A DNA stretch of 39,654 nucleotides from positions 1-39,654 of the forward strand of contig CADEEN010000001.1 in NCBI GenBank assembly GCA_902826345.1. The letters run 5' to 3'. Below, piece after piece: positions 1 through 39,654 of this stretch; position 1 is the first letter of the stretch, and each line of letters opens with the position of its first letter. Under the pieces are notes generated by a model, which saw nothing but the letters and a program-made list of their open reading frames with translations, did not search any database and was not told the origin of the DNA. Origin of the DNA: an uncultured Burkholderiales bacterium. GTDB lineage: Bacteria > Pseudomonadota > Gammaproteobacteria > Burkholderiales > Burkholderiaceae_C. The translations under genes and the position numbers were made by a program.

Positions 1-458
1 CGCCGCTCATGAAGCCTTCCAGGATCCACACCGCCAGCGGCACGTTGAACAGCAGATGGGCCAAGGCCACGGCGATGTGCGTGTCCATCAGGCCGAGCGT
101 CGTGTAGAGCTGGAAGAACGGCAGCAGGAAGACCGCCGGCGGCGTCATGCGGTTGGTCAGCAGCCAGAAGAAGACATGCTTGTCGCCGAGAAAGCGGTAG
201 CGTGAGAACGCATACGCCGCCGGCAGCGCGACGACGAGCGAGATCACCGTGTTGATGGCGACGTAGATCAGCGAGTTGATGTAGCCCGAGTACCAGGAGA
301 CGTCGGTGAAGATGGTCCTGTAGTGGTCGAGCGTGAAGTCCTGTGGCCACAGGCTGAACGACGACAGGATCTCGACGTTCGTCTTGAACGACATGTTGAC
401 CATCCAGTACACCGGCAGGATGGCGAAGATCAGATACGCGACGAGGAACAGCGTGCGC

Positions 459-466
<8 letters not shown>
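1..466 (-). CDS. Carbohydrate/glycerol-type ABC transporter permease (second permease). Only the 5' part is present; the gene runs off the left edge.
   Basis: Absent from the ORF track because no stop lies inside the window. My reverse-complement translation from ATG (466-464) reads MRKRTLFLVAYLIFAILPVYWMVNMSFKTNVEILSS..., a MalG/UgpE-like N-terminus. The start overlaps the stop of the upstream permease by 8 nt (459-466). Confidence 0.8.
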
Positions 467-1336
<870 letters not shown>

Positions 1337-1340
<4 letters not shown>

Positions 1341-2368
1341 GCGACGAGCTCCTCGTCTTTGTAGAAGCAGGTGTGCGTGCCGACGAGGCCGAGCCAGACC
1401 TCGGCGCCGACCTTCGGGATCGCCTGATCGGCGCTGAGCCGCGCTCTGACGAGCACACCGTCGGCAACCGTCGCTGTCAGCAACCAGTACGTGCCGATGT
1501 CCTGCGCCTGCGTCACGGTGGCCGGCAACGCACCCGCGGCGTTGGCCGCGGCCAGCGTCACGTACTCCGGCCGCACGCCGAGTGTCGTCGCACCCGCCGG
1601 CGCACCCGGCAGCAGCGACACCGGCAGGAAGTTCATGCCCGGCGAGCCGATGAAGTGGCCGACGAAGGTGTGGCGCGGGCGCTCGAACAACTGCGAGGCC
1701 GTGCCGATCTGCACCGCGCGGCCGCGCGTCATCACCACCACCTGATCGGCGAAGGTCAGCGCCTCGACCTGGTCGTGCGTCACATACACCAGCGTCAGCT
1801 TCAGCTCGTTGTGGATCTGCTTCAACTTGCGCCGCAGTTGCCACTTCAGGTGCGGGTCGATCACCGTCAGCGGCTCGTCGAACAGCACCGCGCTCACGTC
1901 CTCGCGCACCAGGCCGCGGCCGAGCGAGATCTTCTGCTTGGCATCGGCCGCGAGGCCGGCGGCGCGCTTGTCGAGCTGCGCCGACAGCTCCAGCATCTCG
2001 GCGACCTTGCCGACGCGCTGCTTGATGCGATCGGCGGGCACGCCGCGGTTCTTCAGCGGGAAGGCGAGGTTCTCGGCCACCGTCATCGTGTCGTAGATCA
2101 CCGGGAACTGGAACACCTGCGCGATGTTGCGCTGCTGTGGTGTCTTGTCCTTGACTTCAGCGCCGTCGAACTTCACGCCGCCCTGCGATGGTTTGACCAA
2201 GCCCGAGACGATGTTGAGCAGCGTCGTCTTGCCGCAGCCCGAGGGGCCGAGCAACGCATAGGCGCCGCCATCGTCGAAGGTCATCTTCAAGGGCAGCAGC
2301 GCATAGTCTTCGTCGCGCTGCGGGTTCAGCTTGTAGGCGTGGGCCAGATCGAGGTCGATGCGGGCCAT
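1337..2368 (-). CDS. ABC transporter ATP-binding protein with consensus Walker A/B and H-loop but a degenerate signature motif
   Basis: Start at MARIDLDLAHAYKL. Motifs: Walker A GPSGCGKT, Walker B VLFDEP, H-loop VTHDQ. LAADA stands where LSGGQ is expected (GLAADAKQKISLGRGLV). Confidence 0.9.
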
Positions 2369-2369
2369 G

Positions 2370-3443
2370 TCAGATGCCCTCCTTCTTCGGCGCGATAAGC
2401 AGGTCGCCCTTGGCGTCGAAGACATGCACGGCAGACGGGTCGAGGTAGAGCGTGAGTGGTGCGCCGAGCGTGAACTCGTGGACGCCGGTGAGCTGTGCGA
2501 CAAGTTCGCCCAAAGCGGTGCCGACGTGGACGAAGGTGTCGGAGCCGGCGATTTCCGCCAGCTCGACGCGGCCCGGCAATGACACATCGCTCGGCCGCTG
2601 CGTGATGCGCAGCGCGCTGGCGCGGATGCCGATGGTGAGGTCCGCCCCGCTCATCCGCTCTCCCTGGGCGCGTCGAAGGGCTTCGACCAGCAGCGCCCCG
2701 ACCGGGTTGGTCTGCGCACCACCCTCGATCAGATTCATCGGCGGATCACTGAACGCCCGCGCGACGCGGATCGACTTCGGCCGGTGGAACACCTCGGCCG
2801 TCGGCCCGTACTGCAACAGCTCGCCGGCGTCCATGACAGCGGTGTAGCCGCCGAGAAGCAGCGCTTCGGTGGGTTCGGTGGTGGCGTAGACGACGGTCGA
2901 GGTGCCGGCCGCGAAGAGCTGCGACAACTCATCGCGCAACTCCTCGCGCAGCTTGTAGTCGAGGTTCACCAGTGGCTCGTCGAGCAGCATCAGCGGCGCG
3001 TTCTTCGCCAGAGCCCGCGCCAGCGCGACACGCTGCTGTTGGCCGCCGGACAGCTCGGCCGGCAGGCGCTTCAGGAAGGGCTCGATGTGCAGCTTGGCCG
3101 CGAGTTGATTGACGCGCGCGTCGATGCCTTCTTCACCGCGCAGCTTCAACGGTGAAGCAATGTTGTCGGCCACCGTCATCGACGGGTAGTTGATGAACTG
3201 CTGATAGACCATCGCCACGTTGCGCTCGCGCACCGGCAAGCCCGTCACGTCCACACCGTCGGCTTTGATGCGGCCCTTGCCCGGCACGTCCAGGCCCGCC
3301 ATCAGGCGCATCAGAGTGGTCTTGCCGGCCTGCGTGGCGCCGAGCAGAACGGTCACCGCTCGCGGCGCCAGCGTGAGGTCGAGCGGGTACAGATGCACCT
3401 GCGCACCGACGCTCTTCTCGATGCGTTCGAGCCTCAGTTCCAT
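2370..3443 (-). CDS. ABC transporter ATP-binding protein with a consensus LSGGQ signature but a variant H-loop
   Basis: Start at MELRLERIEKSVG. Motifs: P-loop GATQAGKT, signature LSGGQQQR, Walker B LMLLDEP. YATTEP stands where VTHD is expected. The start overlaps the glpD stop (3434-3443). Confidence 0.9.
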   Translation of the reverse strand: MELRLERIEKSVGAQVHLYPLDLTLAPRAVTVLLGATQAGKTTLMRLMAGLDVPGKGRIKADGVDVTGLPVRERNVAMVYQQFINYPSMTVADNIASPLKLRGEEGIDARVNQLAAKLHIEPFLKRLPAELSGGQQQRVALARALAKNAPLMLLDEPLVNLDYKLREELRDELSQLFAAGTSTVVYATTEPTEALLLGGYTAVMDAGELLQYGPTAEVFHRPKSIRVARAFSDPPMNLIEGGAQTNPVGALLVEALRRAQGERMSGADLTIGIRASALRITQRPSDVSLPGRVELAEIAGSDTFVHVGTALGELVAQLTGVHEFTLGAPLTLYLDPSAVHVFDAKGDLLIAPKKEGI

Positions 3444-5029
3444 GATGGCTCTGCTGGCGCGGTGGCCGCACGTGGCGATGTTGCGGCCACGTCGCCCCAA
3501 TGCGCGCCGCACCAAGCCTCGACCGACATGCGTTGCTCGCGCGTCAGGTGCAGGCCGAGTTTGGTTCGACGCCACAACACGTCGCCAGCGCTCCTCGCCC
3601 ATTCGTGGCGATGCAGATGGTGCAGCTCGCTCTCGAACAGCCCGGGCGCAACTTCGGCGCCCGGGCCCTGCGACAGCAGCGCGTCGGCGCGCGAGCCGTA
3701 GCTTCGCGCGAGGCGCCGACACAGCGCCGGCGGCCGCTCGGGGTGACGCGAGCGCAGCGCATGGACAAAACGTTCGAAGTCGGCGACCAGATCGCGCGAC
3801 GCCTTCGATGCAAAGTCGCCGCCGGGCAGATGGCACCCCGCTGTCCACGCGCCGCGCGTGAGGCCGAGCGGTGCGGCCAGCGCGTCGGCCGCCTCTTCGG
3901 CGAGCTTGCGAAAAGTAGTGATCTTGCCGCCCCAGACCGACAGCAGCGACGCTTGCGAGGTGTCGAGTTCGAGCGAGTAATCGCGCGTCACGGCGGACGG
4001 ATCGCCGGACTCGTCGTCGAGCAAAGGCCTCACGCCCGAGTAGCTCCAGACCACGTCGGCCGGCACGACGGAGCGCTCGAAGTAGCGGCTGGCTTGCTCG
4101 CAAAGGTAGCTCGTTTCCGCCGCATCGATGCGCGCCGCGCCGATGGCCCCAGTGTGCTCGACGTCGGTGGTGCCGATCAGCGTGAACTCGCCTTCGTAGG
4201 GAATCGCAAAGATGATGCGCTTGTCCGGGTTCTGAAAAATATACGCGTGGTCGTGCTCGAAGAGTTTCTTGACGACGATGTGGCTGCCTTTGACGAGGCG
4301 CAGCGACTTGCGTTGCGCCGCATGCGCATGGTCGGCGAGGAACTGCGCCGCCCACGGCCCGGCGGCATTGACGAGCGAGCGCGCCGTCACGGCGTGGGTT
4401 TCACCAGCGCTGCTCTGCAGTTGCACCTGCCACGCCGACGCGCCGCGCCGCGCGTCGGTGCAGCGCCAGCGCGTCAGCACCGTCGCGCCATGCTCGGCAG
4501 CGTCCAGCGCGTTCAGCACGACGAGCCGCGCGTCGTCGACCCAGCCATCGGAATACACGAAGCCCTTGGTGAAGCCACGCTTGAGCGGTGCGCCCGCGGC
4601 GTGTTTGCGCAGATCGACGGTGCGCGATCCCGGCAGCACCTCGCGGCGCGCCAGATGGTCGTACAGAAACAGTCCGGCGCGGATCATCCACACCGGCCGC
4701 ATGCCGGGATCGTGCGGCATGACGAAGCGCAGCGGCCACATGATGTGCGGCGCGCTCTTGAGCAGCACCTCGCGCTCGGCCAACGCTTTGCGCACGAGCG
4801 AAAACTCGTAATGCTCGAGGTAGCGCAGCCCACCGTGAATCAACTTGGTGGAGCACGACGACGTGTGCGAGGCGAGGTCGTCCTGCTCGCACAGCAGCAC
4901 GGAAGCGCCGCGCCCGGCCAGATCGCGCGCGATGCCGGCGCCGTTGATGCCGCCGCCGACGACGAGCACGTCGCAACTCGCCGGCAGGGTGTTGCCGGGG
5001 CGGGGTGGGTGCGGGAGCGCAGCGTTCAA
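3434..5029 (-). CDS. glpD: FAD-dependent aerobic glycerol-3-phosphate dehydrogenase
   Basis: 531 aa. N-terminal dinucleotide fold DVLVVGGGINGAGIARDLAGRG, then STKLIHGGLRYLEHYEF, typical of GlpD. Sits in a glp gene context. Confidence 0.93.
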   Translation of the reverse strand: MNAALPHPPRPGNTLPASCDVLVVGGGINGAGIARDLAGRGASVLLCEQDDLASHTSSCSTKLIHGGLRYLEHYEFSLVRKALAEREVLLKSAPHIMWPLRFVMPHDPGMRPVWMIRAGLFLYDHLARREVLPGSRTVDLRKHAAGAPLKRGFTKGFVYSDGWVDDARLVVLNALDAAEHGATVLTRWRCTDARRGASAWQVQLQSSAGETHAVTARSLVNAAGPWAAQFLADHAHAAQRKSLRLVKGSHIVVKKLFEHDHAYIFQNPDKRIIFAIPYEGEFTLIGTTDVEHTGAIGAARIDAAETSYLCEQASRYFERSVVPADVVWSYSGVRPLLDDESGDPSAVTRDYSLELDTSQASLLSVWGGKITTFRKLAEEAADALAAPLGLTRGAWTAGCHLPGGDFASKASRDLVADFERFVHALRSRHPERPPALCRRLARSYGSRADALLSQGPGAEVAPGLFESELHHLHRHEWARSAGDVLWRRTKLGLHLTREQRMSVEAWCGAHWGDVAATSPRAATAPAEPSWN

Positions 5030-5040
5030 GGGATCGAGAG

Positions 5041-5130
5041 GATCGTTCGTTATTGTTCGTTTGTAGCCGTTTCGTTTTCTCTTTACACCCAGGATTTCCC
5101 GAATGAGCTTTCGAATTGCTTCGTTTAGCC
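5041..5130. promoter_or_regulatory. glpD/glpR divergent control region with five TTCG(T/A)(T/A) repeats; candidate DeoR/GlpR operator half-sites
   Basis: TTCGTT at 5046-5051, 5056-5061, 5071-5076 and 5120-5125, and TTCGAA at 5110-5115. The stretch is unusually AT-rich. ATTGTTCGTTT resembles the TGTTCG-type core of E. coli GlpR operators. Confidence 0.5.
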
Positions 5131-5139
5131 TCGGCGCCC

Positions 5140-5904
5140 ATGAGCCCCAACCCGCGTCAGGCCGAGCTGGTCGAAGAAGTGCTGCGCGTCGGCGCGATGT
5201 CGGTCGAAGCGCTGGCCGAGCGCTTCAACGTCACGCTGCAGACCGTGCGCCGCGACGTCAAGTTGCTCTCCGACGCCGGCCTGCTGGCGCGGTTTCACGG
5301 CGGCGTGCGCGTGCCGAGCTCGACCACCGAGAACCTCGCCTACCGGCAGCGCCAGCGACTTAACGAAAGCGCCAAGCAGCGCATCGCACGCGCGGTGGCC
5401 AAGGCGGTGCCCGACAACTGTTCGCTGATCATCAACATCGGCACGACGACCGAAGCGATTGCGCGCGCGCTGATGCAGCACAAGGGCCTGCGCGTCATCA
5501 CCAACAACCTGAACGTGGCGGCGATCCTGTCGGACAACCCGGACTGCGAGGTCATCGTCGCCGGCGGCGTGGTGCGCGCGCGCGACCGCGGCATCGTCGG
5601 CGAGGTCACGCTCGACTTCATCCAGCAGTTCAAGGTCGACATCGGCCTGATCGGCATCTCGGCGATCGAGGCCGACGGCACGCTGCGCGACTTCGATTAC
5701 CGCGAGGTCAAGGTGGCGCAGGCGATCACGCGGCACTCGCGCCAGGTCTGGCTGGCCGCCGACCACAGCAAGTTCAACCGGCCGGCGATGGTCGAACTGG
5801 GTCGCCTGGCGCAAGTCGATACGCTCTACACCGACGCCGTGCCGCCGGCGCCGTTTCCGGCGTTGCTGGCGGAAGCCGGTGTGCAATGCGTGATCGCCGA
5901 TTGA
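5140..5904 (+). CDS. glpR: DeoR-family glycerol-3-phosphate regulon repressor
   Basis: DeoR HTH (VEALAERFNVTLQTVRRDVKLLSDAGLLARFHGG) plus a sugar-phosphate-binding C-terminal domain. I prefer ATG 5140 (MSPNPRQ) over track start 5116, which lies within the operator-like repeats. Product is about 254 aa, similar to E. coli GlpR. Confidence 0.85.
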   Translation: MSPNPRQAELVEEVLRVGAMSVEALAERFNVTLQTVRRDVKLLSDAGLLARFHGGVRVPSSTTENLAYRQRQRLNESAKQRIARAVAKAVPDNCSLIINIGTTTEAIARALMQHKGLRVITNNLNVAAILSDNPDCEVIVAGGVVRARDRGIVGEVTLDFIQQFKVDIGLIGISAIEADGTLRDFDYREVKVAQAITRHSRQVWLAADHSKFNRPAMVELGRLAQVDTLYTDAVPPAPFPALLAEAGVQCVIAD

Positions 5905-5913
5905 AGGACCGCC

Positions 5914-7391
<1,478 letters not shown>

Positions 7392-7395
<4 letters not shown>

Positions 7396-7658
7396 GCGAC
7401 GACGACATCGCGCAGGAGATCGTGCGCCAGTTGTCGCGCCGCGCGGCGGAATCTTCGATCTGCCCGTCCGAAGTGGCGCGGGCGTTGCAAAGCGATGAGG
7501 CCGCGTGGCGCGCGCTGATGTCGCAGGTGCGCGACGTGTCCGCCGCAATGCGAGCCGGCGGCCGCTTGCGCATCATGCGCGGTGGTTTGGATGTGCCGGA
7601 CGACATGCTGCATCGCGGCGCCATTCGCTTGGCGCGCGGAGCCGACTTCGAAACATGA
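7392..7658 (+). CDS. DUF3253-like small protein, about 88 aa
   Basis: Same frame as track ORF 7293..7658. A GTG at 7392-7394 overlaps the glpK TGA (7393-7395), forming GTGA. The sequence [32 protein letters not shown]...RIMRGG resembles DUF3253 proteins. The start codon choice is inferred. Confidence 0.6.
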
Positions 7659-7708
7659 ACGAAGTCTGCTCTGCGTCGGCAGTGATGTCAGTGCCGGTGT
7701 TGGCCGCC

Positions 7709-8845
7709 TCACCACTGCGATGAGCGCATCTGCAGAGTCCAGACACCCCGGTCCACCTTGTACACGGCAATCGATGCGTAGCGCTGCTCGCCTGCAGCGT
7801 CGAAGCGCATCTGCTCGTTGACACGGGCGCTCGGCTCCTTGGTCTTCAAGCGCTGGATCAGCTCGGCGGCCTTCAATGTCTCGGCCGACCGGGCTGCGCC
7901 CGTCAAGGCATAGACGGCGTCGTATGCATAGTGCGCCCCCCAGACCGGGGCGCCGCCGAATTTGGCACGGAAGGCTTCGACAAAGCGCCCGCCATTGACG
8001 AACTCCTGCGGGTCGATGGCCGTGGCCGTCGCGTACAGGTTCTTTACCGGCACAGGCGCCGCGGCCACGTTCTGATTGCGTGTCCCGTTGAGGCCGATCA
8101 CGCTCACATCGGTGTGGCCGACCTCCTTCAGCGACGCAAACAAACTCTTGAGATGGGTGTCGCGTGAGAACAGGGCGATCGCATCCGCATTCACGGCCTT
8201 GATCCGTGCGGCCACCTCTTTCGACACCTCCGCCTTCGGCTCCACTGCGAAGGTGGCGGAGAGCCGTCCACCGCGCTTCTGGAGCTCTGCAGTGAAGTCT
8301 TTCAAACGTCCGTTGCCGAAGGCCGTGTCCTCGTGCACGACCACCACACGCTCGGCGCGCAGCGTTTCCTGCACGAAGGAGGCCACCGCCCGCATCTGCA
8401 AGTCGTCGTTGGCCAGCAGGCGCAACGTGTTGCCCTGGCCGCGAGACAGCAGGTCGGGCGCTGCAGCCGTGATGAAGTGCGGCAATCCCGCCTGCGCGAC
8501 GACGGGAATGGCCTGCTGGGCCTGCGAGGTGTACAGCGGACCGATGACGGCGCTGACACCGCTTTGCACGAGTTCGAGCGCGCCGTCCTTCGCGCCCGTG
8601 TCGTCGCCTTTGTCGTCGACGCTGACGATGTCGACCCGAACGGGCCTGCCGTCGATCTTGAGTCCGGCGGCGTTGATCTCATCGGCGGCCAACGTCGCGC
8701 CGCGCAGCAGGTCCTTGCCGCGCACTTCGAAGTTGCCGGACTGCGGTGCCAACACGCCGATCTTCATGACCGGCGGGATCGGCGCCTCGCAAGCGCACAG
8801 GCCGAGCGCGAGCACCCACGCCGCCGACGTGTTCGCGCAGCGCAT
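7709..8845 (-). CDS. Periplasmic substrate-binding protein, LivJ/Peripla_BP_6-like, predicted lipoprotein
   Basis: 378 aa. Signal with lipobox-like LGLCAC. KIGVLAPQSGNFEVRGKDLLRGATLAADEINAAGL is typical of branched-chain amino acid/amide-type SBPs. No cognate permease or ATPase lies in the window. Confidence 0.8.
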   Translation of the reverse strand: MRCANTSAAWVLALGLCACEAPIPPVMKIGVLAPQSGNFEVRGKDLLRGATLAADEINAAGLKIDGRPVRVDIVSVDDKGDDTGAKDGALELVQSGVSAVIGPLYTSQAQQAIPVVAQAGLPHFITAAAPDLLSRGQGNTLRLLANDDLQMRAVASFVQETLRAERVVVVHEDTAFGNGRLKDFTAELQKRGGRLSATFAVEPKAEVSKEVAARIKAVNADAIALFSRDTHLKSLFASLKEVGHTDVSVIGLNGTRNQNVAAAPVPVKNLYATATAIDPQEFVNGGRFVEAFRAKFGGAPVWGAHYAYDAVYALTGAARSAETLKAAELIQRLKTKEPSARVNEQMRFDAAGEQRYASIAVYKVDRGVWTLQMRSSQW

Positions 8846-9930
8846 CAGAAGGCGTGGCGCAGGCCGACCTCGAACGCCCTGGAGCGGCCGCCGGCGGCCA
8901 TGCCCGCGGTGCCCCCGGGCGGCGCCAGCGTCAATGCGCCGTCGTTGCCGATGCTGGCCACGGTGGTGTACAGCGCGCTGCGTCGCGACAGGTTGTACAC
9001 GTAGCCCAAACCGATCTGCGTGGCGCCGTTGTCCGAGAGATCGTTCGCGCCGACGTTGCCGTCGAGGGACACCTTGTGCCAGGACAGGCGCAGCTCGCCG
9101 CGGCCGATCGGCGCGGTGGCGCCGAGCAAGAGGTTGGTCTGCTCGGCCTGGCTGTACTCGAAGCGACGCCAGGCGGCGCTGAGGCGCACGAAGCCGAGGC
9201 TGTAGGCGCCGCCGATCACCGCATCCTTGAACCTGCCATCGACGGTGAGGTCGTTCTCGCTGGTGGTGTAGGCCGCAGACACGCGCGCTGGCCCGCCGGC
9301 CCAGCCCAGGCGCACGCCGATCAGGCGATTCTTGCCTTGGGCCGCCGTGCCGCTGCCCTGCGGCGCGAGCATCACGCCGCCTTCGACGCCGCCGAGCCCA
9401 CCCGGCAGCAGCAGTTGCACGGCATCGTTGGCGCGCACGGCGGTGTTGGGGTTGGTCGAAAACGCCGAGCGGATCGGCCCCGCGGGAGCGGACGAGATCA
9501 GGTTGGTCGAGCCGGCCACACCGACGTAGCTGAACGGGTCGTACACGCTCCAGCTGGTGTAGGAGGGAATGAAGTCTCTGCCGGCGCGAATCTCGCCGAG
9601 CGATCTGGACATCAGGCTGACCGTGGCGCGGCGGTCCCAGAACTGACCGACGACCGACGACGCCTGGCTGCCGGTGTTCAGCACGATGCCGTGCTCAAGA
9701 TGAAAGCCTGCGCTCAGCCCGCCGCCGAGATCCTCGACGCCGCGAAAGAAGAGCCGGCTCGTCTGGTTGGCGCCGCTGACCATGGACTTGTTGGCGTCGC
9801 GCCCTTCGTTCTTGACATAGCGAAGGCCCAGGTCGGCCACGCCGCCGAGCGTGACGGACGACTGGGACAGCGCGGTGGGCGGCGCCAGCGCAGCAACGGC
9901 GAGTGCGAGCAAGGACCAGGAACGCTTCAT
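8845..9930 (-). CDS. Outer-membrane general porin (Gram-negative porin family, Omp32/OpcP-like)
   Basis: Start at MKRSWSLLALAVAALAPPTALSQSSVTLGGVADLGLRY. The protein has an alternating beta-strand pattern and a C-terminal aromatic residue (...GLRHAF). The longer track ORF up to 10689 is an Arg-rich artefact. Confidence 0.85.
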   Translation of the reverse strand: MKRSWSLLALAVAALAPPTALSQSSVTLGGVADLGLRYVKNEGRDANKSMVSGANQTSRLFFRGVEDLGGGLSAGFHLEHGIVLNTGSQASSVVGQFWDRRATVSLMSRSLGEIRAGRDFIPSYTSWSVYDPFSYVGVAGSTNLISSAPAGPIRSAFSTNPNTAVRANDAVQLLLPGGLGGVEGGVMLAPQGSGTAAQGKNRLIGVRLGWAGGPARVSAAYTTSENDLTVDGRFKDAVIGGAYSLGFVRLSAAWRRFEYSQAEQTNLLLGATAPIGRGELRLSWHKVSLDGNVGANDLSDNGATQIGLGYVYNLSRRSALYTTVASIGNDGALTLAPPGGTAGMAAGGRSRAFEVGLRHAF

Positions 9931-11069
9931 GATTTGTCTCCTCCAGAGTGGTTTGAAAACGGGTCGTCCGCGGCCGGCTCGCGGAGCGCCTGCGGCAGCG
10001 CGCTCGGCAGCGCGCCCGGCACGCCCCGCCAGCCGTCGATGGCAAAGGGCAACGCCGCCACCTGCAGCGCCGAGGCCTGCGCCGCGGTGAACATGCCGCT
10101 CGCGTTGTCTTGTGCCAGTGCCTGCGGCAGCGTGCGCACGGCGGCGCAGGCCACGCCGGCCGCGCAAAGCGTCGCCTCGACGGCGGCGGCAGGCTTGTCG
10201 GCGAGCCAGCGCGAGAGCGCGCGCCCGAGGACGTCGTCGCTGTCGTCTTCGTGGCAGCCGATCTCGCGAGCCAGGGCCCGGCGCTGATGGTTCTCGTTGA
10301 CCGCGAGCGCGAGCGCGCCATCGGCGGTGGGCCACACGCGCGACAGCGGCGCGCCACTGGCCGCCACGTTGCCGCGCGGCGCGCCACTGGCGTGGCCGTT
10401 GTGGACCCCGCTGGCCGCGCTGTGCATGAGACTCCAGGCGCCGTCGAGCAGACAGGCCTCGACGAGCGCACCCTGCCCCGTGCGCTCGCGCTGCAGCAGC
10501 GCCGCGAGCACGGCCAGGGCGGCGTTGCTGCCGGTGGCGTAGTCCACCACCGGCACGCCGGTCTTCACCGGGCCGGTGCCTTCGTCGCCGCTCGACGCCA
10601 TCAGGCCGCTGGCCGCCTGGATCACGTGGTCGTACGCCGGCCAGTCCGCGCGCGTTCCGCTGCGGCCGTAGCCCGAGAGCGAGCACCACACCAGCCGCGG
10701 GTGACGTTCGCGGTAGTCGAGCGGCGCAAGACGCAACCGGGCCAGCGAGCTCGGGCGGAAGTTCTCCACCACCACGTCGGCGCTGGCCACCAGCTCGTCG
10801 AAGCGCGCGCGACCGACGGCGCTGGCCAGATCGACGAACTCGACCTGCTTGCCCGCGGCTTGCGCCACGTAGTCGGTGGACAGGCCCTGCCGGCCCAGCT
10901 CCGCGTTATCGCGTTCGCGCCAGCGGATCGAATCGCCCAACGGCGGCCGCTCGATGCGCTGCACCGTCGCCCCGAGCAAGCCCAACAGGTAGGCCGCATA
11001 AGGCCCCGCCAGGACACGGCTGGCATCGATCACGCGCACGCCCGCGAGCGGCGGCAGGCGGCTACTCAA
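9927..11069 (-). CDS. Family III CoA-transferase (CaiB/BaiF/Frc-like)
   Basis: 380 aa. LAGVRVIDASRVLAGPYAAYLLGLLGATV...ADVVVENFRP...WCSLSGYG are hallmark CoA_transf_3 motifs. Confidence 0.85.
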   Translation of the reverse strand: MSSRLPPLAGVRVIDASRVLAGPYAAYLLGLLGATVQRIERPPLGDSIRWRERDNAELGRQGLSTDYVAQAAGKQVEFVDLASAVGRARFDELVASADVVVENFRPSSLARLRLAPLDYRERHPRLVWCSLSGYGRSGTRADWPAYDHVIQAASGLMASSGDEGTGPVKTGVPVVDYATGSNAALAVLAALLQRERTGQGALVEACLLDGAWSLMHSAASGVHNGHASGAPRGNVAASGAPLSRVWPTADGALALAVNENHQRRALAREIGCHEDDSDDVLGRALSRWLADKPAAAVEATLCAAGVACAAVRTLPQALAQDNASGMFTAAQASALQVAALPFAIDGWRGVPGALPSALPQALREPAADDPFSNHSGGDKS

Positions 11070-12039
11070 CCTTCGCTCCCGTGTCCTTGACCAGCTTCGC
11101 GTAGCGCTCGATCTCGCTCTTCAGAAAGGCCGCGGTGGCCTCGGGCGCCAGCCCCACCGGCGTGGCGCCGTCGGCATAGACCCGTGCGCGCACGTCGGGC
11201 TCCTTGAGCACGTCGGCAACCGCAGCACCCAACCGTGCCGCCGCCGCCTCGCCGAGCAAGCGGGGCGCGAACAGCGCCTGCCAGTTGTCCACTTCGAGAC
11301 GGGTGTAGGTCTGGCTCAGGCTCGGCACAGTGGCCAGATCGGGCAGTGGTCTGCGCCCGGCGATGCCCAGCGCCTTCAGCTGCCCGCTGCGCAAGTGCGG
11401 CATGGCGGCCACGGCCGCCATCAACGAGTAGTCCAGCTGGCCGGCGGCCAACGCCGTCACCAGCGGCCCCGCGCCGCGAAACGGCACGTGCACCGCCGGA
11501 AATCCGGCCAGCTGCGCCAACAGGGCGCCACCCAGGTGGCTGGTGGTTCCGGCACCTGGGCTGCCGAAGTCGAGCCCACCGGCCTTGGCGGCCGCTGACT
11601 TCGCCAACTCGCCCACCGAGGCGATGCTCGATCGGCCACCGACGACCAGCACCAGCGGCGACGAGCTGACCAGCGCCACCGGCAGGAAGTCGCGCGTGAT
11701 GTCGTAGCGCAGCGCCGGGTAGAGCGAGCGGTTCACCGCCACCGAGGCGGTGGTGAACAACAGCATGTGCGCCGACTTGTCCAGCGCCACCGCTTCGGCA
11801 CCGATGTTGCCGCCCGCGCCGGGCTTGTTCTCGACGATGAAGGTCTGGCCCAGCTTCCTGCCCAGGCGCTCGGCCAGCGCTCGCGCCAGATTGTCGGTGC
11901 CGCCCCCTGCGGCGAAGGGCACGGTCAGGATGACGGTGCGGCTGGGCCACGTGCCTTGCGCCCCCGCGGCGCCGGCCACCCAGGAGCCCGCTGCAAGCGT
12001 GCCGTGCGAAACAAGCCAGCGGCGGCGGCTCCACGTCAT
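11062..12039 (-). CDS. Bug-family (TctC-like) tripartite tricarboxylate transporter substrate-binding protein
   Basis: Start at MTWSRRRWLVSHGTLAAG (Tat-like RRR signal; an alternative ATG is at 12051). TVPFAAGGGTDNLARALAERLGRKLGQTFIVENKPGAGGNIG is the Bug signature region. No tctA/tctB is nearby. Confidence 0.85.
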   Translation of the reverse strand: MTWSRRRWLVSHGTLAAGSWVAGAAGAQGTWPSRTVILTVPFAAGGGTDNLARALAERLGRKLGQTFIVENKPGAGGNIGAEAVALDKSAHMLLFTTASVAVNRSLYPALRYDITRDFLPVALVSSSPLVLVVGGRSSIASVGELAKSAAAKAGGLDFGSPGAGTTSHLGGALLAQLAGFPAVHVPFRGAGPLVTALAAGQLDYSLMAAVAAMPHLRSGQLKALGIAGRRPLPDLATVPSLSQTYTRLEVDNWQALFAPRLLGEAAAARLGAAVADVLKEPDVRARVYADGATPVGLAPEATAAFLKSEIERYAKLVKDTGAKVE

Positions 12040-12115
12040 CGTCGTCTCCATGTCTCGTTGTATTGCGCCGGATGTTGAACGATGATGCGTTGCTTTCACA
12101 ACTACGCTGTCTGCC

Positions 12116-12985
12116 ATGGACCCGACCGACGCCCGCGCCATCGACACGCTTGCGCGCTGCGGCTTCACGCAGTACCAGACACGCGTCTGGCTGGGCATGA
12201 CCCATGGCTTTCCGGTCACGGCATACGAGCTGGCGCGTCGCTGCGAGCTGCCGCGGCCCAACGTCTATGCCGCGGTCAGAAGATTGGTGGAGCTCGGCGC
12301 CGCCGAGCAGGTGGGGCAGCAGCCCGACACCTACGCACCGACCGACCCGCGCGCCTTCCTGGAGCGCCAGGCCACCGATCTGCGAGACCGCTGCAACGCG
12401 TTGTCGGCGAGCCTGGCGCAGCGTCTGCAGCGTGCCGGCCGCGGCTCGATCCGTACCGCCACGGGCTTGGCCGATTGCGAGGCCCACTTGCGCTCCGAGG
12501 TGCAGCAGGCTCGCAGCTACCTCTGGCTCAAGGGGCGTTCGGCGCAGTTGCTGCGCATCGCCGACGACCTGCGCAGCGCCGGCCGCCGCGGCGTGGCGTT
12601 GAAGTTGATCGTCTTCGGCCGCACCACCGAGCTCAATGCGTTGCTCAAGAAGCTACCCGGCGCCGAGGTCTTCTCGCACGAGGGTAGCGGCCAGCGCATC
12701 ACCGGCGCCACCGATGCGCTGCTGACGCTGGCGCGTGACGGCGAGGCGGTGACGACCTTTTCCTTTTCCTCGCCGCCGCAGTTCACCCACGCACGCGACC
12801 ATCTGCTGGTCTACGTGATCCATTCCTACCTGCTGCACGAGGTCTTCCTGGCCGAGATGGCCACCGCGCCGACCACGGGCGCGCGAGTTCGCGACGAGAT
12901 ACTGCGTTTGCGCAAGCTGCATCGCCCGACGGGCATGGAGAAAACGGTCACTGGTGCGGAAGACCGCCCATTTCACGGACGGTAA
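12116..12985 (+). CDS. TrmB-family transcriptional regulator
   Basis: 289 aa. The N-terminal winged helix LARCGFTQYQTRVWLGMTHGFPVTAYELARRCELPRPNVYAAVRRLVELGA matches the TrmB HTH pattern. It is divergent from the Bug-CoA-transferase-porin operon. Confidence 0.7.
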   Translation: MDPTDARAIDTLARCGFTQYQTRVWLGMTHGFPVTAYELARRCELPRPNVYAAVRRLVELGAAEQVGQQPDTYAPTDPRAFLERQATDLRDRCNALSASLAQRLQRAGRGSIRTATGLADCEAHLRSEVQQARSYLWLKGRSAQLLRIADDLRSAGRRGVALKLIVFGRTTELNALLKKLPGAEVFSHEGSGQRITGATDALLTLARDGEAVTTFSFSSPPQFTHARDHLLVYVIHSYLLHEVFLAEMATAPTTGARVRDEILRLRKLHRPTGMEKTVTGAEDRPFHGR

Positions 12986-13045
12986 GCAGCGCGGGGGCTG
13001 AGCAGCGCGAACGCAAGCTAGCGGCGTATCCGCGAAACTAACGGC

Positions 13046-13322
13046 ATGACCCCTCTGTTGCACAAGTTGATCGGTTGCATCACCGCGTTGCTGCTCGGCG
13101 CGGCCGCGCCAACCCTCGCGGAAACGCCCACTGTCGAGCCGCAGCGCTACATGGGCCGCGACATCTCTGCGGTGCATCTCTGCGGTGATGGGCTGGCAAG
13201 GTGCGGCCTGGCTCGAACGCGAAGAGCGTGAGCGCGAAGAGCGCACCGATCTGCTGCTGGCCGCGCTGCAACTCGAGCCCGGCATGGTGGTGGCCGACAT
13301 CGGTGCCGGCACTGGCTATCTG
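13046..13322 (+). pseudogene. Remnant of a signal-peptide-bearing class I SAM-dependent methyltransferase, frameshifted and 3'-truncated
   Basis: Frame 1 gives MTPLLHKLIGCITALLLGAAAPTLAETPTVEPQRYMGRDISAV. After the 13-bp duplication the homology continues in another frame: MGWQGAAWLEREEREREERTDLLLAALQLEPGMVVADIGAGTGYL (SAM motif I). Similarity stops at about 13322, so the rest of the fold is missing. Confidence 0.65.
13162..13187. repeat. Perfect 13-bp tandem duplication (CATCTCTGCGGTG x2)
   Basis: Read directly: 13162-13174 is identical to 13175-13187. Removing one copy restores a continuous methyltransferase reading frame. Confidence 0.95.
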
Positions 13323-13351
13323 TATAGAAAGCCACGCAGGCCGCGAGCGCT

Positions 13352-13563
13352 TCAGCCGCCGGGCACGGGTTGCAGCATCAGCCGCGCCACGTCGTCCCAA
13401 GCAAAATAGAAGCTCGGCGGGTGCGCGGTTTTCGCGGCGGGCGCGGAAAGTCCCACACCGAGGTCTGCCCCGGCTTCGGCGTCTGTGCAAACAGCGGAGG
13501 CTGCTGACCGCGCCAGCGCCACTGCGCTCGCGCGCATTCGATCCAGTCGGGCAACGTCGCCAT
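13352..13563 (-). pseudogene. Remnant of a DUF427-family gene with an internal out-of-frame deletion and a 3' truncation
   Basis: From ATG 13563: MATLPDWIECARAQWRWRGQQPPLFAQTPKPGQTSVWDFPRPPR (DUF427 WD[YF]PRPP motif). The frame then breaks. A shifted frame gives KTAHPPSFYFAWDDVARLMLQPVPGG* (the SHPP.YY.P.EDV-like block). About 30 or more residues normally separate these blocks, and the C-terminal third is absent. Confidence 0.55.
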
Positions 13564-13574
13564 TCGGCCAGTCT

Positions 13575-14786
13575 CTACAGATCGCGCGCGCGCCCCGTGA
13601 AGTCGGCCAGCGACAACGACAAGTACTCCGGCACGCACTCGAGGTGGCCGCTCGGCACGGTGGTGCAGTCGGCGAGCGTCACGTCACCGGCGCCACGCGC
13701 GCGCATCGCCGCAAGCGCCGTCGTCGAGGCGGCGTAGGGCACGGTCAGGTCGTCGCGGCCGTGGAACAGGCGCACCGGCACCGCGGGCGCCCAGTCGTGC
13801 ACGTTGCTCGTGCGCTCGATGGCCGCGCGGTCGTCGGCCAGGTAGTGGTCGAGCAGCGTCAGGTCGAAAGCGACGTCGGCCTCCTCCGGCAACAGCGCCT
13901 TGCGCAACAGCTCGCGCACGGCCACACGCACCGCCGCGCTGGCGTCCTTCAAACGCTCGGGGTCGATCAGCGCGCCGAGCACCGGGTCGGCTTCACGCAC
14001 GCGGCGCAGCAACTCGTCGAGCGTCACGCCGGCGTCGTACGGCCCGGCGCCCGGCGCGGTGGCCACGAGCGCCGTCAGCAGCGCGCCGCCGGCCGATTGG
14101 CCAGCCATTTGCAGCGCGCGGTGCGCGGCCATCGTGGCGTAGCCGCCTTCGGAGTAGCCGATCAGGAAAAGCTGGCCGTTGTCGGCGACGCCGTTTCGCG
14201 CGCGCCATGTCGTGGCCGCGGTCAGCAGATCGATCACCGCGGCCGCCGTCGGCGCCGCGAGCAGGTACGGGTGCGGCGTGCCCTTCGACGCACCGTAGCC
14301 GACATAGTCCGCCGCAACCACGATGTAGCCCAGCGACGCCAGCACCACGGCGGGCTCCTCGGCAGGCCCCATCGAGCCGGCGCGGTTGCTCGGCGCTTCT
14401 TTGTCCTGCTCGATCGTGCCGTGCTGGTAGCTCAGCACCGGGCTCTTCGCCCCGGCACTCTTCACCGGCACGCTGACCAGGCCCGAGGCAACGATCGGCC
14501 GGCCCTGGGCGTCGATCGTGCGGTAGGTCAGGCGGTGGTTGATGACTTCGTAGCGCGGCACGAGTCCCGCGGTCTTGCTGTCCGGCGCCTGCACGGCGGC
14601 GCTGATGTCGGCCACGGCAACGCGGTTGATCTGCGCCGCCGATTCGAGCCGGCCGGGCTCCGTCGGCTCGCCAGCCGCGGGCGGCGCCGCGTCGCCGTCC
14701 GAACCACCACCGCCGCAGGCAGCGAGCAGCATCGGCAGCAGCAAGCAGCGCAGCAGGTTTCGCAGCCGCACGCACATCATCATCAT
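13575..14786 (-). CDS. Secreted lipoprotein, alpha/beta-hydrolase (lipase/esterase-like)
   Basis: Start at a run of four ATG codons (MMMMCVRLRNLLRCLLLPMLLAACGGGG; lipobox LLAAC). Nucleophile elbow GYSEGG, later HGRDDLTVP (Asp) and PSGHLECV (His), in Ser-Asp-His order. Confidence 0.75.
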   Translation of the reverse strand: MMMMCVRLRNLLRCLLLPMLLAACGGGGSDGDAAPPAAGEPTEPGRLESAAQINRVAVADISAAVQAPDSKTAGLVPRYEVINHRLTYRTIDAQGRPIVASGLVSVPVKSAGAKSPVLSYQHGTIEQDKEAPSNRAGSMGPAEEPAVVLASLGYIVVAADYVGYGASKGTPHPYLLAAPTAAAVIDLLTAATTWRARNGVADNGQLFLIGYSEGGYATMAAHRALQMAGQSAGGALLTALVATAPGAGPYDAGVTLDELLRRVREADPVLGALIDPERLKDASAAVRVAVRELLRKALLPEEADVAFDLTLLDHYLADDRAAIERTSNVHDWAPAVPVRLFHGRDDLTVPYAASTTALAAMRARGAGDVTLADCTTVPSGHLECVPEYLSLSLADFTGRARDL

Positions 14787-14967
14787 GAGTGATCGTACTG
14801 CGCCGCGCTGCGCGTCGACGTGGCAAGGCCTTTCGTGCAGCGCTGGCGTGCCCGCGCGCAGCGGGCGTGAACTGTTGCCTCCAGCGCGCGCGTGCGCAGA
14901 CGTAATCTTCGCTGCGGCCCCTCGCACTGCGTGGCCCCGCACTTGTTCTTCACGTCACATCCACACC

Positions 14968-15828
14968 ATGCCCATGCCGACTGTCGTTCACGTTTCGCGC
15001 GCCGCCGCGCTCGCCGCTGTGTTGCTCATCACCGCCTGCGCCTCGACCGAGCCGGCCGAAGGCCCGCCGCGCAAGGAAACCGTGCTGGCCGCCACGGTGG
15101 GTGGCGAATTGATTCGCTTCAACGCCGGCCAACCGTCACGCGTGTTGTCGCGCGTGACGGTCAGCGGCCTGGACAGCGGCGACCGCCTCGTCGGCATCGA
15201 CTTCCGCATGTCGCGCGGCGTGCTCTTCGCGCTCTCGGCGCGCGGCCGGCTGTACACGCTCGACACGGCCAGCGGCAAGCTGACGGCGGTGGGCCCGGGC
15301 GTTGCGCAGTCCGCTGCCGACCAGGCCGTCGGCTTCGACTTCAACCCGGCGGCCGACCGCATCCGTGTCGTCACGGCGAGCGGGCGCAACCTGCGCCTGC
15401 ACCCGGACAGCGGCGCGCTCGCCGCCGAAGACCCGGCCTTGCGCTATGCCGACGGCGACGCCGCGGCGGGCACGCCGGCACGCGTCGCGGCGGCAGCCTA
15501 CACCTACAACAACACCGACCCGAAGCTGACCACCAACTACGCGCTCGACCTCGCCCGCGGCACGCTCGTGCGCCAGGGCTCGGTCGAAGGCAAACAACCC
15601 GCCGTCTCGCCGAACACCGGCCTGCTGGCCACCGTCGGCGCGCTCGGCACGGGCGCGGTGGACGACGCCGCGTTCGACATCGCCGATGTCAGCAACGCGG
15701 CGCTGGCCGCGCTGCGCCGCGGCGGCGTGACGCAGTTGCACCTGCTCGATCTGGCCAGCGGCCGCGCCACGCCACTCGGCCGTGTCGGCGACGGGCAGGC
15801 GCTGACCGGTCTGGCGATCGAGCCCTGA
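14968..15828 (+). CDS. DUF4394-domain lipoprotein
   Basis: Start at MPMPTVVHVSRAAALAAVLLITACAS (lipobox). LVGIDFRMSRGVLFALS...GFDFNPAADRIRVVTASGRNLRLHPDSG...AYTYNN...TNYALD match the DUF4394 repeat pattern. The upstream part of track ORF 14575.. is antisense to the lipase gene and is discarded. Confidence 0.75.
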   Translation: MPMPTVVHVSRAAALAAVLLITACASTEPAEGPPRKETVLAATVGGELIRFNAGQPSRVLSRVTVSGLDSGDRLVGIDFRMSRGVLFALSARGRLYTLDTASGKLTAVGPGVAQSAADQAVGFDFNPAADRIRVVTASGRNLRLHPDSGALAAEDPALRYADGDAAAGTPARVAAAAYTYNNTDPKLTTNYALDLARGTLVRQGSVEGKQPAVSPNTGLLATVGALGTGAVDDAAFDIADVSNAALAALRRGGVTQLHLLDLASGRATPLGRVGDGQALTGLAIEP

Positions 15829-16469
15829 TGCTGCACGCGAACCGGCAACGACGCGACCTGCTCGGCCTGCTCGGCTTGCAGGCTGCATCGTTGCTGCCCG
15901 CGCTGACGCGCGCCGCGGCGCCGAACGCGCCGCTCGACATCCGCGTCACCGACGCTGCCGGCAAGCCGGTCAGCGGCGCCGTCGTCTTCCTCGATTCGCC
16001 GCAGGCGCGCGAGCAGGTGCGGCCGCTGGCCGGCGCCGAAGTGGCGCAAGCCGAGCGCCGCTTCACGCCGGCGGTGAGCGTGGTCACCGTCGGCACCGCG
16101 GTGACATTTCCGAACCTCGACACGGTGCGCCACCACGTCTACTCGTTCTCGCCGACGAAGCGCTTCGAGATCAAGCTCTACGTCGGCACGCCGGCCGCGC
16201 CGGTGGTCTTCGACCAGCCCGGCATCGCCGTGCTCGGCTGCAACATCCACGACCAGATGGCGGCGTGGATCGTCGTCGTCGCCACGCCGTGGTTCGGCCG
16301 CAGCAACGACGCCGGGCGTTGGGCCGCCGCCGCCGCGCCGCCGGGCCGCTACACGCTGCGCGCCTGGCATGCCGGCATGCCGGTGGGCGCGGCGCCGGTG
16401 GAGCAAGCGCTGACGGTCGATGCCGCGGGCGCGCGTGGCGTGGTCACGCTGCCGTCGATCAAGGCATGA
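15828..16469 (+). CDS. Tat-exported cupredoxin-like protein with an amicyanin-type type-1 Cu site (often annotated as methylamine utilization protein)
   Basis: Start at MLHANRQRRDLLGLLGLQAASLLPALTRAAA (twin-arginine motif). Candidate ligands are VRHHVYSF and GCNIHDQM (C-x2-H-x2-M; Cys codon at 16239-16241). The ATG overlaps the upstream TGA by 1 nt (15826-15830). Confidence 0.75.
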   Translation: MLHANRQRRDLLGLLGLQAASLLPALTRAAAPNAPLDIRVTDAAGKPVSGAVVFLDSPQAREQVRPLAGAEVAQAERRFTPAVSVVTVGTAVTFPNLDTVRHHVYSFSPTKRFEIKLYVGTPAAPVVFDQPGIAVLGCNIHDQMAAWIVVVATPWFGRSNDAGRWAAAAAPPGRYTLRAWHAGMPVGAAPVEQALTVDAAGARGVVTLPSIKA

Positions 16470-18868
16470 CGGCGATGCCTGACCCGCGCAAGCTGCTCGC
16501 CGGCTGGCGCCTGTCGACGCGCATGGTGGTGCCGTCGCTGCTGCTGCTGCTGGTGCTGCAACTCGCCGGCCTGGCCGTGATCCGCGGCGGCGTCGATGCC
16601 AACGCGCGCGCGCAGCTTGCCGAGCGGCTGGTGGTCAGCGAGCGCATCTGGCAGCGCTTGCTCGAACAGCGCGCGGCCAAGCTCGGCCAGGGCGCGGCGC
16701 TGCTGGCCGCCGACTACGGCTTGCGCTCGGCGATCGGCAGCGCCGACGAAGAAACGATCCACTCCGCGCTCGACAACCACGGCGCGCGCATCGATGCCGC
16801 GCTGACGGCGCTGCTCGACACCGAGCTGGCGGTGCGCACGGTGTCGCACGGCGAAGATGCGAGCCTGCGGCCGGCCACCGCCGTGCTCGGCACGATCGCG
16901 CCGCAGCTGGCCACCGACGGCGCGGCGATCGCGATGGTCGGCGCGCGGCCGTACCAGTTCGTCATGGTGCCGGTGCGCGCGCCGCTGGTCATCGGCTGGG
17001 TGGCGATGGGCTTCGAGCTGGACCGCGGGCCGATCGACGATCTGCATGCCGTCTCCGGCCTGCACGGCGTGCTCGTGGTGGCGCAGACCGACGGCACAGC
17101 AGCGCGCGTGCTGCACGCCAGCGTGCCGCCGGCGCTGGCGGCCGACGTGCTCGCCGGCGCAGTGGCTGCCGCTGCCGGTCAGCCGATGTCGGAGGCCAGC
17201 GTCGGCGACGCGCCCTACCTGCTGCGCCCGGTGGCGGTGTCGTCCGGCGCGCAGGGCCGCGTGCAGTTGCTGCTCGCCGGCTCGATCGACGACGCGGTCT
17301 CGCCGTACCGCGCGCTGCAATGGACGCTGGCGCTGCTGACGCTGCTCGGCGTGGCGCTGTTCGGCGTCGGCAGCGCCTGGACCGCCGGCCACGTGACACG
17401 GCCGCTCGGCGCGCTGGTGCAGGCCAGCATGCGCCTGGGCCGCGGCGACTATGCCTCGCCGATCACCCACACCGGCGACCGCGGCGAGGTCGGCGACCTG
17501 GCGCGCGCCTTCGACCACATGCGCAGCAACATCGCCACGCAGCAGCAGGAGATCCGCCAACTCGCGTACTGGGACCGGCTGACCGGCCTGCCGAACCGCC
17601 TGCAGTTCCGCGACGCCGTGGTGGCCGCGGTGGAGGCGGGTGAGAACGGCACCGGCAGCCAGCGCGAAGGCCTGGCGGTGATCATGCTCGACCTCGACCG
17701 CTTCAAGCATGTCAACGACGTGCTCGGCTACGCCTCCGGCGACCGCCTGCTGCAGGGCGTGGCCGAGCGCCTGCGCAGCGTCGTGCGCGACGTGGACACC
17801 GTGGCGCGGCTGGGCGGCGACGAGTTCGCGCTGCTGCTGCCCGAAGCCGACGCGGCCCTCGCGCAGGACGTGGCGCGGCGCATCGGCGCCGCCTTCGAAG
17901 CGCCGCTGAACCTCGACGACCACCGCGTCGATCTGTCCGCCGGCCTGGGCATCGCACTGTGGCCGGCGCACGGCCCCGACGCCGACACGCTGCTCTCGCG
18001 CGCCGAGGTGGCGATGTACGCCGCCAAGCGCCGCACCGCCGGCGCGCAGGTGTATGACGCGTCGCAGGACCACGCCAGCGCGCAGAACCTGTCGCTGCTG
18101 ACGGAGTTGCGCCAAGCCGTCGACGAAGGCCAGTTGCGTCTGTTCCTGCAACCGAAGATCGCGGTGGCCAGCGGCGCGTTGTGTGGCGCCGAGGCGCTGG
18201 TGCGTTGGCAGCACCCGACACGCGGCCTCGTGCCGCCGATGGACTTCATTCCGTTCGCCGAGCAGACCGGCTTCATCCGCCAGCTCACGCTGTGGATGTT
18301 CGGCGAACTCGCGCGCCGGCAATCGGCGCTGGCGGCGATGGGCGTGGCCCGTGTGGCCATCAATTTGTCGACGCGCGACCTGCTCGACAACGAGCTGCCG
18401 GAAAAACTCGATGCCCTGCTGCAACGCCACGGCGCCACTGCGTCGCGGCTGTGCCTGGAGATCACCGAGAGCGCGATCATGGACGACCCCGAGCGCGCCG
18501 AAGCGACGTTGAAGCGCCTGGCCGAGCGCGGCTTCAAGCTGTCGATCGACGACTTCGGCACCGGATACTCATCGCTGGCGTATCTGAAGCGGCTGCCGGT
18601 GCACGAGCTGAAGATCGACAAGAGTTTCGTCATGGCGATGGAGCGCGATGCCAGCGACGCCAAGATCGTGCGCTCGACGGTCGATCTGGCGCATGCGCTC
18701 GGGTTGACGGTGGTGGCCGAGGGTGTCGAGAACTCGTCGATCCTGGCGCAGTTGCGGGTCCTTGGTTGCGATGACGCGCAAGGCTTTCATTTCGCCAAGC
18801 CACTGGCGTTCGATGCGTTTGGGGCTTGGGTGGCGACGCATGCGGAGCGTTGTGCTGTCGTCGCTTGA
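16466..18868 (+). CDS. Membrane sensor with a periplasmic domain, HAMP, GGDEF (diguanylate cyclase) and EAL (c-di-GMP phosphodiesterase)
   Basis: Start at MTAMPDPRKLLAGWRL (ATGA overlap with the upstream stop). Layout: TM1, then about 290 aa of periplasmic domain, then TM2 (WTLALLTLLGVALFGVGSAW). HAMP is RPLGALVQASMRLGRGDY. RDVDTVARLGGDEFALLL carries an RxxD I-site 5 residues before GGDEF. EALVRW, DDFGTGYSS, KIDKSF and EGVE are also present. Confidence 0.92.
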   Translation: MTAMPDPRKLLAGWRLSTRMVVPSLLLLLVLQLAGLAVIRGGVDANARAQLAERLVVSERIWQRLLEQRAAKLGQGAALLAADYGLRSAIGSADEETIHSALDNHGARIDAALTALLDTELAVRTVSHGEDASLRPATAVLGTIAPQLATDGAAIAMVGARPYQFVMVPVRAPLVIGWVAMGFELDRGPIDDLHAVSGLHGVLVVAQTDGTAARVLHASVPPALAADVLAGAVAAAAGQPMSEASVGDAPYLLRPVAVSSGAQGRVQLLLAGSIDDAVSPYRALQWTLALLTLLGVALFGVGSAWTAGHVTRPLGALVQASMRLGRGDYASPITHTGDRGEVGDLARAFDHMRSNIATQQQEIRQLAYWDRLTGLPNRLQFRDAVVAAVEAGENGTGSQREGLAVIMLDLDRFKHVNDVLGYASGDRLLQGVAERLRSVVRDVDTVARLGGDEFALLLPEADAALAQDVARRIGAAFEAPLNLDDHRVDLSAGLGIALWPAHGPDADTLLSRAEVAMYAAKRRTAGAQVYDASQDHASAQNLSLLTELRQAVDEGQLRLFLQPKIAVASGALCGAEALVRWQHPTRGLVPPMDFIPFAEQTGFIRQLTLWMFGELARRQSALAAMGVARVAINLSTRDLLDNELPEKLDALLQRHGATASRLCLEITESAIMDDPERAEATLKRLAERGFKLSIDDFGTGYSSLAYLKRLPVHELKIDKSFVMAMERDASDAKIVRSTVDLAHALGLTVVAEGVENSSILAQLRVLGCDDAQGFHFAKPLAFDAFGAWVATHAERCAVVA

Positions 18869-18923
18869 GTCTGTGGAGAGCGCAAAGCCATGGGCGGGTG
18901 CGCGGTGTCGCGCCACAGCGGCG

Positions 18924-18946
18924 GTCGGCGCCAAAGGCGCGCCGAC
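18924..18946. terminator. GC-rich hairpin between the convergent GGDEF/EAL and iolB genes; candidate bidirectional terminator
   Basis: GTCGGCGC (18924-18931) pairs with GCGCCGAC (18939-18946), giving an 8-bp stem and a 7-nt loop. There is no U-tract on either strand, so terminator function is uncertain. Confidence 0.3.
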
Positions 18947-19018
18947 TGCGCAACGGGCGTCGAATCCGCAGCCCCACAGCGGCCGGCCAAGCCTTGCCAA
19001 CGCACACAACATCGCGAG

Positions 19019-19837
19019 TCACCGCTTCGACGGCTCGCCCAGCATCCACTCATGCGCCGGATCATTGCGAAACACCCACAGCCGCTGCGGCCCGGCCATG
19101 ACGTTCAGGTAGTACGAGTCGTAGCCATGCGGCACGACGACCGGGTGGTAGCCGCGCGGCACCATCACCACGTCGTGGTCCTCCACCGCCATCGACTCGT
19201 CGAGGCTGCGGTCGTCGGTGTAGACGCGCTGGAAAGCGAAACCCTGCGCCGGGTTCAGGCGGTGGTAGTAGGTTTCTTCGAGCTGCGTTTCGGTGGGCGG
19301 CGTTTCGCTGTCGTGCTTGTGCGGCGGGTAGCTCGACGAGTGGCCGGCCGGCGTGCGCACCTCGACGACGAGCAGATGCGCGGCGGTCGGGTCGTCGTGC
19401 GGCAGCACGTCGCAGATAAAACGCGTGTTGCTGCCCTGGCCGCGCGTGCTGCGGCGCATCGCCGTCGGGTCGAGGCGTTTGACCTGACGCGGCGCGCCGT
19501 CGCAGGGCGCACTGCACAGCGCGACTTCGGCGTCGCTCGTGGCAGTGACCGCGACGCGCTGCTGCGGCGGCACATAGACGGCATCCGGTGCGCGGTCGTC
19601 GAAAACATGCTTGCGCGTGCCGAGGTTCGTCAACGACTGGTTGCCCGCCTGCACATCGACCTTGCCTGCGAGCACGACGATGCAAAGCTCGCGCGCGCCG
19701 GTGTCGAGTGCCTCGCTCTCGCCGGCTTTCAAACGCAGCGCACGAAAGCCGACATGCGCCCAGCCGGCGCGCTCGGGCGTGACGTTGACGATCTCGCGGC
19801 CGTCGCGCCGCGCCTTGGCCAGCAGCGGGCTCGTCAC
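19019..19837 (-). CDS. iolB: 5-deoxy-glucuronate isomerase
   Basis: 272 aa cupin-type IolB (GWAHVGFRALRLKAGES...YPPHKHD...EETYYH...YHPVVVPHGYDSYYLNVMAGP). A 4-nt overlap with the iolE stop. Confidence 0.9.
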   Translation of the reverse strand: MTSPLLAKARRDGREIVNVTPERAGWAHVGFRALRLKAGESEALDTGARELCIVVLAGKVDVQAGNQSLTNLGTRKHVFDDRAPDAVYVPPQQRVAVTATSDAEVALCSAPCDGAPRQVKRLDPTAMRRSTRGQGSNTRFICDVLPHDDPTAAHLLVVEVRTPAGHSSSYPPHKHDSETPPTETQLEETYYHRLNPAQGFAFQRVYTDDRSLDESMAVEDHDVVMVPRGYHPVVVPHGYDSYYLNVMAGPQRLWVFRNDPAHEWMLGEPSKR

Positions 19838-20778
19838 GACAGTCCGTCCAGATTACGCACGATGCGCTTCAAGGTGTTGAAGCCCTTCTTCGCATAGGCA
19901 TAGCTCGGCGCCACCGCCGGGTCCTGCTCGGCCTCGACGACGAGCCAGCCTGCGTAGCCCGCGCGGTGCAGCGTCGACAGCACCGCGTCGTAGTCGATCA
20001 CGCCGTCGCCCGGCACGGTGAAGGTGCCGGCGAGCACGCCGGCGAGAAAGCTCCAGCCATCGTTGCGCGCCTTGGCGATCAGCGCGGGGCGCACGTCCTT
20101 GCAATGCACGTGCACGACGCGCTGCACATGACGCGCCAGCAGCGCGTTCGGATCGGCGGCGCCGCCGAAGTACGCATGGCCGGTGTCGAACAGCAGGCCG
20201 ACGCAGGCCGGGTCGGTGAGTGCCATCAGGCGGTCGATGTCGTCCGGCGACTCGACATACGCGCCCATGTGGTGGTGGTAGGCCAGCGTGATGCCATAGC
20301 TGCTTTTCAAGTGCGCGCCGAAGCGGTTCAAGCGCTCGGCATACGCATGCCACTGCGCGTCGTTCGCAAAGCGCGGCCGGCGGTCGAGCGGCGTGTCGAT
20401 CCGGCCTTGCACGCTGCCGGCGACTTCGCCATAGACGACGACCTTGCAGTCGTTGAAGCGCAGCTTGTCCATGTGCGCGTGGCAGCGCTGAATTTCGTCC
20501 TCGACCGAGACCTGAGCCAGATTCGCCAGTTCACCCGAGTACCAGCCCGAGACGCAGGCCAGGCCGTATTCATCCAGCTTGGCCTTGAGCGCGGGGCCTT
20601 CCTGCGGAAACTTGTTGCCGATCTCGAACCCGGCGTAGCCGATCGCTTTGCCTTCGGCCAGCGCCGTCTCCAGCGGGGTCTCGCCGCCGAGCGACGGCAG
20701 GTCGTCGTTCATCCAACTCAGCGGGTTGACGCCGATGCGCACGTTCCAGGCTTGTCCTGAGCTTGTCGAAGTGCTCAT
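19834..20778 (-). CDS. iolE: Inosose (2-keto-myo-inositol) dehydratase
   Basis: Start at MSTSTSSGQAWNVRIGVNPLSWMNDDLPSLG. The xylose-isomerase-like TIM barrel shows IolE hallmarks (GVNPLSWMNDD, HHHMG, VVEAEQDP). The upstream part of the track ORF is discarded. Confidence 0.9.
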   Translation of the reverse strand: MSTSTSSGQAWNVRIGVNPLSWMNDDLPSLGGETPLETALAEGKAIGYAGFEIGNKFPQEGPALKAKLDEYGLACVSGWYSGELANLAQVSVEDEIQRCHAHMDKLRFNDCKVVVYGEVAGSVQGRIDTPLDRRPRFANDAQWHAYAERLNRFGAHLKSSYGITLAYHHHMGAYVESPDDIDRLMALTDPACVGLLFDTGHAYFGGAADPNALLARHVQRVVHVHCKDVRPALIAKARNDGWSFLAGVLAGTFTVPGDGVIDYDAVLSTLHRAGYAGWLVVEAEQDPAVAPSYAYAKKGFNTLKRIVRNLDGLS

Positions 20779-22625
20779 GTCGCTTGCGTTTTCCGTTTCG
20801 CTCGTTCGTACTGCTCGCGCGCGGCCCGCACCTCGGCGCGCGGCGAGACTTCGGGAATCGCCACGTCCCACCACGCGCCGCCGTCGTCGGTGGTGCGCCA
20901 GGGCGTCGTGTCGATGACGATGACCTGCGTCGTCGTCGCCGCACGGGCCGCGCGCATCGCACGCTTCAACTCGGCGATGTCCTTCACATGCACCGCCGTC
21001 GCGCCGAGGCTCGCCGCATGCGCGGCGAAGTCGATCGCCACCGGCGAGCCGCAGTCTTCGAGCAGGTTGTTGAAGCGCGGGCTGCCGCTGGCCAGTTGCA
21101 GGCGCTGAATGCAGCCGTAGCCGCGGTTGTCGAGCACGACGACGATGAGCTTGCACTTCAACATCAGCGACGTGGCGATCTCGGAGTTCAACATCAGGTA
21201 CGAGCCGTCGCCGACCATGGCGATGACTTCGCGCTCCGGCCGCACCAGCTTGACGCCCAACGCGCCGGCGATCTCGTAGCCCATGCACGAGTAGCCGTAC
21301 TCGACGTGATACCCGCCAGGCTGCGACGTGCGCCACAACTTGTGCAGCTCGGCGGGCAGCGTGCCGGCGGCGCAGACGACGATGTCGTCGCGGTCGCTGT
21401 GTTCGGCCGAGTCGCGCACGGCGCCGATGACCTCGGCGTCGTAGGGCAACTCACCGGCCGGCGTCGCTGCGGAAGTGAGCTCGGCAACGCGGCCGTTCCA
21501 CTGCGCAGCCAGCGACTGCGCAAGCGCCGTCCACTGCGCATCGGCGCGCCAGCTGCCCGGGCGCAGCGCGGCGAGCACGACGCGCGCATCGGCCACCACG
21601 GCGTGGCCGCGCGACTTGATCGCGTCCTGCGGCTGCACGTTGATCGACAGCAGCGTGGCGCCGCTGAACAACCGCTGCGAACCGGTGGTGAAGTCTTGCA
21701 GCCGCGTGCCGACGGCAATGACGAGATCGGCCTCGGCCGCCAGCGCATTGGCCGCGGGCGAGCCGGTGACGCCGATCGCGCCGACGTTCGACGCATGGTC
21801 CCACGCCAGCGCGCCCTTGCCGGCCTGTGTTTCGGCCACCGGCACGCCGTGCGCCGTGGCCCATGCGGCGAGCGCGGCGCCGGCGCGGCTGTAAAGCACG
21901 CCGCCGCCGGCGACGACGAGCGGGCGCTTCGAGGCGCAAAGCAGCTCGTTGGCCGCGGCGAGTTCGCGCGCGTCGGGCGCCGGCCGGCGGATGTGCAGCG
22001 GCGGCGGTTGCAGGAACGACGTGGGGCAATCGAAGGCCATCGTCTGCACGTCCTGCGGCAGCGCGAGACACACGGGGCCGCACAGCGCCGGATCGAGCAT
22101 CACCTGCACCGCGCGCGGCAGCGCGCAAAGAATCTGCTCGGGCCGCGTGATGCGGTCGAAGTAGCGCACCAGCGGACGGAAGGCATCGTTGGCGCTGATG
22201 TCGCCGGCAGCGAAGTCTTCGACCTGCTGCAGCACCGGGTCCGGCGCGCGCGACGCGAACACGTCGCCGGGCAACAGCAGCACCGGCAGGCGATTGACAT
22301 GGGCCAGCGCGGCGGCCGTCAGCAGGTTCGTCGCGCCGGGGCCGATCGACGTCGTCACGGCCATGATGCGCTGGCGGAAGTTCGCTTTGGCGAAAGCAAT
22401 CGCGGCATGCGTCATCGCCTGCTCGTTGTGCGCGCGGTAGGTCGGCAGCGTGTCGCGCACCTGCGCCAGCGCTTCGCCGAGGCCGGCGACGTTGCCGTGG
22501 CCGAAGATCGCCCAGACGCCCGCGCAGTACGGCACGACGCTGCCGTCGTCGTGCGCGATGTGCAATGCAGCGAGGTGGGCGACCAAGGCTTGCGCCATCG
22601 TCAGGCGCACGGTGTTCGTCGTCAT
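20775..22625 (-). CDS. iolD: 3D-(3,5/4)-trihydroxycyclohexane-1,2-dione acylhydrolase (ThDP-dependent)
   Basis: Start at MTTNTVRLTMAQALVAHL. ThDP enzyme motifs include GHGNVAGLGEAL, SIGPGATNLLTAAA and MVGDGSYLMLNSE. Confidence 0.9.
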   Translation of the reverse strand: MTTNTVRLTMAQALVAHLAALHIAHDDGSVVPYCAGVWAIFGHGNVAGLGEALAQVRDTLPTYRAHNEQAMTHAAIAFAKANFRQRIMAVTTSIGPGATNLLTAAALAHVNRLPVLLLPGDVFASRAPDPVLQQVEDFAAGDISANDAFRPLVRYFDRITRPEQILCALPRAVQVMLDPALCGPVCLALPQDVQTMAFDCPTSFLQPPPLHIRRPAPDARELAAANELLCASKRPLVVAGGGVLYSRAGAALAAWATAHGVPVAETQAGKGALAWDHASNVGAIGVTGSPAANALAAEADLVIAVGTRLQDFTTGSQRLFSGATLLSINVQPQDAIKSRGHAVVADARVVLAALRPGSWRADAQWTALAQSLAAQWNGRVAELTSAATPAGELPYDAEVIGAVRDSAEHSDRDDIVVCAAGTLPAELHKLWRTSQPGGYHVEYGYSCMGYEIAGALGVKLVRPEREVIAMVGDGSYLMLNSEIATSLMLKCKLIVVVLDNRGYGCIQRLQLASGSPRFNNLLEDCGSPVAIDFAAHAASLGATAVHVKDIAELKRAMRAARAATTTQVIVIDTTPWRTTDDGGAWWDVAIPEVSPRAEVRAAREQYERAKRKTQAT

Positions 22626-22627
22626 CG

Positions 22628-24598
22628 TCAGTCGCTCCTCGTTCGCCGCCATGCCTCGACCAGGTGGCCGAAGCGCGAGGCCACGCGATCGATCAGCGCC
22701 GCGTCGTCCATGGCACCGGTGAGCCACTCGCGGCTGGCGTCGCCCCAGATCGTGCGGCCGACCATGAAGCCGCGCACGATCGGCTGCCGTGCCGCCGCGA
22801 AGCCTTCGATCAAGCGCTCGATCGGTTGGGCCAGGCCGAGCAGCACGACACCGCGGCAGTAGGGGTCGCGCTCGGCGATCAACGCGCCCAAGGTCTCCCA
22901 CGAGGCCGCCTGCATCGGCGCCAGCTTCCACCACTCGGGTCGGATGCCGAGGTTGTAGAAGCGCTCGAGGGCGCGCAGCACCTCAGAGTCGGTTCGGGCT
23001 CGGCCTGTCGAAGCCCCGGCCAGCCCTTCGACAGACTCAGGGCGAACGGATGGGGCGGCGGGCGGAATCACTTCGAGCAGCAACTCGTGGCCACTCGCGC
23101 GCGTGGCTTGCCACAGCTCCAACAACCGCTCCTCCTGCGCCACGCGCAGCGTCGCCTCGTCGTCCGGGTGGTATGCAACGAGGCACTTCACGACCTGCTC
23201 GCGCGGCCACTCGACGAGCGTCGTGCCGATCGATCGCGTGCCGTCGAAGGCGAGCGGCCGCGAGCCCGGCTGCTCGACCGGCCGGCCGACCCACCAACCG
23301 CGGCCCGTCGCCGCGCACAGCGCGTCGCTGCCCCAGCGGCCGTCGATCAGCACGCCGATGCGGCCTTGCAGCGCGTGCTGTGTCTCGACCTGCTCGGCGG
23401 CCCTCAGCAGCAGCGACTTCAACAGCGGCAGCTTCGACAACGGCGCACCGCTCTCGCGCGCCATCGCCTCGAACTGCGAGCGGTGATCGAAGGCCATCAC
23501 GTTCAACTCGGGCCAGGCCGGCCGCGACGCGGTGACGCGGTGCAGGTGCGCGAGCAGCGGGTCGGCATCGACCGACGGCTGCCGCGCGCCGCTGAACCAA
23601 TGATCGAGCTCGGGGGGCGTCGGCATCGCCGGCGCGCAGGCGTGACGCGAGACGACGATCGCGCCGCAGGCGTTGGCGATGCGCGCGCTGGCATGGAAGT
23701 CCAGGCCGTCGAGCAGGCCCTTCATCAAACCCGCGGCAAAGGCATCGCCGGCGCCGAGCACGTTGAAGACCTCGATGCGTTCGCCCACCGCCGTCGGCGC
23801 GTCTTCCAGGCGCGCCGGTACCGCGCCGTCGATGAAGCAGCAACCCTTGGCGCCGAGCTTGACGACCATCGCTGCCGCGCTGACCTCACGCACGCGGCGC
23901 AGCGAAGCGAGCAGATCGCCGGCCACGCCGCCCGCGATGCAGAACTCTTCTTCGGTGCCGATCAGCAGATCGAACTGCGGCAGCACCGCCTGCAGGCGCT
24001 CTGTCACCGCCGCATCGGCGACGAAGCGGTTCGCGCCTTCGCCGCGCTTGGTCAAGCCCCACAGCACCGGCCGGTAGTCGATGTCGAGCACACGCGTCGT
24101 GCCGTGCTGGGCGGCAAAGCCCAAGGCCGCGAGCGACGCTGCGCGCACTGCCGGCGTGGACAGGTGCGTGCCGGTGATCAGCAAGGCGCGGCAGCCGGCG
24201 ATGAAGCGCTCGTCGATGCGCGACGCCTCCACCGCCATGTCGGCGCAGTTCTCGCGCACGAAGAGCAGTGGAAAAGTGTCGCGGTCTTTCAGTCCGAGCA
24301 GCACGAGGCCGGTGAGGCGCTCGGCATCGACCTGCACCTGGCTCGTGTCGCAGCCCTCGCGCTGCAGCGTCTCGATCAGGTACCGCCCCATCTGCTCGTC
24401 GCCGACGCGCGAGACCATCGCCGCTCGCAAGCCCAGCCGCGCGCAGCCGAAGGCGATGTTGGCCGAGCTGCCGCCCAGGTACTTGGCGAAGCTCGACACG
24501 TCTTCGAGCCGCGCGCCGACCTGCTGTGCGTACAGGTCCACCGCCAGGCGGCCGAGGCAGGCGATGTCGAAGCGGCGACCGGCAGGCGTGCACAGCAT
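22628..24598 (-). CDS. iolC: Bifunctional 5-dehydro-2-deoxygluconokinase (PfkB) fused to a DUF2090-type 5-dehydro-2-deoxyphosphogluconate aldolase domain
   Basis: 656 aa. The N-terminal half is a PfkB kinase (GGSSANIAFGCARLG, NVLGAGDAFAAG). The C-terminal ~300 aa form the extra domain seen in proteobacterial IolC fusions. No separate iolJ is present in the window. Confidence 0.85.
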   Translation of the reverse strand: MLCTPAGRRFDIACLGRLAVDLYAQQVGARLEDVSSFAKYLGGSSANIAFGCARLGLRAAMVSRVGDEQMGRYLIETLQREGCDTSQVQVDAERLTGLVLLGLKDRDTFPLLFVRENCADMAVEASRIDERFIAGCRALLITGTHLSTPAVRAASLAALGFAAQHGTTRVLDIDYRPVLWGLTKRGEGANRFVADAAVTERLQAVLPQFDLLIGTEEEFCIAGGVAGDLLASLRRVREVSAAAMVVKLGAKGCCFIDGAVPARLEDAPTAVGERIEVFNVLGAGDAFAAGLMKGLLDGLDFHASARIANACGAIVVSRHACAPAMPTPPELDHWFSGARQPSVDADPLLAHLHRVTASRPAWPELNVMAFDHRSQFEAMARESGAPLSKLPLLKSLLLRAAEQVETQHALQGRIGVLIDGRWGSDALCAATGRGWWVGRPVEQPGSRPLAFDGTRSIGTTLVEWPREQVVKCLVAYHPDDEATLRVAQEERLLELWQATRASGHELLLEVIPPAAPSVRPESVEGLAGASTGRARTDSEVLRALERFYNLGIRPEWWKLAPMQAASWETLGALIAERDPYCRGVVLLGLAQPIERLIEGFAAARQPIVRGFMVGRTIWGDASREWLTGAMDDAALIDRVASRFGHLVEAWRRTRSD

Positions 24599-24631
24599 CA
24601 GTTCGTCGTCCCTTCCAGATCGGCCATCGGC

Positions 24632-24641
24632 GAATGCATTC
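24632..24641. promoter_or_regulatory. Perfect 10-bp palindrome GAATGCATTC in the iolC/iolR divergent intergenic region; candidate operator
   Basis: Read directly. It lies 34 nt upstream of the iolC start. A T7 run at 24703-24709 marks an AT-rich, promoter-like patch in the same region. Confidence 0.35.
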
Positions 24642-24742
24642 TCGACCGCCGGACTTTAGGCAGCAGCGAACACCACTTCTGTAGGGGCTTGTCCGTAGAA
24701 CGTTTTTTTCATTTGCAGAGCGGCCGAGCCGACAATCCGAGC

Positions 24743-25633
24743 ATGGGTTCTTCGGTCGTTGCCAGCGCTGCGCCACCGGCCACGGTGGATGCATTCCTCA
24801 AACGCGCGAGCAGTGAGTTCGAGCTGCTGTCGCGCCAGCTGAAAGCGATCGCGCGTTATGTCGAGCGCCACCGCGACCACCTCGGCCTGGAGAAGATCCA
24901 CGACGTGGCCGCGCGCTGCGACGTGCAACCGTCGGCCGTCGTGCGCTTCGCCAAGCATTTCGGCTACTCCGGCTACAGCGACTTGCAGCGCGTCTTCCGC
25001 AACGGCATGACGCAGCGCATCGCGCCGAGCCGCAACTACCAAGCGCGCATCCGCAGCGTCGTCGAGGCGGCGCAGGGCGCGCTGGCGCCGGCCGACATTG
25101 CGCACGAGTTCGTCGGCGGCACGATCGCCGGCCTGCAGGAGCTGCAGCGCGACTTGAAGGCCAGCACCGTCAACAAGGCGGTCGAGCTGCTCGCCGCCGC
25201 GCCGACGGTCTGGGTCGTCGGCTCGCGCCGCGCGTATCCCGTGGCCGCGTACCTGGCCTACGCGCTGCAGCACACCGACAAGGCCGTGCAACTGGTCAGC
25301 TTCGTCGGCGCCATGCACCAGGGGCAGTTGCGTGGCGTGCGCGAGGGCGAGGTCATGATCGCCGTCAGCTTTGCGCCGTATGCGCCGGAGACGGTGGCCG
25401 CGGTCGAGGCCGCGCGCGAACAGGGCGCGCGCGTGATCGCCATCACCGACAGCCGCATGAGCCCGCTGGCCGCGCATTCGGCGCTGGACTTCATCGTTCA
25501 CGAGTCGAGCACCTTCGGCTTTCGCGCCCTGACCAATGCGATGGCGCTGGCGCAGGGCCTGTTCGTGGCGCTGGCGTACCGGCTGGAGCTGAGCCTGGCG
25601 GGCCACCCGTCCCTCGAGGAGGTCCATCCATGA
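24743..25633 (+). CDS. iolR: RpiR/MurR-family (HTH_6 + SIS) transcriptional regulator, likely the inositol repressor
   Basis: Only the last 296 aa of the 1022-aa track ORF are credible: MGSSVVASAAPP...SRQLKAIARYVERHRDHLGLEKIHDVAARCDVQPSAVVRFAKHFGYSGYSDLQRVF (RpiR HTH), then SIS (VWVVGSRRAYPVAAYLAY). ATGA overlap with iolG. Confidence 0.8.
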   Translation: MGSSVVASAAPPATVDAFLKRASSEFELLSRQLKAIARYVERHRDHLGLEKIHDVAARCDVQPSAVVRFAKHFGYSGYSDLQRVFRNGMTQRIAPSRNYQARIRSVVEAAQGALAPADIAHEFVGGTIAGLQELQRDLKASTVNKAVELLAAAPTVWVVGSRRAYPVAAYLAYALQHTDKAVQLVSFVGAMHQGQLRGVREGEVMIAVSFAPYAPETVAAVEAAREQGARVIAITDSRMSPLAAHSALDFIVHESSTFGFRALTNAMALAQGLFVALAYRLELSLAGHPSLEEVHP

Positions 25634-26640
25634 CGAAGCACGTCGCCGTCTTCGGCGCCGGGCGCATCGGCCGCATCCACGCCGGCAACCTCGCCGCGCT
25701 GCCCGGCGTGTCGCTGCGTTTCGTCTGCGACCCGGTGGCCGACAGCGCGGCGAGTCTGGCGCAGGCCCTCGGCGCGGCGGTGTCCACGCCGCAAGCGGTG
25801 CTCGCCGACAAGTCGATCGACGTCGTCGCCATCGCCTCGCCGACCGACACGCACAGCGACCTCATCCACCGTGCCGCCGCCGCCGGCAAGCACATCTTCT
25901 GCGAGAAGCCGGTCGATCTGTCGGTGCCGCGCGCGGTGGAATGCGCCGCGGCGGTGAAGGCTGCCGGCGTGGCCTGCATGATCGGCTTTCAGCGCCGCTT
26001 CGATCCGACGTTCGCTGAAGCACAGGCGCGCCTGGCGCGCGGCGAGATCGGCGCGGCCGAGATGCTCGTCGTCACCAGCCGCGACCCCGGCGCGCCGCCG
26101 GCGCCCTACCTCAAAGGCTCGGGCGGCATCTTCCGCGACATGCTGATCCACGACTTCGACATCTTCCGCTGGGTGCTGTGCAGTGACTACGGCGACGGCG
26201 GCGACGAAGCCGCGACGCTCTACGCCAGCGGCTCGGTGCTGGTCGATCCGGAAATCGCCAAGGTGCCCGACATCGATTCGAGCGTGGTCACGATCCGCAC
26301 GAAGAAGGGGCGCCTGTGCCAGATCAACACCAGCCGCCGCGCCGCCTACGGTTACGACCAGCGCTTCGAAGTGCTGGGCAGCCTCGGCATGCTCCAGTGC
26401 GGCAACCTGCGGCCGACCGAAGTGGTGCAGTCGGATGCGCAGAGCGTGCGCGCCGACAAGCCGGAACACTTCTTCTTGCAGCGTTACCGTGACGCGTACC
26501 GGCTCGAACTCGTGCACTTCTTCGATTGCCTGCACACCGGCGCGCCGTTCCGCACGACGATCGACGACGGCGTGGCAGCGCAGAAGCTCGCCGACGCGGC
26601 AGCGACATCGCTGACCAGCGGTCAGGTGGTGACGTTGTGA
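25630..26640 (+). CDS. iolG: myo-Inositol 2-dehydrogenase (Gfo/Idh/MocA family)
   Basis: 336 aa. VAVFGAGRIGRIHAGNL Rossmann fold, EKP motif (IFCEKPVDL), iol context. Confidence 0.8.
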   Translation: MTKHVAVFGAGRIGRIHAGNLAALPGVSLRFVCDPVADSAASLAQALGAAVSTPQAVLADKSIDVVAIASPTDTHSDLIHRAAAAGKHIFCEKPVDLSVPRAVECAAAVKAAGVACMIGFQRRFDPTFAEAQARLARGEIGAAEMLVVTSRDPGAPPAPYLKGSGGIFRDMLIHDFDIFRWVLCSDYGDGGDEAATLYASGSVLVDPEIAKVPDIDSSVVTIRTKKGRLCQINTSRRAAYGYDQRFEVLGSLGMLQCGNLRPTEVVQSDAQSVRADKPEHFFLQRYRDAYRLELVHFFDCLHTGAPFRTTIDDGVAAQKLADAAATSLTSGQVVTL

Positions 26641-27668
26641 GCGCATCGACTTCGGCCGCGCTGCGCATCGGCATCGCCGGCCTCGGCCGCATGGGCCAGC
26701 GCCACGCGCGCGTGATCGCGCTCGGCACGCCCGGCGCACGGCTCGTCGCCGCGTGCAGCCCCGCGGCCGACGAACGCGAGTGGGCGCGGCGCGAACTCGG
26801 CGTCGCCGCGCTGCACGACGATTTCGGCGCGCTGCTGCGCGACCCGAACGTCGATGCGGTGGCGATCGTCACGCCGACGACGCTGCACGCCGGGCAGGCC
26901 ATCGCCGCGCTCGAAGCCGGCAAGCATGTCTTCCTCGAGAAGCCGCTGGCGCTGGACGTGGCCACCTGCGAGCGCGTGGCCGCGGTGGCGCAGGCGCATG
27001 CGGCGCAAGTGGCGATGGTCGGCTTCGTGCGCCGCTTCGACGCCAGCTACCTGCAGGCCAAGGCCGAGATCGATGCCGGCGCGATCGGCCGGCCCTTCCT
27101 CGTGCGCTCGCAAACCGGCGACATGAACGACCCGCAGGGCTTCTTCGTGCGCTTCGCGCCGACCTCCGGCGGCATCTTTCTCGACTGCTCGGTGCACGAC
27201 ATCGACGTCGCGCGCTGGATGCTCGGCAACCCGAAAGCCACGCGCGTCTTCGCCAGCGGCACGATCGCGCTGCACCCCGGCCTGGCCGATTGCGGCGACG
27301 TCGACAACGGCATGGCGATCGTCGAATTCGACGGCGGCGCGCGCGCCATGCTCTACGCCACGCGAACGCTGCCGCACGGCCACGAAAGCACGTCGGAGGT
27401 CATCGGCACCACAGGCACGTTGCAGATCGGCGTCGGCGCGCACCGCGACCGGCTGCAACTGCGTGATGCCAGCGGCGTGCGCCATCGCGCGGTGGCCGAT
27501 TTCTACGAGCGCCTGCACGAAGCCTTCGACCGCGAGATCGCCGACTTCGTCGCCGCCTGCCGCGGCGAGAAGCCGCTGGCGGTGACGCTGGCCGACGCCA
27601 CCGAGGCCACGCGCATCGCCGTCGCGCTGACGAAGTCGCTGAAGAGCGGGCAGGTGGAGCCGGTGTGA
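26637..27668 (+). CDS. Second Gfo/Idh/MocA-family oxidoreductase (possible inositol-stereoisomer or inosose dehydrogenase)
   Basis: GTG at 26637 overlaps the iolG TGA (GTGA) and is in frame with track ORF 26526... LRIGIAGLGRMGQRHARV and VFLEKPLAL are present. Substrate not assignable from sequence. Confidence 0.75.
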   Translation: MSASTSAALRIGIAGLGRMGQRHARVIALGTPGARLVAACSPAADEREWARRELGVAALHDDFGALLRDPNVDAVAIVTPTTLHAGQAIAALEAGKHVFLEKPLALDVATCERVAAVAQAHAAQVAMVGFVRRFDASYLQAKAEIDAGAIGRPFLVRSQTGDMNDPQGFFVRFAPTSGGIFLDCSVHDIDVARWMLGNPKATRVFASGTIALHPGLADCGDVDNGMAIVEFDGGARAMLYATRTLPHGHESTSEVIGTTGTLQIGVGAHRDRLQLRDASGVRHRAVADFYERLHEAFDREIADFVAACRGEKPLAVTLADATEATRIAVALTKSLKSGQVEPV

Positions 27669-27747
27669 CGGCGCAGGCCCCGGAGCGCGGCTCGCGGGTT
27701 GACCCCGATCGTTCGCGTGGCGTCCCGCTCTAGCATCAGATCGACCG

Positions 27748-28545
27748 ATGAGCACCAACGACCGCCTCGACTTCTGCCGCCGCCTCGCCGCCGACGCCGG
27801 CCGCCTGGCGCACAGCACCTTCGGCCGCGCCGCAGTGTTGCCGGCCAAGGGGCGCCACGACGAGGTGACGGCGATGGACCGCGAGGTCGAGCGCGTCGTG
27901 CGCGAGCGCATCGCGCGAGCGTTTCCCCAGGATGCGGTGCTCGGCGAAGAAGACGGCGCCAGCGCCGACGTGGGCAGCGCCGAGTTCGTCTGGATCATCG
28001 ACCCGATCGACGGCACCGCGAACTACGCGCGCGGCATCGCGCACTACTGCGTCTCCATCGGCGTGCTGCACCGTGGTACGCCCTTCGTCGGCGCGCTGCA
28101 CGACCCGAGCCACGAGCGGCTGTACTGGGCGGCCCGTGGCGCAGGCGCGTGGCTCGACGAGAACGGCGCGACGCGGCGCCTCGCGGTGAGCCCGATCGCC
28201 ACGCTGGACGGCGCGACGGTCGAGTGCGGCTGGTCGCTGCGCGTCCCCCAGGCCGACTACCTCGCGTTGTTCGCTCGCATGCTCAGCGCCGGTTGCGCGG
28301 TGCGCCGCGCCGGCTCGGGCGCGCTCGGCCTGGCCGACGTGGCCGCGGGCCGCACCGAAGGCTATGCCGAGCTGCACATCAACAGCTGGGATTGCGCGGC
28401 CGGCCTGCTGCTCGTGGCCGAAGCCGGCGGGCGCATCAACGATTTTTTTGCCGGCGACGGCTTGCTTGCGGGCAACCCGATCCTGGCGACCAACGCGACG
28501 CTCGCCGACTCGTTGGCGACGTTGGCCGGGATTCCGTTTCGATAA
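27748..28545 (+). CDS. Inositol monophosphatase family protein
   Basis: 265 aa. Metal and substrate motifs LGEEDG, WIIDPIDGTANYARG and WDCAAG. Confidence 0.88.
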   Translation: MSTNDRLDFCRRLAADAGRLAHSTFGRAAVLPAKGRHDEVTAMDREVERVVRERIARAFPQDAVLGEEDGASADVGSAEFVWIIDPIDGTANYARGIAHYCVSIGVLHRGTPFVGALHDPSHERLYWAARGAGAWLDENGATRRLAVSPIATLDGATVECGWSLRVPQADYLALFARMLSAGCAVRRAGSGALGLADVAAGRTEGYAELHINSWDCAAGLLLVAEAGGRINDFFAGDGLLAGNPILATNATLADSLATLAGIPFR

Positions 28546-28558
28546 CACCTCAGGAGAC

Positions 28559-29596
28559 ATGACGATGAAGCCCTCTGTTCACCACACGCTGCTCGCCGCA
28601 CTGCTCGGCGCCGCCGGCGCGCCTTCGTTCGCGCAGGGCCCGGGCGAGCTCGTGCTCTATTGCGGCGTGCAGGAAGAGTGGTGCCGGCCGATGGCCGCGG
28701 CCTTCGAGAAGGCGACCAACATCAAGGTGCTGATGACGCGCAAGAGCTCGGGCGAGATCTATGCGCAGATCAAGGCCGAGGCGGCGAACCCGAAGGGCGA
28801 CGTCTGGTGGGGCGGCACCGGGGACCCGCAACTGCAAGCAGCCGAAGAAGCGCTGACCGACCCGTATGTATCGCCCAAGCTCGACGAGTTGCAGGACTGG
28901 GCCGTCAAGCAGGCGCGCGCGTCCAAGTTCCGCACCGTCGGCATCTATGCCGGCGCGCTCGGCTACAGCTTCAACACGCAGGAGCTCGCCAAGCGCAAGC
29001 TGGCCGAGCCGAAGTGCTGGGCCGATCTGGCCAAGCCGATCTACAAGGACGACGTGCAGGTGGCGAACCCGAACTCGTCGGGCACCGCCTACACGATGCT
29101 GGCGACACTGGTGCAACTGCTCGGTGAGCAGAAGGCCTTCGATCTGATGAAGGCGATGCACAAGAACGTCAACCAGTACACGAAGAGCGGCGCGGCGCCG
29201 GCGCGCGTGGCCGCCACCGGAGAAAGTCTCATCGGCATCACCTTCCAGCACGACGCGGTGACGCAAGCCGTCAACGGCGCGCCGGTGAAGGTCGTCTCGC
29301 CGTGCGAAGGCACCGGCTACGAGATCGGCTCGATGAGCATCATCAAGGGCGCGAAGAACCTGGCCAACGCGCGCAAGTGGTACGACTGGGCGCTGTCGCC
29401 CGAGGCGCAGGCCATCGCCGGCGCGGCGAAGAGTTTTCAGGTGCCATCGAACAAGAAGGCGCCGGTGCCCGAGCAGGCGCCCAAGCTGGCGAACATCAAG
29501 CTGATCGACTACGACTTCGCCAAGTACGGCTCGTCGGCCGAGCGCACGCGGCTGCTGAAGAAGTGGGACGATGAAGTAAGCAAGTTGCCGAAGTGA
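28559..29596 (+). CDS. ABC transporter periplasmic binding protein, PotD/AfuA/Fbp-type (family often annotated as putative 2-aminoethylphosphonate SBP)
   Basis: Start at MTMKPSVHHTLLAALLGAAGAPSFAQG, preceded by AGGAGA (28552-28557). LVLYCGVQEEWCRPMAAAFEKATNIKV...GDVWWGG are typical of the iron/polyamine/phosphonate SBP cluster. Confidence 0.8.
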   Translation: MTMKPSVHHTLLAALLGAAGAPSFAQGPGELVLYCGVQEEWCRPMAAAFEKATNIKVLMTRKSSGEIYAQIKAEAANPKGDVWWGGTGDPQLQAAEEALTDPYVSPKLDELQDWAVKQARASKFRTVGIYAGALGYSFNTQELAKRKLAEPKCWADLAKPIYKDDVQVANPNSSGTAYTMLATLVQLLGEQKAFDLMKAMHKNVNQYTKSGAAPARVAATGESLIGITFQHDAVTQAVNGAPVKVVSPCEGTGYEIGSMSIIKGAKNLANARKWYDWALSPEAQAIAGAAKSFQVPSNKKAPVPEQAPKLANIKLIDYDFAKYGSSAERTRLLKKWDDEVSKLPK

Positions 29597-31505
29597 CCGC
29601 CGCGCGCGGCATCGCGCCGCTGCTGGCGGCAGCCAGCGGCGCGGCGGTGCTGGTCTTCCTCGGCCAGGGCTTCATGCAGGGCGCCGGCGGCACGGCGTTC
29701 GGCGCGCTGCACTACGCCGCGCTGCTGGCGCTGGTCTTCGTCTTCGCGCGCTCGCTGGCGCGCAGCGGCTTCTTCGTCGGCGACATCACGGTGGCCAGCA
29801 TCGTCGTCGTCATCGCCGCGCTGCTCGGCTTGTTCATCTTCTTTCCGGTCGGCAAGTCGCTGCTCGCGGCGTTGCTCGACAACCAGGGGCGCTTTGCGCC
29901 GACCCTCGCCTTCGAGCGCCTGCTCGCACCTGACATCTGGGGCCTGGGCTGCTTCGGCGGCGGCACGCAATGCGGCGTGGCGATCAACTCGGTCGTGCTG
30001 GCCACCATCGTCGGCTTCGGCACGACGATCATCGGCCTGGTGATGGCGCTGGCCGCACAGCGCGGTGGCCAGCGCTTCTCGGGGCTGTACCGCGTCATGG
30101 CGGTGCTGCCGATCGTCACGCCGCCGTTCGTCATCGCGCTCGCGCTGGTCGTGCTGTTCGGCCGCACGGGGCTCGTCACGAGCTGGCTGAACACGCTGTT
30201 CGACCTGCCGCGCACACGCTGGATCTACGGCCTCACCGGCGTCACGCTGGCGCAACTGCTGACCTTCACGCCGATCGCTTTCATGATCCTGCACGGTGCG
30301 CTCGCGGCCGTCAGCCCGTCGCTCGAAGAAGCGGCGCAAACGCTGCGCGCGTCGCGAGCGCGCGTCTTTCGCACCGTGACCTGGCCGCTGCTGCGTCCTG
30401 CGCTGGCCAACTCGTTTTTGCTCGGCTTCGTCGAAAGCCTGGCTGACTTCGGCAACCCTGTCGTGCTCGCCGGCAACTACGAGGTGTTGTCGACCAAGAT
30501 CTTCTTCGCCGTGGCCGGCGCGCAGCACGAGCCCGGCCGCGCCGCCGCACTGGCCACGGTGCTGCTGGCCTTCACGCTGCTCGCCTTCTGGCTGCAGCAG
30601 CGCTGGCTCGGCCGCGCGAGTTACGTCAGCGTCAGCGGCAAGGGCGATGCGGGGCTGCCGGCGCCCTTGCCGGACGGGCTGCGCCGCGCCTGTGTCGGCT
30701 TTGCGATGGCCTGGATCGTCTTCACGCTGGCCTGCTATGCGGTGATCCTGGTCGGCGGCTTCGTCAAGGACATCGGCCGCGGCGACATGACGCCGGTGAT
30801 CGCGCACTTCAAGGAAGGCTTCACCGTCGAGTGGCGCGACGGCGCGCCGGCCTTCGTCGGCTCGGCGTGGAACAGCTTTTTCACGACGATCGAAGTGGCG
30901 GCCATCGCCGCGCCGCTGACGGCCATCGTCGGCCTGCTCGCTGCCTACGTCATCACGCGCCAGCAGTTCGCCGGCCGGCGCGCGTTCGAGTTCCTGACGA
31001 TGGTGGCGTTTGCCGTGCCGGGCACGGTGATCGGCGTGGCCTACATCGTCGCCTTCAACGTGCCGCCGCTCGAGCTGACAGGAGGCCTGGCGATCCTCGT
31101 CCTGTGCTTCGTCTTCCGCAACATGCCGGTGGGGGTGCGCGCCGGCATCGCGGCGCTGGCGCAGATCGACAAGAGTCTCGATGAAGCGTCATCGACGCTG
31201 CGCGCCTCGACCTGGCGCACGTTGACCAAAGTCGTGCTGCCGCTGTTGAAGCCCGCGATCGTCGCCACGCTGATCTTCTCGTTCACGCATGCGATGACGG
31301 CCGTGAGCGCGGTGATCTTCCTGGCCACCGCCAAGTACAACCTGGCCACCGTCTACATCATCGGCCGCGTCGAGGCCGGCGAGTACCCGCTGGCGATTGC
31401 GTACTCCACCGTGCTGATCGTCTTCATGCTGACGGTGCTGCTGCTGGTGCAGCGCGCTACCGGCAGCGTGAAGATCGGCCGCCGTCCTCTCGTCACGGGC
31501 TCCTC

Positions 31506-31509
<4 letters not shown>
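29593..31509 (+). CDS. Fused double-domain ABC transporter permease (FbpB/AfuB-like, about 12 TM)
   Basis: 638 aa with two BPD-transporter halves, each carrying an EAA-like loop (SLEEAAQTLRASRARVF and SLDEASSTLRASTWRTL). The start overlaps the SBP stop. Confidence 0.85.
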
Positions 31510-32570
<1,061 letters not shown>

Positions 32571-32615
32571 CGTTTGAGTTCAGCAGCCGCTAGCGGCGCG
32601 CCCTTGCACCTGAGG

Positions 32616-33143
32616 CTAGGCGCCTTGTGCAGGCGTCGCGGAAGTCGGCTTTGCATTTGCCCAATCGGCGTCTGGGTCTGCTATCTCTACCTTGATGACT
32701 TGCTCTTTGAACCCAGTTGACTGAAGCAGGTTGTATTGATCTTTCAGCGCCTCTACAGGATGCTGCCAATCATGGAGGTAGTAGATCGCAGCCACCTTTG
32801 CTTGAAGCATTGCTTTCGTGCAATCGAAGCAAGGCCGGAGCGTTGAATACATGACGGCGCCTTCGACTGCATTCCCAAACCTTGCTGCGGAGATAAGCGC
32901 ATTCTGTTCGGCGTGAACGCAAATGCAAACGTCATATCCAACACTGGCTTGATAGGTTGCTCGATCCTTGCAACGCACACACCCACCGTCCAGACAGTTC
33001 GTGATGCCTTCGGGAGTTCCGTTGTAGCCAGTGGCAATGATTCGGTTGTCACGAACCAACACGGCGCCGACCTTGCGCCCCATGCAGTTTGCGTTCTTCC
33101 TGACCGCCATGGCGATATTCATGTAGTACTGATCTTTTTCCAC
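32616..33143 (-). CDS. Zn-dependent deoxycytidylate (dCMP) deaminase-like protein (ComEB/CDA superfamily) in a low-GC segment
   Basis: 175 aa with a GTG start (33143-33141) and GGAGG 4-5 nt upstream. Motifs: GYNGTP, CVHAEQNA (H-A-E) and PCFDCTK (PCxxC). A CLDGGCVRC cluster resembles the ComEB structural Zn region. Confidence 0.85.
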   Translation of the reverse strand: MEKDQYYMNIAMAVRKNANCMGRKVGAVLVRDNRIIATGYNGTPEGITNCLDGGCVRCKDRATYQASVGYDVCICVHAEQNALISAARFGNAVEGAVMYSTLRPCFDCTKAMLQAKVAAIYYLHDWQHPVEALKDQYNLLQSTGFKEQVIKVEIADPDADWANAKPTSATPAQGA

Positions 33144-33202
33144 GCAACCTCCGGCGGCAACGAGTTGATGAGTCAGCAGCGCTTGCAGTGCCTCGATCGA
33201 CC

Positions 33203-33730
33203 TTATCCCAAACGCAGCGCCATGAATACCGCGCTATCGCGGTACGCATCGAGCGCCGCCTCGTCCTGATAGTGGCGCATGCCGCTGTCGTCGTGCGGCG
33301 GCAGCTCGACAAAACCAACCGAGCGGTACAACGCATGCGCCGCCGCAAGGCTCTTCAGGCTCTCCAACCGCACCGCGTCGCAACCCATCGCACGCGCGTC
33401 GTCGAGCAAGCGGCGGAGCAGCAAGCGCGCGGCGCCATGGCCGCGCGATGCCGGCTGCACGTACATGCGCTGGATCTCCGCGGTGATGGCATCGATGCGC
33501 TGCAGCGCGCCGACGCCGACGAACGCCTGCGCATCGCGCAACAGGTAGAAGCGGCCGTGCGGCGCGTAGAACTTGCTTCGGTCACCGATATCCGACACCA
33601 GCATCGCTTCGGTGTCGAAGGCGAGGCCATGGCGTTCGGCAGCCACGCCCGCCACCCACGACAGGTACTCGCCGAGCAGACGGCGCGCCGCTGCGGTGGT
33701 GGCGTCGTCGCCGACAGGCACCAACTCCAT
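33203..33730 (-). CDS. GNAT-family N-acetyltransferase
   Basis: 175 aa. Acetyl-CoA motif A: IQRMYVQPASRGHGAARLLLRRLLDDA. Confidence 0.8.
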   Translation of the reverse strand: MELVPVGDDATTAAARRLLGEYLSWVAGVAAERHGLAFDTEAMLVSDIGDRSKFYAPHGRFYLLRDAQAFVGVGALQRIDAITAEIQRMYVQPASRGHGAARLLLRRLLDDARAMGCDAVRLESLKSLAAAHALYRSVGFVELPPHDDSGMRHYQDEAALDAYRDSAVFMALRLG

Positions 33731-33741
33731 CGCGCTCGCCG

Positions 33742-34107
33742 TCAGATAACGCGCCGCGGCGCCGCCGTTTGCACATCGCCGCTGTTGGGCGTGCCGGTGG
33801 GTTCGATCAGCAGCAGGTGAACTTCGCCCACCGCGCGCGGCCGGTGCTCGATGCCTTTGGGCACGATGAACATCTGCCCCGGCCCGAGGGTGACGGTGCC
33901 CTCCGGCCCGCCCCGCAAGTCGATCTGCAACTCACCCCTCAACACAAGAAAAAAGTCGTCGCTGTCGGCATGCGAGTGCCAGCTGAACTCGCCTTGCACC
34001 TTGACGACCATCACGTCGTGGCCGTTGTACTCGGCCACGGTGCGCGGCGCCCAATGGTCGTGGAACAGGGTCAGCTTGTGCTGCAGGTCGATGGCTTGGG
34101 TGGTCAT
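33742..34107 (-). CDS. Small single-domain cupin protein
   Basis: Start at MTTQAIDLQHKLTLF, 121 aa. Cupin motifs WHSHADSDDFFLVLRGEL and MFIVPKGIEHRP. The long upstream part of the track ORF is antisense to the AraC gene and is discarded. Confidence 0.75.
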   Translation of the reverse strand: MTTQAIDLQHKLTLFHDHWAPRTVAEYNGHDVMVVKVQGEFSWHSHADSDDFFLVLRGELQIDLRGGPEGTVTLGPGQMFIVPKGIEHRPRAVGEVHLLLIEPTGTPNSGDVQTAAPRRVI

Positions 34108-34155
34108 GGGCGGACGATGCCAGCGCGCGGCGCCCGTGTCTTGTACGCTTGTTGC

Positions 34156-35007
34156 ATGGCGATGAACGAGTGGGCGCGTTACCGGCGCGGGCCGATCGAC
34201 GGCGTGACGCGATTCGACGCGCGCTTCGTCGGCCATGTCTTCGAGCGCCACAGCCACGACACGTTCTCGATCGGCGTCACCACCGGCGGCGTGCAGCGTT
34301 TCGATTGCCGCGGCGCGCGCCATGACAGCGTGCCCGGCGACATCATCCTGTTCAACCCGGACGAGATGCACGATGGCCGCGCCGGCGCGCATGAGAGCTT
34401 TTTCTGCTACTCGATGCTGTACGTGGCGCCCGCCGCGCTGAGCGAGATGCTCGGTGGATCGCAAGGCGCAGCGCCGTGCGGACATTGGCGCCGGCCGCAC
34501 GTTCACGACCCGGCGCTGGCGCGCGGGTTGCTCGCGACGATGGCCGCGCTGACGCAACCCGGCGAGACGCTGCGCGCGCAGGCCCTGCTCGCACGGGCGC
34601 TGCGACGGGTGCTGCTCCGCCACGGCGAGGCGCCGCCGCCGGACGTCGGCGCCGATGCGGCCCGGCAGCGCTTGAACAGCGTGCGCGATTTCATCGAAGC
34701 GCACCACGGCGAAGACCTGCGCATCGAGGCGTTGGCCACGCTCGCCGGCCTGTCGCGCGCGCACCTGACGCGCGCCTTCAGCCGCGCCTTCGGCGTGGCG
34801 CCGCACGGCTACCTGAACGCGGTGCGCTTGCGCCGGGCGCAGCAGGCCTTGCTGCGCGGGCAATCCCTCACCGAGGCCGCAGTCGCTTCGGGCTTCGCCG
34901 ATCAGAGCCATTTCACACGCCGCTTCAAGGGCGCGTTCGGCGTGCCGCCGGGCGCCTGGCTGACGCAGATGCATGCGGCGCGCCACCCTGCACAATCACT
35001 CGCTTGA
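34156..35007 (+). CDS. AraC-family transcriptional regulator (cupin-type sensor + HTH_18)
   Basis: Start at MAMNEWARYRRGP. N-terminal AraC-binding-like domain (FERHSHDTFSIGVTTGG). C-terminal dual HTH (LAGLSRAHLTRAFSRAFGVAPHGYLNAVRL...GFADQSHFTRRFKGAFGVPPGAW). Confidence 0.85.
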   Translation: MAMNEWARYRRGPIDGVTRFDARFVGHVFERHSHDTFSIGVTTGGVQRFDCRGARHDSVPGDIILFNPDEMHDGRAGAHESFFCYSMLYVAPAALSEMLGGSQGAAPCGHWRRPHVHDPALARGLLATMAALTQPGETLRAQALLARALRRVLLRHGEAPPPDVGADAARQRLNSVRDFIEAHHGEDLRIEALATLAGLSRAHLTRAFSRAFGVAPHGYLNAVRLRRAQQALLRGQSLTEAAVASGFADQSHFTRRFKGAFGVPPGAWLTQMHAARHPAQSLA

Positions 35008-35039
35008 AGTAGTACCCGGGCCGTGCGCCCGTTTCCCGC

Positions 35040-36707
35040 ATGACCACCGCACGCCGCGCCGTGCTGGCGCTGATCGCGCTCGCGCTGCTCAACGCCGCAC
35101 TCAGTTTTCGCAACCTCTGGCCAACGCCCGGCATCACGCTCGACACCCGCCTGGCGCCGGAGTTCGTGGCGCTGTGGCTGCTGTTGTTGGCCGGCGTGGC
35201 CTGGCGCGGCGCGCTGACCGCGCGCGTGGTCACGGTGCTGGCGGCCGCCTGGCTGATGCTGGCGCTGGGCCGCTATGCCGACGTCACCGTGCCGACGCTG
35301 TTCGGCCGCGCGGTGAACCTGTACTGGGACGGCCAGCAGATACCGCGCTTCCTGCTGACCGCATCGCGCGAGTCGCCGGGCTGGCTCGTCGCCGCCGTCG
35401 TCGCCGCGGTCGCGGCTGCGCTGACGGCGCTGTTCATGCTGCTGCGCTGGGCCGTGCACACCGTGGCCCACGATGCCGTGCCGTATGCGCTGCGCACGCG
35501 CTGGACCTGGCTGCCGACGCTGGCCGCGGTGGCCGCCGTGGGGGTGCATCAGGCGGGCGCGGCGCCGGGCGTGACCTGGCATCTGGTGACGCACCCGGTG
35601 ACGCCCACCTACGCGCGCCAGGCCTGGCTGCTCAGCACGGCGTTGTCGCCGCAGCGCCTGGCCGAGACGCTGCCGACCTCGGCCGCGCTGGACGCGGCGC
35701 TGGTGCAACCGGCACAAGCCATCGGCGCCTTGCGCGGCCGCGACTTCAAGTTGTTCTTCCTCGAGTCGTACGGCGCCATGGCCTACGAGCATGCACGCGC
35801 GGCGCCGGCCTTGGCCGCATCGCGGCAGCAGCTCGAACAGGACATCACCGCCAGCGGACGCGTGGTGGCCTCGGCCTTCGTGCGTGCTTCCACCTTCGCC
35901 GGGGCGTCGGAGCTGTCGCACCTGAGCCTGCTGTCGGGCGTGGATCTGTCCGACCCGCTGCGCCACGACCTGATGCTGACGACGCAGCGGCCGACCCTCG
36001 TCTCGCTGTTTCGCGGCGCCGGCTACCAGACCGCCGGCCTGTACCCGGCGCTGAGTTGGGACTGGGACGAGCGCGCGTTCTACGGCTTCGATCTGTTCCT
36101 CGACGCGCGCGAGTTGAACTGGCGCGGCCCGGCGCTGGGTTACTGGAAAGTGCCCGACCAGTACAGCCTGGCGCGTTTCGAGCAACTGCATCCGCCGGGC
36201 GCCGGCGCGGCGCCGCGCTTCCTGTTCTTTCCGACCATCAGCTCGCACCTGCCCTTCGGTCCGGTGCCGCCGTACCAGAGCGACTGGCAGCGCCTGCTGT
36301 CGGCCGACCCATACGGCGCTGAGGTGTCGCGCCGGCTCGTCGCCGCGCCGGTGAACTGGAACGACATGCTGCCCAACTACATCGGCATGTTCGACTACAC
36401 CTACCGCTGGCTCGGCGGCTATTTGCGGCAACCCGAGGCGCGTGAATCGGTGATGCTGTGGGTGGGCGACCACCAGCCCGCGGCCAGCGTCAGCGGCCCC
36501 GGCGCGAGCTGGGACGTGCCGGTGCACATCGTCACGCGCGACCGCGCGCTGTTGCAGCGTTTCATCGCCCAGGGCTTCGTTGCGGGCCTGACACCGGAGC
36601 GCGCACCGCTGGGCGGCATGCACGACCTGACGACGCTGCTGCTGCGCGCCTTGGACGCGCGGCCGCCCGCTGCCAGCGCTATTTCACCAGCGGCCGCACG
36701 CTGGTGA
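35040..36707 (+). CDS. Membrane-anchored alkaline-phosphatase-superfamily protein (LtaS/OpgB/sulfatase-like)
   Basis: 555 aa. About 4-5 N-terminal TM helices, then FKLFFLESYG (metal-binding Glu context), TFAGASELSHLSLLSG (candidate nucleophile region) and WVGDHQP (GDH metal motif). Family-level call only. Confidence 0.6.
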   Translation: MTTARRAVLALIALALLNAALSFRNLWPTPGITLDTRLAPEFVALWLLLLAGVAWRGALTARVVTVLAAAWLMLALGRYADVTVPTLFGRAVNLYWDGQQIPRFLLTASRESPGWLVAAVVAAVAAALTALFMLLRWAVHTVAHDAVPYALRTRWTWLPTLAAVAAVGVHQAGAAPGVTWHLVTHPVTPTYARQAWLLSTALSPQRLAETLPTSAALDAALVQPAQAIGALRGRDFKLFFLESYGAMAYEHARAAPALAASRQQLEQDITASGRVVASAFVRASTFAGASELSHLSLLSGVDLSDPLRHDLMLTTQRPTLVSLFRGAGYQTAGLYPALSWDWDERAFYGFDLFLDARELNWRGPALGYWKVPDQYSLARFEQLHPPGAGAAPRFLFFPTISSHLPFGPVPPYQSDWQRLLSADPYGAEVSRRLVAAPVNWNDMLPNYIGMFDYTYRWLGGYLRQPEARESVMLWVGDHQPAASVSGPGASWDVPVHIVTRDRALLQRFIAQGFVAGLTPERAPLGGMHDLTTLLLRALDARPPAASAISPAAARW

Positions 36708-37419
36708 AGCCACCGTCCACCGGGATCACCTGCCCGGTGATGCGCGACGCCGCGTCCGACAGCAACCACGCCATCACCGCGGCCACGCTGTCGGCCGACT
36801 GCACGCCGCCGAGCGGGTATTGCTTGCCGGCGCCTTCGCGCATGGCCGGCACTTTCAACATGCCGGCGGTCATCGGCGTCTCGGTCATGCCGGGGGCGAC
36901 GACGTTGATGCGCAGGCCGAGCGGCGCGTAGGTGGCCGCGGCGCTGCGCGCCAGCGCTTCGACGCCGCCTTTGGCGGCAGCGATGGCTTCGTGGTTGGCC
37001 ACGCCGATGCGCGCGACGACGGAGCTGGCGAACACAGCCGCACCGGGTGTCGATGATCCACGCAGCGCTTCGACCCAGGCGCCGAGCATGAACACCGCAC
37101 TGTCGAGGTTGATCCGCATCACGTCGCGATATGCCTCGGCGCTGGTGCGGTGCAGCGGCGCGATCAGCGTGCTGCCGACGCAGTGCGCGAGCACGGTCGG
37201 CGGCGCATCGAAAGTCTGTTTGCAAGCGGCGATGGCGGCCGCGGCGCCTTCGGGCGTGGTCGTGTCGGCGGCGATGCGCGCCTCGGCGGGCACGTCTTGC
37301 AGCTGCGCCGCGTCACGGCCGACGGCGGCGACGCGCCAGCCGAGCGCGTGCAACTGCGTGCACAAGGCGCGGCCGATGCCGCCGCGGGCGCCGGTGATGA
37401 GAGCGATCGGTGATGTCAT
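36679..37419 (-). CDS. Short-chain dehydrogenase/reductase-fold protein, atypical (no catalytic Tyr)
   Basis: 246 aa. TGARGGIGRA cofactor motif and INVVAPGMTETPM. The YxxxK position reads IAAAK (HEAIAAAKGGVEAL). Confidence 0.8.
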   Translation of the reverse strand: MTSPIALITGARGGIGRALCTQLHALGWRVAAVGRDAAQLQDVPAEARIAADTTTPEGAAAAIAACKQTFDAPPTVLAHCVGSTLIAPLHRTSAEAYRDVMRINLDSAVFMLGAWVEALRGSSTPGAAVFASSVVARIGVANHEAIAAAKGGVEALARSAAATYAPLGLRINVVAPGMTETPMTAGMLKVPAMREGAGKQYPLGGVQSADSVAAVMAWLLSDAASRITGQVIPVDGGFTSVRPLVK

Positions 37420-37440
37420 GGCAGCGGCTTTCGTTGAACG

Positions 37441-38565
37441 TCAGGATCGGCTCTTCGACCAGAAGGCCGAGAACGAGCGACAGCGGGTGGGTGGATCGGC
37501 GAAGGCGCGCGGCATCGGCGTGAGATCGAACGCGCTGAACGCCGCGCCGAGGTGCAGGTTGTGCACACCGCGCACGCTCTTCGCACCGGCCAGCGCGGCG
37601 TGCAGCGCGTCTCGCTCGCCGAACCAGCGCCGCGCCGTCAGCGCTTTCATGCGCGTGCCGACGAAACGCCAGCGGCGCTCGCTCCACGGCCACGCGCGAT
37701 GAAAGGCTGCGTCGAGCACGGCCACCGGCAGCGTGCCGGCAGGCGCGTCGGCGAGCGACCAGGGGTGCACGAGCCAGACGTCTCGATCTTTGACGGCCGC
37801 GGCGTCGGGCGCCGAGAAGCCGAGGTCCGCCGGCGGCGCCGCCAGCAGCGGCGGCTCGGCCACCGCGGCATGCTCGCCGCGCTCCGCCGCCACGGCCTGC
37901 GTCGAGCGCGCCAGACGATCGAGCGCGGCGGCGCCGGCATCGATTGCCGTGCCGGCGCTGTGCCACGGCACATCGGCCAGGCGCTGCACGTTGTCGGCCG
38001 TCACCAGGTAGGGCTTGGCGCTGCCGGTGCCGGCCACCCACTGCCACGACAGGTGGTTGCTCGCCAGGTCGCCGTCGAGCAGATGCGCGTACAACCAATC
38101 GGCGCCGGCGCGCCAATGCACCTTGCGCAGGTGCACGACATACGACGCGAGCCACAGGCGCGCGTGGTTGTGCAGGTAGCCGTCGGCATAGAGCGCGCGC
38201 ACCGCAAGGTCGATCACCGGCACGCCGCTGCGGCCCTCGCGGATGTCGGCCGGCAGCTCACGTGTGTACGCCGCGTCGGGCAGCGGGCCGTCGTGCAGCG
38301 ACGTGAAGATCGCGTCGCCGTCATGCCGCCACGCGTGATGGAAAAACTCGCGCCAGCCGAGCTCCATCGCCAGCTTGTGTTCAAGCGGCAAGGCCAGCGC
38401 GCGCATCACGTCGGGCACATGCAGATAGCCGTGCGTAAGGTACGGCGACAGGCGCGTGACGGCGCCGCGCAGGTGGTTGCGCGTGCGCGCGTAGTCGCCC
38501 GGGCGCGCGGCGTGCAGTGCTTGCTGCGCGGCCTCTGGTGTCGGCGTGAAGACTTCAGCCGGCAT
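37441..38565 (-). CDS. Photolyase/cryptochrome-family protein with non-canonical domain order (FAD-binding helical domain N-terminal)
   Basis: 374 aa. Residues ~25-200 carry FAD_binding_7 hallmarks: TRLSPYLTHGYL, ELGWREFFHH, GVPVIDLAVRALYADGYLHNHARLWLASYVV and DGDLASNHLSWQWVAGTGS. There is a C-terminal extension of about 170 aa. The start overlaps the stop of the upstream FeS photolyase gene by 11 nt. Confidence 0.8.
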   Translation of the reverse strand: MPAEVFTPTPEAAQQALHAARPGDYARTRNHLRGAVTRLSPYLTHGYLHVPDVMRALALPLEHKLAMELGWREFFHHAWRHDGDAIFTSLHDGPLPDAAYTRELPADIREGRSGVPVIDLAVRALYADGYLHNHARLWLASYVVHLRKVHWRAGADWLYAHLLDGDLASNHLSWQWVAGTGSAKPYLVTADNVQRLADVPWHSAGTAIDAGAAALDRLARSTQAVAAERGEHAAVAEPPLLAAPPADLGFSAPDAAAVKDRDVWLVHPWSLADAPAGTLPVAVLDAAFHRAWPWSERRWRFVGTRMKALTARRWFGERDALHAALAGAKSVRGVHNLHLGAAFSAFDLTPMPRAFADPPTRCRSFSAFWSKSRS

Positions 38566-39654
38566 GCCCGACCTCGCCCCGCCGGATCGCCGCCGCGCGC
38601 TCGGCGATGCGCGAGCGCTCGTCGGTGGGCACGCGAGCCAGGTTCTTCACCTGCATCACCGTGCGCATGTTCTTCGCCAGCATCGTTTCGTGCCGCGCCA
38701 GGAAATCCCAGTACAGCGTGGTGAACGGGCACGCGCGTTCGCCGACGCGCTCGCCCGGCTTGTAGCGGCAGCCCGCACACAAGCTGCCGCCGCTCTGCCG
38801 CTCGATGTACTTGCCGCTGGCGATGTAGGGCTTGCTGGCCATCAGGCCGCCGTCGCCGTACTGGCTCATGCCGAGCGTGTTCGGCAACTCGACCCACTCC
38901 ACGGCATCCACGTACACCGCGAGGTACCACGCGTGCACCTCTTGCGGCCGCACGCCGTGCAGCAGCGCGTACAGGCCGGTGACCATCAGGCGCTGGATGT
39001 GGTGCGCGTAGCCGTGTTCGAGCGTCTGGCCGAGGGCGTCGGCCATGCAGGCCATGTCGGTCTTCGCGTCCCAGTAGAACGACGGCAGCGCTTCCTGCGC
39101 GTTCATTTCGTTGAGCTCGAGGTAGCCGGGCATCTGCGTCCAGTAGATGCCGCGCACGTACTCGCGCCAGCCGAGGATCTGGCGGATGAAGCCTTCGGCG
39201 CTGTGCAGCGGCACGCGGCCGGCGCGGTAGGCCGCTTCGGCGGCGGCGACGACCTCACGCGCGCCCAGCAGCTTCAGGTTCAGCGCGGACGACACGTGCG
39301 AGTGCCACAACCACGGCTGGCGTGGCCACAGCGCATCCTGCCAGCGGCCGAAGTTCGGCAGGCGCTCGTCGATGAAACGCTGCAGCGCGTGCAGCGCCTG
39401 CTCGCGCGTCACGGCCCAGGCAAAGCTGTCGAGCGCGCCGGGGTGCTCGGCGAAGCGCTGCCGCACGAGCGCGATGACCTCGCGCGTGATCGCATCGGGC
39501 TCGAAGCGTGCACGCTCGGGCACCGCGCCGGGACCCTGCTTGCCGAAGGACTCGCGGTTGTCGGCGTCGAAGTTCCATTGCCCGCCTTCGGGCTGATCGG
39601 GCTCCGCGCCGTCCATCAACACCGCGTGTTTGCGCCGCATCTCGCGGTAGAAGA
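38555..39654 (-). CDS. FeS-cluster bacterial cryptochrome/(6-4) photolyase family protein (FeS-BCP, PhrB/CryB-like). Only the 3' part is present; the N-terminus lies beyond the right edge.
   Basis: The frame stays open to the window end (...FYREMRRKHAVLMDG...). GWREYVRGIYW and HHIQRLMVTG are present. The four-Cys pattern C-x89-C-x2-C-x12-C (ACMADAL ... LCAGCRYKPGERVGERACPF) matches the [4Fe-4S] ligands of this family. Confidence 0.88.
   Translation of the reverse strand, partial: FYREMRRKHAVLMDGAEPDQPEGGQWNFDADNRESFGKQGPGAVPERARFEPDAITREVIALVRQRFAEHPGALDSFAWAVTREQALHALQRFIDERLPNFGRWQDALWPRQPWLWHSHVSSALNLKLLGAREVVAAAEAAYRAGRVPLHSAEGFIRQILGWREYVRGIYWTQMPGYLELNEMNAQEALPSFYWDAKTDMACMADALGQTLEHGYAHHIQRLMVTGLYALLHGVRPQEVHAWYLAVYVDAVEWVELPNTLGMSQYGDGGLMASKPYIASGKYIERQSGGSLCAGCRYKPGERVGERACPFTTLYWDFLARHETMLAKNMRTVMQVKNLARVPTDERSRIAERAAAIRRGEVGHAG

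Follow-up and report, generated by a model that had tools for sequence, protein, structure and literature searches.

The window, a stretch of 39,654 nucleotides from an uncultured Burkholderiales bacterium, carries consecutive genes for a DUF4394 lipoprotein, a cupredoxin-like protein and an inner-membrane sensor with GGDEF and EAL domains (Table 1). The locus raises the question of whether a putative copper protein could provide a periplasmic input to c-di-GMP signalling and, if so, which of the three genes form the unit involved. No description of a module combining a cupredoxin-like protein with a c-di-GMP sensor was found in the literature searched, in agreement with an earlier interpretation of the letters alone (the sequence-only reading), which knew of no signalling module of such kind.

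Organisation of the Locus

The three genes are chained by overlapping stop and start codons, TGATG and ATGA, at the positions and coordinates given by the sequence-only reading, and this overlap makes stoichiometric co-expression of the trio plausible. The DUF4394 gene is separated by 181 bp from a divergent gene for an alpha/beta-hydrolase lipoprotein, which had been proposed, as a lipase, to be an output of the system. This neighbour is kept in only four very close relatives (L001, L002, L003, L005) and hence nothing supports the lipase as an output.

Table 1. Features of the locus, with positions counted from the first letter of the window.
Feature	Position	Strand	Description or basis
Alpha/beta-hydrolase lipoprotein gene, divergent	13575-14786	-	Sequence
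DUF4394 lipoprotein gene	14968-15828	+	286 aa; Pfam PF14339, E 9e-68
Lipobox Cys24 (LITAC) of DUF4394 protein	15037-15039	+	Sequence
TGATG, DUF4394 gene stop/cupredoxin-like gene start	15826-15830	+	Sequence
Cupredoxin-like gene	15828-16469	+	213 aa; periplasmic, two-domain product
Signal peptide with Tat-like QRRDLLGLLG motif	15828-15920	+	RR at 15849-15854
CarboxypepD_reg-like beta-sandwich, completing N-terminal strands	15927-15995	+	Residues 34-56; AF2 strand pattern
Cupredoxin domain	16035-16283	+	Residues ~70-152; Foldseek fold match, ligand conservation
H102, candidate type-1 Cu ligand	16131-16133	+	VRHHVYSF; sequence
C138, candidate type-1 Cu ligand	16239-16241	+	GCNIHDQM; sequence
H141, candidate type-1 Cu ligand	16248-16250	+	GCNIHDQM; sequence
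M144, candidate type-1 Cu ligand	16257-16259	+	GCNIHDQM; sequence
CarboxypepD_reg-like beta-sandwich, C-terminal half	16293-16451	+	Pfam PF13620 sub-threshold, AF2 strands
ATGA, sensor gene start/cupredoxin-like gene stop	16466-16469	+	Sequence
Inner-membrane sensor gene	16466-18868	+	800 aa; TM1, dCache_3, TM2, HAMP, GGDEF, EAL (Pfam, hydropathy)
Sensor, periplasmic part	16586-17314	+	Residues ~41-283, ~243 aa; between TM segments
Sensor, dCache_3 match	16610-17119	+	Residues 49-218; Pfam PF14827, E 2.6e-14
Sensor, HAMP	17378-17533	+	PF00672, E 1.3e-12
Sensor, GGDEF domain	17564-18034	+	PF00990, E 6e-39
Sensor, RDVD-x5-GGDEF	17786-17827	+	Residues 441-454; motif position
Sensor, EAL domain with EAL, DDFGTGYSS and EGVE motifs	18104-18802	+	PF00563, E 3.8e-71

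The Cupredoxin-Like Protein

The middle protein belongs to a very large, uncharacterised family of ~7,500 clusters, whose members annotation pipelines call 'plastocyanin' or 'methylamine utilization protein' and whose gene context was sampled from relatives of ~39-88% identity. No cupredoxin model of the Pfam and NCBIfam libraries is significant on it, and classical blue copper proteins show marginal sequence similarity (E 0.06-0.3). The best Foldseek matches of its AF2 model (pLDDT 85.8) are amicyanin and pseudoazurin (E 3e-5), the NirK C-terminal cupredoxin domain and plastocyanin, spanning E 3e-5 to 6e-4, and the family profile matches NirK cupredoxin domains at 3.3e-5 and 8.7e-5 and the blue copper protein 5fc9 at 0.0017. 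A further Foldseek match, the cupredoxin-like protein 4hcg, has zinc in the crystal. The remainder of the chain scores 30.4 bits against PF13620, below the cut-off of 32.3, and gives profile matches to NOMO and pilin beta-sandwich repeats. In the model, a cupredoxin domain interrupts a CarboxypepD_reg-like beta-sandwich; the description of the protein as an amicyanin-like cupredoxin holds for the fold and the C-x2-H-x2-M loop, but with two domains it is no simple amicyanin. In one relative (P0161) the module is fused with a second cupredoxin, the latter matching Pfam PF00127.

Both ligand motifs named by the sequence-only reading, VRHHVYSF and GCNIHDQM, are present. Across 151 diverse representatives with pairwise identity of at most 62%, the candidate ligands are almost invariant (H102 in 151/151, C138 and H141 each in 150/151, M144 in 149/151) and an FPN-x-D motif preceding the first His is kept in at least 98% of these divergent sequences. 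In a profile alignment the Cys, C-terminal His and Met coincide with those of the 9cck NirK cupredoxin domain, which is consistent with the Cys-x2-His-x2-Met spacing of amicyanin. The site is atypical in that the first ligand is followed by His, where Asn is usual, and the second His by a nearly invariant Asp. With its four ligand residues, the protein is a candidate copper binder. The twin-arginine leader also recognised earlier does occur here, but it is no family trait, the RR motif being found in 50/120 close homologues and only 9/150 diverse relatives; most members of the family have Sec-type leaders, so that any metal would have to be taken up in the periplasm.

The Sensor Protein

Hydropathy places the two transmembrane segments of the sensor at residues ~19-40 and ~284-306, so the periplasmic domain, previously put at ~290 aa and regarded as unassignable, is ~243 aa long by these positions, and Pfam assigns it to dCache_3. 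Domains of the dCache type usually bind small ligands directly (PMC4822843) and the sensor may therefore need no protein partner. The HAMP, the intact GGDEF with its I-site and the intact EAL domain of the sequence-only reading agree with the Pfam matches and with the motifs RDVD-TVARL-GGDEF (I-site 5 residues upstream), EALVRW, DDFGTGYSS and EGVE. Among 111 sensor orthologues the EAL-domain motifs are intact in 101-106, the canonical GGDEF motif is present in only 56/111, and 34/111 have GGNEF.

Conservation of the Gene Pair

A sensor gene lies directly downstream of the cupredoxin-like gene in 74/74 genome loci (those whose flanks were long enough) and in 50/56 metagenome loci, and adjoins it in either orientation at 12/12 further loci (L081-L087, L168-L171 and the window's own), the partner being a HAMP-GGDEF-EAL protein, with a dCache_3 domain in those cases that Pfam recognises. 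In gene-called or annotated examples the two genes overlap or are at most 11 nt apart. The tie between cupredoxin and GGDEF-EAL sensor, initially noticed in the window only, is tight and very wide, and the conserved unit is the pair of cupredoxin-like protein and HAMP-GGDEF-EAL sensor. At three loci (L118, L128, L134) the cupredoxin-like gene accompanies a DUF4394 gene with no adjacent sensor, so the cupredoxin-like protein can have a sensor-independent role; at L159 there is likewise no sensor beside it. Pairwise distances correlate at r 0.83-0.88 among the cupredoxin and the two parts of the sensor, periplasmic and cytoplasmic, indicating co-inheritance. The Mantel partial correlation of the cupredoxin is 0.31 with the periplasmic domain against 0.57 with the cytoplasmic part, and hence gives no specific co-evolution signal.

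The first protein is, as had been claimed, a DUF4394 lipoprotein, with a Pfam match and a lipobox Cys24 that is invariant in 48 homologues; its AF2 model (pLDDT 86), with generic beta-propeller matches, leads to its prediction as a beta-propeller. Comparison of neighbourhoods, suggested earlier for the whole trio, upholds the cupredoxin/sensor pair but not the third member: DUF4394 is adjacent in only 46/74 genome and 17/54 metagenome loci and absent from 28/74 and 37/54, including the closest two relatives (L001 and L002, 81-87% identity). The 46/74 genome loci and a Comamonas aquatica plasmid have the trio in the same order. Loci lacking DUF4394 have unrelated genes upstream (MCP, SDR, lyase, GNAT, MnmA); elsewhere its place is taken by DUF3034 together with a truncated haemoglobin that has a signal peptide, or by ~400-aa OMP-like proteins. 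An AhpC/Redoxin gene lies upstream at L086 and L087, and at L171 a DUF4394 gene adjoins a CCP_MauG di-haem peroxidase gene. The DUF4394 lipoprotein is an optional accessory of a two-gene module.

Relation to Known Systems

The cupredoxin-like protein shares with amicyanin, pseudoazurin and plastocyanin the Greek-key cupredoxin fold, the N-terminal His in (V/I)xFxNxDxxxH and the C-terminal Cys-x2-His-x2-Met loop. Whereas these are single-domain proteins, the cupredoxin here is inserted in a second beta-sandwich domain; His or Gln replaces the Asn that follows the first ligand of classical blue copper proteins, and no mau or other redox-enzyme genes form its context, its constant neighbour being a signalling enzyme. 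The name 'methylamine utilization protein' given to homologues by NCBI pipelines recalls MauL of the Methylobacterium extorquens mau cluster, an uncharacterised cupredoxin-like protein. None of the sampled loci has methylamine dehydrogenase genes nearby, and no NCBIfam model matches the cupredoxin-like protein of the window.

Two signalling systems are analogous in logic and offer a precedent for a co-sensor. In NspS-MbaA of Vibrio cholerae, the accessory NspS, a solute-binding protein sensing polyamines, determines how c-di-GMP synthesis and breakdown are balanced (PMC8967002, PMC5646818), and there too the gene of a secreted periplasmic protein lies immediately upstream of that of a GGDEF-EAL membrane enzyme that likewise carries HAMP and a periplasmic domain. 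Here, however, the accessory would be a putative copper-site protein, with no detected homology to NspS, the periplasmic domain of the sensor is dCache_3, and the contact is putative. YfiBNR (TpbB) of Pseudomonas aeruginosa unites an outer-membrane lipoprotein, a soluble periplasmic protein and an inner-membrane enzyme in one operon (PMC2837407, PMC3375315, PMC4655355), resembling the present locus in this three-tier layout, in a HAMP-containing c-di-GMP enzyme and in a redox or envelope-stress theme. The gene order differs, YfiB is Pal/OmpA-like whereas a beta-propeller is predicted here, YfiR is no cupredoxin, YfiN is a cyclase only, lacking the EAL of the GGDEF-EAL enzyme, and the lipoprotein is dispensable in many of the lineages sampled here.

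Proposed Mechanism and Alternatives

The best explanation, although an even call, is a two-gene co-sensor module in which the cupredoxin-like protein feeds the dCache_3-HAMP-GGDEF-EAL enzyme. The secreted protein and the inner-membrane enzyme, made from one mRNA, would form the functional unit, the former acting as a periplasmic co-sensor with a complete type-1 copper ligand set. The state of the copper site (oxidised or reduced, metal-loaded or empty, NO-reacted) would alter its contact with the dCache_3 domain, and HAMP would then shift the c-di-GMP turnover of the enzyme. The output would be mainly phosphodiesterase, conserved across the family, accompanied in the window's sensor by an intact cyclase motif and I-site. 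Gene order, domains, the modelled fold, conserved ligands and neighbourhoods, and co-inheritance are observed; for this module we infer that copper is bound and that the two proteins touch, and likewise what the signal is and which way it regulates. Truncated haemoglobin accessories and AhpC/Redoxin neighbours suggest a redox or gas theme. The DUF4394 protein, as an outer-membrane-anchored beta-propeller lipoprotein, may belong to a set of exchangeable envelope partners of the cupredoxin-like protein, which it might tether or sequester, as YfiB does YfiR, or supply with its input.

Type-1 copper proteins are classically electron shuttles, and the cupredoxin-like protein could be a periplasmic electron carrier of the ordinary kind, or belong to an envelope oxidoreductase with DUF4394, DUF3034, haemoglobin or OMP partners, while the sensor binds a small molecule alone and the genes are neighbours through pathway sensing or shared regulation, without contact. 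The three loci with DUF4394 and cupredoxin and no sensor, the di-haem peroxidase gene at L171, the lack of a specific periplasmic signal in the co-evolution test and the usual small-ligand binding of dCache domains (PMC4822843) all favour this. It is nevertheless unlikely, as the sole constant neighbour is the sensor and not a recognisable redox enzyme, and ~30% of genome loci have the pair by itself between unrelated flanks, leaving no local electron donor or acceptor. An obligate three-part module, with DUF4394, cupredoxin and sensor in fixed proportion, a copper or redox signal passing through all of them and the lipase as output, would fit the gene overlaps in the window, the recurrence of the trio in one order, and the three loci at which DUF4394 and cupredoxin, paired on their own, appear functionally linked. 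The frequent absence of DUF4394, even in the closest relatives, the unrelated upstream genes or substitute proteins of such loci and the narrow retention of the lipase render it improbable.

It is also conceivable that copper availability is sensed rather than redox state, apo and copper-loaded forms contacting the sensor differently to give a periplasmic copper-to-c-di-GMP input; the conserved His/Cys/His/Met set and a loading that would depend on periplasmic supply accord with this. Type-1 sites, however, hold copper very tightly and serve poorly as reversible metal sensors, none of the sampled loci has copper-homeostasis genes (cop, cus, cue) beside it, and the haemoglobins and peroxiredoxins that recur as neighbours suggest O2, NO or an oxidant instead of metal, making such an input very doubtful. 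That the protein is a metal-free structural adaptor, its Cys/His/Met serving, for example, thiol chemistry or zinc binding, would explain the sub-significant cupredoxin models, the atypical site and the zinc of 4hcg, but is hardly credible beside the conservation of all four ligand positions and FPN-x-D and their alignment with bona fide copper ligands of NirK domains.

For the two-gene co-sensor module, the adjacency of cupredoxin and sensor in nearly all related loci sampled suggests an input that is undescribed in the literature searched, and the pair may represent a new route by which redox state, copper or gases bear on biofilm control.

Composition and conservation of the module

The cupredoxin-like protein is the hub of the module, with the sensor as its near-constant partner and the DUF4394 lipoprotein as one of several optional partners, a role that follows from the neighbourhood counts for sensor, DUF4394 and accessory genes. 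A genome scan, taking one genome per species and scoring flanking genes by tblastn, gave Burkholderiales loci throughout its best 80 matches (52–88% identity). In each of the 74 loci whose downstream sequence sufficed, a sensor gene directly follows the cupredoxin-like gene; DUF4394 immediately precedes it in 46 of them. The best 80 matches of a metagenome scan with the family profile have the sensor downstream in 50/56 loci and DUF4394 adjacent in 17/54; together the two scans sample identities down to about 39%. The co-occurrence by which the sequence-only reading had proposed to check the whole trio thus stands, among these best matches, for the cupredoxin and sensor genes but not for DUF4394.

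Twelve further annotated or gene-called loci, with identity down to 39% and including Caballeronia and the alphaproteobacterium Novosphingobium, present the same picture, as a HAMP-GGDEF-EAL sensor adjoins the cupredoxin-like gene in 12/12, either downstream or divergent, and Pfam reports dCache_3 in most of these sensors. Overlapping DUF4394 and cupredoxin-like genes also occur without a sensor, in three loci (L118, L128 and L134) where unrelated convergent genes follow; in L118 and L128 the pair is preceded by a DUF445 membrane-protein gene. A complete trio was found on the 143 kb Comamonas aquatica plasmid p1_SCLZS63 (L081), next to genes for a type IV conjugative pilus; horizontal transfer of the module is therefore possible. 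Culturable bacteria with the trio include Acidovorax sp. GW101-3H11, Pseudorhodoferax sp. Leaf274 and Aquabacterium humicola, while Paracidovorax cattleyae has the pair alone.

The two closest relatives among the matches listed (L001 and L002, 81–87% identity) are without DUF4394 and have the hydrolase gene directly upstream of the cupredoxin-like gene. Among the matches listed, this gene, previously put forward as a possible lipase output of the pathway, is found with the module in just L001, L002, L003 and L005. These four loci are near-identical, its presence in them reflects recent common descent, and the output role was rejected.

Within the window, the three same-strand genes are chained by TGATG and ATGA junctions, as had been claimed. 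The cupredoxin-like gene is surrounded by genes for the hydrolase, DUF4394, the sensor, iolB and a TrmB-like regulator. Inositol-catabolism genes converge on the sensor gene, namely iolB (KduI/IolB, E 2.4e-109) followed by an IolE-like sugar-phosphate isomerase/dehydratase and an IolD-like thiamine-diphosphate enzyme, the latter two identified by eye; this set appears to have no relation to the cupredoxin/sensor module. The window contains no Rfam family, c-di-GMP riboswitch included, no sigma-70-like promoter or meaningful terminator was found, and repeats within the 181-bp intergenic region were rejected as a signal, being GC-rich chance matches. Each module gene occurs once in the window, which has neither a DUF3034 nor a haemoglobin gene.

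Coordinates of the module, its surroundings and selected features of related loci
Feature	Locus	Coordinates	Strand	Remarks
TrmB-like winged-helix transcription regulator gene	window	12116-12985	+	upstream of hydrolase gene
Alpha/beta-hydrolase lipoprotein gene	window	13575-14786	minus	divergent, 181 bp upstream of module
DUF4394 gene	window	14968-15828	+	286 aa; read from sequence
DUF4394/cupredoxin-like gene junction	window	15826-15830	+	TGATG
Cupredoxin-like gene	window	15828-16469	+	213 aa; read from sequence
Cupredoxin-like/sensor gene junction	window	16466-16469	+	ATGA
Sensor gene	window	16466-18868	+	800 aa; read from sequence
Site equivalent to degenerate GGDEF of orthologues	window	17786-17827		
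Inositol-catabolism genes	window	19019-22934	minus	converge on sensor gene
Complete trio on plasmid	L081	44347-48301		
Truncated haemoglobin beside the pair (recurs with DUF3034)	L082	5486-5917		
DUF4394 gene directly after CCP_MauG gene	L171	1-1330		
Sensor-less DUF4394/cupredoxin-like pair	L118	6151-7582		
Sensor-less DUF4394/cupredoxin-like pair	L128	5825-7310		
Sensor-less DUF4394/cupredoxin-like pair	L134	6085-7597		

The cupredoxin-like protein

The cupredoxin-like protein belongs to a very large family, with more than 6,000 homologues in a word-indexed search and 7,546 clusters at 50% identity (E ≤ 1e-3) in an exhaustive one, to which annotation pipelines give the names "plastocyanin" (JGI) or "methylamine utilization protein" (NCBI). 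Curated models do not recognise it as a cupredoxin. No Pfam cupredoxin family is matched at E ≤ 0.01, the sole Pfam hit being a sub-threshold CarboxypepD_reg at residues 157–189; NCBIfam gives a family neither for this protein nor for the DUF4394 protein, and a single-sequence PDB search reached only a non-significant E of 0.29. The family profile alone, built from 63 diverse members, reaches 3e-5. This profile matches the cupredoxin domains of NirK (6hbe, 3.3e-5; 9cck, 8.7e-5), followed by the Nitrosopumilus cupredoxin 5fc9 (0.0017) and amicyanin (0.06).

An AlphaFold (AF2) model based on 71 homologues (mean pLDDT 85.8) comprises two sandwiches, one formed by strands at residues 34–56 and 156–208 and the other by residues ~70–152. 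Foldseek matched the model in the PDB to amicyanin, pseudoazurin and plastocyanin, as well as to the C-terminal cupredoxin domains of three-domain NirK and to 5fc9, with E values of 3e-5 to 6e-4 and target-normalised TM scores of 0.5–0.62. In the alignment of the profile with 9cck, FPNsDnvrH stands opposite WTNDDSVVH and GCniHDeM opposite ICTLHPWM, with Cys, His and Met aligned, while with 5fc9 the first His, the Cys and the second His are in register. The C-x2-H-x2-M ligand loop recognised earlier is therefore borne out, and across 151 sequences of at most 62% identity to the window protein the four candidate ligands are kept almost throughout (H102 in 151/151, C138 and H141 each in 150/151, M144 in 149/151). 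Because of this retention, the candidate type-1 ligand set is taken as real and strongly selected. Two features of the site are atypical, namely His or Gln, not Asn, after the first ligand, and a nearly invariant Asp after the second His. By its modelled fold and candidate ligands the protein is a cupredoxin, with putative binding of one copper ion; in type-1 proteins this ion gives a 600-nm charge-transfer band and a narrow-hyperfine EPR signal. One metagenome relative of 575 aa (P0161) consists of a family member fused to a second cupredoxin, the latter matching Copper-bind (PF00127; whole-protein E 2.4e-8, 34.7 bits, cut-off 21.2).

Amicyanin proper (MauC) is a single domain of about 105 aa, encoded in the mau cluster, and serves as electron acceptor of methylamine dehydrogenase. 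The window protein was rejected as a member because it is neither single-domain, with two domains in 213 aa, nor in a mau context; mau genes are likewise absent from the 12 annotated or gene-called relatives. The description "amicyanin-like" hence holds for the fold match and the ligand loop, but not for domain number, length or gene context. The twin-arginine leader (QRRDLLGLLG; compare the Tat pattern S/T-R-R-x-F-L-K) is present in the window protein as read, a candidate for Tat export whose mature form begins at about residue 32. The RR motif occurs in 50/120 close homologues and in only 9/150 diverse representatives; most members of the family have Sec-type leaders.

DUF4394 and other accessory proteins

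The first gene product was correctly assigned to DUF4394 (PF14339; E 9e-68, 228.5 bits against a cut-off of 29.6, profile positions 2–230 of 230), and its lipobox Cys24 is invariant in 48 homologues. It is modelled by AlphaFold as a beta-propeller (pLDDT 86) with generic structural neighbours. A single-sequence PDB search gave nothing significant, the best PDB match of the DUF4394 profile is a weak BamB-like blade (E ~0.1), and no mention of the family was found in the searched literature. The third-ranked Foldseek match is the beta-propeller domain of a Deinococcus radiodurans Cu/Zn superoxide dismutase (9m58/9m59), which would again link a propeller to a copper protein of the periplasm; this likeness, being without sequence-level similarity, was set aside because the profile gave the weak BamB-like match only.

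Other envelope proteins take the place of DUF4394 in the twelve further loci. They comprise DUF3034, with its signal peptide, C-terminal Phe and the look of an outer-membrane barrel; a truncated haemoglobin with a signal peptide; a lipocalin; and a 399–420 aa protein without Pfam family that also ends in Phe. Where no adjacent accessory is recognisable, the upstream genes are unrelated to one another. A group-1 truncated haemoglobin and DUF3034 recur beside the cupredoxin-sensor pair in L082, L083, L086, L087, L171 and others; with its N-terminal signal peptide the haemoglobin is apparently periplasmic, and secretion is in itself unusual for a truncated haemoglobin. In L171, a DUF4394 gene directly follows the gene for a CCP_MauG di-haem cytochrome c peroxidase, with the DUF3034/haemoglobin/cupredoxin/sensor cluster 4.7 kb downstream; this hints at DUF4394 as a partner of periplasmic redox proteins more generally. 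A peroxiredoxin gene neighbours the module in L086 and L087.

The membrane sensor

The window sensor is a dCache_3-HAMP-GGDEF-EAL membrane sensor. Its transmembrane segments (~19–40 and 284–306) enclose a periplasmic part of ~243 aa, not the ~290 aa first estimated, and this part, thought to lack a named family, is dCache_3 at residues 49–218 (E 2.6e-14, 53.8 bits against a cut-off of 25.7). Pfam confirmed the HAMP (48.3 bits), GGDEF (133.8) and EAL (239.6) domains, all above cut-offs. A single-sequence PDB search with the periplasmic part gave nothing significant, and a homology search with it returned 13 fragments only.

Every motif quoted for the catalytic domains (GGDEF, RxxD, EAL, DDFGTGYSS and EGVE) was found, RDVD lying five residues ahead of GGDEF, and both domains are predicted to be active by motif criteria. 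Among 111 full-length orthologous sensors in L001–L171, EAL is found in 106, DDFGTGYSS in 101 and EGVE in 102, while a canonical GGDEF ([GSA]G[DE]EF) is found in 56. The other 55 have a degenerate motif, most commonly GGNEF, and no longer the RxxD I-site, with intact EAL motifs; GGNEF with this loss accounts for 34 of the 111. This split is independent of accessory gene type. Because the EAL motifs are kept and GGDEF is canonical in about half, the family-wide conserved activity is thus predicted to be that of a phosphodiesterase, and the window sensor, belonging to the canonical half, could synthesise c-di-GMP as well.

Relation to known systems and proposed mechanism

Accessory proteins in the periplasm are already known for c-di-GMP enzymes. 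In P. aeruginosa, YfiBNR comprises the Pal/OmpA-like lipoprotein YfiB, the repressor YfiR and the PAS-HAMP-GGDEF enzyme YfiN. The present module resembles it, in layout only, in having three tiers once the lipoprotein is counted (PMC2837407, PMC4655355). A YfiBNR-type system was rejected, as here the lipoprotein is a DUF4394 beta-propeller and the periplasmic protein a cupredoxin, and the sensor matches NCBIfam DgcN/YfiN over the GGDEF region only (143 bits, cut-off 325). In NspS-MbaA, a secreted accessory encoded just ahead of a GGDEF-EAL enzyme sets the direction of that enzyme (PMC8967002, PMC5646818). The likeness lies in a secreted protein translated just before a membrane GGDEF-EAL enzyme with a periplasmic sensor domain, and for the present pair the analysis shows conserved adjacency and co-inheritance. 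A pair of the NspS-MbaA type further implies that the accessory physically binds the enzyme's periplasmic domain and changes its activity, which is putative here. No homology links the cupredoxin-like protein to components of either system. A putative blue-copper-type accessory is kept in almost every one of the ~140 loci whose flanks sufficed, the scans covering the best 80 matches each. No description of such an accessory of a c-di-GMP enzyme was found in the searched literature, nor, in agreement with the sequence-only reading, of a module joining a blue-copper protein and DUF4394 to such an enzyme. Nothing relevant was found on DUF3034, MauL or "methylamine utilization protein" with diguanylate cyclase, and literature on dCache_3 with GGDEF consisted of general Cache surveys.

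A co-sensor model is favoured by analogy, because the layout matches NspS-MbaA and, with the lipoprotein, resembles YfiBNR. Binding of the cupredoxin-like protein to dCache_3 would change with the state of its copper site, and HAMP would pass this change on to the catalytic domains. The recurring secreted haemoglobin and the peroxiredoxin neighbour suggest O2, NO or an oxidant, rather than copper supply, as the candidate signal. The chief alternative sees the cupredoxin-like protein as an ordinary electron carrier of an envelope redox process, with the sensor detecting a small molecule alone, a reading that fits both the sensor-less DUF4394-cupredoxin pairs and the DUF4394 gene beside the di-haem peroxidase gene in L171. 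Pairwise distances of the cupredoxin and of the periplasmic and cytoplasmic sensor parts correlate at r 0.83–0.88, which shows that the three are co-inherited. In a partial Mantel test the periplasmic domain did not stand out as the part that co-evolves with the cupredoxin, and because the partial correlation has no periplasmic preference the distances are read as co-inheritance only, with contact putative. In its complete form, the co-sensor model would have the type-1 copper protein act not as an electron shuttle but as a signalling receptor for periplasmic redox state, O2 or NO that, through dCache_3 contact, turns on the c-di-GMP phosphodiesterase and so controls biofilm dispersal, a chain that is tentative and rather unlikely to hold throughout; in some lineages the secreted truncated haemoglobin and an outer-membrane partner would share in sensing.

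Biological significance

The functional unit is corrected from three genes to two, which alters the priorities for mutants, and the conserved cupredoxin-sensor pairing is easily testable. To our knowledge, no input signal is known for most membrane c-di-GMP enzymes. If the model is true, a metalloprotein co-sensor would join the few known periplasmic accessories of these enzymes, and a role would be given to a very large family (~7,500 clusters at 50% identity) labelled "plastocyanin" or "methylamine utilization protein". Should the copper site sense redox state, O2 or NO, periplasmic respiration or nitrosative stress would be linked to the control of biofilms in many Burkholderiales of soil and water and in some Alphaproteobacteria, and, if the receptor reading is true, the module would represent an as yet undescribed kind of gas/redox-to-c-di-GMP pathway, widespread and spanning the envelope.

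What the first reader, a model, noticed from the sequence alone, without database searches (positions are those of the whole stretch)
37441..38565. Photolyase-like protein whose two domains appear circularly permuted (FAD domain first, alpha/beta-like domain last)
Canonical photolyases and cryptochromes have an N-terminal alpha/beta domain, a linker, then the C-terminal FAD-binding helical domain.

Here the protein opens directly with the start of the FAD domain. PEAAQQALHAARPGDYARTRNHLRGAVTRLSPYL lines up with E. coli photolyase EEKAAIAQLRQF..YEQQRDFPAVEGTSRLSASL. It then runs through the FAD-contact blocks WREF, HNHARLW and DGDLASNHLSWQW.

After that comes about 170 aa whose motif order resembles the alpha/beta domain. 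DVWLVHPWSL corresponds to LVWFRQDLRL, and WSERRWRFVGTRMKAL corresponds to MSPRQAELINAQLNGL. The protein ends in SFSAFWSK, which corresponds to KVFTPFKNAW, the point where the canonical interdomain linker begins.

So the termini map onto the canonical linker, as expected for a clean circular permutation. I am not aware of a characterised permuted photolyase. The gene overlaps the stop of an FeS-BCP (6-4) photolyase gene by 11 nt and is followed after 21 nt by an atypical SDR, so a three-gene light or UV-damage module is plausible.
Basis: partly seen in the sequence, partly recalled or inferred. Interest (0 to 1): 0.7.

Follow-up and report, generated by a model that had tools for sequence, protein, structure and literature searches.

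The report
Photolyase with swapped domain order (NewPHL-type)

Summary
The ORF is real: minus strand 37441-38565, 374 aa. It overlaps the FeS-BCP gene stop by 11 nt and lies 21 nt before an SDR gene.

- **FAD domain.** Residues ~15-200 are a photolyase FAD domain. All flavin- and CPD-contact residues are invariant in the family. There is no N-terminal alpha/beta domain.
- **C-terminal domain.** Residues ~258-374 fold with high confidence into a small five-stranded alpha/beta domain.
- **Direct tests against the canonical photolyase N-domain failed:** Pfam none, hhalign 0.05-0.1%, Foldseek E=0.59.
- **A bridge exists.** Deinococcus encodes the same kind of FAD domain and a stand-alone 160-173-aa protein as two overlapping genes.
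  - 36 of 45 of these stand-alone proteins hit PF00875.
  - Their profile matches the window-type C-domain at 68% probability (E=5e-5; controls at most 1.3%).

The domain-swap reading is therefore largely supported. It is not a clean permutation, because only profile positions 3-123 of 203 of the FAD domain match.

The family is large: at least 596 species genomes. FeS-BCP lies directly upstream in 50 of 73 assessable loci. From memory it corresponds to the published NewPHL class (Emmerich et al., NAR 2020). I could not check this because the paper tools failed.

The parts
37441..38565 (-). Complete gene for the 374-aa FAD-first photolyase-like protein (stop codon at 37441-37443)
   Evidence: ORF. 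Homologues cover 98-100% of it. AF2 model has pLDDT 95.4 and pTM 0.92.
37909..38565 (-). Residues 1-219: helical FAD-binding / catalytic domain, a shortened photolyase FAD domain
   Evidence: NCBIfam and PDB alignments place residues 15-187 on canonical positions ~187-400. Foldseek aligns ~200-220 columns to class I photolyases at E~1e-8. The model is helical from 10 to 219.
38014..38367 (-). Residues 67-184: core matched by PF03441, carrying the flavin and CPD contact residues E68, W71, R72, N133, R136, W151, D164, D166, N170, W174 and W176
   Evidence: PF03441 E=1.8e-25, profile positions 3-123 of 203. Residue mapping to A. nidulans E283, W286, R287, N349, R352, W367, N386, W390 and W392 comes from the 1owl/1tez alignment. 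These residues are invariant or nearly invariant in 70 homologues. The distal Trp of the canonical triad (An W314) aligns with Ala106.
37795..37908 (-). Residues 220-257: ordered, mostly non-helical linker between the two domains
   Evidence: DSSP of the model, with pLDDT 96-98 in this stretch. Sequence is poorly conserved apart from prolines.
37444..37794 (-). Residues 258-374: small alpha/beta C-terminal domain (five strands and a terminal helix). Conserved motifs are HPW, PWSxxRWxFVxxRM and CxSFSxFW. It is a probable degenerate homologue of the photolyase N-terminal alpha/beta domain.
   Evidence: Secondary structure from two models. hhalign to the Deinococcus stand-alone PF00875-like family: 67.8%, E=4.9e-5, controls <=1.3%. 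Direct tests against canonical N-domains are negative. In full-length proteins the domain occurs only C-terminal to PF03441.
38555..39654 (-). 3' part of the upstream FeS-BCP / (6-4)-photolyase-type gene, cut by the window end. Its last 11 nt overlap the start of the FAD-first gene.
   Evidence: PF04244 DPRP E=1.8e-23, matching profile positions 154-224. The frame is open to the window edge. The overlap is read. An orthologue sits directly upstream in 50 of 73 assessable loci.
36679..37419 (-). Downstream SDR gene, 21 nt after the stop. The catalytic Tyr of YxxxK is replaced by Ile.
   Evidence: PF13561 and PF00106. Junction read. The ANHEAIAAAK motif is conserved in 25 syntenic orthologues. 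An orthologue lies downstream in 21 of 66 assessable loci.

Best explanation
The gene encodes a member of the FAD-first ("inverted topology", NewPHL-type) branch of the photolyase/cryptochrome superfamily.

**Architecture**
- The N-terminal ~220 aa are a shortened helical FAD domain.
- This domain retains every residue that canonical CPD photolyases use to hold the flavin (R72, N133, R136, D164, D166, and N170 at N5) and to bind and split a cyclobutane pyrimidine dimer (E68, W71, W176).
- It also retains the proximal and medial Trp of the electron-transfer chain (W174, W151). The distal Trp is Ala.
- After a ~40-aa linker comes a ~117-aa alpha/beta domain. This is most likely a much-reduced descendant of the usual N-terminal photolyase alpha/beta domain, now attached after the FAD domain instead of before it.

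**Inferred mechanism**
Blue/UV-A light excites reduced FADH-. The flavin donates an electron to a flipped-out CPD, the dimer splits, and the electron returns. By analogy with what I recall of the characterised NewPHLs, the preferred substrate is probably single-stranded DNA.

**Context**
The gene is translationally coupled to an FeS-BCP (6-4)-type photolyase gene. Together they would cover both main classes of UV lesion.

**Shown versus inferred**
- Shown: the architecture, residue conservation, fold, synteny and family size.
- Inferred: enzymatic activity, substrate preference, and where the C-domain packs against the FAD domain.
For: - **Domain order and FAD-domain identity:**
- **Catalytic residues invariant in 70 homologues:**
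- **Confident two-domain model:** pLDDT 95.4, pTM 0.92.
- **C-domain fold:** five-stranded alpha/beta with a terminal helix.
- **C-domain position:** in full-length proteins it occurs only after PF03441.
- **Bridge to PF00875 through the Deinococcus split genes:**
- **One clade:** in a rough FAD-core tree, all FAD-first proteins group apart from canonical photolyases, with the Deinococcus split forms sister to the window type.
- **Size and synteny:** at least 596 species genomes; FeS-BCP upstream in 50 of 73 loci; a canonical photolyase in the same cluster in 18 of 80 loci.
- **Operon signals:** the 11-nt overlap, and no terminator-like site on the gene strand.
Against: - No direct sequence or structure match links the C-domain to canonical photolyase N-domains. 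Homology rests on one intermediate family, with moderate statistics at each step.
- The FAD-domain profile is matched over only 60% of its length.
- The distal Trp of the photoreduction triad is missing.
- The alpha-proteobacterial FAD-first proteins are probably the closest relatives of the characterised NewPHLs. They share only 39% identity in the FAD domain, and their C-halves do not align with this one.
- No activity data exist for this subfamily.
- The NewPHL paper could not be opened, so the link to that class rests on memory.
Confidence: 0.75

Rival explanations
1. The protein is a truncated FAD domain fused to an unrelated Rossmann-like tail. On this view the C-domain is an independent recruit, not a relocated photolyase alpha/beta domain, and the motif resemblances are convergent or due to chance.
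For: - Foldseek with the C-domain alone gives no hit at E<=0.001. The top hits are eIF2B-alpha and ribose-1,5-bisphosphate isomerase folds (E 0.09-0.3). A photolyase appears only at rank 38.
- Pfam finds no PF00875 in any of 70 members, even at E<=10.
- hhalign against canonical N-domain profiles gives 0.05-0.1%, while the FeS-BCP N-domain control gives 15-46%.
Against: - The Deinococcus orthologous arrangement places a PF00875-positive protein exactly where the C-domain sits.
- That family matches the window-type C-domain across the whole domain at E=4.9e-5, with clean controls.
- The photolyase hit has the highest TM-score (0.42) and identity (20%) in the Foldseek list.
- The order of secondary-structure elements matches a trimmed photolyase N-domain.
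Confidence: 0.17
2. The protein is a light sensor or regulator (cryptochrome-like) and not a repair enzyme. It would use the flavin for signalling, possibly together with the neighbouring FeS-BCP and SDR.
For: - The distal Trp of the triad is replaced by Ala.
- The C-domain carries many invariant Trp and His residues of unknown role.
- The adjacent SDR lacks its catalytic Tyr, so the cluster is not obviously made up of enzymes only.
- DASH cryptochromes were also first taken for photoreceptors (own knowledge).
Against: - All CPD-binding and catalytic residues (E68, W71, N133, R136, N170, W176) are invariant or nearly so. Signalling cryptochromes often lose these.
- The gene clusters with repair photolyases in most genomes.
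- There is no output or interaction domain.
- From memory, two NewPHLs repair CPDs in ssDNA.
Confidence: 0.08

Closest known systems
NewPHL class of photolyases (Emmerich et al., Nucleic Acids Res 2020, 'A topologically distinct class of photolyases specific for UV lesions within single-stranded DNA'). Cited from memory; the paper tools failed at every attempt.
   Same: - Bacterial member of the photolyase/cryptochrome superfamily.
- The catalytic FAD domain is at the N-terminus and a smaller C-terminal domain follows.
- No canonical N-terminal antenna domain.
- CPD-type active-site residues.
- Groups with alpha-proteobacterial FAD-first proteins (Ruegeria, Peteryoungia) in the FAD-core tree.
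   Different: - This is a Burkholderiales-type subfamily.
- It shares only 39% identity in the FAD domain with the alpha-proteobacterial type, and the C-halves are not alignable.
- It is tightly coupled to an FeS-BCP gene.
Canonical class I / class III CPD photolyases and DASH cryptochromes (e.g. 1DNP, 1QNF/1OWL, 2J07, 1NP7)
   Same: - FAD-domain fold and sequence: 26-28% identity, Foldseek E~1e-8.
- The same flavin and CPD contacts.
- The proximal and medial Trp are conserved.
   Different: - The domain order is reversed.
- There is no recognisable PF00875 domain.
- The FAD-domain profile is matched only to position 123 of 203.
- The distal Trp is absent.
- NCBIfam scores lie far below the family cut-offs: 86 against 317 for DASH, and 69 against 506 for the E. 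coli type.
Deinococcus two-gene 'split' FAD-first photolyase (e.g. Deinococcus sp. QL22 plasmid, D. misasensis)
   Same: - The FAD-domain protein is 45% identical to window residues 12-201 and is sister to the window type in the tree.
- Same order: FAD part first, alpha/beta part second.
- The alpha/beta protein matches the window-type C-domain profile.
   Different: - It is encoded as two polypeptides (257-269 aa and 160-173 aa) from genes that overlap by 4 nt.
- Its alpha/beta part is still recognisable as PF00875, unlike the window's.
FeS-BCP / CryPro (6-4) photolyases (PhrB type), which is the product of the upstream gene
   Same: Same superfamily, same operon, and a light-dependent DNA-repair context.
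   Different: FeS-BCP has an N-terminal DPRP alpha/beta domain and a four-Cys iron-sulfur site. The window protein has neither.

Membership tests
NewPHL (FAD-first photolyases) | Catalytic FAD-binding domain of the photolyase/cryptochrome superfamily located at the N-terminus | tested here: met
   Residues 15-187 align to canonical positions ~187-400. PF03441 matches at residues 67-184. Foldseek gives E~1e-8 to photolyases, over the FAD domain only.
NewPHL (FAD-first photolyases) | A distinct C-terminal domain follows the FAD domain, and no N-terminal alpha/beta antenna domain is present | tested here: met
   The AF2 model shows a helical domain at 10-219 and an alpha/beta domain at ~258-374. 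PF00875 is not found anywhere in the protein.
NewPHL (FAD-first photolyases) | Sequence clustering with the characterised NewPHLs (Dinoroseobacter shibae and Methylobacterium mesophilicum proteins, as I recall them) | tested here: inconclusive
As a proxy, Roseobacteraceae and Rhizobiaceae FAD-first proteins fall in the same clade. However, they are only 39% identical in the FAD domain, and their C-halves do not align.
NewPHL (FAD-first photolyases) | Light-dependent CPD repair with preference for single-stranded DNA | not testable with these tools
   Only conservation of the CPD-site residues can be shown.
Canonical CPD photolyase / DASH cryptochrome | N-terminal PF00875 alpha/beta domain preceding the FAD domain | tested here: not met
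   The protein starts with the FAD domain. No member of the family has PF00875, even at E<=10.
Canonical CPD photolyase / DASH cryptochrome | Scores above the curated family cut-offs (TIGR02765, PRK10674, TIGR03556) | tested here: not met
   86.3 against 317, 68.7 against 506, and 61.7 against 885 bits.
Canonical CPD photolyase / DASH cryptochrome | Complete Trp triad for photoreduction | tested here: not met
   W174 and W151 are conserved. The distal position (An W314) aligns with Ala106.
Circularly permuted photolyase in the strict sense (same two domains, termini moved to the linker) | The C-terminal domain is homologous to the photolyase alpha/beta domain | tested here: inconclusive
   Direct tests are negative. 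The transitive link through the Deinococcus family is positive: 67.8% and E=4.9e-5 with clean controls, and 36 of 45 members hit PF00875.
Circularly permuted photolyase in the strict sense (same two domains, termini moved to the linker) | A complete FAD domain is retained, so the permutation is clean | tested here: not met
   PF03441 is matched only at positions 3-123 of 203 here, and at most to position 155 in relatives.
Circularly permuted photolyase in the strict sense (same two domains, termini moved to the linker) | The C-domain occupies the same position relative to the FAD domain as the canonical N-domain | not testable with these tools
FeS-BCP / CryPro | DPRP N-terminal domain and a four-Cys [4Fe-4S] site | tested here: not met
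   No PF04244 match. Cys362 is the only Cys among the columns conserved at 90% or more across 70 homologues. hhalign to the FeS-BCP N-domain gives 0.1%.

The most novel reading that the evidence does not exclude
The Deinococcus two-gene form shows that the FAD domain and the alpha/beta domain of a photolyase can be made as separate polypeptides. On this reading the FAD-first architecture did not arise by classical circular permutation (duplication followed by trimming). It arose by gene fission and re-fusion, or by an independent fusion of two ancestral genes in the opposite order. The window's protein would then be a highly reduced end-point of that second fusion route. The split and fused forms together would give a natural system for testing how the superfamily was first assembled.
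Probability: 0.2. Interest if true: 0.6.

Novelty: new member of a known kind. Interest (0 to 1): 0.33.

Why it matters
For annotation, this large family should not be labelled as an ordinary or truncated "deoxyribodipyrimidine photolyase". It has at least 596 species genomes, mostly Burkholderiales, and is usually coupled to an FeS-BCP (6-4) photolyase gene. It is a FAD-first photolyase that probably repairs CPDs, perhaps in single-stranded DNA.

For evolution, the Deinococcus stand-alone alpha/beta proteins link the unrecognisable C-domain of the fused proteins to the canonical photolyase N-domain. They also show that the two halves can exist as separate genes. If this is not already published, it is a useful handle on how the two-domain photolyase fold was assembled.

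It is not a new kind of system.

Tried and rejected
1. **Pfam on the C-domain.** I ran it on the C-domain alone at E<=10, and on all 70 family members. There was no PF00875.
2. **hhalign against the FeS-BCP N-domain.** 0.1%.
3. **hhalign against canonical N-domain profiles.** An E. coli-type profile (74 sequences) gave 0.1%. A profile broadened with 18 canonical photolyases from the loci gave 0.05%.
4. **Foldseek with the C-domain alone.** Nothing significant.
5. **N-domain HMM against six-frame translations** of the 80 loci and the window. It found 18 canonical photolyases but none of the C-domains.
6. **phmmer of the C-domain against 1.84 billion representatives.** I looked for the domain at the N-terminus of canonical photolyases. 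There were none. The one apparent exception, P0308, is a gene fragment read through into DUF3429.
7. **Merged C-domain plus Deinococcus profile.** hhalign added only two template sequences, so this was not a true iteration and it stayed negative.
8. **Profile of the Deinococcus family against PDB sequences.** Only weak photolyase N-domain hits, E 0.37-0.7.
9. **Alpha-type C-domain profile (75 sequences).** No link to the window type, and only 9% to the Deinococcus family.
10. **Literature.** Every paper search and paper reading failed.

Rejected explanations: a pseudogene or assembly artefact (full-length conservation in hundreds of genomes), and a mis-called start codon (homologues align from residues 1-6, and the ATG overlaps the upstream stop).
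Full report
**1. The observation**

The ORF lies on the minus strand at 37441-38565 and encodes 374 aa. Three junction details were read directly from the sequence:
- Its ATG sits inside ATGCCGGCTGA, so it overlaps the stop of the upstream gene by 11 nt.
- The next gene's ATG follows 21 nt after its stop.
- The upstream gene matches PF04244 (DPRP, the FeS-BCP family) from profile position 154 onward. Its frame stays open to the window edge, so it is simply cut by the window.

The downstream gene is an SDR. The gene strand has no terminator-like or sigma-70-like sites between the three genes, which is weakly consistent with one transcript.

**2. The N-terminal half is a photolyase FAD domain**

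- Pfam finds only PF03441, at residues 67-184 against profile positions 3-123 of 203 (E=1.8e-25).
- NCBIfam models place residues 21-182 on DASH positions 228-400 of 431, and residues 36-187 on E. coli-type positions 235-397 of 472. The scores lie far below the family cut-offs.
- PDB sequence search places residues 15-187 on Thermus photolyase 187-365, and residues 67-185 on A. nidulans photolyase 282-402.

From the alignment, the window residues map to A. nidulans residues as follows:

| Window | A. nidulans |
|---|---|
| E68 | E283 |
| W71 | W286 |
| R72 | R287 |
| N133 | N349 |
| R136 | R352 |
| W151 | W367 |
| N170 | N386 |
| W174 | W390 |
| W176 | W392 |

All are invariant or nearly invariant in 70 homologues. 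These are the flavin contacts, the CPD-site contacts, and the proximal and medial Trp of the photoreduction chain (roles from established knowledge of class I photolyases). The distal Trp (An W314) aligns with Ala106.

**3. Structure**

- With a 70-sequence alignment, AlphaFold2 gives pLDDT 95.4 and pTM 0.92.
- The model has helices from 10 to 219, an ordered linker, then strands at 262-267, 279-285, 313-316 and 330-334 with helices between them, and a terminal helix at 365-372.
- Modelled alone, residues 220-374 give the same fold plus a fifth short strand (pLDDT 91.6).
- Foldseek with the whole model hits class I, III, DASH and other photolyases at E~1e-8. In the best-scoring hits only ~200-220 columns align, i.e. 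the FAD domain.
- No solved structure is a close relative: the best identity is 28%.

**4. Is the C-domain a relocated photolyase alpha/beta domain? Direct tests say no**

- Pfam on the C-domain alone, and on all 70 members at E<=10, finds no PF00875.
- hhalign of the C-domain profile gives 0.1% against the FeS-BCP N-domain.
- It gives 0.1% against an E. coli-type N-domain profile. The seed for that profile was checked as identical to 1DNP.
- It gives 0.05% against a profile broadened with 18 canonical photolyases found in the related loci.
- The control, FeS-BCP N-domain against canonical N-domain, gives 15-46%.
- Foldseek with the C-domain alone has no hit at E<=0.001. The top hits are generic Rossmann-like folds (eIF2B-alpha). 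Thermus photolyase 2J07 comes only at rank 38 (E=0.59), although it has the highest TM-score (0.42) and identity (20%) in the list.
- A filter-free phmmer search of 1.84 billion representatives finds the C-domain in 164 proteins. In every full-length one it follows PF03441. It never matches the N-terminus of a ~470-500-aa photolyase.

**5. A bridge through Deinococcus**

*The split arrangement.* tblastn against plasmids found FAD-first relatives in other phyla. In Deinococcus sp. QL22 the FAD-domain protein is only 257 aa. It is 45% identical to window residues 12-201. A 173-aa "hypothetical protein" follows it, and the two genes overlap by 4 nt. The same two-gene arrangement occurs in D. misasensis (258 + 160 aa) and in another Deinococcus genome (269 + 163 aa).

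*Link from the stand-alone proteins to PF00875.*
- The stand-alone family has 47 members.
- 36 of the 45 scanned hit PF00875, best E=2.3e-7.
- Its profile aligns in register from strand 1 with canonical N-domains: 41%, E=2.8e-4, 108 columns.

*Link from the window-type C-domain to the stand-alone proteins.*
- Against the 70-sequence C-domain profile the family gave 6.9%, E=0.005.
- Against a broadened 98-sequence C-domain profile it gave 67.8%, E=4.9e-5, score 33.8, over 112 columns that span the whole domain.
- Two reversed alignments and 30 column-shuffled alignments gave at most 1.3% and a score of 17.4.

*Motif pairs.* The chained alignments pair these motifs:
- DVWLVHPWSL / VVWIHGDSLS / LVWFRQDLRL
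- WSERRWRFVGTRMKAL / IAFPRLAFMYGGVRDI / MSPRQAELINAQLNGL

The third is CRSFSAFWSKS / VTKFFGFWKRV / YKVFTPFKNAW. Its window-to-Deinococcus half is in the alignment. Its Deinococcus-to-E. coli half rests only on a 1.9% alignment, and on the PF00875 match ending at that motif.

*Other lineages.* Bacteroidota FAD-first proteins (Chondrinema, Persicobacter) end in the same FFAFWKK motif. They link to the C-domain profile at 14%, and to the slightly extended one at 41%.

*Assessment.* I judge C-domain homology to the photolyase alpha/beta domain likely, at about 0.7-0.75. It is not proven, because it rests on one intermediate family.

**6. Not a clean permutation**

- The FAD-domain profile is matched only to position ~123-155 of 203 in every FAD-first protein examined.
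- The alpha/beta part is ~117 aa, against ~130-170 aa in canonical enzymes. It appears to lack the first helix.
- A ~40-aa linker precedes it.

**7. Family and context**

- More than 5,750 database hits; the 120 best listed are almost all full-length, ~375-420 aa.
- At least 596 loci in species-representative genomes. The best 80 are mostly Burkholderiales, with a few from other Pseudomonadota (e.g. Dyella, Haliea, Steroidobacterales). The closest are 79% identical.
- An FeS-BCP orthologue lies directly upstream on the same strand in 50 of 73 assessable loci.
- The SDR orthologue lies downstream in 21 of 66.
- 18 of 80 loci also carry a canonical PF00875-type photolyase on the same strand.
- In a rough neighbour-joining tree of FAD cores, window-type, Deinococcus-split, Bacteroidota and alpha-proteobacterial FAD-first proteins form one clade apart from canonical photolyases. 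The split forms are sister to the window type.
- The alpha type (Ruegeria, Peteryoungia and 75 metagenomic relatives) is only 39% identical in the FAD domain. Its C-half does not align with the window type (0.1%) and links only weakly to the Deinococcus family (9%, E=0.004, 133 columns).

**8. Comparison with what is known**

From my own knowledge, Emmerich et al. (Nucleic Acids Res 2020) described "NewPHL". These are bacterial photolyases with an inverted topology: an N-terminal catalytic domain and a C-terminal domain that seals the FAD site. Two members were shown to repair CPDs in single-stranded DNA.

The window protein meets the architectural definition. I could not open the paper or obtain the two characterised sequences, because every paper call failed. 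Membership by sequence clustering is therefore inconclusive. I also cannot say whether the Deinococcus split genes, or the origin of the C-domain, are already published.

**9. Verdict**

This is a new member (Burkholderiales subfamily) of a known kind.
- The most likely function is FAD-dependent, light-driven CPD repair, co-expressed with a (6-4) photolyase.
- Interest is modest. The split Deinococcus genes are the most useful by-product.

Noticed in passing
L082 3884-4657 and 4654-5175; L087 2228-3004 and 3001-3483; L089 2195-3004 and 3001-3492: Deinococcus encodes a FAD-first photolyase as two genes that overlap by 4 nt. The first is a 257-269-aa PF03441 protein and the second is a 160-173-aa stand-alone PF00875-like alpha/beta protein. 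It is a natural split version of the fused architecture.
   Followed up: yes
window 36679-37419 (-): The downstream SDR has Ile in place of the catalytic Tyr of the YxxxK motif. The ANHEAIAAAK motif is strictly conserved in all 25 syntenic orthologues, so this is a conserved atypical SDR and not a decayed one. Its role next to the photolyases is unknown.
   Followed up: partly
L078, L051, L076, L025, L066, L041, L009, L037, L038, L068, L023 and others (18 of 80 loci): A canonical PF00875-type photolyase gene lies on the same strand in the same cluster as the FeS-BCP and FAD-first genes. Some Burkholderiales therefore carry a three-photolyase island.
   Followed up: partly
L081 5167-6516; L085 1102-2373: In the alpha-proteobacterial type (Ruegeria TM1040 megaplasmid, Peteryoungia plasmid), the FAD-first gene is adjacent to an AarF/ABC1/UbiB-family kinase gene, not to an FeS-BCP gene.
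   Followed up: no
L083 1021-5083: The Chondrinema litorale plasmid has a different gene order: an NmrA-like SDR fused to DUF2867, then the 362-aa FAD-first gene, then the FeS-BCP gene downstream. An SDR-type neighbour therefore recurs across phyla, although it belongs to a different SDR family.
   Followed up: partly
L087 3461-3637: A 58-aa DUF2256 gene overlaps the end of the stand-alone alpha/beta gene in D. misasensis.
   Followed up: no
window 35040-36707 (+): A 555-aa membrane protein with a weak sulfatase-domain hit converges on the SDR gene and overlaps its 3' end by 29 nt.
   Followed up: no
window 33742-35007: An AraC-family regulator (AraC_binding plus HTH_18; plus strand) and a small cupin gene (minus strand, 33742-34107) lie just beyond the photolyase cluster. 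The long ORFs listed on both strands here are over-extended because of the high GC content (~70%).
   Followed up: partly
window 38247-38249 (codon for Ala106): The distal Trp of the canonical photoreduction triad (A. nidulans W314) aligns with Ala106. Tyr100 nearby is invariant, and the C-domain has six invariant or nearly invariant Trp residues. The terminal electron donor in this subfamily is therefore unclear.
   Followed up: partly
protein P0308: This metagenomic protein is a FAD-first gene fragment read through into a DUF3429 membrane protein. It is probably a gene-calling artefact, but DUF3429 may be another neighbour of such clusters.
   Followed up: partly
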